From Octopus vulgaris (Eukaryota): DNA of 64,000 nucleotides. The stretch spans positions 75,020,001 to 75,084,000 of the forward strand of contig OX597816.1 of NCBI GenBank assembly GCA_951406725.2, read 5' to 3'. Below the pieces are notes generated by a model. The model saw nothing but the letters and a program-made list of their open reading frames with translations, ran no database searches and was not told the origin of the DNA. The translations under genes were made by a program, and so were the position numbers. Position 1 is the stretch's first letter. Each line of letters begins with the position of its first letter. Of this stretch, positions 1 to 64,000 are shown in pieces.

Positions 1-838
1 GTGGCACGTAAAAGCACCATCCGTTCGTGTTCGTTGCCAGCCTGGCCTGGCCCCCGTGCCGGTGACACGTAAAAGCACCATCCGTTCGTGGCCGTTTGCC
101 AGCTCTGTCTGGTCCCCGTGCCGGTGACACGTAAAAGCACTATCCGTTCATGGCCGTTTGCCAGCCCTGTCTGGCCCCCGTGTCGGTGGCATGTAAAAGC
201 ACCATCCGTTCGCTCGCCTGGCCCTCGTGCCGGTGACACGTAAAAGCACCATCCGTTCGTGTCCGTTGCCAGCCTCGCCTGGCCCCGTGCCGGTGACACG
301 TAAAAGCACCATCCGTTTCGTGGCCGTTTGCCAGCTCTGTCTGGCCCCCGTGTCGGTGGCATGTAAAAGCACCATCCGTTCGCTCGCCTGGCCCTCGTGC
401 CGGTGACACGTAAAAGCACCATCCGTTCGTGTCCGTTGCCAGCCTCGCCTGGCCCCTGTGCCAGTGACACGTAAAAGCACCATCCGTTTCGTGGCCGTTT
501 GCCAGCTCTGTCTGGCCCCCGTGTTGGTGGCACGTAAAAGCACCATCCGTTCGTGTCCGTTGCCAGCCTCGCCTGGCCCCGTGCCGGTGACACGTAAAAG
601 CACCGTCCGTTCGTGGCCGTTTGCCAGCTCTGTCTGGCACCTGTGCGGGTGGCACGTAAAAAGCACCCACTACACTCACGGAGTGGTTGGCGTTAGGAAG
701 GGCATCCAGCCGTAGAAACACTGCCAGATCTGACTGGGCCTGATGAAGCCTTCCAGCTTCACAGACCCCAGTTGAACCGTCCAACCCATGCTAGCATGGA
801 GAACGGACGGTAAATGATGATGATGATGATGATGATGA
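1..838 (+). repeat. (ATG)n-tailed interspersed repeat with an expanded internal ~46-62 bp minisatellite (~11 units)
   Basis: Repeated 'gtg(g/a)cacgtaaaagcaccatccgttcg...' units, then the shared 3' body and an ATG tail. Related copies at ~5124-5640, 7744-8022, 10733-11070, 13700-14207, 42153-42545, 45858-46195, 50290-50750, 54045-54290, 58941-59095 and 59626-59945. Confidence 0.85.
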
Positions 839-2766
839 TATATATATATTATTGAGATATTGTTTTAGAACCTGATGCCCTTTCTGCCAATAACCCCATC
901 AAAACACAAAAAGACTATAAAGTGCAATAGACAGTTTTAACACTTTAAAAAACACTTTCTCATCAGTAATCCAGTTGATAAAAACAATTTCTAAAATAAT
1001 GATTTTATACATACCGCCAGTACCAGTTTTACAAGTGAGCTGGAAATTGTGTAAATAACTGTCATTTTCCCAGAGTGTATTACAGATACCAGCTCGGAAT
1101 ACGGAATTTAATTCTGAAAATTATTTACAAAATTATTAAAAAAAAGAAACAGTTTTGATTTTAATATATAATTGTTAATTGATTATTTAAATATAGTTAA
1201 TTAGTATTAAATACAACTATCTATTCGCCCATTTTCTCTGCCAACTATTCCTAGGACAATCATGGGAGTTGACTTTTCAGGTAGCTCTTCTATAGGGTTC
1301 TAACAGAAGGAATCATCATTAGACTTACCAGCTGGGTTTCCAAGCATGGCCACATCCTTCGTGTATGATGGCATTACTTTGTCTCCAACAATTCGGTGCA
1401 ACACCAGTGCTAAATCACCTCCCTCCAACGAGACATCTGCATTGGCTGGGTCATGCCCTCCATCGTCAACCAGGAGAATTCATCTACAAAGCAATTGCCC
1501 CAGCTCCCCTTCAGTGTTGGCAAAAACGATGTGGTGGACAATGAAAAACCTGGCTGATGACAGTCAAGGCTGATCTGGAACCCAACCTAGGCCCCCATGT
1601 CTACGGCGTTCGCCGCTGGAATAGGGAGTGGTTGGAGATAACGCTGCTGTTAGCCTCAAATCGCCAGGCCTGGTCGGCGTTTGTGAGAGATGCAGCATTG
1701 AGGATGAATGCTGTCTCAAGACAAGAAGACATGGTGCACTGAGACTATGGATATTATCCAACCATCTCAATTTTATTTCTTTACTACCCACAAGGAGCTA
1801 CACACAGAGGGGACAAACAAGGACGGACAAACGCATTAAGTCGATTATATCAACCCCAGTGCGTAACTGGTATTTATTGAATCAACCCCAAAAAGATGAA
1901 AGGCAAAGTCAACCTCGGCAGAATTTGAACTCAGAACTTGAATCATTCCAAGCTAGAAAAAATGTTTGATAGGATGTCTTCTGGCTCTTTACATTTTGAG
2001 TTCAAATCCTGCTTAAGGTCAACTTTGCCTGATAAAATAAAGTACCAGTCAAGTACTGGAGTTGATATAATGGACTAACCCTCCACTAAAATTTCTGGAT
2101 TTGAGCCAAAATTTGAAAGAATATTATCTAAAGATTTATGGAGATGTACTTGCATAGCAAGTGACCTGATCTGAGATCATTTGCTGAAACAAAAACAATT
2201 GGAGCATGGAAGGTGTTTATAAACCATTTAAAATGACACAAAAACAGTTAGACCTGTTCAATGACAAAATTCCGTGCTGCACGGAATTTTGTCAGTGAAC
2301 AAGTTGTGGTTTCAAAGTGACGAAAATATTTTGACAAATTAAATTTAAATGTTGAAGTGAATCTAATGGCTTCTGTGTGTTTTTAAATGGCTTATAAACA
2401 CCTTCCACGCTGCAAGTGTTATCTAAAAAATTCCAGCAAAACAGATGCAGTGTTTAAATCAGAGTTCCTTACAAAAAAAAACATTACATATGAAAAATAT
2501 TTTAACCCCTCTTAATTGCAACCTGCCTGAGTCTGCTGTTTTTATAAATAAAGCATCCATTTTGAAGTGATCATATTTAAATCTAAACTTTCAAACCAAA
2601 TTTCATAGAGATACCATCAGATAAGTTACATTCCAAACAGTTGCTAGTTATTTTACTAAATTCCCCTTAACTTTTCAATATTTTCCACAATTAATTGACA
2701 CAGACTATGGTCTGTAAAAGATTTAAACTACACAGTTAAAATTAAGAGAATATTTTCAGGACTTAC

Positions 2767-2923
2767 CATGCTCAGTGTTGTACTGAGGGATTGAGATGAG
2801 TAATGAATGAGCTGTGTCTATGAAGGACTGATAGAGGTCACCTCGACCAAATAAAAAGATGTCCTTTAGTAGTTTCAACTGTCCAAATATATCAGAGTCT
2901 TCGACAACTAACAACCAGAGTTG
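2767..2923 (-). CDS. TUBGCP4: TUBGCP4 exon 9 (QLWLLVVEDSDIFGQLKLLKDIFLFGRGDLYQSFIDTAHSLL...TEH); gene continues beyond the left edge
   Basis: Start of the GRIP2 domain with the 'KD.FL.GRG' motif. tag| and |gtaag. Confidence 0.93.
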
Positions 2924-3989
2924 CTACAAAATAGAGAAAAAAATTATTATTTTGAATCAGTGAGTAGAAAACAATTAATTATAAAATTTAAAAAATGAAC
3001 CAAAGGTACAAGCATGTGGCATGTGATTTAAGAAGTTCAATTGAAAATCCTGTGGCTCTGGGGTTTATGTTAATGTCTGGTACACTGAGCAAGTGTATTC
3101 CACCAAAACTTCAGTCATTCTAAGTGGTGTGAGTGAAATTTGGTACACATGAACTTTGTAAGCACCCGTCAGATAGAAATATATAAGAGTGTGTGTGTAT
3201 ATAACTCCAAATTTGAACACAATTAGAGCCAGTTTGTCCAACTTACTGGAAAATGGACATAAAACAACAATGATGGAACAATCAAATATACCGACCCTAT
3301 TTCTTGACTCCTACTTAATTTAATGATCCCCAGAAAGATGAAAGGCAAAAATCAACCAGGGCCAAATCTGGATGTAAAGGGACATACCTAAATACCACAA
3401 AGCATTTTGTCCAACATTCTACCATTTTTTTGCAGTCCACCACCTTAAGTTAAATACAATTTTTATTTCAAACCTAGATACGAGGTTACAAGATTAGGGG
3501 CAGAGAGCTATCAATTAAATCAGCTCCAGTATTTGACTGGTGCTGCATTTTATCAATCCTTGAAAGGACGAAATGCAAAAGTAATCTCACTAAATTCAAA
3601 CTTAGAAAATGAAGGGAGACAACTACATACCATAAACCATGACAAGATTTGGTATCCAGACCATGAAGGAATGGACATAAAGCCAAGCAATACCTTGCAA
3701 GTGAATTTGATAGATGTAGAAGTCCATCGTGTGTCTGTGTGTGTGGGTGTGTGTATGTCTATGTTTGAACCTACACTGCTTCACAACTGGTGTTTGTTTA
3801 CATCTCCGTAACTTAACAGTTCAACAAAAGTGATTAATAGAAGAGTATCAGAGTTAACAAGAATAAATACTGGTGTTAACTTGTTCAACTAAAACCTTCA
3901 AGATGGTGTGCTAGCATGGCCGCAGTCCAATGACTGAAATAAGTTTAAAAATAAATAACAGATTTTGTTCAAAACTCTACTGATTCCAA

Positions 3990-4602
3990 GGCCGTGAACT
4001 GGCAGAATCATTAGCATGCCGGGCGAAATGCACAGCGGTATTTCGTCTGTCTTTACATTCTGAATTCAAATTCCACTGAGGTCGACTTTGCCTTTCATCC
4101 TTTTGGGGTCGATAAATTAAGAACCAGTTACGTGCTGGGGTCAATCTAATCGATTTAATCCCTTTGTCTGTCCTTGTTTGTCCCTTCTGTTTAGCCCCTT
4201 GTGGGCAATAAAGAAATAAGAAACGTTAGCATGCCGGGCGAAATGCTTAGCGGTATTTTGTCTGCCGTTACGTTGTGAGTTCAAATTCCGCCAAGGTCGA
4301 CTTTGCCTTTCATCCTTTCGGGGTCGATAAATTAAGTACCAGTTACGCACTGGTGTCGATGTAGTTGACTTAATACCTGTCTGTCGTTGTTTGTCCCCTC
4401 TATGTTTAGCCCCTTGTGGGTAATAAAGAAATAGGTATTTCGTCTGTCTTTACATTCTGAGTTCAAATTCTGCCAAGGTCCACTTTGCCTTTCATCCTTT
4501 TGGGGTCAATAAATTAAGTACCAGTTGTGTACTGGAGTCGATCTAATCAACTGACACACCTCCCCAAAAATTTCAGGCCTTGTGTCTAGAGTCGAAAAGA
4601 AA
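3990..4602 (+). mobile_element. Tandem triplet of a tRNA-headed SINE with a Meta-domain-like core
   Basis: Core 'gtcgactttgcctttcatcctttcggggtcgataaattaagtaccag' occurs three times. Dispersed copies at ~11633, 18280(-), 37457, 39790, 56935(-) and 60510. Confidence 0.75.
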
Positions 4603-5796
4603 AGAATACTCTACTGATTCCATTACATATTATATTAAGCATAATATTGATTTTTAAGACAAGCACAAAGCCACACATTTTGGAAAAAGGGCTGGTACAG
4701 TTATAGATTACATCTTCCCCACTACATCACTGGTATTGTATATTATCAAACTGACATAAGTGTAATGTTGGTTTCAAATTTTGGCACCAGGTCACCAATT
4801 TGGCGGGAGGAGGCAAGTTGATGACATTGGCCCCAGTGCTCAACTGGTTCTTATTTCTTCAACTCCAAAATGATGAAAGGCAAAGTCAACCTCAGCAGAA
4901 TTTGAACTCGGAACATAAAAGACAGATGAAAAGCTGCAAAGGATTTTGCCCAGTGTGCCAACACGATTCTACCACCTTGCCACCGTAATGCTGCCTTAAT
5001 AATGCTTCCAAATTTTGGCATATGGCAAGCAAGTTCAGAAGAGGGTTGAGTCAATTACATCAGCTACCCAGTACTCAGCTGGGATTTTATTGACCCTGAA
5101 AGGATGACTGATAAAATCAATATCATCATTATCATCATCGTTGTCGTCATCTAACATCCACTTTCCATACTAGCATGGGTTGGACGATTTGACTGAGAAC
5201 TGGCGAACCAGATGGCTGCACCAGGCTCCAATCTTGATCTGGCAGAGTTTGTATAGCTGGATGCCCTACTTAATGCCAACCACTCTGAGAGTGTAGAGGG
5301 TGCTTTAACGTGCCACCAGCACGATGGCCAGTCAGGCGGTACTGGCAACAGCCACGCTCAAATGGTGTTTTTTACGTGCCACCTGCACAGGAGCCAGTCC
5401 AGCAGCACTGGCAACAACCTCGCTCGAATGTTTTTTCACATGCCACCAGCACAAGTGCCAGTAAGGCGACGCAGGTAATGATCATGCTTGAATGGTGCTT
5501 TTTACATGCCATCAGCACGGAAGCCAGTCAGCTGCTCTGGCAATGATCATGCTTGGATGGTGCTCTTAGCGCTCCACTAGCACGAATGCCAGTCATCAAA
5601 TGTGATTTCGATTTCACTTGCCTCAACAGGTCTTCGCAAGCAGAGTTTAGTGTCCACAGCAAAATTTGAACTCAGAACATAAAGACAGACGAAATACCGC
5701 AAAGCTAATGATTCTGCCAGCTTGTCACGTTAGATAAGTAAAATACTTTGCAAAGCAATGATATTTGAAATGAAGATATTTTTTAAAAATCCTTAC

Positions 5797-5921
5797 TTCA
5801 GCAACAAACCCTCGGATGGCATTGACAGTTTCTCTGAAGTTGATTTGATTAAAATTCTTTTCCTGTGATAGTTTGAAGAGGTCTTTAGAAAAATTTTCTT
5901 GTCCTTTTCTCAAAGAGTTTT
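5797..5921 (-). CDS. TUBGCP4: TUBGCP4 exon 8 (ENSLRKGQENFSKDLFKLSQEKNFNQINFRETVNAIRGFVAE)
   Basis: tag| and |gtaag, phase 1 to 0. Matches 'F..V..IR..VAE'. Confidence 0.9.
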
Positions 5922-6212
5922 CTAATAACAAAAAAGAAAAAAAAAATTAGTAAAAAAATCACAGAATATTTTTCTTAAAATTAAAATATTTAATACTAAA
6001 AGGTATATTACATCAAAGAAATTAAAAGTGCCTTTTATGTGGCATCAGCACCAGTGCTTTTCATGTGGCACCACTACCATATTTTTACATGGAACCAGCA
6101 CCAACACTTTTTATGTGGTAGGATTAATTAATAACCTGAAAAATAATCATATTAACATCTCATTTCAAATATTTAGAATCAGGAAGTTAATTAAATTAGT
6201 TAAAAGACTCAC

Positions 6213-6351
6213 CTAGTTTCTTAATTTCTGGTGTTAACTTTTGGGTATCAAACATTTTTATGGACTCTCCAACAAACAGAATTTTTTTGGCCACTTGGTA
6301 TCCAATATATGATGGTAGGAGGTCAGCACGGATAACATAAACTCCTTGTTT
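6213..6351 (-). CDS. TUBGCP4: TUBGCP4 exon 7 (KQGVYVIRADLLPSYIGYQVAKKILFVGESIKMFDTQKLTPEIKKL)
   Basis: LPSYI...A.KILFVGES motif. AAG acceptor, |gtgag donor. Confidence 0.9.
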
Positions 6352-8480
6352 CTTATCAATAAAAGAGAGTACAAAGCAACATTGAAAAATCCCTTACAAT
6401 ATTTTGAGAAAGATGTTCAAGGAATATGGACATAGTCGTAGAAGTGGCTGTGTGGTAAGAAGCTTGCTTACCAACCACATGGTTCCAGGTTCAGTCCCAA
6501 TGCGTGGCACCTTGGGCAAGTGTCTTCTACTATAGCCTCGGGCCGACCAAAGCCTTGTGAGTGGATTTGGTAGACGGAAACTGAAAGAAGCTCGCCGTAT
6601 ATGTGTGTGTTTGTGTGTCTGTGTTTGTCCCCCAAACATTGCTTCCTAACAAAAATCAGATATTTTTTGGTGATTGTACAAATGTAGGTATGGCTGTGTG
6701 GTAAGAAGCTTGCTTCCTAACCACATGGTTCTGGATTAATTTTGTAAAATTATTTCTAAATTTCTTACAATTACCTCTCAATTTTCCTTTGAGAATTACA
6801 CATAACTACCACTAAGTTTTTGTTTACTTTCTCCAACTATTCCATGAAACCAGTAAAGGAATAAAAGAACATAAACGCTAATATGAGACAAATGAGAATA
6901 AAAGTTCCAGTGACAGAACTCTATTACTCACCAAGCAACCACCACCCAGTTGCACTACAGAATGCTAACCACCCCCCTCTTCCTAAATTAAGAACATCTC
7001 AGAACACAGATCTGCAAAATCAAGGCTGAAATAGCAACCAAATTTTCTTCAGAAATCAAATTGTCTTAAGTAAAAAAAAAGATGTACACAAAAGGAATAA
7101 AGTAGTCCTGGATACACAAAAAGATGGGACATGCATGGCTGGAGTGCCTTAGATTAAATGTCTGCTTAATATCAACATCCACTTTTCCATGTTTGCATGG
7201 ATCAGCCAGAATTTGCTGCAGCAGATTTTCCACAGCCAGATGCTCTTCCTGTCACCAACCCTTACCTGTTTCCTAGCAAGATATGCCTTGCACAGAAGAT
7301 TGAAACAAACATTTTCATTTACACGATGATGATGCTCACACCATATCTACGCAAGAATACTCACAAACACAATCACGTGTATTACAATGGACTTCTTTTA
7401 GTTTCTGTCTACCAAATCCAGTCACAAGACTTTGAGCAGTCTAAGGTTGTAGTAGAAAACACTTGTTCAAGTTGCTGTATAGTGGGACTGAACCCAAGAC
7501 CACACAATTAGGAAGTAACCATCATAACCACACACTCATGCCTATACATTCTATTTCCCCACCTTTATATTCCAGTATCTATTAGTTTTCTCTTTGATAT
7601 CTCTGATTTTCGTCAAGTAAAATATTCTTAGCAGAGGTTACAATGAGAATCCTGTAAGCAATAAATACATGGTTTAAATTCCTTCAGTGGATCTATCAGT
7701 CTTTCTTCAGTCTCAAATTAATGTTTATAATGAATGTTTAATAATCATCATCATCATCGTTTAACGTCCGTTTTCCATGCTAGCACAGGATGGACGGTTC
7801 GACCGGGGTCTGGGAAGCCATGAGGCTGCACCAGGCTCCAGTCTGATCTGGCAGTGTTTCTACAGCTGGATACCCTTCCTAACGCCAACCACTCCGTGAG
7901 TGTAGTGGGTGTTTTTTACGTGCCACCGGCACAGGTGCCAGAGGAGGTTGGCATCTGCCACGTTCGGTTTGGATGGTGCTTTTTACGTGCCACCAGCACA
8001 GGTATCACAACTACAATTTCCAATCTAAGCATCATCGTCATCCATTGTCTGTTTTCCATGCAAGCATAGGTTGGGCAGTTTGACGGGAGCAGGCCAGCTG
8101 AAAAGCCGCGCAGGCTCCAATTATGTTTAAGCATGGTTTCTACAGCTAGATGCCCTTACTAATGCTAACCACTTTACAAAGTGTAGTGGGTGCTTTTACA
8201 CGGCATGACACAGGTGCATTTACATGACACCAGTACAGGTGCTTTTTACATGGCACCAGCACCCATGAACCCACAAGGTTAGGAATGCTCAGCTGAAGAG
8301 GGATGCAGAGAACAGCCTGTATCCAAAGGCAACCATGCTTTTACTTAGCTTGATGTGTCTTTTCAAGCACAACAAACCGCCAGGAGTTTTGGTCCTTTGT
8401 AATCCCCTCTGTGAGTCCCAACGCCTGTAGATCCTTTCTCACCACTTTGTCCCAGGTCTTCCTGGAACTATAGCAATTAC

Positions 8481-8637
8481 CTTGGCATCTTGATTATTTT
8501 CTTCCTGTTCACAACTTCTAGCATTGGCTTCATGGCTCTCCTGGATGAAGAATTCCTTATATGGATCCATTAGTTTGCCATACAACATCCAAGCACAAAG
8601 ATGTTTAAACAATGGTCCATGACAGTTTGAAAGTAGC
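8481..8637 (-). CDS. TUBGCP4: TUBGCP4 exon 6 (LLSNCHGPLFKHLCAWMLYGKLMDPYKEFFIQE...)
   Basis: GCP-family W..YG.L.DPY.EFFI motif. Splice sites and phases are consistent. Confidence 0.93.
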
Positions 8638-8963
8638 CTGAAATAGAAATAAAACTTAAGTCATCTACAAAGCAACAGCAGCCACCACTGTAGTTCCAGT
8701 CATGACCAACTAATCTAATACAGCTCGACTTCAGATGAGAGTATAGTTTGAGGGATATTTAGATATATTTTGAGGGGTATTTAGATATATCTAGATATAT
8801 AAATATTTCTAGCTAGTACATCACTATGCTTGTAACATAGTTGGTAATAGCAGCACCAATGCCTATTCACAACAGTAACAGAATACTTATTTCACAACCA
8901 CAGACTAAGAATTTTAAATCAAAATTGACTACTGAAACCAGTGCACATGTGTGTGTGTATGCA

Positions 8964-9012
<49 letters not shown>

Positions 9013-9235
9013 ATATATGAGGGGGTGCTGAAAAGTTCTTGGCTTTAGGTAAAAGAAAATATAGGAAGAACAGTTAATTATGATTTTATTCAACGTATTC
9101 CCCTCTCAGACTCAGACACTTATTACAGCAGTCCTTCAGTTTTTCTAAGTCCTGTAAAAAACTCAGAAGGTTGAGCCCCTTCTCATGATACCCTTAAAGT
9201 CAAAAGTGCTTGGCAAATAGTAAAAGTACACTCAC

Positions 9236-9315
9236 CTTTCAAAAGTCTGCTTCACAACTGGTACGCCAGAAATAGAAGCTTTATGAATTCTGTCCAAGAT
9301 ATAACAACCATGAGC
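9236..9315 (-). CDS. TUBGCP4: TUBGCP4 exon 5 (AHGCYILDRIHKASISGVPVVKQTFER)
   Basis: tag| and |gtgag. Matches 'HGCQIL...G.P.V...EK'. Phase 0 to 2. Confidence 0.9.
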
Positions 9316-9900
9316 CTAGAAGTAATAATTAATGTTAATTTATTAATGTGATAAGTAATGTTTATTAAATTAAATGAAATATTAAATTTGTTTCAAGTTT
9401 TGGCACAAGGCCAGCAAGTTCAGGAGAAGGAGTAAGTCAATTACAACGACCCCCAGTACTCAACTGGTACTTATTTTATCGACCCCAGAACATAAAAATT
9501 AATTATTAAGTTAGTACGACTTAGTTAAAGTGATATTGTTTGTTTGTTTAAAGTCTATATTTGCCATGCTAATAAGGATTTGGATGAGGAGTTATCTGAA
9601 GCAGGGTTTTACAGACAGATTTTCTTCTTGTTACCAACCATTAAATGTTTTTAAATAAGGAATTTCTTTTATTTTTTTTTTGTTTTATTCCAGAGTTCTT
9701 GAAAAGGGTCATAATGCCAACAAAGAATGTAAACATCACCACTGTCTTGCTCAATTGGTAAATGTGTATGCAGACAGAACAAAGGGGGGACTTTCCTTGT
9801 CTTGACATCACAAAATCATTATAAATGAATATCCTCATCATACAAATAGTGTCATGCACTTCTAAACTTAAATGAAAGCATGTTTGGTAATGGGGAAATA

Positions 9901-10448
9901 TTGGGTTGTCCAGAAAGTTTGTGCTGATTTATAGTAGCTTACTTTTCGACTTATTTTAGAACAGCGTTGAGTCCATAAAATAGGATTTGACTACACCTCC
10001 ATTTAGAGTATAGTTTAAGCTATCTTTTCGTGGAAGAAGGTTTATGTTCCTATAACCTGTATTAATTCTGTAACCCTTTAAAATGGAAGATAAGAAAGTT
10101 CATTTTCGGCATTTGATGCTTTGGGAACCAGACAAAAATTGCTGCAGCTCAGCTGGGATGTGTTACCCCACCCTCCATATTCACCAGATATTGCTACTTC
10201 GGATTTCCACTTATTCAGGTCTCTGCAGAATAGTCTTAATGGTAGAAATTTCAATTCCTTGGATGACGTAAAAAGATACCTTGATGAATTCTTTGCCATG
10301 AAACCACCTCAATTCTGGGAAGAGGATATTTTCAAGTTAAAAGAAAGATGGGGACACATTGTGCAACAAAATGGTTCATATTTGGTTGATCAAAAATGTA
10401 ATGGCAAGTATTTATTGAACTTTTTCTTGAACTTTCCGGACAACCCAA
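9901..10448 (+). mobile_element. Internally deleted mariner transposon
   Basis: TA|TTGGGTTGTCC.GAAAGTT ... AACTTTCCGGACAACCCAA|TA TIRs. Transposase C-terminus 'LPHPPYSPDIATSDFHLFRSLQNSL'. Confidence 0.9.
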
Positions 10449-11393
10449 TATTACCTTGCTTTGAACAAGTGAGGGTTGTTGTAAGAAAGGGCACACAGCC
10501 ATAGAAAATCTGCCTCAACAAATTACAACAACACTTGCAATTTTACCCATTCCCAATCACAGTATACACACATGTGGTATAAAGGAGGCAACCAAGTGGC
10601 ACATTGAGATGATTCACAGAGACACAGGTGTTATACAGAGGTGCAGGCATGGCTGCATGTTCCCCTGTGTGGCACCTTGAGCAAATGTCTTCTACTATAG
10701 ACCCTGGCTGATTAAAGTCTTATGAGTGGGTTTCATCATCATCATCGTTTAACGTCCGCTCTCCATGCTAGCATAGGTTGGACGATTTGACTGAGGTCTG
10801 GCGAGCCAGATGGCTGCACCAGGCTCCAATCTGATCTGGCAGAGTTTCTACAGCTGGATGCCCTTCCTAATGCCAACCACTCCGAGAGTGTAGTGGATGC
10901 TTTTATGTGCCACAGCACGAGGGCGAGTCAGGTGGTACTGGCAACGGCCATGCTCAAATGGTGTTTTTTACGTGCCACCTGCACAGAAGCCAGTCCAGTG
11001 GCACTGGCAACGACCTCACTCAAATGTTTCTTTTCACGTGCCACCGACACAAGTGCCAGTAAGGCGACACTGGAAACTGAAAGAAGCTTTGTGTGTGTGT
11101 GAGTGTGTGTGTGTATGTGTGAGTGTGTGTGTGTGTGTGTGTGAGTGTGTGTGAGAGAGAGAGAAAAAGAGAGAGTATGTCTGAGAGAAAGAGAGAGAGT
11201 GTGTGTGTGTTTGTGTGTGTGCACGCGCATGAGTACATGATGGTTTGGGTTTCCTTGTCTTGATATCATGTGATATTTGTAAATGAGTGTCACTATCGTA
11301 CAAGCAATGTTGTTTATTTCCAATATTCTGCAATGTTAAAACAATGATAATTGTGATGATGATGATGATGATGTTATATAATGAAAGTTGTAC

Positions 11394-11450
11394 CTCATGT
11401 TGTTTAAGTTCTGTCAAGAAAGAGGACAACGCAGGAAACAGCAGTTCATA
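11394..11450 (-). CDS. TUBGCP4: TUBGCP4 exon 4 (YELLFPALSSFLTELKQHE)
   Basis: 57-nt exon, ttttcag| and |gt. Matches 'FQLLFP..V.EQIK'. Confidence 0.88.
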
Positions 11451-13497
11451 CTGAAAAAAATCAAATATATAAAAACATCAATATTATTCAAATATATTAA
11501 TAAAATATGGAAGCAAAAGCATGCCTGTGAAGACACAGACTTCATTTTGTTATCACATAGTTCAATCAGCGAAGTGCCTTTAGAAAGTATCTTCTGCTGT
11601 AGTTATGGGCCAACTAATATGTGGTGTGTGAAAGGCGGTGAGCTGGCAGAAATGTTAGAACACTGGACGAAATGCTTAGCAGTATTTATGTTGCCTTTAC
11701 GCTCTGAGTTCAAATTCCGCCAAGGGTAACTTTGCCTTTCATCCTCTCAGGGTTGATAAATTAAGTACCAATTGCGTACTGTGGTCAATCTAATCAACTG
11801 ACCCCCCTCCCCCAAAACATTAAAACTAGAACATTAAAACTTGGTGCACATGCACAGCAGAGTTCAAGGTCAATCTTTGCCAAGTAGCTTCACTCTGTGC
11901 TTTAGCTTTGTTACTATAGCAACAGTCTGGATACTTATTGATCAGACCTCGTATGCACACCCACATACACTTGTACAAGTGTGTGTGTGAGACTAACAAG
12001 TCTTTTGCTGGCCCTGGGGTAAAGTAGAAAACATTTTACCAAGATACTACACAATGGGACTGAACCCAGAACCATGTGATTTTGAAACAAACATCTCAGT
12101 CAGTCAGGTAAAACCCATCCTCCAAAGAAATGCAATATTAATTTCTTTTAAGCTCAAACATTGTGCTAAGTTCCTAAATCCCATAATAAACCCTAGATAG
12201 TTGAAACAAACATGTACATCATGTACTTCTGCTACACACCCTCATAAAACAAAACTAACTGGACAGCAGAGTGAAACATATCCAGTCTGTTATGCTAACC
12301 CTTATACAACATGCCCTGACAACCATGCTAACCTTCACATAGAATAGGCCCAGGTTACCATGTTAGTCCTCACACATATCCAGACTACCACACTAACAAT
12401 CACACATGTCCAGACTTCAAGGCCTAAAATTTAGACATATCCTAATTGCCATGCTTTAAAAAAAAGAGCAATAAAATTTACTTCAAATCACACACCATCG
12501 TTTATTGATCATGTTTTAACATCCACATTTTTAAGCTTGTATGGGTCAGATAGAGTTTATTGGCCAGATAGCCATCCTGTCACCAACCCTTACCAGTTTC
12601 CAAGTAAGGTAGCATTTCCCCATGCCTAGACATGTTTCCAAAGAATATTGGAAATCAACAGCATTCATTTACAGCAATTACATGAGATCAAGACAAGAAG
12701 ACACACTCACACACACCATCGTTGTTTTAACTTCCAGTTTTAGATGCTTGTATGGGTCCGGCAAAATTTGTTGAGGTAAATTTTTCTACAGTCAGATGCT
12801 CTTACTGTTGCCAAACCTCACCTATTTCCAAATAAGATAATATTTCCCCATGACCTGACAGGTTTTCATGATGAGTTGCTATCAGTTTCCTTCCACCAGA
12901 TCCATTGACAAAGTTTTGGCCAATACAGGGTTATAGTAGAAGTCACTTGAAACACAGTAGGACTGAACCTGAAACCAGGAGGTTGACAAGCAAACTTCTT
13001 AATCACACAACCATGCCTGTGCCTGTCTGGAAAAAGGAAAGACACATTCATCCTAGATTCATTATCATCATTTAACATCCATTTTCCTTGCTGGTATGGG
13101 TTGGATGGTTTGACAGGAGCTTCCAACAGGGACAGCTGCACCAGGCTCCAATTGTCTGCTTTGGCATGGTTTCTATGGCCAGAAGCCCTTCCTAACACCA
13201 ACCACTTTACAGTGTAGCGGGTGCTCTTTATATTGCACTAGCACAGGTACTTCACATGTGACACCAGCATGGATGCTTTCTACATGGCACCAGCACAGCT
13301 GCTATTTACATGACACCTGCACAGGTGATTTTTTTATGTGGCACCAGCACAGGTGCTTTTTACATGGCAGGGGCTAAACAGCAACATGAAATCATTTTCT
13401 GTTTGTTTAGGATTTGAAAAGAAGGTATGCAAAGAAGTATCCCCATACATTAACCACTCAACTAACACAATAATTAAATGCCTAAAAAACATCTTAC

Positions 13498-13688
13498 CTG
13501 TTGAAGTTTAAGAAGGACTTCACTGACAGGAAGGTGTGGATCAGCTAAGGCAGATTTCTCAAGTTCCAAAATGTCATTCTGGTAGTCTTCTAGCAAAGTA
13601 TTTAATCCACTACATAAAGACATCAGGTAGACACCATGCATTTCACCAGTTGTGGAACCAGCACTATCTGGATGAAAACTGCAGAAAG
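13498..13688 (-). CDS. TUBGCP4: TUBGCP4 exon 3 (..GEMHGVYLMSLCSGLNTLLEDYQNDILELEKSALADPHLPVSEVLLKLQQ)
   Basis: tttcag| acceptor in the correct phase (a second in-phase AG lies 21 nt downstream), |gtaag donor. Matches 'HGIYLRAFCTGL...DPHL'. Confidence 0.88.
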
Positions 13689-14859
13689 CTGAAATATACA
13701 TTTACACATTCATGGAGACCTACTGAGTCAAGAACGTCAACATCAAAATGAAAATCAAATGGAAATTGTAGGTGTGATACCCGTGCCGGTGGCATGTAAA
13801 AAGCACCATCCGAACATGGCTGATGCCAGCGCTGCCTGACTGGCATCCGTATCGGCGGCACATAAAAAGCACCAACCAATCGTGGCTGTTTGCCAGCCTC
13901 CCGGTGGCACGTAAAAAGCACCAACCGATTGTAGCCGTTTGCCAGCCTTCTCTGGCCCCTGTGCTGGTGGCACATAATATGCAACAACCAATCGTGGCCG
14001 TTTGCCAGCCTCCTCTGGCCCTTGTGCCAGTGGAATGTAAAAAGCACCCACTACACTCATGGAGTGGCTGGCATTAGGAAGGGCATCCAGCTGTAGAAAC
14101 ACTGCCAGATCAGACTGGAGCCTGGCGCAGCCTCCTGGCTCCCCAGACCCCGGTCGAACCATCCAACCCATGCTAGCATGGAAAACGGACGTTAAATGAT
14201 GATGATGACGCATGGTGTCACATAAAAGCACCCATGTCAGGTAAAAAGCATCTGTGTCAGTGTCACATAAAAAATTGCCCATGCCAGTGCAATATATGAA
14301 GCACCTGTGCCGGTGCTAGTGACATGTAAGGAGCACCCAGTACACTCTGTAAAATGGTTGGCGTTGTAAAATCCAGCTGTAGAAAGCTTGCCAAAACAGA
14401 TGACTGGAGACTGGTGCAGCCTTCTGACTTGCCAGCTCCTGTCAAACCATCCAACCCATGCCAGCATGGAAAGCAGACGTTAAATAATGTTGATGAAGAT
14501 GATGATGATGCATATCATCATCATTTTATGTCTGCTTTCCAGACAGAAAAACAGAAGATAGAATCAAGAGGCTTCAGAGTGAACTTAGTGAAGACTATGT
14601 TTTTAGGAGGTAGGAAAGAAGACAGAACTTTGCAACTCGTAAAGAAATGGCCATATTCAATATATAGAAGAGGAGTGTAAGAATTCACATTCTATACAGT
14701 GTACTCAATGTGAACTATAAATGCACAAGAGATGTGCTGGAATCACGGGCAATCTTACAGGGAAAAAACCCTTATTTGTGGAAGATGCACATGAGTAGTT
14801 AGTAATTGAGGCACAAGCAAACAAATTCCTTCTAATGCTGGGAAGGCTGCATAGAAGTA

Positions 14860-15602
14860 CTGTAAAAAAAAACATGTAATTTGCACACCTGTGCAATTTA
14901 CACAGGTGATTTTTAGGATAAAATTTGTTAAAAAAAATTTCTACTCATGTAAAATTCACACTGAAGAGTTTTCAGAATTGCCGGTATGACCAAGGGGAAA
15001 AGGTTGTCAATTTAGTTGTATTCAGTATAATTTCACTTATGATTTGATCGTATTAAATTTTCATTAAATAAAAATAATTTCTGTTTAAACAGGTATCACA
15101 TTAAAAGTTATTAAATTACAAAGTGTTTGTGATGTTTATCATAAACTTTATTTTACATCACTTGCCCACAAGAGATTATGTCTGATCCTTAGCATACTGC
15201 TTTGCCTCTTCTCAAATCATGATCACAGGAAAAGTTGTTGATAAGAATTATCAACAAAAACAAAGCTGATAAATATGCACAGGTGTTGCAAATTAAGTTT
15301 AATTACCAATAAACATTAATGGTTTTAGTAAACTTATACAGAAAAAGTAAGAATTGTACCGTCCAGCATAAATAAAAGTCAACTTCATTATATTTAAACG
15401 CTTGCTTTTTCAGTAAAAGCCTATTCTGACATTAAATGAGTCAACTTCTGGTACAAATGTTTACATTTTATACATTCTTTTTTCAACAAAAAAAAATTTC
15501 TAAAAACATTCTGGAAACGATCTACTCATGTAATTTACACACCCCTTAGTTTATCTTTATTTTTGAAAAAAAAAATACATAAATTACATGGATTTTTACT
15601 GT
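14860..15602. mobile_element. Non-autonomous TA-flanked DNA transposon (Tigger-like MITE)
   Basis: Imperfect TIRs 'ctgtaaaaa..catgtaattt' and 'aaattacatg..tttttactg', flanked by TA. Confidence 0.55.
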
Positions 15603-15777
15603 AATTTCAGAAGCCCTTACAAAAATTGAATGGCTGTTGCTCTTACCTCTTCAGACTAAGCCAGAAAAAAATGGACATTGAAAGTTCTTAACAAAATTTG
15701 AGCCTAAAACATTGATATTCTAAACAACAAAATAATTAAAATTCTAAAGAGATAGGAAAATCTAAATGCAAACTTAC

Positions 15778-15886
15778 AGTATTTGTTTATGAATCCTTTA
15801 AACATCTTAAAATGGGTGGCCAACTGACAAAGACGATTCAGAGCTTTTTCCTCAGCAGAATGTAAAAAGGGAAGTCCTTTTTGAAC
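15778..15886 (-). CDS. TUBGCP4: TUBGCP4 exon 2 (VQKGLPFLHSAEEKALNRLCQLATHFKMFKGFINKY)
   Basis: tag| acceptor, |gtaag donor. Matches the GCP4 'PFLHPSE..LNRLC' motif. Phase 0 to 1. Confidence 0.92.
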
Positions 15887-16124
15887 CTATAATATAGAAA
15901 TAATTTCACATCATTTTATCTTTCATTTATTTCAGTCATTTGACTGTAGCCATGGTAGGGCACCACCTTGAAGAAGTTTTACTTGAATGAATCAACCTTA
16001 GTGCTTTATTTTTAAAGCCTCGTACTTATTCTATCAGTAACTTTACCAGATGATTTACAGGGATGTAAATGCACCAACACCGGTTGTCAAGCAGTGGGGA
16101 GGGGAGACAAACACAGACATAAAG

Positions 16125-16167
<43 letters not shown>

Positions 16168-17091
16168 AAATGGGACAGGAACGCAAAACATCCAAACAGT
16201 TAAGTGATACAAAAATGGGACAACAAAAAATCCAGATAGACAATACAAAGAAAACAAGGATGGGTCATTCGAAGTTTTCTTTCCTCAGTCAAGTACCAGA
16301 TTATCTTCATAATTTTGTCTGATTATACTTGATATTGCTCCAATCTGGCCAGCCCCAAGGAAAAACTAAGCTAAGAGCATTAGATTCCTTGGAAGAAAGC
16401 AGCAAATGTATACAAAAACAAAGACAGAAAACGGACAATGTTACACAAATACGATAAAAAAAATAACAGGACATAACAACAGGTGTCTTTTGACTAAGGA
16501 CAAATTAAATTAAGCTGGCATGTGTGGAAATGAAGCCTTATGGCAGGAATACAAGATTTCACAAACACAAGCAGGAATATTGATGTTGCACGGACAACAG
16601 CTAGACCAAAAAAGATATATATAGGTAAGTAGAGTTAGCAGTTGGAATAACCATTTAAGTGATAAGAATATCCATTCTTACTACCGGTATCATTTACCTA
16701 TGTTATTGTTGGGCATGAGTATGCAAGCACACTACACTCATATGGTACAGGTAATAACAGAATAAACAAAAGTTTGATTTCTGCTTATTTAAATTATATA
16801 TATAGAGAGAGAGAGAGAGGCACAGTGGACTTGTGGTCGAGGGTTCAAATCTTCAACCGGGCTATGTGTGCGTTTATGGGCGAAACACCTAAGCTCCATG
16901 CAGCTCCGGCAGAAGGTAATGACAAACTTCTGCTGACTCTTTCGCCACAACTTTCTTTCACTCTTTCCTCCTGCATCTTACAGCTCACCTGCGATGGACT
17001 GGTGTCCCATCCAGGTGGGGTATCCATACGCCACAAAAACCCGGAAACCGGCCCTTATGAGCCAGGCATGGCTCAAGAAGGAACAAACAAC

Positions 17092-17138
<47 letters not shown>

Positions 17139-19899
17139 GAGTTACTAGTGAGGGGTTATCAATATGGGCAAAATACTTCAGAAGCTCTCTGTTTGTACTC
17201 CATGCCAACAATATTATTTAGATTAGTGAAGAACTCCAGGTGATCTTAGCCAGCCCTTCAATTCTCTACCTGTTATAACCAGAAATGGCTCTGATGAAAG
17301 TAGCATCAATTTTCTTAAGTCATTCAATTTTTCTCAATTGATCAGTAATGTACCTATAATGACTACTAGAAACAACTGTAAGCCATATTTGCTCCAATAA
17401 AGGAAAAATATGTAATGAACATTATTTTAAACTTTATAGATATCATCAGATATATATGCGTGTGTATACATACATACACAACAGGCTTCTTTCAGTTTCT
17501 GTCTACCAAATCCATTCACAAGGCTTACCCAAGGTGCCACGCAGTGGAATTGAACCCGGAACCATGTTTGGGAAGCTTCTAACCACACAGCAGTGGAATT
17601 GAACCCGGAACCATGTGCTTGGGAAGCAAGCTTCTAACCACACAGCCACGCCTGTATCTGTTTTCTTTTTGTGTTGGAATGATTAGGTAGTCTGTTCCAG
17701 TACAGTGACTTGCCATGGGCATTCACTATCTCATGCACAATAAGAAATTTTTATCGTTGGGTATGTTACAAGATTTTTACAACTGGATACCCTTCCTAGC
17801 CAATCGATCTATAGCATGGACTAGGTATATTTTATAATGGCAAGGGTTCCAGTGATGTTGTCTGAGGCAGTACTAACAAGTCTCCCCCATACACTTATGT
17901 CATGTATCATTTGGCTGAGGTTAGAATTATCTACAAAAGTTTGAGACAAAAACATATGCATTTCAACAAAAGTAAACGTGACGGTGCCACATAAAAGCAA
18001 CCGTGCTGCGTCACGCAAAAGCACCCAGCACACTCTGTAAAGTGTTTAGCGTTAGAAAGGGCATTAAGCCATAGAAACTATGCCAAACCAGCCGGGACTC
18101 TGGTGCAGCCCGTCACCATCCAGCTTGCCAGCTCTTGTCACACCATCCAACCTATCCCAGTATGGACAACGGACGTTAAATGATGATTATAGAAGTTATA
18201 TGACTCTTTTACCTGGTCCTAACCACTAAGCCGTGACCATGTTGGGATGCCACTTTGTCTGGTTGGTTGGTTAACAGCTTACCTATTTCTTTACTACCCA
18301 CAAGAGGGGACAAACAAGGACAGACAAACGGATTAAGTCGAATACATCGACCCCGAAAGGATGAAAGGCAAAGTCAACCTCGGCAGATTTTGAGCTCAGA
18401 ACGTAGTGGCAGACGAAATACTGCTAAACATTTCGCCCGGCGTGCTAACGATTCTGCCAGCTCCTGCTCGGTTACAGGGACTGTCAGGCAAAGCATTATC
18501 GTATCAAACCCAGTTACAAGGCTGAGGTTCCCATTAATGCCACAAGAATTTCATTAAAAAAAACATCTAACCCTTTCATTACCATATTGTTGAAATAAAC
18601 TACCTTCGTTTTAATTAACTTTAAAAATAAAGAAGAATTTAGTCAAATAACTTTGCCATTATTTTGAAACTAATATGAAACTTTGATAGAATGTTTAAAA
18701 TTAAATCAGTTTCAAAGTTTGTCTCAGTCCCAGAGGATAGTCTCAAGCAGGTCGGTATCAAAAGAGGTAACCTTTTTTTGATACCAACATTTCTTATTGT
18801 TACGAAATAGTGTTAACTTTATTAGTTTCACATTTCATATTTGCAAACGAAAATACAAGAAAGCATATCGACTGTCCATCCACAAGTTGAAAAAAGTTAT
18901 GATGCCCCCAGGTTAGTCCTGATGAAGGAAACTTATGGTACGCTAACAGGCGGTATTCAAGTTTAAGTACCCTATATAACATAACCTCTTATAACCTTAT
19001 TTTTGGGGAATTTTCAAAAACGTTTTGCAAATTTGTATCCTACACACAAAAATCCAGTTATGCAAAAAAAAAATTTTTTAATTTTTTTTAAATCCCATCC
19101 TTGAAAATTCCAAAAAGTAAAAAAGTTATGAGAAGTTATATGGGATGCTTAAACCAGAATTCCGTCCGTTAATAAGCAGCCGAACGACAAACACAATCCA
19201 AAGCTATGGGAATATGTACTTTTGTTCCTTTGACGACGATACTGGACATTCTGAGACCTGAAGTGGTGAATGCCGTTGCTACGTAACCCCAGGTCAGCAG
19301 GGATCGAACCGATCTTTGTCAGGTTCGAAATCGGCCAAGCAAGAGCCACGGGTCTATTAGTTTCAGATATACCATATGTGTCTAGTTGATCACTATTTGG
19401 TACATTCTGACATGGAATTGTTTGGTAAATGTATGTTATACAGTGTATCAGCCTTATAATGTTGTACCTTCTTCGCGACATAAGTCTATTTCTGTTATTT
19501 TAAATGCTGTACAATCAGAGTAGATTTCGGGCTAAACAAAAAAAAAAGTCATTGACAAAAATCTTAAAATTATGCAAATATATAACACTTGTCACAAAAG
19601 TAAACATTTCGTTGCCAGGATTTCTCATTTCACTTCATTTATGGCAAGTGGATAATCTTTTACTTTTCCCTCTATTACAATGAACTGTTAAGAGACACGC
19701 CTAAATTCTTAGACAATTATAGCTGTACAACCCATGATCAAAGACAAACTAGCTATGACCATCTAATCATTTCCTTCTTTAAGAAGATAGGGTGAGATTT
19801 TAAAGACATTTGGCTGGTATTTTCAGTATTTCCACAAAGACTACTTTCAGTTTGTCCTGATATAAGTTCAATAAGAAAGGAAATTGTGATATAGTGTAC

Positions 19900-19974
19900 C
19901 TGTATTTTATCACCATTATCGACAAATATGTTTCCCGGGTAACCGGATAAGGCGAATAAAAGTTCATGTAACAT
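19900..19974 (-). CDS. TUBGCP4: Gamma-tubulin complex component 4, coding exon 1 (MLHELLFALSGYPGNIFVDNGDKIQ)
   Basis: ATG at 19974. Translation resembles the GCP4 N-terminus (MIHELLLALSGYPG in human). Ends CAG|GT, phase 0. Confidence 0.93.
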
Positions 19975-20431
19975 TTCTCCGATTATGTACAATATATCAT
20001 ATACACAAATCGAATCAACAACATATACAAATCAAATATACAAATCGAATTGACAACATTGATTTCCCGTCATTTGAAAACAATTTGGCGCGGGTCAAAG
20101 AAATTGAATGTAAGAGTTCTCTCCCGTTATTAGTTTCGATTTTCGCCGTATGATGTCACTGTTAAATACACAGGTACTTACGCCAACAAAATAAACCGGA
20201 GCAAAAATAATCAATTTTACATTATTTACTTTAGTTTTTCAAATTAATAATCAAATATTTGAACTTTGAAATATAAATTCTTTGTTATACGATTAAAAAT
20301 CCTTCAATAAAGTCAGTAATTTTATTTTTACGACACGAGCGGATGAATACAAAACCTCAGCTTGGTTATGAGTTTTATAATGAGTTCCCATCTTCCTCTT
20401 TTCTAATTAGGACTACTCCAAGTCACCAGCT
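19975..20431. promoter_or_regulatory. Compact bidirectional promoter/5' UTR region shared by TUBGCP4 and RPL4
   Basis: Divergent start codons at 19974 (-) and 20432 (+). Locally richer in CpG than the surrounding introns. Confidence 0.75.
20391..20404 (+). promoter_or_regulatory. TCT initiator / 5'TOP pyrimidine tract of RPL4
   Basis: TCTTCCTCTTTTCT about 30-40 nt upstream of the RPL4 ATG, typical of metazoan ribosomal protein transcription starts. Confidence 0.75.
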
Positions 20432-20443
20432 ATGTCGAAGGCG
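20432..20443 (+). CDS. RPL4: 60S ribosomal protein L4 (uL4), coding exon 1 (MSKA)
   Basis: ATG just after the TOP tract, followed by a strong GCG|GTAAGT donor. Phase 0 joins exon 2. Confidence 0.85.
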
Positions 20444-22151
20444 GTAAGTGTTTCACGAGATATTATCCAATTTTAAAGCAACCAAATAATTTCAGACTTT
20501 GATTATTTCATTAAAGTTGACATCTATCGCTAATTGTTATTCATTCTGCGACTAATCAGATTAATATTTACTGTTTTTGATGTTAATTTGTCGGACTATT
20601 GCCCTCGCTCGCTGCAGCAATATGGCGATTCTCTCCAGAAAGACCCACGTGAAGCCAGAAATTGCTTTCAGTTTTTGTCTACATTTGATATTTTTTTTTT
20701 CATATTCCTTTAATATCAAACTGTGGGTTATAATTTAAATGTTATCTCGATTACTAATATCATTTTTTAGAAAGTAATTCCTTATGTAAATTACTTAGTC
20801 CGCCTTCTAAATAATATATTTTCTGTAACACGTGTCATTTAATTGGAATTATTTTAGTACTGTTCTTTAGTAATGCATGCTGAAGCGCTTTTTAGAAAGA
20901 ATTAGAATAATTGAAAGTGTTGTAGAATACAATTTAATTAGTATTTAAAATAAGTTTTTGACGGCTTTAGACCAGACTTTATTGAAGCCGGTCGATCGAC
21001 TTAGCATCGAGTCATTTTCTACCCTGTTGAAATAAAGCAAGGATAGATTTACCAGAATCGCCTAGATGTAGAAAATGCTTGAATTGTCATAAGCTGGAGG
21101 ACATTTGATCATAGTTTTGTTTGAATATGATGATGTGAGACTAATAAACTTATTCTGATTTCAAAATGCTTGGCTTTTAATGAAAACCTTATAACTTCCA
21201 CGTTTTGTGATATGGATATTAAGGGTTTAAGTTTGGTATTTTTAGACTGCTTATCGTAGTGGTAGCTTTAGTTTATGACGATTTGTCTTTGATAAGGCGT
21301 AAGTGATGGTTTATAAGCATGGAAGTTGTGCTGGATCGAGCAAGGGGTTACCTTTACATAAAACGGTTACGTAGAGTTCCTCGTTGGTTTTATATAATTG
21401 TGCTTCTCTGTCAGCTTTGAACCAGCATGCATATATGGAGGGCTATTATTGAGTCGGGGTTTCTTTTCCCCTCGGCAGGGTGTGATGTGAGGGAGATTTG
21501 CCTGCCATTTCTAGCAGTTATTGCTTCGTCGTTCACTGTTTAGATTGAAATGGGATGATCGGTGGGTTACACTCATATAATGCCGACAAATGATGATTTG
21601 CAACTACAAATTCCTATGGTTGCTTTTTATGAATCTAGGTCTTGCTTGGCACGCGATAAATGGATTGGGCGCTGAGTTAAATGGAACTACATGAAATTCA
21701 TCTCTTCCACCGGGTTCAAATTATTAAATCCAGCGAAAGCTTATAAACAATTATATATTTTGCATTTTAATACGTGACACAACTTCGGGAGTCGCTCTAA
21801 TATATATATATAAGAAAATAGAGAGGTAATTGATAAGTTATTTATTAATTAAAAAAAATTTACAAACGTCTCTTACAACTATATGATAGATCGTTAGCCA
21901 CTACACATTTTTTCTCCTTGTTTTTTTCTGTCCCTTTTTGTAGAAGAGCGTAGGCTCGAAACGTAAAAGCCTTTTTTTTTTTTTTATTCCTGAGCGTTAT
22001 ACTAATACATCTGTTTGTTTTATACATCACTTGTCTTCGTCTTTTGTTTTTTTTCGTAAACTCTCCCTATATATATATGTATATATACACGCGCACACAT
22101 TTATCATTACTGTTGAATTGGTTGTAAGCTATCTATTATTTATATTTTCAG

Positions 22152-22320
22152 GCAATCCGCCCGCTTGTGTCGGTCTACAATGATAAGGGTGAGTCTACGT
22201 CCTCCAACGTGAAAATGCCGGCTGTTTTCAGTGCCCCTATTCGGCCTGATATTGTCAGCTTCGTGCATGACCAGATGATGAAGAACTCTCGTCATCCTTA
22301 TGCTGTCTCTAAATATGCAG
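22152..22320 (+). CDS. RPL4: RPL4 exon 2 ([14 protein letters not shown]...[18 protein letters not shown]...HPYAVSKYA)
   Basis: Hallmark uL4 motifs. ttttcag| and |gtatg. Confidence 0.97.
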
Positions 22321-22409
22321 GTATGTTATTATTATTATTGCTTGTTTTACCTTCCAATCTGTTCTGTATTAAGGCTGATTTTCATATCTCAATCTGTTTT
22401 ATATTCCAG

Positions 22410-22655
22410 GTCATCAGACTTCTGCTGAGTCTTGGGGTACCGGTCGTGCTGTCGCTCGTATTCCTCGTGTACGCGGTGGTGGTACTCACAGATCGGGTCA
22501 GGGTGCATTCGGTAACATGTGCCGTGGTGGTCGTATGTTCGCTCCTACCAAAGTTTGGAGGCGCTGGCATAGAAAGATAAACGTCAATCAGAAGAGGTAC
22601 GCTATGTGTTCTGCTGTTGCTGCTAGCGGTATCACTTCTTTGGTTCAGTCGAAGG
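22410..22655 (+). CDS. RPL4: RPL4 exon 3 ([48 protein letters not shown]...)
   Basis: Near-invariant uL4 loop sequence with canonical splice sites. Confidence 0.98.
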
Positions 22656-22766
22656 GTAAGTGTTAAGTATCCTTTTCTATGTATTCCATGCGGGTAATAA
22701 TAAAAAAAGCACTAGGCTGTGTCTCATTTTTGTTTGCCCACTCAGTTGTATCTATCAACTTACCTT

Positions 22767-22797
<31 letters not shown>

Positions 22798-24173
22798 GTA
22801 ACACCCTAATGGGATCCTTAACTCCCAAATTTTAGTCATTTCTTTTATGATCCAAAACTAGGTCAAAAGTACTGAATTGATCTTTATGAAATTTGGAAAT
22901 TATATTCTATGCATAAGGGCCATAACCCCCATGACAATTCATATATTTTTGCTGTTGATGAAATTTTAACCCTAGATATTAGACACAAGTGAAGTAATAT
23001 TTTTAAAATTTCATCTTACAACTTAGAAAGACCCCTCCATGGGGACTTAACACCCACAATTTTGTCATTTTATCTAAGCAAAAACGATTACAGTTGTGGT
23101 CTTGGAAGCTGTAGGGTTACCTGAGCATAAAATTTGAGCATTATTTCTAATTCAATGGTCCAACAGTTTGCTTTGACATACACTTACATTGATTTCTGCA
23201 ATGTGGTGCATAAATTGTCAAGTAAATGAGGGGCATCTTTGCCTCCACTGATTCAGTTGCAAAGTGTTGAGTAATGTTATTTGATTGCCGACCTCCTTTC
23301 AGTCTTTTTATCATCACTCAGTTACAGAGTCCCCAGATGGTAACATTGATTTCAAGGCCTTCCCAGATGAGCGACTGGTTATTCAAAGACATTTATAGAT
23401 TATAAATTTATTCTGTCCAGTTACGTATCAGTATAGTGGTCATTTGCAAACTCCAGGGGTGACACTTTCATTTCTCCTTAGCCCTCACGTCGCACAGTTA
23501 ATATTTATTTCAGTTGGGTCACGCCCTTCCAATTGCTATAGATTCCTAATGCATCTTATGGCTCTACCTGTCACCTACATTGGGAGTGGTAACGACTAGG
23601 GTAGGGTAGCTGACTGCTTATTGTGATCATTCGTCTTTTGGTTTCCTGTAGCTTTGCTCTCTTTTACAAACCCAATGAACATATATTTCCAATTTCAAAG
23701 AAATTCAAACAATAGATATAAGACCGAAGTTAAAAAGATTCTCAACAATTCAACTTCTCTGGTTGACATTAAGATGTCCACTCCCAATAGGGGCCTTAAC
23801 TCTCACATTTTAGAGCTCCATGACCATCATTTTTTTCAGGAGCAAAATTTGTTTAACAGGTTCAATAAGACTGGTATTTTGGAATATGCGCATAAAAGTC
23901 AGTAGTGTGGGGTACATGTGACACGATTACAATTTTTTAGGGTGTGTAAAGAGGGAAATAACCTCATGCAATTTTGATGAAATTCGAAACATAGCTATTC
24001 CAGTTCATTACAGAAAGGTCTAATTCTTCAATTGTATGTAACACAGGCAATGCCAGGTATCTCTGCTAGTCTGCTATATAAGTATGGGATATGATAGGGC
24101 ATTGTTCTTACATGAATTTAGTGCTGTTGACATAGTATTATCTTAAATGGCTATTTTTGCATATTTGTTTTAG

Positions 24174-24298
24174 GTCATCAAATTCAAGAGGTTCCTGAAA
24201 TTCCATTGGTGATCACTGATAAAGTGCAGGAGTACAAGAAGACTAAGGATGCTGTAACTTTGTTGAGGCGTTTGAAGGCTTGGAATGACATTGAAAAG
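24174..24298 (+). CDS. RPL4: RPL4 exon 4 ([28 protein letters not shown]...AWNDIEK)
   Basis: Homology and consistent splice phase. Confidence 0.97.
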
Positions 24299-24439
24299 GT
24301 TTGTAAATGGTTTCATATTCGGTCTCATTGACAGCAATGATGCCTCTTTTGCTTTGTGTCGGTAGTTTGTTACTAATTTCAAGTATTGCTGAATAGTTGG
24401 ATTTCATTGTCCTTGATTTTATTCATCTTTTTCTTTCAG

Positions 24440-24569
24440 GTATATAAATCCAAGCGCTTCAGAGCTGGGAAGGGTAAAATGAGAAACCGTCGCAGGATTA
24501 TGCGTAAAGGACCAGTTCTTATCTATGAGAAGGACAATGGAATTGTGAGGGCTTTCCGTAACATTCCTG
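24440..24569 (+). CDS. RPL4: RPL4 exon 5 ([18 protein letters not shown]...RAFRNIP)
   Basis: [11 protein letters not shown] motif with canonical splice sites. Confidence 0.97.
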
Positions 24570-25388
24570 GTAAGTTGACATTTTACAAGAGTTGTAATCT
24601 GTGCCTGCTCTCTATCTCTCTGTAAATGTAGCATGTTGAGATGAACTTAATATATACAAATGGTTAGAAGGACTTACTGACCACTATCTCTTCCTAACTG
24701 GGCAACAAACTATAAAGATACTTAGCTAAGAAGATGCTACTGTATTTGGAGAGGCTCTTCCTATTGCAAAGAAATGGTTTTATATTCAGTCTGTGTTCTT
24801 AACAGTAATGATATTGATTCAATATCCTGATCTTAGCATTCTTCCTCACAAAACCATGTCGGTGGTGTCCTTTTGGTGATCACCAGAATTGTGAGAACCA
24901 TATGTCCTGGATGTAATTATCAGCAAAGAATTTAGCATAGGGGTAGGTGTCTATCCAGGTTCAGTTGTAGGGTTTTTTCATTATAGTTTTCTAGGCCCTG
25001 GTAAGTCTTTAACACTGACTTGGTCACTAATTGCCCTGAGTTTTCTCGGCAAATGTGGTGTAATGTTGCATGATACTGGTGCTGGAGTGTGTGGAGGAAA
25101 CTTTCTCTGCAGAAGTTGAAATTGTATGAACATGTGATTGTTTGATAAAGGCATGCCAATTGATATATGCGGGGATGGCCTGAGAGTTACAGAAAGCAAT
25201 GGTAAAGCCTATTCTCGTCAGGTTGTGCCTTGCAGTAAGTGTAAAGTCATTATGCAATTGTACTAGCATAAATAAGAAAGTTGATATTGTGGTGGGGAGG
25301 GGTTCGTTCTTTTGTAATACTTGACTGAGCAATATAATCTAGTTAGTACCACTAATTGCATGACCTATATTATGATTTGTCTTTCTAG

Positions 25389-25545
25389 GTATTACAACGC
25401 TTAATGTGAAGCATCTGAACCTCAGGAAAGTTGCCCCTGGTGGTCATGTGGGTCGGTTCTGTATATGGACAGAATCTGCCTTTAGGAGGCTTGATAGCAT
25501 CTACGGAACATGGACAACTCCGTCTAAGGAAAAGGTTGATTACAA
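25389..25545 (+). CDS. RPL4: RPL4 exon 6 ([32 protein letters not shown]...KVDY)
   Basis: [17 protein letters not shown] motif. Phase 1 to 2. Confidence 0.97.
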
Positions 25546-26298
25546 GTAAGTACTGTTAGCAGGCTTTCTCTTTTCAACTGTAGTTGTTGGTGAGGGCTGG
25601 GCAGCATTCATATTTTGGGGTTGTATATGGTTCATTCCATTGCAGGTTTTCAAGTAGGTCTCTAGTCTAATAAATTTCATACTGGTAATGGTGTCCTTCC
25701 TCTTGACCCAAAGTTGTTAAACTTTTTGATGAGCAGATGGTTGGCCATAAACGTACAAGACAGTTGTTTTTGTTTGTTTGTTTCTTTTATTGCCTGTTAC
25801 ATAATAAAAAAATGAAATAAGACTATCAATGTATGTTTCAATACTGAAATTTTATACATCATGTGTTTGCTGTTGTCAATTGGATGGATGAAATGAGGCC
25901 ACTATCTGTGGCCTGCCAACACTTTCTCTTGACTGAGTGATGAATAAAGTGTTATTTTGCTTGGCTAAGAATTCTAGTTAATTCATTTCAAAAACTTTAC
26001 GTAAGGGTGGTTAAATGTTGTATGACATGAGGATTATTTTCTCAATTTGTGCTGCAGATTGTGAAGTCACAGGAGCACATAAGCCTGCCGTATCTGGTCA
26101 AAATACTTTTTCACACTGACCACATCCTGCAATATCACTATAGGAAGAATGTTTCTTCCATTAGTGGTAGCTTTGATGTAGCTATTTAAGAGTACTCATT
26201 CATAGGTGGAAATTATTTCCTCTTAATCATTATTATTGATTGATCTGCACTTCATTGTTTGAAATTGTACTGACTAGATGTTGGTTTTAATTTTTCAG

Positions 26299-26382
26299 TC
26301 TCCCAATGCCAAAGATGTCCAATTCGGATTTGACAAGAATTTTGAAGAGCCAAGAAGTTCAGTCTGTGTTGAGATCACCACT
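26299..26382 (+). CDS. RPL4: RPL4 exon 7 (NLPMPKMSNSDLTRILKSQEVQSVLRSP)
   Basis: Homology. tttcag| and |gtaagt. Phase 2 to 2. Confidence 0.96.
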
Positions 26383-26558
26383 GTAAGTTTTTTTTTATAT
26401 GATTTGCTTTTTCGGAGTAAAGGGTCCTGTGTCTTTTGGTGTGATTCATCCTATTTTTAATATTTAATCCTGCTTTATTTAGCGTTTGAAGGAATTTGGT
26501 TGCTGTTGTAGTTGAAAGGTGTTTGTACCAGTTTCAATGTCCTTCGATATGTTTTGAT

Positions 26559-26633
26559 GCAAAGGAATGATGATTCTATATTGGTCCGTGTTGTTGAAAG
26601 CAATGATAGTGTTTGCAATATACTGACCTTTGC
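26559..26633 (+). ncRNA. SNORD18: Box C/D snoRNA U18 (SNORD18) copy 1 (D' variant TTGA)
   Basis: GCAAAGG stem, C box ATGATGA, guide TTGGTCCGTGTT (antisense to 28S AACACGGACCAA), D' TTGA, C' ATGATAG, D CTGA, CCTTTGC stem. RPL4 is the known vertebrate U18 host gene. Confidence 0.85.
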
Positions 26634-27169
26634 TTATCTAAAGATCTGTAACTTAATTTCCCTTAGAGTTCGATTAGTCAGGCTGGCTGTGCAGGTGGTT
26701 TTCAGTGTGTTATAATTTGCATGTATGTATTCTATTATAATTGCAAAACAGAATCACGGAGAAATCAGTGTAAGGTTAAATAATAAACTGCAATTGTAAA
26801 GAAATAGAGCAAGCACGATCTGCTGAATGTGATGAGATCAGAAATCAGTTGGGTGGGGTGGTTAAGTAATTAGATTTAATGAGGCTCCAGTGTGTGTGGA
26901 TCAAAGTGCAGTAGAGAAGGGGGGGGGCTGAGCATTGGATCTCACGAAGGAATGTGGTAAATAGTAAAATACTGTTAAAGAAGTCCTGCGCAGGCATGGG
27001 AAAACAGGTCTGGCCAAGCTTGGAGTCATTATTGTAATGAAGTTTCGCTCTTTGATGGGCTAACGTGTGATGAAGGAAAACCATTTGTCAGTTATGGGTT
27101 TGTGTAATTTCATTTTGGTATGGATAAGCTTGATAACTAAGTGGTTGGAGTCTTGAAGCAATTAATCTT

Positions 27170-27243
27170 GCAAAGGAATGATGATTCTATATTGGTCCGT
27201 GTTGCTGAAAGCAATGATATTGTTACAATATACTGACCTTTGC
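27170..27243 (+). ncRNA. SNORD18: snoRNA U18 copy 2
   Basis: Intact C, D' (CTGA) and D boxes, 12-nt 28S guide and 7-bp terminal stem. Confidence 0.9.
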
Positions 27244-27535
27244 TTATTTGAAGATTTGTATCTTAATTTCACTTAGAGCCCAACAAATACCTCAAATTCA
27301 CTGTTGTGTTTTAGCAAATTGTAGTGCTAGCAGCAACAAGGTATGGTGATTCTATATTCGTTGTGTACATAAATTACCTTCAGTCTCATGAGGTTTCATA
27401 GTAGTAGCTAATTCATTGTTACTTGGGTACTAATCAACGGCAGATTTGGGGTAGGGGAGGCCGAGATAATAATTGGAATTAGAACATGTAGGAATGGTCT
27501 AGGGAGCTGTTACCTTTGCATGAGATTGAGATGTA

Positions 27536-29609
27536 CCGTAAATCCTCAGGTATAGTCCACCCTTGAGTATAATACACGGGATTTTTAGGGAGCTGTGCCT
27601 CTGAAAGACCTGGACTTTGTGTATAATACGCACCCCATCTCTAACTTGAGTCGAGGTCTATATAATGTCCTTGGTCTGTAAAAATGTATGCGGTAACATC
27701 CTTTATTATTGCTTTCTTTATCTTTGGCATCTGTTTAATTTCATCTTTATTTCTTCTCCATAACCTGACATTGCTTTCGTCAACATTAAATTTCCTTCCG
27801 GAGGCCCTATTACCATGCTCTTCAGCATATGATATAACTTCAAGTATGTACAGGTTTAAGTAGCGCTTATATAGAAACCCTAGTAGAGACCTACAGTAGT
27901 TCAAACATTTAATACTGATATTTAATTGTCTATTGTTTGCCACGGTATTGATGCAAACTGCCGATACAAACTATTTAGCTTTAAACTATTAAGCACAATT
28001 AGTGCGTAATTAAGCCAGCAGCACCTAGTCAACCAAACACTTCCACGCATGCATAATACAACAATGGTGATGTTGTTAACTGTTATATGAGGATGTAAAT
28101 ATGTTTGCAAATTGTTACATGCTACTCTGTGTTCTGAATACTTTTATTTTAATAAATGTTGCTTACTGCAAGAGGACTTCATTTCTTTTAAGGCTTAGCT
28201 TAACCCTTTCGTTACTAAGCCGGCCGAAAAATTTTTTGGTTCAAAGTACCAACCCGGCCGTTAGAACCCGTTGTTATTTAAATGTAAATTTGAACCCAAA
28301 TCTCATTGGTACATTCGTTAAAGCATGTGATTTCACATTGTAAATGGTTAAGTTATACTATCCGACATTGCTTGAAGTGATATCTCAACTCAGTGAGTTT
28401 TGGGAGATTTTTTTCCACATGTTTTTCGGCATCGATTTTTCTTCAACTTTGAAAATGGATAGGAGTTTCATGTTATCAAGCATTGATTCCAAATTTAAAG
28501 CTTTGTCAACGGAAAATAGGGAGATATCGAGAAAAAGAATGAAATAGGTACTAAAGCACGTGGTGTACAAAATAATGAATATTTTTTTATCCGAAAATGA
28601 AAGCAGCGCCTTCCAAAGAAACAAAGCGGCCAAGGCGACAGCGAAGACGATTTTACATCGGAATGAAGTAAAAGAACTTTTAAAATGTTTTTATTGGCAA
28701 TTTTTCTGAGGAGATAAAGTTTATCTATAGCCTTTCTTAGGAAGTGAAACCATTAGACTTTTATTTTTTTCAGTATGCTAGTTTGAAGCGATTACTTCGG
28801 AAACAAACTTACGCAGATTGTAAACAAACCCAAAATCGGGGTTCAAAGTTTGGGAAATTTGTGAAGCAAATACTGGGTACTGCATGGATTTAGTTTTTAT
28901 ACAGGGAAAATAATGTTAGTCAGCATGGCCTAGGGAACGATGTGGTCTGGAATTTATCACTTCCATTCCATAACCAGGGCCGTATTATTTTTTGACCGAT
29001 TTCTTTAGTTCGGTCAAACTTACGGTGGATTCCAGTATTTCATTTTATTCCACCTTTATGGTACACCTGTTGTGCATTAAATTCAACTGATGATCTAGTG
29101 ATGTGCACAATTCCTCTTTATCGAAATTTTGTTGCATACCCATTTGACTATTAGCTGATGATTCATTTTCTATAATGATGTTTAAACAAAATTTTAATTT
29201 TTTACCTTTTGCTCAATTTAAAATTTTAATATTTTTACCTTTTGCTCAATTTACCTGGATTTACCTGTAATTAAAGTCACTTTGAGACGAAAGTTATGCA
29301 ATAGAATTGATTAAGAACCCTTCCTTTAATTATGTTCCAAATATCACATTAAAATGTTGATAAGTAAAAAAGTTAGTTATTTAATGAAACAAGCCTAAAT
29401 TCATGATTATTTTAGAATTTAATTGAAACTCATGAGGGGTGTATTTTGGTCAGAAATATAATAACAAAAGGGTTAAGGTATTTTCACGTCTGACATCACG
29501 AAATGTGTCAGACATTGCTTAGAAAATATTTTTCATTTTTAACCTCGTATGTTGTACGCACTAGGGATTTTGACCTTTAGGTGGGGGTGTTATACTCCGG
29601 GATTTACGG
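27536..29609 (-). mobile_element. Pogo/Tigger-like (Tc1/mariner superfamily) non-autonomous DNA transposon
   Basis: TA|CCGTAAATCC ... GGATTTACGG|TA termini. Minus-strand remnant 'EVISYAEEHGNRASGRKFNVDESNVRLWR' resembles a Brinker/pogo-type HTH. Confidence 0.8.
28204..29472 (+). mobile_element. piggyBac-like element (decayed transposase) nested in the pogo-like element
   Basis: TTAA|CCCTTT ... AAAGGG|TTAA termini. Frameshifted transposase-like fragments 'GFKVWEICEANTGYC' and 'HGLGNDVVWNL..PFHNQGR' at ~28800-29030. Confidence 0.85.
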
Positions 29610-29833
29610 TATGCACACATCAGACTATAAGGAAATAAAGCAAGCATGATCAGGCAGAAATGAGCTGGGAAGTATGGCCAAGCTTTGAGCCATTATTGTA
29701 ATGAAGTTTCGCTCTTTGATGGGCTAATGTGTGATGAGGGAAAACCATTTGTCAGTTATGGGTTTGTGCAATTTCATTTTGGTATGGATAAGCTTGATAA
29801 CTAAGTGGTTGGAGTCTTGAAGCAATTAATCTT

Positions 29834-29907
29834 GCAAAGGAATGATGATTCTATATTGGTCCGTGTTGCTGAAAGTAATGATATTGTTACAATATACTGA
29901 CCTTTGC
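29834..29907 (+). ncRNA. SNORD18: snoRNA U18 copy 3
   Basis: Same architecture as copy 2. Confidence 0.9.
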
Positions 29908-30541
29908 TTATTTGAAGATTTGTATTTTAATTTCACTTAGAGCCCTATAAATGCCTCAAATTCACTGTTGTGTTTTAGCAAATTGTAGTGCTAGCAGCAA
30001 CAAGGTATGGTGATTCTATATTCGTTGTTGTGTACATAAATTACCTTCAGTCTCATGAGGTTTCATAGTAGTAGCTAATACTTTGTTACTTGGGTACTGA
30101 TGTATTCTATTATAATTGCAAAACAGAATCACGGAGAAATCTGTGTAAGGTTAAATAATAAACTGCAATTGTAAAGAAATAGAGCAAGCACGATCTGCTG
30201 AATGTGATGAGACCAGAAATCAGTGGGGGGGTTAAGTAATTAGATTTAATGAGGCTCCAGTGTGTGTGTGGATCAAAGTGCAGTAGAGAAGGGGGGGGGC
30301 TGAGCATTGGATCTCACGAAGGAATGTGGTAAATAGTAAAATACTGTTAAAGAAGTCCTGCGCAGGCATGGGAAAACAGGTCTGGCCAAGCTTGGAGTCA
30401 TTATTGTAATGAAGTTTCGCTCTTTGATGGGCTAACGTGTGATGAAGGAAAACCATTTGTCAGTTATGGGTTTGTGTAATTTCATTTTGGTATGGATAAG
30501 CTTGATAACTAAGTGGTTGGAGTCTTGAAGCAATTAATCTT

Positions 30542-30615
30542 GCAAAGGAATGATGATTCTATATTGGTCCGTGTTGCTGAAAGTAATGATATTGTTACAA
30601 TATACTGACCTTTGC
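30542..30615 (+). ncRNA. SNORD18: snoRNA U18 copy 4
   Basis: Same architecture. A LINE insertion starts ~15 nt downstream. Confidence 0.9.
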
Positions 30616-30629
30616 TTATTTGAATATTT

Positions 30630-31071
30630 AGTTAGTTAGTTAGTTAATTTGGATCAAAAGCAAATAGCAAGGCCATGTAGGGGGACATGGAGTTAAGTAC
30701 AGGGTGGTGTTCATGTAAAGAGTTCAGGCCACTTGAGGTCAAGGGAGGCTTTGAACAAAGCGGTCGTCGGCATCTTCACCATCTCGTCTGGCAGCTTGTT
30801 CCACGGATCCGCAACCCGGACGGAGAAAGCTCCTCTCCTTCGACTGAGATGAAATCGTCACAGGTAGAGCTTTTCGGAATGACCCCGCAGCCGACGCTCT
30901 GGAGCAGGAGTGAAGAACAGCTCTTTCGAGAGGTTACACTTTCCGCTTATGATGTTGTGGGCAAGAATGGGATCACCACGGCGGCGGCGTTTTTCAAGAG
31001 AATAAAGGTCGAGCGTCCTCAGCCTTTCTTCGTAGGACAAATTTTTGAGACCATGAACCATGCGGTATCTT
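30630..31071 (-). mobile_element. 5'-truncated CR1-like LINE fragment with (TAAC)n tail
   Basis: ORF2 C-terminus 'LSYEERLRTLDLYSLEKRRRRGD...RGHS.KL...WNKLP'. 7-bp TSD AATATTT at 30623-30629 and 31072-31078. Confidence 0.88.
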
Positions 31072-31700
31072 AATATTTGTATCTTAATTTCACTTAGAGC
31101 CCTATAAATGCCTCAAATTCACTGTTGTGTTTTAGCAAATTGTAGTGCTAGCTGCAACAAGGTATGGTGATTCTATATTCGTTGTTGTGTACATATATTA
31201 CTTTCAGTCTCATGAGGTTTCATAGTAGTAGCTAATACTTTGTTACTTGGGTACTGATGTATTCTATTATAATTGCAAAACAGAATCACGGAGAAATCAG
31301 TGTAAGGTTAAATAATAAACTGCAATTGTAAAGAAATAGAGCAAGCACGATCTGCTGAATGTGATGAGACCAGAAATCAGTTGGGGGGGGGGGGTTAAGT
31401 AATTAGATTTAATGAGGCTCCAGTGTGTGTGGATCAAAGTGCAGTAGAGAGGGGGGGGCTGAGCATTGGATCTCACAAAGGAATGTGGTAAATAGTAAAA
31501 TACTGTTATAGAAGTCCTGCGCAGGCATGGGAAAACAGATCTGGCCAAGCTTGGAGTCATTATTGTAATGAAGTTTCGCTCTTTGATGGGCTAACGTGTG
31601 ATGAGGGAAAACCATTTGTCAGTTATGGGTTTGTGTAATTTCATTTTGGTATGGATAAGCTTGATAACTAAGTGGTTGGAGTCTTGAAGCAATTAATCTT

Positions 31701-31774
31701 GCAAAGGAATGATGATTCTATATTGGTCCGTGTTGCTGAAAGCAATGATATTGTTACAATATACTGACCTTTGC
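31701..31774 (+). ncRNA. SNORD18: snoRNA U18 copy 5
   Basis: Same architecture as copy 2. Confidence 0.9.
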
Positions 31775-33359
31775 TTGTTTAAGGATTTGTAACTTAACTT
31801 CCCTTAGAGCCCTAGTAAACTAATCATGTTGCTTGTGCAGTGAACTGATTTTGAGTGTGTATATTGGTTTGATATATTGCAAACTAGTAAATTGTGCTAG
31901 CTGCAACAATGCATTGGAATGTGAGACTGTTGTATATAATTGATGCAGAGGTGTGGTAATTCTATATTGACTGTTTTATATATTACCTTCAAAAGCTCAG
32001 AAGGCTTCGTGAAAATAGCGAAGTTTGTTACTTAGAAAATCTAATCAGCAGTGGGGTGGAGTCTGAACTGTCATAATTGGGATTGAAATGACCCATAGAG
32101 CTATTTACCTTTACTGACTTTGCTGGGATCCTCTGCATGAGAGTGAAATGTGTGAAATTTGCAAAGGAATAAAGCAAGTATAATCTGCTGAATGTTGGTC
32201 AATGCAGAAATAAGCTGGTGTGGATTAGTGGGTGCAATGACAAGGGAAATCTGGGCATTGGATCTCACAAAGAATTGCAGCAAGTTTGGGAAAACACTCC
32301 TTACTGGTCTAAATAACTGGTGTTTTTTTCCCCTGTTGGTTACTTAAAGTGGAGTTAGGATTAGAATGCAACAGGTGCTTATCATGGCTCTAAAGAAAAC
32401 TACAAAGGAAGTTTTAGAGTTTGGCACATTGGAGAGTGCTGTCAATGTCCTGACACTTGTGTTTTGTGCTTAGAACAGTGATCTTTTGTGGAGGTTGTTG
32501 ATATTTTTTTTATGATTGTCTACCTGGTCTAGAACAGTGGTTCCCAACCTGGGGGCCACAGAAATGCTGAGTGGGGGGGGGGGGTCCATGAGATAAATTT
32601 AAATTTTCATGTATATACATAAAGATAAGCCATGTTAAAAGTGGTCTGGGAAAACTTGATTAAATAAAAGGGTTGGGAACCACTTCTCTGGTGGTTCCCA
32701 ACACATAGTCCACTGTCAGTGATGCAGGGGAATTATCTTGATATTTGTCTCTGCTGTTGACAAATCATAAAATGTGATATTCTGACATTTACTTCAAGAT
32801 GGTCCAATTTCTAACCAGAATGATTTTGCTGTGTTCTGTATGTAAATAAATGATGGTGGTGGTGGTGTGTGTGTGTAAAACAAAAAAGTACATTAAGTGG
32901 TCAGATTAGTCAAAATTTGCTGTGTGTGTGCAGACTTCATTGGAGAAGGGCTTGCAGTTGTCATGCATGCAAATTTTCTTTTTCTACAGAAGTGTTTGTT
33001 GCTGCTGTCAGAATGGAATATGGTGCAAAGCATCTTCTTCCCTCTCCTGGATTGGTACATTCTGTTTAATGTGGACAGAGATATTGCTTTGCAATATCCT
33101 GAATTGGCTTCTTGCGCTGAGTGATATAATCACATTTGGTTATAGTCTGCTTTGGCTGAGGCAGGTTAGAGCTGGTAGTTTGTTTGGGGCAGGAACACTT
33201 TTCTAAATAGATTACCTGTGTGTTTTCAATTTCTTAAATAGTAAATTTAGAGGCTTCCGTTGTCTGGCAGGTTGCAGTAGTTTTGCTATAATCTTAGGTT
33301 TTCTCCTTGATGCTCTTTAAGTTCTGTCTTTACAGTTATTCATGATTTTCTTGTTACAG

Positions 33360-33519
33360 AGTGAGGTTAAATAGATACAAATTAAAGAAAAACCCATTGA
33401 AGAATTTCCGAGTAATGGTCAAGTTGAACCCATATGCCGCTGCCATGAAGAGGAGTGCTATTCTTTCTCAGAAGATCCAAAAGATTAACAAAGAAAGAAT
33501 GCTTGCTAAACGCAAAGTG
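33360..33519 (+). CDS. RPL4: RPL4 exon 8 ([31 protein letters not shown]...KRKV)
   Basis: KKNPLKN...KLNPYA motif of the uL4 C-terminal domain. Confidence 0.96.
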
Positions 33520-33618
33520 GTAAGAATACTGTACTTTGAATAATTATTATATTTGCTTTTGGATAAATGTTCCTGACTTTACACCATGTGATGTTACTAT
33601 TATTTTATTTCATTTCAG

Positions 33619-33858
33619 GTGGAAGGTACTGTTGGTTTCAGGAAAAGGCCTGTGAAGTTAAGAGCCACCAAGAAGGATGGTAAGATTATCAGGAAGGCGA
33701 AAACAGTAAAACAGATTCGCAAGCGTTCTACTAAACCTTCGAAAAAAACTGATAGCAAGGCTGCAAAAAAGACTGACAGTAAGCCCGTGAAAAAGGCTGC
33801 AACTGCACCTGTGAAAAAGGCTGAAACCAAGCCTGCAAAATCAGTTGCAGCTAAGTAA
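33619..33858 (+). CDS. RPL4: RPL4 exon 9, Lys/Ala/Pro-rich C-terminal tail ending in TAA
   Basis: tttcag| acceptor in phase, basic tail typical of metazoan uL4, AATAAA 22 nt after the stop. Confidence 0.9.
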   Translation: MEGTVGFRKRPVKLRATKKDGKIIRKAKTVKQIRKRSTKPSKKTDSKAAKKTDSKPVKKAATAPVKKAETKPAKSVAAK

Positions 33859-33879
33859 TTAATGTCAGTGTGCTGTTAC

Positions 33880-33885
33880 AATAAA
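33880..33885 (+). terminator. Proximal poly(A) signal of RPL4
   Basis: AATAAA shortly after the stop, followed by U/GU-rich sequence. Confidence 0.7.
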
Positions 33886-34468
33886 TAAGTCTTGAATTGA
33901 TTGGAAGCTTGCTTTGTCTTGTTTTATTAAGTGATGTTAGATTTTCTATTGTTCCAGTTGTTGTGGTTTGGGGCAGGACCATGTTATTGCATTTGAAATA
34001 CGTACTCGGAGTTACATGCATGACTACATTCAAGAAGTCTGCTTTCCAACCACGTGGTTTTCAGTTCGGTCTTACTTTCGGCAGGTGCTTGCAAACGAAG
34101 GGTGTGTTTATCTCAAAGTAACTCCTATCTGGATCGTACAGGCATTGAGAAAAGGAGGAGTAATGATTGGTACTGCGGCAGGGGCCTCTTGCATATCATT
34201 TGCTTTGTCTCTGGCCTGTGTTGCCACTTGGAACTGAGCCAACCATTTTTAATGTCTTAATAACTGAACTCTCTACTTGTGTTTTCATGGGATTCTATGC
34301 AATTGATCTGCTTGCTTTGTGAGATAGACTGCTGTGTCCAAATGCTTCAATGTACCTTTCACGTCCAAATAAGTAGGTTGGCCTGTTAGGGGTATCTGTC
34401 CTAGTAAAAGTATATAGCATAAATCTCAAGGAAAATGAATTGAAGGAGTTAACATTTAAGTGTATTAA

Positions 34469-34480
34469 AATAAATTTATT
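34469..34480. terminator. Palindromic AATAAATTTATT: a poly(A) signal on both strands
   Basis: The minus-strand AATAAA is 30 nt after the TPK1 stop. The plus-strand AATAAA could be a distal RPL4 signal. Confidence 0.6.
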
Positions 34481-34510
34481 TAGTTAAGTGATTGGGTGAA
34501 TTTTCTTCTT

Positions 34511-34626
34511 TCAGAATTTGAGATCCATGCACCAGAGTATGGGGCATTCTGTTTGCACTTCAACTAGATTTTCTGCATATGTATTGCTTGTGCTTACCAG
34601 ATGTCCAAATTCTAATGGTGCTTTAT
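34511..34626 (-). CDS. TPK1: TPK1 last exon (DKAPLEFGHLVSTSNTYAENLVEVQTECPILWCMDLKF*)
   Basis: FG.LVSTSN motif. TGA at 34513-34511. Confidence 0.94.
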
Positions 34627-37600
34627 CTGCAAAATATAGAAATGTAAGAGATCACATAATTCTAGGTTTAGGTTGGGGTGTGAGTGAGTTAGTGCTTCGG
34701 TAGTTTATAACAAAGCAAGCAAAATAGTCCCACGTTGTTATTTCATAACATGACATATATACAAGAGAGCAGGCTGTGAACCTGTATCTTTGTTAGTACA
34801 TTTATCTGGCCGTTTTTTGTATAATTGGTAATAGGTTTAATGACTACAGTAAAGTGAATCTAAACTGGTGCATTTTTAAATTTAATTTTATGGCTTACAT
34901 GAGGAGTAGTGCTCCTCAGCCATTAGTAATATTAGCTCTTTCACCAACAATTTAAATAATTTTGATAAACAATATTAAAAACCTATGTTATACAGATGAC
35001 TCAGCTACCTGTAAAGTGCACTACCAAACTTGGTTTATCATAATCAGGCATTTTGTACTTCATTCTTTTGTCCAAAGACTTGAGATACTAGTATTAATGC
35101 ACATGTGATCTATATACCTTCGGTCAAAATTTGTTCAAGGCAGTTGAATTGAAAGTTATACAGAAAACTGCTTAACATGCCTGGAGTATCAAGGGGCAGA
35201 TACAGAGCAAATTAAAATGCCAGAAATGCTTAAAACTTTGGTTTGCTAAAGGCGGAATGTGTGTGTGTGGTGACAAGCTTAGTGCTTTAGCAAATTTTAT
35301 GGATGGATTTGTAGTGGCACTGGAAGACTTAAGTGCACAGACTAGTGATAAAGCTCTTTTCATCATAATTTATGCTCCAAACACTAGATTAATTTTCAAA
35401 ATGAATCGAATCGAAGGCAGAGCATTTCGATAGACAATAACAAAAGTGTTAAAAGGGAGATAATTCTTCCACTTCTTTAAGGTAGTAATGAATTATTTTT
35501 TTCTTTGGAATGGTTTGAAAATTGTAATTAAGCAAAAGAACTCTGACTTTGATCTAATGTTTAACTGCACCTCGGTGATACAAGTTGATGTGTTTGTTGC
35601 ACTGAGTAACAAATGTAGAGTTTAATAACAGGAATCTTCTTCCTACAGATTACATAAAGGATATGGTGTGGTTATCAGCATCTGTTGAGGATAAAATGAC
35701 GTGCAAATTCTAGCCATGCTTAATGTTTCAAGATAGGGAAGGGTTGAAGCTGACTTCTGTATTTAGAATTTCTATTGAAAAAATGTTTAAAGAACTGGGT
35801 TTGTGCAAGAAAACCTAGTGTCTTGAAACCTTAATAATGATTATAGAGGGATGTATGGACAACAATAATGTGGTTACAAACTTCACTTTGTAGCTGAGTA
35901 TTAAGAGGGTCCTGTCCTACAGTGTGGCATCTTAGACAAATTTTTTACTGTAAGTTCCGATGCTTTCTGGGTGGAACTAGTAAGCAAAGCGTACAGTAGC
36001 CTGTCAGATATGTATACACACATGGATGTTGACAATGTTTTCATTAATAACATCTAAACAAAGAAGACTGACATTGTTTACTTTCTTTACATTAAGGAAA
36101 TGTCCTTTAGTTCAGTAAATATTTGAAAACCAGTTGAATGATACTACCCTTGAAAAAATAAGGCTGGGGTAACCATCGGAAGAGCACCTGGTCGTTGAAG
36201 AAAAGATGAGACGTAGGAGTGGCTGTGTGGTAAGTAGCTTGCTTACGAACGACATGGTTCCGGGTTCAGTCCCATTGCGTGGCACCTTGGGCAAGTGACT
36301 TCTGCTATAGCCTCGGGCTGACCAAGGCCTTGTGAGTAGATTTGGTAGACAAACTGAAAGAAGCCTGTCGTATATATGTCTTTGTCCCCCAACATCGTTT
36401 GACAATCAATGGTAGTGTGTTTACGTCCCCATAACTTTGCGGTTCGGCAAAAGAGTGATAAAATAAGTTCTGGGGTCAATTTGCTCGACTAAAGGTGGTA
36501 CTCCAGCATGGCCACAGTGAAAGAGAGATTTGACCGGACAAGCTGAAAGGGATTTCTAGAATCAAACAAAATTAATTAGAGAGGAACTTAAGCACTAGAA
36601 ACAGGCAACAGTGGTTGAGGTACATTATACGAAGCTATGAAGACAACAGATTACTACTTCAAGCACACCGTATAACCCCTCATAACGTTTTTGTTTTTAG
36701 GAATTTTCAGTAAATTTGGCAAATTTGTGGTCTACACACTGGAAATCATACAACTATGCAAAAACCAAAAAAAGGTTTTTTTGTGTGCAATTTAAAGGCT
36801 ATTTAGCTGTCATTTTTAGCACATCTCACAATCACCTGATACCCTCTTTGTTACTCTGATATATTGATGTCTTTTTCCCCATAAACACATTCCATTTTTT
36901 TTATTACTATTATTATTATTTATGTGCCCTTTTCAAGCCTAGCCAGGCACATGGGCCTGGTTTCTATGGCGTAGAAACTGGACAGGACAGGATGCCAGTC
37001 CATCGCAGTGTTACTCAAGAAACAGGAAGAAAGTACAACAGGGGTCGCCACCAGCCTCAAAGCCCAGTCTGGGAATCGAAACCGCGATCCTCCGACCATG
37101 AATATTGCGCTTCCACAAACACGTTTCATAGTCTTAGTCTATTACTGGGATTTAAAGCAAGAAATTCAGACTATTTTAAACACAGATTTTTTTTTCAAAT
37201 TTCAAAAAGTTTAAGAAGAAACTTTTTCGCTTTCATAGTTGTATGAATTTCCTTGTGTAGAACACAAAAGACTGTAATTTTCTGAAAATTCTCAAAATAG
37301 AAAAGTTATATGGTGTGCTTAAAGCAGAATTCCACCATAAAAACTTTATTTAGAAGCATTATTAGTTGAAGTATTTCTTGTTTTAAGATTTCATCTAGTT
37401 TGGATCTGACATCACTATGTGTAGAGTGAGATGGTAAGACTGACTGTCTTTACAGTCGGCGAGCTGGCAGATACGTTAGCATGCCGGGTGAAATGCTTAG
37501 CGGTATTCCGCCAAGGTCGACTTTGACTTTTATCCTTTCGGGGTTGACAAATTAAGTTACGCACTGGGGTCGATGTAATCGACTTAATCCATTTGTTTAA

Positions 37601-37770
37601 CCCCTTGTGGGCAATAAAGAAATAAGACCGTCTTTACAATTTGGGATCAATTTCTATGATTCAGCAAAGATTATGTCTAAACAGTTGCTGGATTTAAGAG
37701 GTCCAAACTGTACTGAGTTGTCTGTTAGTACTTTTTGATCACATGAAGACTGAATTAAAACTGAACTTAC

Positions 37771-37882
37771 CTAAATTCCATTTTAGCCCTGTTGTTGTTA
37801 TGCTGTTACACACACAACCAAGAGGAATCAGACCACAATGCGCACCTCTGAATTCACTATCAACTTCAATGCTGTTATTTCC
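37771..37882 (-). CDS. TPK1: TPK1 exon (GNNSIEVDSEFRGAHCGLIPLGCVCNSITTTGLKWNL)
   Basis: CGLIP.G...TTTGLKWNL motif of the thiamine-binding domain. Confidence 0.95.
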
Positions 37883-38246
37883 CTGTAATTTTAATTATAC
37901 ATACCAAGATGTTAAAATTTAGAAGGGTTTGATAAAGACAAGTGTTACTAATAGCACAAAAACCCATCAGTGTCAATTTAGAAGTTGTTTTTTATATTGC
38001 TTTGCGTTTCACTCTGTTGTACATTAAGCAAATGCTTCTTACTGTGGCTGCAAGCTAAACAATGCTTTATGAATGAAATTAATAGGTAAAAACTGAGAAG
38101 CCCATCATATATTTATGTGTGCACCAGTGTTCCTCAATCATTTTTTGCCTATGGACCCCTTTGATTCTTATTTAACTCTACTGGACCTTAAATAAACATT
38201 TGATGTTTAAAAATGTCCCATTATATTTTTATAGTTAAATATCATA

Positions 38247-38545
38247 GGCGTAGGAGTGGCTGTGTGGTAAGTAGCTTGCTTACCAACCACATGGTTCCGG
38301 GTTCAGTCCCACTGCGTGGCACCTTGGGCAAGTGTCTTCTACTATAGCCTCGGGCTGACGAAAGCCTTGTGAGTGGATTTGGTAGACGGAAACTGAAAGA
38401 AGCCCATCATATGATGTGTGACTGTGTTTGTTCCAGTCCCCGTAACTTAGCAGTTCGGCAAAAGAGACCGATAGAATAAGACACTCAACTAAAGGTGGTG
38501 CTCCAGCATGGCCACAGTCAAATGACTGAAACAAGTAAGAGAGTA
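38247..38545 (+). mobile_element. tRNA-derived SINE (representative of an abundant family)
   Basis: A/B-box-like head 'tggctgtgtggtaag...ggttcagtccc'. Near-identical copies at ~6436, 36210, 46431 and 57310. Boundaries approximate. Confidence 0.8.
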
Positions 38546-39159
38546 TCATTAGGAATTGTATAATAAAAATTGTTTAAACGTTTTGTGTACCGTAGCAGTA
38601 TAATCAATTTATTACAGATAAATTTTAACAGCAAAATCTTATATGGACCCCAACTGAGAACCACTGGAGCACACGATCAGACCCTTGACAAACCTCCCTA
38701 CAATCTATCTCTTCCTCCCACCCATGTTCACCAACTGCTACAATCCCCTCACTCTCATGTACCAGCCTGCACATTATATGTCCCCAATGAATCTCTTCCT
38801 CACAGCATATCCTCCTAATGCCACCTTTCTTCTACCTGTGCCTATTCATTACACCCCACCCTCTATCCAGTATACTCCTTTCACTATCTCAACTCACCCT
38901 CTCAAATCGTCAGACATGCAGTGATGTAGTCAAAGTACACACACACACAATACCTGTCTGCAAAATTCTACCCACAGAACACTGGTCAGTGTGAAGCTAC
39001 AGTGGAAGACACATGTACAACGTGTCACACAGGTTGATCTAATCTGAAACTAAGTAAATGCAAAGCAGATTTCCTATTTCCATAACTATGGTTTATCATC
39101 AAGTAGTTATTAAAATTTCGAAAAACTCAAGTGGCCAGTTCATTTTAGGAAGCAGAACG

Positions 39160-39437
39160 TTGTTGTTTATTCCTTCTCGAGCCACGCCTGGCTCATAAGA
39201 GCCGTTTCCCCAGTTTCCTTGGCATATAGGTTCCCCACCTGGACGGGACGCCAATCCGTCGCAGGTGAGCTGCAAGAGGAAAGAGTGAGAGAAAGTTGTG
39301 GCGAAAGAGTCAGTAGAAGTTCGCCAGGGCCGCGTGGAGCTTAGGTGTTTCACTCATAAACACACATCGCCCAGTCTGAGATTCAAACCCACGAACGCAA
39401 GTCCACTGCTCTAACCACTAGGCCATGTGCCTCCACA
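39160..39437 (-). mobile_element. Third tRNA-derived SINE family (representative)
   Basis: Head 'gtggaggcacatggcctagtggttagagcag'. Related copies at ~16820-17100, 36915-37120 and 43640-43915. Confidence 0.7.
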
Positions 39438-39471
39438 AGCAGAACATAACATCATAAATATTAATACTTAC

Positions 39472-39627
39472 TGTTTTCAAAAGGCATGTAAGATCTGAAT
39501 TTGACATCACATATATGGGAACATATTTATCATATCCAAAGTTTCTGACTTTGAAGAGTGTGTTGAAATTAGCAAATTGCTGGTCAACTCTTCCTTGGAA
39601 ACCAACTAGAACAACTATTCTCTCAAC
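39472..39627 (-). CDS. TPK1: TPK1 exon (VERIVVLVGFQGRVDQQFANFNTLF...LTCLLKT)
   Basis: G..GR.DQ..A..NTLF motif. Phase 0 to 0. Confidence 0.92.
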
Positions 39628-40498
39628 CTAAAGATAATAAAATATTAAAAAATAAATGGCAGTGTTTCAAATGCATCCCAAGATTTATAAATCTAACCCA
39701 ACATACAACGATTGTTAAACTACATCATGGCTAAAAATTGTATAAAATTCTTTCAATGTGTTACCAGCATCTGAGGAGAAGATAACTGGTGGCGAGCCAG
39801 CAGAAACGTTAGCACGCCAGGCGAAATGCTTAGCAGTATTTCATCTGCCGTTACGTTCTGAGTTCAAATTCCGCCGAGGTCAATAAATTAAGTACCAGTT
39901 ACGCACTGGGGTCGATGTAATTGACTTAATCCCTTTGTTTGTTCCCTCTATGTTTAACCCCTTGTGGGCAATAAAGAAATAAGATGACTGGTGTAGACTT
40001 AATGTTTCAAGATAAGGAAGGGTTGGAGCTGACTTCTGTATTTAGAATTTTTATTGAAAGGAAAATGTTTAAAGAACTGAGTGTGTGCAAGAAATCCAGT
40101 GTCTTGCAACATCAAAAATGATTATGGAGGAATGGATGGACAACAACAATGACGAAATTGTATGTCAACTAAGTGATCCTTTAGCATTCAAACTGGCCAT
40201 AAAACAGATATTCTACCTGTTTTATGTTCAAATCAGTCAGATCCAGCCTCTCATACCTATATCATTCTAAAAAATAAACAAGTCACATCATCAGAATCTC
40301 CAAACTATGAGATAATGCATAATTAATTTTAAAAAGCGTGATTAAATAAGCATTATATCTGATACGGTAATCTGAATACTAAAAGCTTAAAACTTAATTG
40401 TAAACAGCATTTACGTTTTTGTAAAAGAAGCTGTTACAACTTCTAATCCCAATTAGTCACAACTGATATATTAATTTTAACTGAATTGATCGACTTAC

Positions 40499-40588
40499 CT
40501 CAACATGATTAATTTTCCCAAAAACAATTCTCAGACATTTTGTAAAATCAGTTTCATCTTGATCAGGTGTTTCAACAATTTCAACATT
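40499..40588 (-). CDS. TPK1: TPK1 exon (NVEIVETPDQDETDFTKCLRIVFGKINHVE)
   Basis: PDQD.TDFTKCL motif with canonical splice sites. Confidence 0.95.
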
Positions 40589-43289
40589 CTGAAAAGAAAC
40601 ATCTTCACTGATGTGAGTGATTTGGATAGACATACCATAACTATTCAAAGTTAGGTTAGGCATGGCTAGCAAGACAATTACACAGATGAATGAAGGGGAA
40701 AAAACAGGCACATCATCAGAGACATTCACTGTGACGTTGAATGTGCCAGGGGCATATGTAGGTATTAGATATAGTGAATTTTCTTAGTTAATTAAAGTAC
40801 AAGTCTATCAGAGACAGTCACTGAGGCGTTGAATGCGTCAGAGATATGTAGATATTACACTAGTTAATTAGGCAGTGCAATCCATTAGAGATGGTCCCTG
40901 AGGTGTTAAATATGTTAAAGATGTGCAAGTGTATTATACTAGTAAGTTAATTAATTAATTAGGTAGTGGAGAAAGGTGCTATTTCTAATTCTCTAATGAC
41001 TGACATGTGTAACATCATCAACAGTAAGAACAAGGTAGATGTACCTGAGAGATGCTATTACGAAGGTCTTAAACTGATGGACCAAATCTTGAAAGTAAGC
41101 AGAAAGAACTGAGCTTTAACAAAATTAGTTTAACCCTCTTTTGCTTTTTTGTTACAATATGTTGAAATACACTATCTTTATTTACATTCGACGGATATTT
41201 GTCCTCATCTTGTTTGTTGTTAACACAACGTTTCGGCTGATATACCCTCCAGCCTCCTTCAGGTGTTTTGGGGAAATTTTGAACCTGGGTTCTCATTCCT
41301 AAGATATTTTTCGATGTTGTTGTTGTTGTGCGGGTAACTGCTTGGAATCAAACTCGGAATCTTGGGGTTAGTAGCCCACTCTCTTAACCACTACGCCATA
41401 TGTATGTAATTCCTCGTCTCTTAAATATAGAACTGTATTACACTACCTTTGTCTCAATTAATTTTGAAAATAGTAAGGAATTTACTAAAAGGACTTTGCC
41501 ATTATAACTCTCATGCTCGGAACTTAACATGAAATTTCAATGGTAGGTTTTTCTCTTTGATCACTTAAAAACAGGGAGATTGTACCATAGAATGAAAGGC
41601 AGTCTCAAGCAGGTTGGTATCCAAAGGGGTTAAGATGGTTTGTTGAACAACAGATATTTTTATGGTGCAACAACCCTAGTTCTCTGCTAAAAACAAAAGA
41701 TTGTACTTTGCATTTGTTGATCTTGAAAAGGATTTTAATACAGTCCCATTCTATGTAATACAAAGGTGCTGTAATTAAGGTTAGCATTGGCAGCAAATTC
41801 ACTGGATGATTTAGACAGAGGTTCTCTAAGGCTTTTATGCATTACAGTTCTTGGAGCAATGTCATAGGAGTTTTGGATTTGATGTCCTTCAGAATGCTTA
41901 CATGCTGATGACCCCGTTCTCATTGCAAAATTTGTTGAAAAGTAACAAAAAATACTTCAAAGGTTATCTAAACCCTTTCTTTGATAGCTCCGTGCTTAAA
42001 CAGAATTTCCTTTTCTTTTTAATCAGAGGAGAAAAGGCTACCTCTGTAACCTTCTTCAGTGTCTTCTAGACTAATAGCAGGAAGGAAAGAAGTTCTTCTC
42101 AGACCAGAGACCTGGTCTGAGTGCTTACAAGTGAGTGGACTTCACAAAAGCTATCATCATCATCATCGTTTAACATCCGTTTTCCATGCTAGCATGGGTT
42201 GGACGGTTCAACCAGGGTCTGGGAAGCCAGGAGGCTGCACCAGGCTCCAGTCTGATCTGGCAGTGTTTCTACAGCTGGATGCCCTTCCTAACGCCAACCA
42301 CTCCATGAGTGTAGTGGGTGCTTTTTACATGCCACCAGCACAGGTGCCAGGGGAGGCTGGCAACAGCTACGATTGGTTGTTACATTTTACATGCCACCAG
42401 CATGGAAGCCAGTCAAGGCAGCGCTGGCATCGGCCACGTTTGGATGGTGCTTTTTATGTGCCACTGGCACAGGTATCACAACTACAATTTCCATTTGATT
42501 TTTATTTTGATGTTGATGTACTTAACTCAATAGGTCTCCTCCAAGGTAAGCACAGCAGGCCATCCTGCAATACAAGGTACTTTGGATGGGCTGGGGCTGC
42601 TATGTGAAGCTGGTGCAGGAAACAGCCATGAACTCACGTTATTTGTCAGGTCTTCGCAGTCACATGATGTTAAAACTGAATGAGAGACTAAATTTATCAA
42701 TGAAGAACTAGTGTATCTAGGACTCTATTACCTGATATTTTCATTTTCTTTTTTAAGATGACAAATTGTGTTTTCAGTGAAATTTGTCTACCATTCCAGC
42801 AAACAATAGAAAAGCATGCCATACAAGGAAGTCGCAACATATAAAGCTAGCTAGTTGGGCAAACAGACAACTCATTTCATTCATATTGACAATGACATTC
42901 CGTTATTCTATTTCAATACTTAAAAATAACTGCCTGTAGGTCATTGTCAACTTGAATTCCCTTAATATAGGGCTTGACAACAGTCTTCAGAGACAACCAA
43001 CTGAATGACCTGTTAAGAGTAAAAGAATATTTAATTATATATAGAGAAGAGTGATGAAAGTCACAATACAACAGAAGAAAACAAAAGTTGTATTCAATAT
43101 TTCAGTTCAATTCTCCCAAAATTTTATTGTGTTGAATAATTCATCTCTCTTCCCTTTATATTTGTCTGGCAATGCACCAAGGAAGATGTAGGATATTGAT
43201 TAAATTTTATAGTAAAAACATACTAATGTTATCTGATACTATTTCAGTTCAGCTCTGACATTTTCCATCCATCTTTTCCACCCACTATT

Positions 43290-43560
43290 CTTGAGTGAGT
43301 CATTGAGGTAGAGTCTTCAGACATCTCCTCCATAGAGTCCTATCAGAAGCATTCATCATTAAACCATCCCATCGGATTCCGAAGCATGATGGCCAACTGA
43401 GACTATGGATATTATCTAATTGTCTCATACCTCGTCTACCCTTAGGTCTCCTGCTGGTTGGCTCAGCTTGAAGAATCCCTCTTGTGATTCTTTCTTGTCA
43501 CATTCTAATCACATGGCCATAGTAACAGAGTGGTGACTTCTCAATATTTCTTCTAAATAA
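43290..43560 (-). mobile_element. RTE-like LINE 3' fragment (related fragment at ~1320-1770, +)
   Basis: 'YYGHVIRM...GRRP.GR.G.R.LDNI...DRTLWR'-like remnants typical of RTE ORF ends. Confidence 0.55.
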
Positions 43561-44088
43561 ATTAATCAGTCAGAAGATGGATAGTATCCATGGGCTTTGC
43601 AAGGCCTCCTTTTTTTTTCTCTGATGTCCTATGTAAAGAACTGGAGACACATGGCCTAGTAGGTAGAGCAGTGGACTCGTGGGACCGAATCTCAGGCCGT
43701 GCAATGTGTGTGTTTATGAGTGAAACACCTAAGCTCCACACGGCTCCAGCAGAAGGTAATGGCGAACTTCTGCAGACTCTTTCGCCACAACTTTCTTTCA
43801 CTCTTTCCTCTTGCAGCTCACCTGCGACAGACCGGCGTCCCATCCAGGTGGGGAACCTATACACCTAGGAAACCGGCCCTTATGAGCCAGATGTGGCTCG
43901 AGAAGGAACAAGAACTACAGATAAATGGGGACATGAAAGGAACCTGTGGTGAGGTGCAATATTTCTTGAAGGCTTGCAACAGAATTAATAAGACAAACTA
44001 TATCACTGACCACACTTTTGAACAGTAAAAAAATCAAGCTATAGAGTCAAAAGCCATACCATGATGGAGAGCCTTTGTAAATGACATA

Positions 44089-44550
44089 CTGTAAATCCTC
44101 GTGTATAATCCGCATTTTTTCACCAAAATTTAAAGGTCAAAATCCCTAGTGCGTACTATATACGAAGTTAAAAATGAAAAATATTTTCTAAGGAATGTTC
44201 GAGTCTCTATTTGCTGTCTGGCAATGTTTATTCAGACGCATTTTCTGATGTCGGGCGCGAAAATACCTTAAGCTAAGTCTGAAAGCAATGAAGTCATAAA
44301 AGAATCATCCACAACTTGCAGTAAGCAACATTTATTAAACATTATTACTATTATTTCTTTATTTTCTGCATACAAAATGCACAAAAAAGCTACACGTTTG
44401 CATTATGTTATATATACAATAATAATAAAGGACATTACCATATACATTTTTACAAACCAAGGACATTATATAGACCTCCTTGACTGAATTTAGAGAAGGG
44501 GTGCGTATTATACACAAGGTTTAGGCTTTTCAGAGGTAAAGCCCCCTAAT
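44089..44550 (+). mobile_element. Second, deleted copy of the pogo-like element, without the piggyBac insert
   Basis: Reverse-complement similarity to 29480-29609 and 27560-27670. Retains the empty TTAA site (aataccttaagctaag, ~44263-44278). Confidence 0.75.
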
Positions 44551-45299
44551 AATTCACAAACTAATGACGTAGCCTACACCATACCTACAACATACCTGCC
44601 ACACCAATAAGCTATAAGTACTACACACTAACCATTCTGTACTATGCCATATCCTCTCCATGCCTACAATTCCACATGATAGTTGCTACATGCCCAAACC
44701 CTGCATCTCTCCATTCAATATCTATTACATACTACCCATGCTGTATAACATGGTATGATATACTACACCATACAACTACATCACACCTACCACATTCCCA
44801 CTATGCTTACTACATACCCATTAAGTCACTACAGAGTTGTGCAACAGCCAGATAATGTTAGATTTAGAGACACTGTCGACTTTGACATGGATAGGGGTCA
44901 ATTGTGAAAGTGGATGAGTGGCCAGTGTTTTGGGTGAATAGCTTTAAGATTGTTGGACTACTCTTTGGTGGTGTGTGTGGGGGGACAAGAACAACAAGGA
45001 AAAGGAAGGAGGAGAGAACAATAGGAATTGGGAAGATGTGGGGGGAAGAAGAAGAAGAAGAAGAGGAGGAAGAAGAAGAAGAAGGGAAGGAAGAGGGTGC
45101 CAATGATTATGGTGCCACTAATGACAATGAATATGAATACTACTACTATTACTACCTCTACTGTTGCTACAAGCAATCAACTAAAAACCACCAAATAACA
45201 TGTAGGATTGTTAAGCTAGGTGGTGCAAATGTAGGCTGAAATGTGTGTGTGTACTCATCAATTATATTACATGGAGAGAGAAGAGAGAAAGAAAATTAC

Positions 45300-45436
45300 T
45301 TTCTGTTGATAATGTTCTTTTACTTCTGGGCGGATGGAATCAAAGTCTCCTGTGATTATATCTGGCAGGAAATCTTCTTTGGAGAGATGGCTGTATACTT
45401 CATTTGCTGCACCATCGACAAATACCTTCAATACAG
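45300..45436 (-). CDS. TPK1: TPK1 exon (AVLKVFVDGAANEVYSHLSKEDFLPDIITGDFDSIRPEVKEHYQQK)
   Basis: Catalytic DG.AN and GDFDS motifs. Confidence 0.95.
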
Positions 45437-48400
45437 CTGAAAAACATAGAACAGAAATAATGATTTGTTACCTGCATATGGAATTTTGTTGCTGTAATGT
45501 TAATTAAGGATAGTCATTCTGTGACTGATAACCGAAATTAGGTAACGGACAAAACAGGTGTGACTGTGTGCTTGCAAAACTTGCTTCCAACCATATGCAT
45601 TTGAGTTCAGTTCTTCTGCATGGCACCTTGCACTAGTGTCTTCTACTATAGTTCATGCCAACCAGAGCCTTGTAGATGGATTGGGTAAACAGAAACTGAA
45701 AGAAGCCTGTCATGTGTGTACCATCATCATCATCATTTAATGTCTCTTGTCTAAGCTGGTATGCATTGAGGGGATTGACCAAGGCCAGCAATTTCAGGGG
45801 AGGTGGTAAGTTGATTACATCAACTCCAATACTTAACTGGTTTTTATTTTATTGACCCCTGTGAAGACCTGTTGAGGCAAGTGAAAATCAAAATCGAAAT
45901 CGATCAACATCAATGGAAATTGCAGCTGTGATACCAGTGCCGGTGGTATGTAAGAAAACCATCTGAACATGGCCGTTGCCAGTGCCACCCCAACTGGCCT
46001 CGTGCCGGTGGCACGTAAAATGCACTATCCAAACGTGACCGTTGCCAGCGCTGCCCCAACTGGCTTCGTGCCGGTGGCACATAAAAAGCACCATCCAATC
46101 GAGCGAGGTCGTTGCCAGCCACGTCTGGCACCAGTTGAACCGTCGAACCCATGCTAGCATAGAAAGCAAACGCTAAATGTTGATGATGATGATGACCCCA
46201 AAAGGATGAAAGGCAAACAGCAGAATTGGAATTCAGAACATAAAGATAGAAAAAAAATGTCACTTATCATTTTACCCAGGGTGCTAATGATTGTGCCAGC
46301 TTACCACCTTAAGTGTAATTATGGACATTATCCAACCATCTTGTTCTTGATCTAAGCCAATGTCTCCTGCCAATCGGCTCGGCTTGAAGAATCTATCTTG
46401 CAATTCTTTCCTACAAAATTCTAACTACATGGCATAGGAGTGGCTGTGTGGTAAGTGGCTTGCTTACGAACCACATGGTTCCAGGTTCAGTCCCACTGTG
46501 TGGCACCTTGGGCAAGTGTCTTCTACTATAGCCTCGGGCCGACCAAAGCCTTTTGAGTGGATTTGGTAGACAGAAACTGAGAGAAGCCTGTCATATATAT
46601 GTATGTATGTATGTATGTGTGTGTATGTTTGTGTGTATATGTTTGTCCCCCCAACATCACTTGACAACCAATGCTGGTGTGCTTACATCCCCGTAACTTA
46701 GCAGTTAGACAAAAGAGACCGATAGAATAAGTATTAGGCTTCCAATGAATAAGTCCTGGGGTTGATTTGCTCGACTAAAGGTGGTGCTCCAGCATGGCCA
46801 CAGTCAAATGACTGAAACAAGTAAAAGAGTAAAATACATGTCTGTAATACTGAACCTGTAACCCCTCCTTCACTGCATTCCAACTGTTTCTAATAATTTC
46901 TAAGGGCCAATAATTTTGAGCAGAGGTTCTTAGTTGATAACATTGACCCCAGTATTAGACTGGTACTTTATTTTATCAACCCTGGAGGGATGAAAGATAA
47001 AGTCAACTTCAGCATGATTTGAATTCAGAACATGAAGATTTACAATCAATACTGCAAGGCCTTCTGTCGCCCAACGCTCTGATGGTTCTACCAATCCACA
47101 ATGGGGGAAAGATGAGGACCATTACAAAGACAAATTATGAAAACCATGAAGAATGAATGGGTAGAGGGCACAAAATATGATTTAAAAAAAACATACAATG
47201 AAATCATCATCATTTAATGACTGTTTGTCCATTTTCCATGCTGGCATGGGTTAAACAGTCCAACTGGAACTGGTAAGCCAGAGAGCTACACCAGGCTCCC
47301 GTGTACTTTGGTTTGGTTTCTACACCTAGATCCTCTTCCTAATGCCAACCACTTTAGATAGTGTATGGAGTGTCTTCTACATGTCACCAGCACGGGTGCC
47401 TTTTACTTGTCACCGACACAAGTGCTTTTCATGGGTCACTGGCACAGGTGCCATGACCACGATTTCACTTAGCTTGACATATCTTCTCAATCACAGCAAA
47501 TTGCCCAGAAAAATGAGTCAGAGTAAGAGTAGGGGAGGAGGCAATCAGGAACCTTGACAAATTCTAGAATACTCTGGCTATCAAAGGCAAGTACTGTTTC
47601 CCAGTTGGGGGTTCTCTGACAAATATAATGAACAGGATCCGATGTAAAATGTTTGCATTTTCAGCTTTGGCATTTTGTAAATACAAATGTCAATCTGTCA
47701 ATAGATAACTCCCGACCCTTTGTATTTTATTTGCTCTTTGCTTTATTTCTAAAGTCAATCCTTGCCTTAAAAAAAAAATCATTCATAATATTTTATCGTT
47801 TATCTTTCATTTGTTTAAGTCACTGGACTGCAGGAAAGCTAGGGCAATACCTTGAGGGGTTCAACCAAACAAATCAACTCCAGAACTTACTTTTCTCAAT
47901 CTAGTATTAATTCTATCAATATCTTTTGCTGAACCACTACATTAAGGGGACGTAAATCAACCGACACCAGATGCCAAGTGGTGAGAGACAAACGTAAACA
48001 CACACACACACGGCATTGAGCTTAAATGTAGTTTTGTGGCTCACAAGATCCTCTGAAGCTGTCCAACCCATGCCTGCATGGAAAATAGGACAATGATGAT
48101 GATGCAATGAACTTCCACACAGTTTCTGTCTACCAAATTCACTCACAAGGCTTTGGTTGGCCCAGAGTTATAGTAGAAGACATTTGCCCAAAATGCCATG
48201 CAGTGAGACTGAACCAGAAACCTCATGGCTGCAAAGCAAGCTTTATCCAGCAAATAAGAAATGATTTCCTCATCCTGGATAAGAGACTACTCTACGACAG
48301 CTGGTAAGTTTCTTAGAAAGTACCCTTTCCTATATTTACTCAAGTCATATAGAACTAACTGCTTTGTCAGTAATACATAGTCTGAGTGTAATGTGAGCTG

Positions 48401-49063
48401 ATGACCCAGCAGTTGGTATTTTAAGTTGTTTTGCATCTCTTCCACCAATACTAAATAAGTAAAAACTAAAAAGATTTTAAATAGAACATAGAGGTAAAAT
48501 GTGGAATACGAAGAAACTTGTGATAGTTTGTCTTAGCAGAAATAAGTTTATAAGCAAGTTTGAGAATTTTAATATCGCTGTGTGGTGAGAGGAATATGTT
48601 TCAGGACCTTACCTTTCATCTGAACAATGGGGGGAGGGGGAGAAGAGAGAGAGAGAAAAACACACACACAGATGGAGATACAGAGAGACAGAGAGAAACA
48701 GAAAGAGACAGACAGAGAGCAAATGATTGAGAGTGTGAGAAAGAGACAGAGAAATGGAGAGAGAGTGTGTGGTGTTGTTGCTTAGGATGTAGACAAGTAT
48801 ATAGGAAAGAACTAAAATTTTAACCCTTTAGGCATATAAACCAGGCATTTTTCGCCCAAATATTTAATTAGTTTTGTGTTCAAACCAGCCAGATCCAATC
48901 TCTCACACCTACCCTACAATGTCATTCTGAAAATACAGCTATCACATCATTGAAATTTCAAAGCTATGAGATAATACATGATTAATTCAGAACAATGAAT
49001 AAATAAGCTTTACATTTGACAGGATAATCTGAATACTTAAGGGTTAAATAAAAGATAATTTAC

Positions 49064-49141
49064 CTTTTTGCCATAAATATTTGAAGATTTTTAGCATTGG
49101 TGTTATTGGTTGGTTAAGTAGAATCAGCACAATCTTCTCAT
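49064..49141 (-). CDS. TPK1: Thiamine pyrophosphokinase 1, internal exon (EKIVLILLNQPITPMLKIFKYLWQK); upstream start exon not located
   Basis: 'ILNQP...LW.K' TPK motif. tag| and |gtaa. Phase 1 to 1. Confidence 0.88.
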
Positions 49142-51782
49142 CTAGAAATAAAAAAAATTATAATTTCATCATCATCATCTTTTAACGTCTGTCTTCCATG
49201 CATGCATGGGTAGGACAGATGACAGGAACCAGCCAGGTGGAAGACTACCCCAAGCTACTCTGCCTGTTTTGGCAGGGTTTTTACAGCTGGGTGCCCTTCA
49301 AATTCATGTTAGACAAAACAAATCAAGAAGAAATATTTATATTTAGAATTTTATGCCAGTATAAATATTTAGTTCTTACATACGTTTTCACCATTGCAAT
49401 TATTTGGATGTCAGCACTGGGTGTTCCAAGCACATTTTGATGCCTAACTGCAATGGATCATCAGGGAAACATTTTCTTGCATCCTGTTATAGAGATCTAA
49501 TATCTGATATAATATCTATTGCATTCTCTAACAGAATGCAACAACGTGTTCCCCTGAAGACCTACTGTAGTTGGGCATCCAAATGCACCATGGCTTAGTG
49601 GTTAGGAGTGTTGGACTCATGACCATAAGATTGTAGTTTCAATTCCTCGACCAGGCAACATGTTGTGTTCTTGAGTAAAACACTTCATTTCACATTGTTC
49701 CAGTCCACTCAGATGGCAAAAATGAGCAATCCTGCAATGGACCGGCTTCTCATCCAGGTGAGGAATATATACACCACAGAAACTGGGAAACTGGCCCCAT
49801 GAACCTATGTGACTCAGAAAGGAACTTATTTATCCAAATGCACTTGGAACAGCCAATACTGAATTCCAAATAACTGTGATGGCAAAACATATGTAGGAAC
49901 TAAATATTTATTCTGGGGGTTATCTTAATTTTCACTATGTATGCTCTGTATGTCATAACTAGTAACACTGATAAGTACAGTGATTGACTAACTACCATAC
50001 TGGAAACCAACTAGATAATGGTAGTCTATATGGAGCTCTAACCCATACTGTAATAGTTATACAACTAGCTATACAAACAAGATATTTAGAATTTTACAAA
50101 TGATAAGGAATCTAGAAGTGGTGGAGGATTTGATTTGCAGAGTATGAAATGTTATGGCACAGCATTTTGGTCCCACTTATTTGGAACCAAAATTTTCTTA
50201 TTCTAGTTGAGAACTAACTTGTAATAACAATTACTAGGCTACTTGACTACTAAACTTCATTTAGTTTCCTGCTTCATTTTATGTATATGAAATCGAAATC
50301 AAATTTGATGACTGGCATCTGTGCTAGTGGAGCACTAAGAGTACCATCTGAGCATGATAATAGCCAGAGCAATAAAAAGCACCATTCGAGCGTGATCGTT
50401 ACTTGCGTCACCTTACTGGCACCTGTGCTGGTGGCACTTGAAAAAACATTCAAGCGAGGTCGTTGCCAGTACTGCTGGGTTGGCTCCTGTGCAGGTGGCA
50501 CATAAAAAGCACCATTTGAGCATGGCCGTTGCCAGTACCACCTGACTGGACCTCATGCCAGTGGCACGTAAAAGCACCCACTACACTCTCAGAGCAGTTG
50601 GCCTTAGGAAGGGCATCCAGCTGTAGAAACTCTGCCAGATCAGATTGGCGCCTGATGCAGCCTTCTGGTTCACCAGACCTCAGTCAAATCGTCCAACCCA
50701 TGCAAGCATGGAAAGCGGACATTAAACGATGATGATAATGATGATGATGATGGTGCCACACAAAAAGAACTTATTCCAGTACCATGTGCAAGTATGGTAG
50801 AATTAAAACTCAGAGAGCAAATTCAAAAACAATGAAACATTCTAATTCTGCCAATTCACTGCTTTACTTAAAAACTGATATCTATAATGATATCGACATT
50901 TGTTATCTGATATATCTGATATCAACATGCTCTCCACCAGAGAGATATATAAACTATTGTTCAGCAGATAAGTGAAAAATGATGAAACATGTTATTGAAC
51001 ATAGTAACCAAACAGCAGTGAGACAGAGAATATGAAGGACTTCAAAATGTGCACATGCACACACACATCAACTTCATCATCATTTATTTCCTCCTCCTCC
51101 TTCTCATCACCATCATCATTTAACACCTGTTCCAGGTGAACAGGAGTTGGACAGTTTGACAGGATCCAACAAGCTACAGAGTTGCATTAGGCCCTGATCT
51201 TAGCTTTGATATGGGTTCTACAGCCGGAAGCCCTTCCTAATGCCAGCTGCTTCACTGCATGTGCTTGTTGCTTTTTTTTCATGACACCAGCACTACTAAT
51301 AAGGTCACCTAGTAAATTCTAAGATAAAGAAAAGGACAAGTCTCTCTCACACACACACACACTCAACTGGGTGGAAATGTATTTGAGAGAGGGAGGTAGC
51401 TTTACATCAAGTGTTGACATTGAGATAGAGGGATAAGCATGAGTGTCTTGTTATAGAAAAGATACATAGCTACCCTGCATTATATTTTCCTTGTGATTAC
51501 TGTGCATGAAGTTGATTTTAAATATCAATATTCATAAGGAGGAAGATATAAGAAAAGAAATAAAGGTCAACAAAGATATGTATAAAGTACATGGGTGAAG
51601 AGGTTATTCAGAAGGATTTCATTTTGAAATATTTACATGAACATTTGATAATGTACTTTTAATTATTTATCTTCTTAGATTTGATTAACAGTGTTGCGTA
51701 AACATAAACAGAATTCTCACCAAGGAATTTAAATTAAAAAGCAAAAATAGAAAAACAAACCCTTCCAAAATCCCAATCTTAT

Positions 51783-52012
51783 TTAACCCTTTCATTACCA
51801 ACCCGGCTGAAACCGGCTCTGGCTCTATAGTACAAATGTTTTGTATTCATAAGTTTTGAATTAAAATCTTCCACCAAACCTTAGTCACAATTTATGTTCC
51901 TAACATTAGCTTAATGATAACTAAGTTATTTTACTAAATTCTTTGTTATATTTAAAGTAATTGAAAGAAGCAGAGAGCATCTCAAAATAAATACAGGAAC
52001 GAAAAGGTTAAT
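51783..52012 (+). mobile_element. piggyBac-type MITE (TTAA-flanked); inverted sister copy at ~60253-60481
   Basis: TTAACCCTTT...AAAGGTTAA termini and a near-identical reverse-complement copy. Confidence 0.75.
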
Positions 52013-52319
52013 GACACATGGTGTCAACTTGACACAAAATTTTTTTAATTCTTGTATTGAAATGAATGTTTTTCTTACTAAATTCAAGGCTAGAATTAGC
52101 AGTGAGTAATCAGTCGCATAAGGCTGCAAAATCTTTTCTTCTAACTACTTATACTAAAAAGAAACAAATAGAAAGGACTCTAATAGAATAGAGCTTTAAT
52201 ATTTAACAATTTTATATTGCTATAAGAAGATATTTGTGAGTAGAATGAAATATACAATTCATTTCATTTTTTGCAAAATATTGTATATTACAAATACAGA
52301 AATATATATACAGGGTTAC

Positions 52320-52633
52320 GGAGATGTACTTGCATAGCAAGTGACCCGATCTGAGATCATGTGCTGGAACAAAAACAATTGCAGCATGGAAGGTGTTTAT
52401 AAGCCATTTAAGAAACACACAAAAACCGTTAGATTCACTTCAACATTTAAATTTATTTTGCCAAAATATTTTTGTCGCTTTTAGATGCAGCACGGAATTT
52501 TGTCAGTGAACAGGTCGTGGTCTCAAAACGACAAAAATATTTTGGCAAATTAAATTTAAATGTTGAAGTGAATCTAACGGATTTTGTGTGTTTCTTAAAT
52601 GGCTTATAAACACCTTCCATGCTGCAATTGTTT
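52320..52633. mobile_element. Fold-back repeat element with ~105-bp inverted arms
   Basis: Arms at ~52373-52477 and 52529-52633. Other copies at ~2140-2420 and within the 55 kb palindrome. Confidence 0.7.
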
Positions 52634-52636
52634 ATA

Positions 52637-53536
52637 TACAGGGTGTTCAGGCTAAATTAGATTTTTTTTATGTCTCCTTTCTTCAGGAACAGCTTCATGT
52701 ATTGGTGAACAGTCAACTGCATTGGAGAGCATAAAGATTAAAGTTGTAATTGAGAAAAAGTTAGCAGATGTGGAGAATTGGAAGCCATCTGAATATTGGA
52801 AGAGAGTTATCTGTATCATGTTGATTCATGCCGGATATCAAAATGCCAACATCATGACAATTTCTCAGTACTCTGTAAATGCTGTAAAGGCTGTAAGACA
52901 TGACATGGCCATCAAGAAAACCAAGTTCCTCAAACTGTGATGGTATTTGGGTGTGTCTCCAGTGAGGGTGATATCATGCAGCTCCACATCCTTGAACAGG
53001 GCCTTGGGCTCAATTAAGATGGCTATGTGAAGCTGCTGGAGACTGTCGTCAAACCTTGGTCAGGGAGGGTTGCTGCTGGAAGGCCATGTGTGACAGCAGG
53101 ATTTGGCTCCTTGCCATACCTCCAGAAAGAACCAGAAGTTATCAGAGAATACCAACGACTTTACTATCCCCAATTTCCGGCCTCCTAATTCCTTCAGTTG
53201 TAATCCCAAATCTATACATAGGCTGCAGCTGAGAAAGACACCGGCTGCTTTGCCTACAACACCAAGGCCAAACTGGTGGCCAAGATCAAAGAGGTATTCA
53301 AAGATCTTCCCATAGACACAACAAGGAACACATGCCAGGTTCCAGAGCCATCTTCAGGTTATGGTGGAAGCAGAGGACATCTACTTTGAATAAACTGTTA
53401 CCTTCCAGCCATCATCTAGTGGATATTTTCTAATTTTTTTAAAATACTTTATTTCTGGATGGGATATTGTTTTCTTTTCCTTTTATGCAAACTGTCAAAT
53501 TTAGTCTGCCAATTTTTCTGCTTTCCTCCCGCCCTA
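52637..53536 (+). mobile_element. Decayed Tc1/mariner-superfamily transposase element
   Basis: TA|CAGGGT start. Fragmented peptides 'VMVFGCVSSEGDIM', 'QQDLAPCHTSRK' and 'PPNS' with stops and frameshifts. Confidence 0.7.
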
Positions 53537-54651
53537 TCTTTTTTCCTTCTTTCATTTCCATTTTGTCTTTTGTTCTTTCTTTCTTTACTTCTTTCTCTTT
53601 ATTATCCTTTGTTTTCTATCTGTATCAAAATAAGTTGTCATTTTCTAGGTATGCCTAGACATTGAACATTGATTCTGTCTTTCTCACTCTATATCTTTCT
53701 TATATATAGAGAGACAAAGAGAGGTGAAAGAATGAGACAGGGAGAGAGTCTAAAGACAATTCATTATTTATTCAACAACAACGCAACAATTGACTGATTA
53801 ACAATTATGGCTGTTTTGATAACTGGTAAAGCAAACAATGTAACAACCTTATTTTATCTAGATTTAATAGCAATTATAGAGTTATTTTTTGGTGTGGTAG
53901 GAGTGTGTGTTCAGTATGTCTCATGAAATTGTAGATCTGCACCAGGAAAACCTGCAATTGCCCATGCATGCAAGTCTCCCCCTCTCTATGCTACCAATAT
54001 TGTCCATGAGAAAGGCAAAGGGCTGACACAGCTTAGTACTGGCATCAACATCATCATCATCATCATCGTTTAACGTCCGCTTTCCATGCTAGCATGGGTT
54101 GGATGATTTGACTGTGGTCTGGCAAACCAGATGGCCGCACCAGGCTCCAATCTTGATCTGGCAGAGTTTCTACAGCTGGATGCCCTTTTCCTAATGCCAA
54201 CCACTTCGAGAGTGTAGTGGGTGCTTTTACGTGCCACCGACACAGGGGCCAGTCAGGCGGTACTGGCAACGACCTCGCTCAAATGTTTTGTGTGTGTGTG
54301 TGTGTGTGAACTCCCTCATAAACACACACATGTATATACAGTTACACTCACACACACCACAGTCTGTCATGGTAGGTTTTTCTTTTAGAAAAGTGGTTTT
54401 CAACCATTTTTTTACCTGTGGACCACTTTGGTGCCTATTTTACTCAGGTGGACCCCCATAACCATTTGACATTTTAAAAATAAAATCCTATTTTATTTTT
54501 ATAATTAGGAATCATATTAGAAAATTTTTATTAATATATTTCATATATTGTAGAGGTATAACCAATTTATTGCACATAAGCTTTAACAAAAACAATTTTA
54601 TATGGGTCCCCAAGGGTCATATGGACCCCCGGTTGAGAACCACTGTTTTAG

Positions 54652-54730
<79 letters not shown>

Positions 54731-54845
54731 AGAAGGAAGGAAGGAAGGAAGGAATTTTAGGTTGATGAATAAGATAAGCAGATGTGTAAGTGATTGGTGG
54801 ACTTAGATGGGTTGGTAAGTGGATACACATTAGATATATATATAT

Positions 54846-55681
54846 AAAAAAAAAAGTATAAACATAAACTAAAATGCTTAAAATATTAGTCATTGTGCAA
54901 ATGCTCTTTCCTCACTGCACTAGTATTTCTATTCAGAATTTATATGCTTTGCAATAAATATATACACTTCTACTTGACTGAAGGTTTTTCATGCAGGTGG
55001 CATCACTGAGCAGTTCTTCTCAATGTTTTGTTGTTGGTGTTATTTTTAGAGATGGTGAATGGGTGGATGGATAGACGAATGGATTTTAATAAAAACAATA
55101 TAAAATATAGAGATGTACTTGCATAGCAAGTGACCTGATCTGAGATCGTGTGCTGGAACGAAAACAATTGCAGCGTGGAATGTGTTTATAAGCCATTTAA
55201 GAAACACACAAAAAATTTCATGCAGGTGGCATCACTGAGCAGTTCTTCTCAATGTTTTGTTGTTGGTGTTATTTTTAGAGAAGAACTGCTCAGTGATGCA
55301 CCTACATGAAATTTTTTGTGTGTTTCTGAAATGGCTTATAAACACATTCCACGCTGCAATTGTTTTTGTTCCAGCACACAATCTCAGATCGGGTCACTTG
55401 CTATGCAAGTACATCTCTATATTTTATATTGTTTTTATTAAAATCCATTCGTCTATCCATCCACCCATTCACCATCTCTAAAAATAACACCAACAACAAA
55501 ACATTGAGAAGAACTGCTCAGTGATGCCACCTGCATGAAAAACCTTCAGTCAAGTAGAAGTGTATATATTTATTGCAAAGCATATAAATTCTGAATAGAA
55601 ATACTAGTGCAGTGAGGAAAGAGCATTTGCACAATGACTAATATTTTAAGCATTTTAGTTTATGTTTATACTTTTTTTTTT
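54846..55681. repeat. Long near-perfect inverted repeat (~405-bp arms, 27-nt loop)
   Basis: 54846-55250 is the reverse complement of 55278-55681, with only a handful of mismatches. Confidence 0.92.
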
Positions 55682-58168
55682 GACAAATTTAAATGTTTAA
55701 GTGAATCTAACGGTTTTTGTGTGTTTCTTAAATGGCTTATAAACACCTTCCACACTGCAATATAAAATATAGTTATAAAATAATATTTATCAATATCTTT
55801 AACTAATTACGAGGAGGTGCTGAAATGTTCTTGGCTTTATGGGTATTGCAAAAGACCTGGTTGGCGCTCCAACCTTCCAAGTTCTTTTACAGAACTTAGT
55901 AAAACTGAAGGACTGCTGCAATAAATATGTGAATCGGAGAGGAGAATATATTGGGTCAACTTGACATCCGCATCTTATCCAAGCACTCAAAAGACCCAAC
56001 ACTCAGACAAATACGGGAGTACGTCCTTATAAATGAAACCTCCCCAATACTAAATAGGAAATATACACAGTAAATACCATACCTCCATACCCACAGTTTA
56101 CACAGGTAGAGTAGAATAGTTAGTGGACTGTTAGGTAGATAAACGTATGTATGTATGTGGGTGTGAGTGTGTGTGTATGCACTTTTTTTTTCTGTATGTA
56201 AGCATATAGATATGTAAATAAACAGATCAATATACAGACAGATAAGTATATAGACTATATGAACAGACACATATGGAGACACGGATCCACACATACAAAG
56301 ATGCACATCCATACAAACATGGTACATAGTTGCATAACACACATACAGGCATTCACACACAAGGAGACAGAGGTGCATACATAAACAAACACATGCTCAC
56401 ACACACATACATAGAAAATACACAAACACGGACATGCAAGCACATAAATATGCAGGATACGTACATACAGATGCACACACATATATACATATGCACACAC
56501 ACAAATATATACATACATAAACATGCAAACACACACATACATACGTACATGCATGCATGTATAGGCACACACACACACACACTGACCCACAAACAAACAA
56601 AAGGGAGCGCAGTGTAAATAAAGGACAGAGTCAAAACTATTGAAAAGGTTGCAAGACGCAATGAAAATTTTAGGAAAATAAAAATAAGTGGAAATTTTAC
56701 CGGTGAGTGTGTTAAATAATAAGGCACAAAAAGAAAATGACTCTCCCCAGACACAAATGAAGACATGTTAACAGAAATAGAAAATCCTATAAAATTCAGT
56801 TTTCCTATGATTATATATATATAATCATCATCATTAAACATCTATTTACCATGCTGTCATGGGCTGGATTGTTTGACAAGAACTGGTAAGTCAGAAGACC
56901 ACACCAAGTTCTGCCGTCTACTTTGGAATGGTTTCTTATTTCTTTATTGCCCACAAGCAGCTAAACATAGAGGGGACAAACAAAGGGATTAAGTCGATTA
57001 CATTGACCCCAGTGCATAACTGGTACTTAATTTATCGACTCCGAAGGGATGAAAGGCAAAGTCACCCTCGGTGGAATTTGAACTCAGAATGTAACAGTAG
57101 ACGAAATACCGCTAAGCATTTTGCCCGGCGTGCTAACGTTTTTCTGCCAGTTCACCGCCTATTTTGGAATGGTTTTTATGGCTGAATGCCCTTCCTAATG
57201 CCAACCACTTTATCCAGTGCACAAAACTCTCAGCCCTTGAGTTACTCTGTTGCTTCTGCTATATATATATATATATATACAAATATATATATATGTGTAT
57301 GTATGTACAAGCACAGACATGGCTGTGTGGTAAGAAGTTTGCTTTCCAACTACATGCTTCCGGGTTCAATCCCACTGCATGGTACCTTGTGCTTCTACTA
57401 TAGCCTTGGGCTGACCAATACCTTGAGAGTGGATTTGATAGATGGAACCTGATAGAAGCCTGTCATATATAAAAAAAAGTCACAAATGACCTGTCCTTTT
57501 TGTGTCCTGTATTTTTTGTTTCCTGTCCTAATTGTTGTCTTACCTGTCTGCAGTTTGTCTCAATGTTTTGTTGTCCTCTATTGCATTTTTGTTCCATTTT
57601 TTATATTTATATATACATATAGCAGCGTACATACACACACACCAGAGTACCACACATTTGCTCCACAGACACAACCACACGCATACACACACACTTCAAA
57701 CTACCAGTTAAACATCTTTCTACTGACCTTTCTCCTATGCACATGTGAAGGGAGACACACAAAAGACAGCCACTCCTACCAAAAATTCCCACTGTAAATT
57801 CTTCCTATGACATTAAGCGCAACACAAAGTCCACTCACACACACACACACACATGTTATTATTAGACACACACACACATACACCTACATGCACACATATA
57901 ACCACACATACACATATCTCATTCTCTTGCACTCTCCTGTCTTAAAAATAACTTTTTCTTCACCCATTCCCTTCCTGTCATTCCAAAATGTAAACGCATG
58001 TGTATCATTGGTGATTTTCTTCCTCTGTCTTCCCTTCTTTTGGACTTTGCTCTATTTCTGAAGAAGAGCAAGGCTCAAAACGTTAAATCCTCCTTCTTTC
58101 CTGAGTGTCTGATAATACAGTACTTGTACCATGTCCTCGTGTTATTGCTTTTTCTTGTTTGTTCAGAT

Positions 58169-58172
<4 letters not shown>

Positions 58173-58210
<38 letters not shown>

Positions 58211-58282
58211 CATATGTATGTGTATATATATATACATATGTATGTATGTGTGTGTGTATATATATATATATATACATATGTA

Positions 58283-58325
<43 letters not shown>

Positions 58326-58390
58326 GTATGTGTGTGTGTGTATATATATATATATACATACATATGTGTGTGTGTATATATATATATCTA
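58173..58390. repeat. Compound (TA)n/(TG)n microsatellite inside a SINE
   Basis: Direct reading. Other simple repeats at ~8948-9010, 11090-11220, 54655-54752 and 56280-56580. Confidence 0.9.
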
Positions 58391-60103
58391 CGTGTGTATG
58401 TCTTTGTGTCAAGGTTTGTCCCCTCATTAATACTTGACAAGCAGTGTTGGTGTGTTTACATCCCCATAACTTAGCGGTTTGGCAAAAGAGACCGATAGAA
58501 TAAGTCCTGAGGTCGATTTGTTTGACTAAAACCCTTCAAGGCGGTGCTCCAACATGGCCACAGTCAAATGACTGAAACCAGTAAAAGAGTAAAAGATTGT
58601 TACACACACACACACTCATACACATAAACCTAATGCTAACCAGCAGAGAAAAAAAAATTATTTCCTTGCAGAGCTTTATCTGTTTGATATTCGAACAAAC
58701 ACCAACAGTTCAAAGAATAATATTTGTATTATTATCTTTGTGTTGAAAGAATAGTTGAATGATTAGTGCGGTGGTTGCAGGGTGGGTTGAGGATTGATTG
58801 GTGGCGAGAGATCAAAGCTTATAGCAAAATTCAGGTCGGATGAATAGAAAACAATAATATTCTTTAAGTATTGTTTATTCATCTCTTCACAGGATAAAGC
58901 AGTCCCTGGATAAAAAGTGATGAAAATTCTCTGAAGAGCTATCATCATCATTATCGTTTAACGTCCACTTTCCATACTAGCATGGGTTGGACGATTTTGA
59001 CTGAGGGCTGGCGAACCAGATGGTTGCACCAGGCTCCAATTTGATCTGGCAGAGTTTCTACAGCTGGATGCCCTTCCTAACGCCAACCACTCCGCTATAT
59101 GTTTGTTAACCTTTGTAAAATAATGGAATGGAAGAGGATTGTGAGATATTTTCTTTTAAGTAGCTCCCACCCATCACAAATTTGAAAATGGACATATTGT
59201 CTCCTTCTTTTCCTCATGGCCACTGGATGGACTGAACTACAAAATGATGATGATGGTGACACGTAAAACGCACCCACTTGGTGTTAGGAAGGGCATCCAG
59301 CTGTAGAAACACTGCCAGATCAACCTCTAATTATATATATATGTATGTATATATGACAGGCTTCTTTCAGTTTCTGTCTACCAAATCCATATATATATTA
59401 TCATCATCATCATACAATGTTTCCATGCTCATATTTATTGAGGGGGATTTTCTATAGCTAGATGCCCTCCCTGTCACCAACCTCTCCTGTTTTGAAGTAA
59501 AGTAAGATCACCCCATAACCAAACATATTTCACAAAATATTAGAGACGAAGGACACTGGTAGCATGACAATGATGCCAATTTACAATTATCATATGATGT
59601 CAATGTAAGGAGACACAAACACACATCCCTGTGCCGGTGGCACGTAAAAAGCACCATACGAACATGGCCGATGCCAGCGCCGCCTTGACTGGCTTCCAAG
59701 CCGGTGGCACGTAAAAAGCACCAACTGATCGTGGCCGTTGCCAGCCTCACCTGTCCCTGTGCCGGTGGCACGTAAAACGCACCCACTACACTCACAGAGT
59801 GGTTGACGCTAGGAAGGGCATCCAGCTGTAGAAACACTGCCAGATCAGACTGGAGCCTGGTGCAGCCTTCTGGCTTCCCAGACCCCAGTCGAACCGTCCA
59901 ACCCGTGCTAGCATGGAAAACGGACGTTAAACGATGATGATGATATATACATATAACAGGCTTCTTCAGTTTCCATCTACTAAATACACTCACAAGTCTG
60001 TGGTGAGCCTGGGGCTATAGTAGCAGACACTTATCCAGGGTACCATGCAGTGAAACTGAATCCAGAAAAATGTGGTTGGGAAGCAAATAGCTTATCACAC
60101 TAC

Positions 60104-60134
<31 letters not shown>

Positions 60135-60829
60135 CAGCCAGGAGTTCATATATCTGGAAAGAAGCACACTCTAAAACATTAACCCTTTTGTTACTATATT
60201 TATTCAATACAGGAATTTAAAAAATTTTGTGTCAAGTTGACACCATGTGTCATTAACCCTTTTGTTCCTGTATTTATTTTGAGATGCTCTCTGCTTCTTT
60301 CAATTACTTTAAATATAACAAAGAATTTAGTAAAATAACTTAGTTATCATTCAGCTAGTGTTAGGAACATAAATTGTGACTAAGGTTTGGTGGAATATTT
60401 TAATTCAAAACTAATTGAAAACAAGACATTTGTACTCAGAGCCAGAGCTGGATTCAGCAAGGTTGGTAATGAAAGGGTTAAAGCAGTAATACTTGGAAGG
60501 GTGTTAAGGAGATTAACTGGCAGAAACATTAGCATGCCAGGCGAAATGCTTAGTGGTATTTTGTTTGTCTTTACATTCTGAGTTCAAATTCTGCCAAGGT
60601 TGACTTAGCCTTCCATCATTTTGGGGTTGATAAATTAAGTACCAGTTGCATACTGGGGTTGATCTAATCAACTCGCCCCCTCCCCCAAAAGTTTGGGCTT
60701 TGTGCCTAAAGTAGAAAAGAATACTTGAAAGGTTGTTTGTTATGGGGGTCAGAGCATTTTACATTTATAAAGCACTTAGCTGTACAGGCAACTTGTTACA
60801 CACATTGGCCAGAGATTTTCCTTAATTTA

Positions 60830-61420
60830 GTAGACAAGACAAAGACTTCCCTTGAACAAATAGGTTCAGTAAAATATTTAATAGGCACACCATGAGGGGT
60901 TTCTTTTAGCTGTGCACCCACTGTAAAAAAAATAGTAGTAAGACTACACCTGAGACAGAACCACAATGCTCATGTAGGAGCAACACAGCATGTCCACTTA
61001 AAGGCCACTATAATATGGAAACTGCTGTGTATGAGACAGAGGTAACAACAAGTGGACTAAATGGGCAACCTAATGTGTGAAAGTATGTGGGAGCAACCGA
61101 AGGGCCCTTCAACCTGATACAGCATCCACGAGTCTTCCTTCAACATCCTGGAGAGATGAAATGCCACAACCCTGGCCAAATACATATGCCTATTGAAAGG
61201 AAGCATCCCAGAATACAACAAAGTAGAGGATATTGGAAAAATGCAAAGCTTTACTCCAATGGTAGCAAGAAGTGCAGATTATGTTTAGCCAGGAAAAGAG
61301 CTATATTAAAGAACTCTCAGCACCCAGGCATCTATCTGAACAACCGAAATGAAATTTTTAATCCTTACCTACATGAATGGAAGTGCATCCTATCATACCT
61401 ATGTGCCCCAATGTGACTAT
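60830..61420 (+). mobile_element. Penelope-like element remnant (GIY-YIG endonuclease region)
   Basis: Fragments 'VYETEV...YVGATEGPF' and 'YSNGSKKCRLCL...LNNRNEI', typical of Penelope-type GIY-YIG C-termini. Frameshifted. Confidence 0.6.
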
Positions 61421-64000
61421 AATTGCCAGTTTGCCAAAGTCGGCTTATTAACACCAATACCTGAGAATCTGGCAGAGTTTGACCAGAACATACACAAATA
61501 CACTCAGACACACATACACCTTAACAAGGCAGACATACCCAATGGATCATTTTTCCACCATGCTGATGTTATTATTATTTATTATTATGTTATTATTATT
61601 TATTCAAAGCACTTGGGATAATAATAATTCGTTCGTTTATTGGTCACAAGGACTAACAAAAATCAATTAAAACATAAAGGGACAAAACACAGGACGAAAG
61701 TTACAAAGGGTTTTGTCCGTTTGATAATAATAATAATAATAATAAACCTGTTGTCATAGGTGCCCTGGGAATGATAGCAAAAGGAGTTGATTGCAACCTA
61801 ACTCAGATACCAGGAAACCCCAAAATGGCAGAAATTCAAGATAGTGCTCATATCCTACGCAAAATACTTTCTATGTAACCTCAAGTTTTAAAACAAACAT
61901 AATTTTCATAAGGTTTTTTTTTTAGACATTCACTAGTACAACACTAAGTACAAAACCAAATATATGGCACCCTAGGCATAACACCAACATGAACTTCCAA
62001 CCTGTTGTCTCTTGAGGTCTCTGGGTGAGACTTGGAGCCAACTTGTACAAATGTAAAGCAAAAGTCAAACATAGAATAATAATAATAAAGTAGATATGCA
62101 TTTATCGACCGCTTGAATAGTTCCAAAGACCCCTGTTCTTTAACCATACAGCCACGCCTGTGTAAGTTGCGAGTTTGCTATTTTTAACAGGCCCAAGCAA
62201 ACACGAGTAGCTTAATAAATATATCTAATTCTTGTGCTGCATGGGGGATACGAGCGATGGAGAGAGCAGGTAAACAAAATTTGAAAAACACGAATGTTTG
62301 CATTTTTTTTCTTTTTATGTCGAATTACGTGTATAAAATTAACGAAAAATACCTTTAAAATTCAATTAAATGGTGACAGCTGTTCGAAAGACACGATGAA
62401 AAGTGATGGGGTTACGAAGTTTGAAAAAACATGGATTTTTTTTTTTTTTTTGTCTTCTTCATGCAAATTAGTATGTAAGATATTATGATAAAGGAACGAA
62501 AAATACTAGCCCACACCATGCCAAATACCATTTTATTTGTGACAGCTATTCTGAAAGTTCACCCACTTAAGTACTGGGGTCGATGAAACCGACTAACACT
62601 CCCATTAACATTATTGGCGGTGAATTTTTAACAATTATTATTTGTACATTTTGTATTTTCAATTTTCAGCAGCATCGTTAAAAGCATTTAGCTGATTTAT
62701 GAAGCTAATATTGTCGAAGAAACGGATAAAATTATTTTAATTTTCGGTATCTCCAATGTTCAAAACTTAGAAAACTAAAAAATAAAGTTGGAGGTTAGCG
62801 CACGATTTCCCTATTTTTGAATTATTAATTATTTGCTTCGGTAATGCAAAAAAAAAAAGTTATTTTTTACCACTCCCTTCTTTTAGAATTACGCTGCTTA
62901 ATTCAAAGATTACTAATTGACAACTACAAGTAGCATATATGGAAGTTGATTCAAGTCATTATACCAGGAAAACAAAACCATTATTGTTGTATAGCTCTAG
63001 CTTAAAAATAATAATAATAATAAAAGCTTGCTTAATGTTGCTCTATTTCTTGAACAGAAAAAGGGGGCAAAAATGTAAACATAATACATGCTTGACTGTC
63101 GTTCAGGAGGGAAAGTTTCTTATCGACGTGGTAGGGTTGACAGAAGGAATCTTTACCAAGTTTAAATAATTCAACAATGTAATGATAAACCCTACGATTA
63201 CAGATATCTCAGTCATGACCATCTCGCCTTATTTTATTCTATATTTCATGCATAATGTACATTTGGCAACGTAAGCCAATGTTGTCCTTTTCTTAAGACA
63301 GTAGAGTGATTCGACTGACATTTCTAGCGGAACAAACGACCATGCAAAAGCTTCCCAGCGGATTGTGGACTAACGTTAGCTTCCTCACATTGTGTCTCGT
63401 ACAAATCAACAAAATAAAAAAAAAAGAGAGAATGAAAATTGCAGTGTTTACCATAAAAATCGTGTAGAGGGGCCAGAGGTGTCCATTCAGTTACTTGGGA
63501 CATTTTGTAATGTGTACGACTGTCCCTATATCATTTAAAACAGATTGAAGGTGTCTTGTATTTAGTATATCCACTGCGTAGGTGTGTATGTAGTTCAAAA
63601 CGTTATAGATGGGAGAATGCCGTTTTAAGCCCTCGTTTGTTTTATAAAGTTTCTTCAAGTAGTTTGAGTTAGAAGAATAAGTTTAGATAATAAGAAATAC
63701 ACGTAGATGCACATAGAGAGAAAGAGAGATACGAACACTATCTTGTTTAATTAAATGTAATTTTTAATTTCAGCTGCTATTGACACACCGAAAATGTCAT
63801 TGGCTCTGTGAAGAGAGAGGTGGATGGGATAAAAGTCAGTCATGACCAAATGCGAACTTGTTCGGCAAACCAGACGTAGTTAAGGGTGTGTATACACACA
63901 CATCTATATATCATATGCTTATAATTTATGTATGTGTGTACGTGCGCGCGTGTCTATGTATGCTTTGTGCGTGTATAATTATACGTATGTATCTATGACT

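Follow-up and report, generated by a model that had tools for sequence, protein, structure and literature searches.

The window analysed here (the whole stretch of 64,000 nucleotides) carries the gene for ribosomal protein L4, RPL4 (uL4), and intron 7 of this gene holds five intact copies of the C/D snoRNA U18 (SNORD18). The host gene is laid out as follows:

20432..33858, + strand: RPL4 (uL4) host gene, nine-exon CDS with an open frame of 440 aa
20432-20443, 22152-22320, 22410-22655, 24174-24298, 24440-24569, + strand: RPL4 coding exons 1-5
25389-25545, 26299-26382, 33360-33519, 33619-33858, + strand: RPL4 coding exons 6-9
26383..33359, + strand: RPL4 intron 7, host of the array, 6,977 nt, removed as a single joint

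The CDS product contains the Pfam domains PF00573 and PF14374 and is identical to Octopus vulgaris RPL4 (P0001) at 440 of 440 residues. All introns are GT-AG, all eight joints are present in RNA contigs, and the poly(A) follows after ~33906, with a poly(A) loose end in the RNA contigs. The joint of intron 7 (26382-33360) has a depth of 13,193 in run X9 and of 2,953 and 2,850 in run X14, the two runs coming from two studies. PF14374 is continuous across exons 7 and 8; because the parts of this domain in the two exons are consecutive, the CDS is that of RPL4 and X9 and X14 have a single joint here, all five U18 copies lie in one intron.

Identity and predicted target of the U18 copies

The five copies are:

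26559..26633, + strand: U18 copy 1, older lineage (Rfam 40.5 bits, E 1.2e-4)
27170..27243, + strand: U18 copy 2, identical to copy 5 (Rfam 47.3 bits)
29834..29907, + strand: U18 copy 3, identical to copy 4 (Rfam 47.5 bits)
30542..30615, + strand: U18 copy 4, with a LINE-like insertion 14 nt downstream (Rfam 47.5 bits)
31701..31774, + strand: U18 copy 5, upstream flank of recent type, downstream flank of old type (Rfam 47.3 bits)

The gathering threshold of Rfam family RF00093 (SNORD18), 41 bits, is reached by four of the five, with copy 1 falling 0.5 bit below it. All copies have a terminal stem of 7 bp (−11.4 to −12.7 kcal/mol) and C and D boxes that follow the consensus, and the D' box is consensus in all except copy 1, where its first base is altered. 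In copy 2 the C box lies at 27178-27184, the guide at 27192-27203, the D' box at 27205-27208 and the D box at 27233-27236. Copy 1, situated 176 nt from the 5' splice site of intron 7, differs from copies 2-5 by 3-4 substitutions and one indel (95-96% identity). An earlier note on this DNA had proposed five U18 copies in intron 7 and asked for an Rfam SNORD18 check; this was run and gave 47.3-47.5 bits for copies 2-5, which together with the 40.5 bits of copy 1 and the motifs in all five supports their identity; the exon structure and the single RNA joint agree on their place. Its inventory of parts stood for stem, C box, guide and D box in every copy, and for a consensus D' box in four. We regard it as almost certain that these are five U18 genes, arranged within RPL4 intron 7.

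Across the 2.8-Gb genome assembly (G000), U18 gave five BLAST matches and four Rfam matches among the best candidates scored, all of them in this array; since no other U18 locus was found there, mature U18 most likely comes from RPL4. As copies 2 and 5 are identical, and likewise copies 3 and 4, small-RNA reads can separate just three sequence classes, so that the assignment of reads to individual copies envisaged earlier is feasible by class only.

In all five copies the 12-nt guide perfectly matches the 28S sequence that we used from G000, and within 3,056 nt of this 28S no copy has a longer match. The target lies in sequence that Rfam scores at 944 bits as LSU rRNA, though it may not be functional rDNA, since a search of the 8 kb upstream found no 18S. 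Under the D'+5 rule the target is the A at L012:1506, which pairs with the fifth guide base, in agreement with the adenosine named in the earlier note. From this complementarity, the guides of the five copies are predicted to direct one 2'-O-methylation of 28S rRNA.

Duplications, insertions and relics

The start-to-start spacings of the copies are 611, 2664, 708 and 1159 nt. The intervening sequence is made up of duplicated units and, in two spacers, transposon insertions:

29908..30615, + strand: full unit of the recent duplication, 708 nt, comprising downstream flank D, segments B and C and the snoRNA
30616-31774, + strand: second, interrupted unit (self-BLAST, segment pairs)
26725-27434 and 29672-29907, + strand: partial units (self-BLAST, segment pairs)
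27534..29611, no strand given: insertion of DNA-transposon type, bounded by 21-nt terminal inverted repeats, with TA ends
28200-29476, no strand given: element nested within the preceding one, with inverted repeats and TTAA ends
30630..31071, − strand: 3' piece of a LINE-like element (borders, translation)

Nested layers of duplication are present in this array. The recent units are 92-98% identical by self-BLAST and 94.8-100% identical as segment pairs, and copy 2 plus its upstream flank matches copy 4 plus its own without a difference for 300 nt. Copy 1 has an upstream flank of its own, and the old-type downstream flank of copy 5 is 78-80% identical to the downstream flanks of copies 2-4. 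At copy 5 the flanks switch from recent to old exactly at the 3' end of the snoRNA, as expected if crossing-over occurred inside the conserved snoRNA. An origin of the array by tandem duplication is very probable, and repeated unequal crossing-over likely built it. The uniform cassette of ~0.6-0.7 kb described earlier does not hold, given spacings of 611-2664 nt, transposons in two spacers and the differing flank of copy 1.

From their end motifs, we take the insertion at 27534-29611 and the element nested in it to be Tc1/mariner-like and piggyBac-like; the insertion has a depth of 50,000-159,000 in DNA run X4 vs ~50 for single-copy bins. The LINE-like piece, presumably CR1/L2-like to judge by its reading frame, ends in a tail of 4-nt repeats, is flanked by a 7-nt target-site duplication and reaches a depth of 0.5-1.1 million in X4.

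Decayed copies, absent from the earlier note, were also found:

24764..24837, + strand: U18 relic in intron 5 (nhmmer E 1.6e-8; 80-82% identity)
32721..32794, + strand: U18 relic in distal intron 7, closest to copy 1
33022..33110, + strand: possible further relic, more decayed (nhmmer E 0.046, weak)

The intron-5 relic, ~195 nt from the 5' splice site, retains the D box; its C box, guide, D' box and stem are broken, its longest 28S match is 8 nt and its stem energy is −4.6 kcal/mol, vs −11.4 to −12.7 in the intact copies. The relic at 32721-32794 has a local score of 76 with copy 1, vs at most 60 in 300 shuffles of a 1,550-nt region. With copy 1 as query the possible relic at 33022-33110 scores 66, where 300 shuffles reach 62 at most, and with copy 2 it scores 59, where another 300 reach 58; with the intron-5 relic as query the match is not significant (11 of 300 shuffles). 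The relics in intron 5 and distal intron 7, newly recognised here, indicate birth-and-death, by which the number of U18 copies may turn over.

There is probably little selection on the exact copy number. Selection was not detected on the recent copies (1 of 74 variable sites vs 24 of 629 in the flanks, P=0.50), nor between copies 1 and 5 (P=0.11). The 'dosage expansion' of the earlier note is not sustained as worded: in addition to the P=0.50 for recent copies against flanks, five copies are not far above vertebrates, since the part of the supplement covered gives four SNORD18 in RPL4 of zebrafish and platypus and three in chicken and macaque, with 18A/B/C in human (PMC11028025). Nor is amplification special to U18, as SNORD14 (six copies) and SNORD31 (nine matches) are also arrayed in G000, with three of the five snoRNA families found (seven searched) forming arrays. 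Copies in the SNORD14 array vary less than their flanks (2 of 93 vs 7 of 56 downstream sites, P=0.027); for SNORD31 the corresponding value is P=0.053. This suggests that octopus C/D snoRNAs tend genome-wide towards tandem arrays. It is an unlikely prospect that many octopus C/D snoRNAs lie in arrays and that introns with several copies are served by a regular endonucleolytic pathway, as yet undescribed in animals, or end as stable multi-kb snoRNA-capped RNAs; if true, RPL4 intron 7 would yield the first constitutively spliced, U18-ended sno-lncRNA of an invertebrate.

Proposed release of U18 from the intron

The copies lie 1,585-6,726 nt from the 3' splice site, close to the 1.6-6.8 kb claimed before. 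We favour, at roughly even chances, a route in which they are freed singly by internal cuts after splicing of the whole intron. Terminal stems would help copies distant from the branch point to recruit core proteins; after debranching of the lariat, exonucleases would trim as far as the outermost copies that are loaded, so that an intermediate of at most 5.2 kb with snoRNA ends is left; and endonucleolytic cuts in the spacers would open new ends, from which trimming would give mature U18 of ~70 nt. EndoU or general decay nucleases are candidates for the spacer cuts. G000 holds an EndoU-family gene (three stop-free exon matches), which favours the former; the wide occurrence of EndoU among animals counts against it. 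Going by the titles of papers, endonucleolytic release from introns has reportedly been tied to U18. No long local RNase III-type hairpin between copies was found among the 25 of 31 inverted pairs listed.

In the sections available of one study, terminal stems offset the distance to the branch point, and many expressed human intronic snoRNAs are distant from it and have strong stems (PMC10234308). Splicing-independent endonucleolytic release of intronic snoRNAs is described for Rnt1 in yeast and XendoU in Xenopus, while cutting of intronic snoRNAs by the human EndoU homologue is given as not demonstrated in the part of the same source covered (PMC10557570); EndoU is characterised as a nonspecific calcium-dependent nuclease in the excerpt available of another (PMC4195833). 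The earlier view that extra splicing or endonucleolytic cutting is needed thus survives as one option, as exonucleases alone suffice for any intron with a single loaded copy, and mammalian introns with two are published as giving a sno-lncRNA.

Exonucleases might indeed do all the work, a somewhat unlikely reading under which loading is inefficient, most introns carry at most one loaded copy, trimming passes through the unloaded ones and at most one U18 is obtained per intron. The extra copies would be near-neutral or would raise the odds of exactly one loading; by arithmetic, n*p*(1-p)^(n-1) has its maximum of 0.41, with n=5, at p=0.2, vs 0.2 for a single copy. No new enzyme is required, the pathway being the standard one (PMC11028025), and the distance of every copy from the 3' splice site (at least 1,585 nt), the lack of a selection signal on recent copies and the decay of several copies are all in keeping with it. 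However, the distant, strong-stemmed human snoRNAs in the sections cited above imply that loading may be efficient, and internal SNORD14 copies, in an array that may or may not be intronic, look conserved relative to their flanks. Rather improbable is an outcome in which the outer copies cap a stable non-polyadenylated sno-lncRNA of 5.2 kb or less, possibly with a role of its own, and U18 is a minor product. Such RNAs presuppose a minimum of two snoRNAs within a single spliced intron, as found here, and are reported in mammals, including from the ribosomal-protein gene Rpl13a in the part of the source covered (PMC4234469); at least two copies also seem to stay alike while flanks diverged by ~20%. 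Contig depth in intron 7 exceeds that in introns 5 and 6 (12.9-14.2 vs 1.5-1.75 in X9; 3.2-4.5 vs 0 in X14), but it is a poor proxy for level and the library types are unrecorded. The signal moreover lies downstream of copy 5 and in X9 reaches exon 8 (contig 22), as expected of unspliced pre-mRNA rather than of an RNA with its end at copy 5, although contigs do not define RNA ends. Transposons make up about half of the span, and no other source of U18 was found in G000.

27315..27340, + strand: candidate cryptic exon, 26 nt, repeated at 29979-30004 and 31136-31161

Hidden splicing through this candidate exon, which would sometimes be included and would place copies in sub-introns near a branch point, with the frame-shifted mRNA removed via nonsense-mediated decay, is quite improbable. 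Its acceptor lies 71 nt past copy 2 and 71 nt past copy 3, close to the cited 70-nt optimum (PMC5054931), and its donor score of 6.0 is inside the range of the real donors (4.6-10.0). The acceptor score of 4.8, by contrast, is below all eight real ones (5.3-12.0) on a matrix built from just these eight introns; copies 1 and 5 lack a site of this kind downstream, the LINE piece parts copy 4 from it, the joint is absent among the 15 joints listed (40 others lie beyond the list), and X9 contig 20 reads through the candidate exon unspliced. It is very improbable indeed that haplotypes or reads were wrongly stacked and that the true number of copies is one or two. The 300-nt identity around copies 2 and 4 would suit such an artefact, as would an array that rests on assembled contigs, the only raw-read run (X24) giving 10 partial reads. 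But the spacers differ in their insertions, each with intact end signatures, and the left transposon junction is bridged by X14 contig 3. X9 contigs 20 and 21 and one starting at 31747 break where the flanks diverge, which gives copy then D then E, copy then D then B, and copy then old flank. The stretch common to copies 2 and 4 has a depth of 9.5 vs 3.4-4.9 for single-copy intron pieces, and the breaks at 26584 and 31747 in X4, which carries another organism label, need at least two copies. The contig evidence is for several U18 copies, not for exactly five.

The maturation of several snoRNAs per intron in animals is poorly resolved, and the octopus locus offers a clean test case, with a highly expressed host, constitutive splicing, the sole U18 source found, three sequence classes and one rRNA site.

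Comparison with known systems

Every component of the locus is known already; the relics and the spacer transposons are new. Vertebrate RPL4 shares with the octopus gene the host role, the Rfam family RF00093 and a D' guide to a 28S adenosine, which upholds the proposed RPL4-U18 pairing, shared with chicken, zebrafish and other vertebrates, and extends it to a mollusc. Multiple copies per gene through cis-duplication are common to both. Chicken U18 targets 28S-A1263 and lies in RPL4 introns 2, 5 and 6, in the part of the report available (PMC2653536). In the rows covered of a larger compilation, the 14 vertebrate SNORD18 entries and the human copies stand one per intron (PMC11028025), whereas in octopus five intact copies share intron 7, the departure from the one-per-intron norm that had been claimed, and the copy in another intron (intron 5) is decayed. 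No SNORD16 match was found in octopus RPL4.

An intronic cluster is defined, in the portion of the supplement covered, as at least two snoRNA genes in the same intron of a host transcript (PMC11028025), and by its exon structure and single joint RPL4 intron 7 is one. Such clusters were said to be better known from plants, yeasts and some insects; zebrafish, Drosophila and C. elegans also have annotated ones, some of C/D type. Ribosomal-protein genes of animals are among the hosts (fly sta and RpS16), three C/D snoRNAs lie in C. elegans top-2, and the covered part of the table lists 422 rows as clusters and 3,676 as mono-intronic across all kingdoms (PMC11028025). Drosophila clusters are mainly H/ACA, as far as the available part of another survey goes (PMC3089462). 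In contrast to these fly, worm and fish clusters, the octopus array is molluscan and consists of near-identical C/D copies spaced at 0.6-2.7 kb, with transposons in between.

The SNORD116 pairs of the Prader-Willi region and the mouse Rpl13a SNORD33/34 sno-lncRNAs share the same precondition and the same predicted trimming intermediate. Known sno-lncRNAs are demonstrated RNAs that often need exon skipping, whereas the octopus arrangement is constitutive and known from DNA and contigs. Release by XendoU and Rnt1 acts on single snoRNAs in introns or on yeast polycistrons, and offers a precedent for the cuts that may free U18 from the octopus spacers.

Identity and predicted target of the U18 copies

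RPL4 in the window has nine coding exons that give an open 440-aa frame, and all of its introns are GT-AG. The product carries the Pfam domains Ribosomal_L4 and Ribos_L4_asso_C, the latter divided between exons 7 and 8, and the frame is identical over 440 residues to the database protein P0001, which its source names Octopus vulgaris RPL4. P0001 has 15 additional N-terminal residues, which seem to be encoded by an exon further upstream, at about 20150; should this exon be real, the RPL4 intron numbers shift by one. The pyrimidine tract directly upstream of the start codon (20388-20432) resembles a 5'TOP motif, and a contig of sequencing run X9 extends to about 20397, near the RPL4 start. RPL4 exon 5 has a single match in the 2.8-Gb genome searched (G000).

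U18 (SNORD18) copies in RPL4 intron 7, window positions, with Rfam SNORD18 scores (cut-off 41 bits)
26559-26633: copy 1, 40.5 bits, E 1.2e-4
27170-27243: copy 2, within 47.3-47.5 bits
29834-29907: copy 3, within 47.3-47.5 bits
30542-30615: copy 4, within 47.3-47.5 bits
31701-31774: copy 5, within 47.3-47.5 bits

The earlier note had placed five intact U18 genes here, and the same coordinates were recovered; the locus is real and was rightly identified, with Rfam, boxes, guide and position in agreement, and four of the five copies lie above the Rfam cut-off. Every copy combines a 7-bp stem with a consensus C box, a 12-nt guide, D' and a D box, the first base of D' being altered in copy 1. The five fall into three sequence classes: copy 2 matches copy 5 exactly, copy 3 matches copy 4, and copy 1 differs from the others by 3-4 substitutions and one indel. 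Judged from the sequence by Rfam score, boxes and guide, all five belong to SNORD18. Among the best candidates scored in G000, a DNA search found only five U18 places, all of them copies 1-5, and the Rfam SNORD18 search only four, copies 2-5. No further snoRNA was found in the RPL4 introns by Rfam search to E=5. A box scan of the same introns for other snoRNAs had one find, in intron 1 (21127-21158): a 32-nt C-to-D stretch that has a stem of 6 bp and was rejected as too short; its best 28S match is 6 nt.

The guide target pattern has three exact sites in G000, one of them inside sequence that Rfam scores as LSU rRNA at 944 bits, and the 12-nt guide is the longest match of every copy to this 28S over 3,056 nt. 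The methylated nucleotide of a C/D guide is set by the D'+5 rule, and the predicted target is thus the 28S adenosine at position 1506 of locus L012, which agrees with the adenosine previously proposed. Chicken U18 is likewise assigned to a 28S adenosine in the available text of PMC2653536. The 28S copy used may be diverged rDNA, and rDNA in G000 may be under-assembled; no 18S match was found in the 8 kb upstream of the copy on contig C20.

28S-like sequences in G000
C20:11441387-11444813: 28S copy, possibly diverged, Rfam LSU match
C10:117014626: short 28S-like fragment
C13:9762881: short 28S-like fragment

Assembly, duplication history and dosage

Four of the 24 sequencing runs listed were compared with the window. 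Assembled contigs break where the flanks of the copies part, at 31747 (X9, X14 and the DNA run X4), 26584 (X4), and 27431 and 31229 (X9), and the left transposon junction is bridged in X14. These contigs support at least three copies in X9 and at least two in X4, a run labelled as another organism; they do not fix the number at exactly five. The X14 contig over the stretch common to copies 2 and 4 has a depth of 9.5 vs 3.4-4.9 in unique pieces, contig depth being a rough guide only. In X4, cassette bins of 92, 53 and 34 vs 43-58 in single-copy intron bins are not readable as copy number, because the treatment of contigs fitting two places is not known. The raw-read run X24 gave 10 AT-rich, partly fitting reads out of 12.9 million. 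That the array is an assembly error, given several copies in separate contig sets, seems very improbable.

Self-comparison separates layers of duplication. The recent layer is a 708-713-nt unit, made up of downstream flank D, segments B and C and the snoRNA, with flanks 94.8-100% alike and 300 identical bases common to copies 2 and 4. In an older layer the downstream flank of copy 5 resembles D at 78-80%, and the 35 nt downstream of copy 1 resemble those of the other copies at 83-86%. Copy 5 has a recent upstream and an old downstream flank, and because the switch falls at the 3' end of the snoRNA, crossing-over inside the conserved snoRNA probably produced it. The oldest layer consists of decayed copies, whose flanks gave no convincing alignment with those of the intact copies; the longest match of the intron-5 relic to the same 28S is 8 nt, at another place.

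U18 relics of the oldest layer, window positions
24764-24837: relic in intron 5, E 1.6e-8
32721-32794: distal relic, score 76 (300 shuffles reach 60 at best)
33022-33110: possible further relic, weak

Copies 2 and 3 are separated by a 2.1-kb nested transposon, and a piece that we take to be LINE-like, as with the other family labels of the spacer insertions, lies 14 nt downstream of copy 4 with a 7-nt target duplication. An element with 19-nt inverted ends (32531-32689) lies directly upstream of the distal relic. Taken together, the layers and relics point to birth-and-death turnover, not a single clean amplification.

The earlier note had read the array as a dosage expansion, a reading that now looks weak. 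In the available rows of PMC11028025, SNORD18 copies in RPL4 number four in zebrafish and platypus and three in human, chicken and macaque, so that five is a small step above the vertebrate number and the locus is less exceptional than had been held. Variable sites in copies 2-5 are 1/74 in the snoRNA vs 24/629 in the flanks (P=0.50), and the conservation test of copy 1 vs copy 5 gave P=0.11; as neither is significant, selection for more U18 is not demonstrated.

Splicing of intron 7 and release of the copies

None of the listed runs is recorded as RNA; X9 and X14, from two studies, were guessed to be RNA from spliced joints at high depth, plus a poly(A) end in X14. Taken together they cover all eight RPL4 joints, and intron 7 (6,977 nt) is skipped in one step at depths of 13,193 (X9) and 2,953 and 2,850 (X14). 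Among the 15 joints listed, with 40 more beyond them, none leads to sites between the U18 copies except deletions within transposon copies. In the main transcript all five copies therefore lie within a single intron, as had been claimed. The intron would be divided otherwise by a candidate 26-nt cryptic exon that recurs with the cassette; set against these joints, its use is improbable. Recursive splicing was rejected, four of six AG/GT-like sites lying inside insertions and none being repeated with the cassette. X4 also contains spliced RPL4 joints for introns 1-6 (20442-26299) at a depth of 17-30, about half of single-copy depth, which reflect a processed retrocopy or RNA carry-over.

Animal intronic snoRNAs are mostly one per intron and matured by debranching and trimming (PMC11028025, available text), and distance from the branch point is offset by terminal stems (PMC10234308, in part). 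The octopus copies lie 1,585-6,726 nt upstream of the 3' splice site, and the terminal stems of all five reach -11.4 to -12.7 kcal/mol. We give an even chance to a route in which intron 7 would be trimmed as far as the outermost loaded copies, with internal cuts then made between copies. This route is favoured because the array is the sole U18 source found and several copy lineages are intact together. U18-specific papers on endonucleolytic release reportedly exist. Such release of snoRNAs is known from yeast and Xenopus (PMC10557570, in part), and an EndoU-family gene in G000 lends weak support to internal cutting:

G000 C28:25395037-25399586 (L013-L015): gene of the EndoU/XendoU family, with three exon matches free of stops that span positions 57-262 of a 262-position model

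Exonucleases acting alone, with one loaded copy per intron, would keep to the usual animal mode, and we regard this as possible but rather doubtful. In mammals, two snoRNAs in one intron give rise to sno-lncRNAs (PMC4234469, PMC5054931, both in part). A stable RNA of this kind from intron 7 is unlikely; coverage of intron 7 exceeds that of introns 5 and 6 in both X9 and X14, but the signal runs past copy 5 into exon 8, which fits an unspliced precursor.

Other snoRNA arrays and known systems

Seven C/D families, hand-picked and not a random sample, were searched in G000; five were found, three of them as tandem arrays (SNORD18 x5, SNORD14 x6, SNORD31 x9). SNORD36 and snoR38 gave no match in this search, which does not show their absence.

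C/D families other than SNORD18 in G000
C2:106457186-106461623 (L026:2187-6624): SNORD14 (U14) array, six near-identical copies in 4.4 kb, 48.9-50 bits (gathering score 64)
C6:131056400-131067086 (L038, L039): SNORD31 array, nine matches in 10.7 kb, eight above gathering score
C21:35140543, C21:35154394 and C19:20191539: three dispersed SNORD15-like matches, below gathering score, the C21 pair separated by 14 kb
L028:3335-5327 (C2 near 174.745 Mb): mixed cluster within 2 kb of SNORD79-, Me28S-Cm2645-, SNORD100- and SNORD81-like matches and SNORD24

Seven SNORD31 copies are identical over 67 nt, with spacing mostly 1.0-1.5 kb. Variable sites are 0/67 in SNORD31 copies vs 8/130 in flanks (P=0.053) and 2/93 in SNORD14 copies vs 7/56 in downstream flanks (P=0.027); the SNORD14 upstream contrast (22/54 vs 0/93 in copies) may be inflated by indels. 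Gene conversion could lie behind the lower variation of the copies. No host exon ORF stands out above length cut-offs near either array, though short exons may escape such cut-offs, and the SNORD14 host looks non-coding. The SNORD14 locus also holds a copy without a D box (about L026:5002), a truncated relic (about L026:7086) and, upstream, more C/D-like candidates. SNORD24 has one match in G000 and alone passes the cut-off in the mixed cluster, which we take to resemble a GAS5-type host. The nested TTAA-ended element of the U18 spacer (28200-29476) has 72-82% identical relatives within the SNORD14 array as well as the SNORD31 array; the latter also holds relatives of the LINE-like piece. Both repeats have very high copy numbers, so this sharing may be due to chance.

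Of the new findings, the U18 relics and this recurrence of arrays are the most useful. That the lineage forms snoRNA arrays as a rule and processes them by a route of its own, or that a long RNA capped by U18 is made, is a fairly unlikely extension. No report of a cephalopod or mollusc snoRNA array was found by title or abstract start, in a search that took in few subscription journals and no supplements of genome papers, where such loci may be annotated, and the available text of PMC11014333 does not deal with U18, RpL4 or intronic clusters. By definition the octopus array belongs with the intronic snoRNA clusters of C. elegans, Drosophila and zebrafish (PMC3089462, in part). Every vertebrate RPL4 SNORD18 copy in the available rows of PMC11028025 (18 of 18 for SNORD18, 22 of 32 for RPL4) sits one per intron, whereas octopus intron 7 departs from this in holding five.
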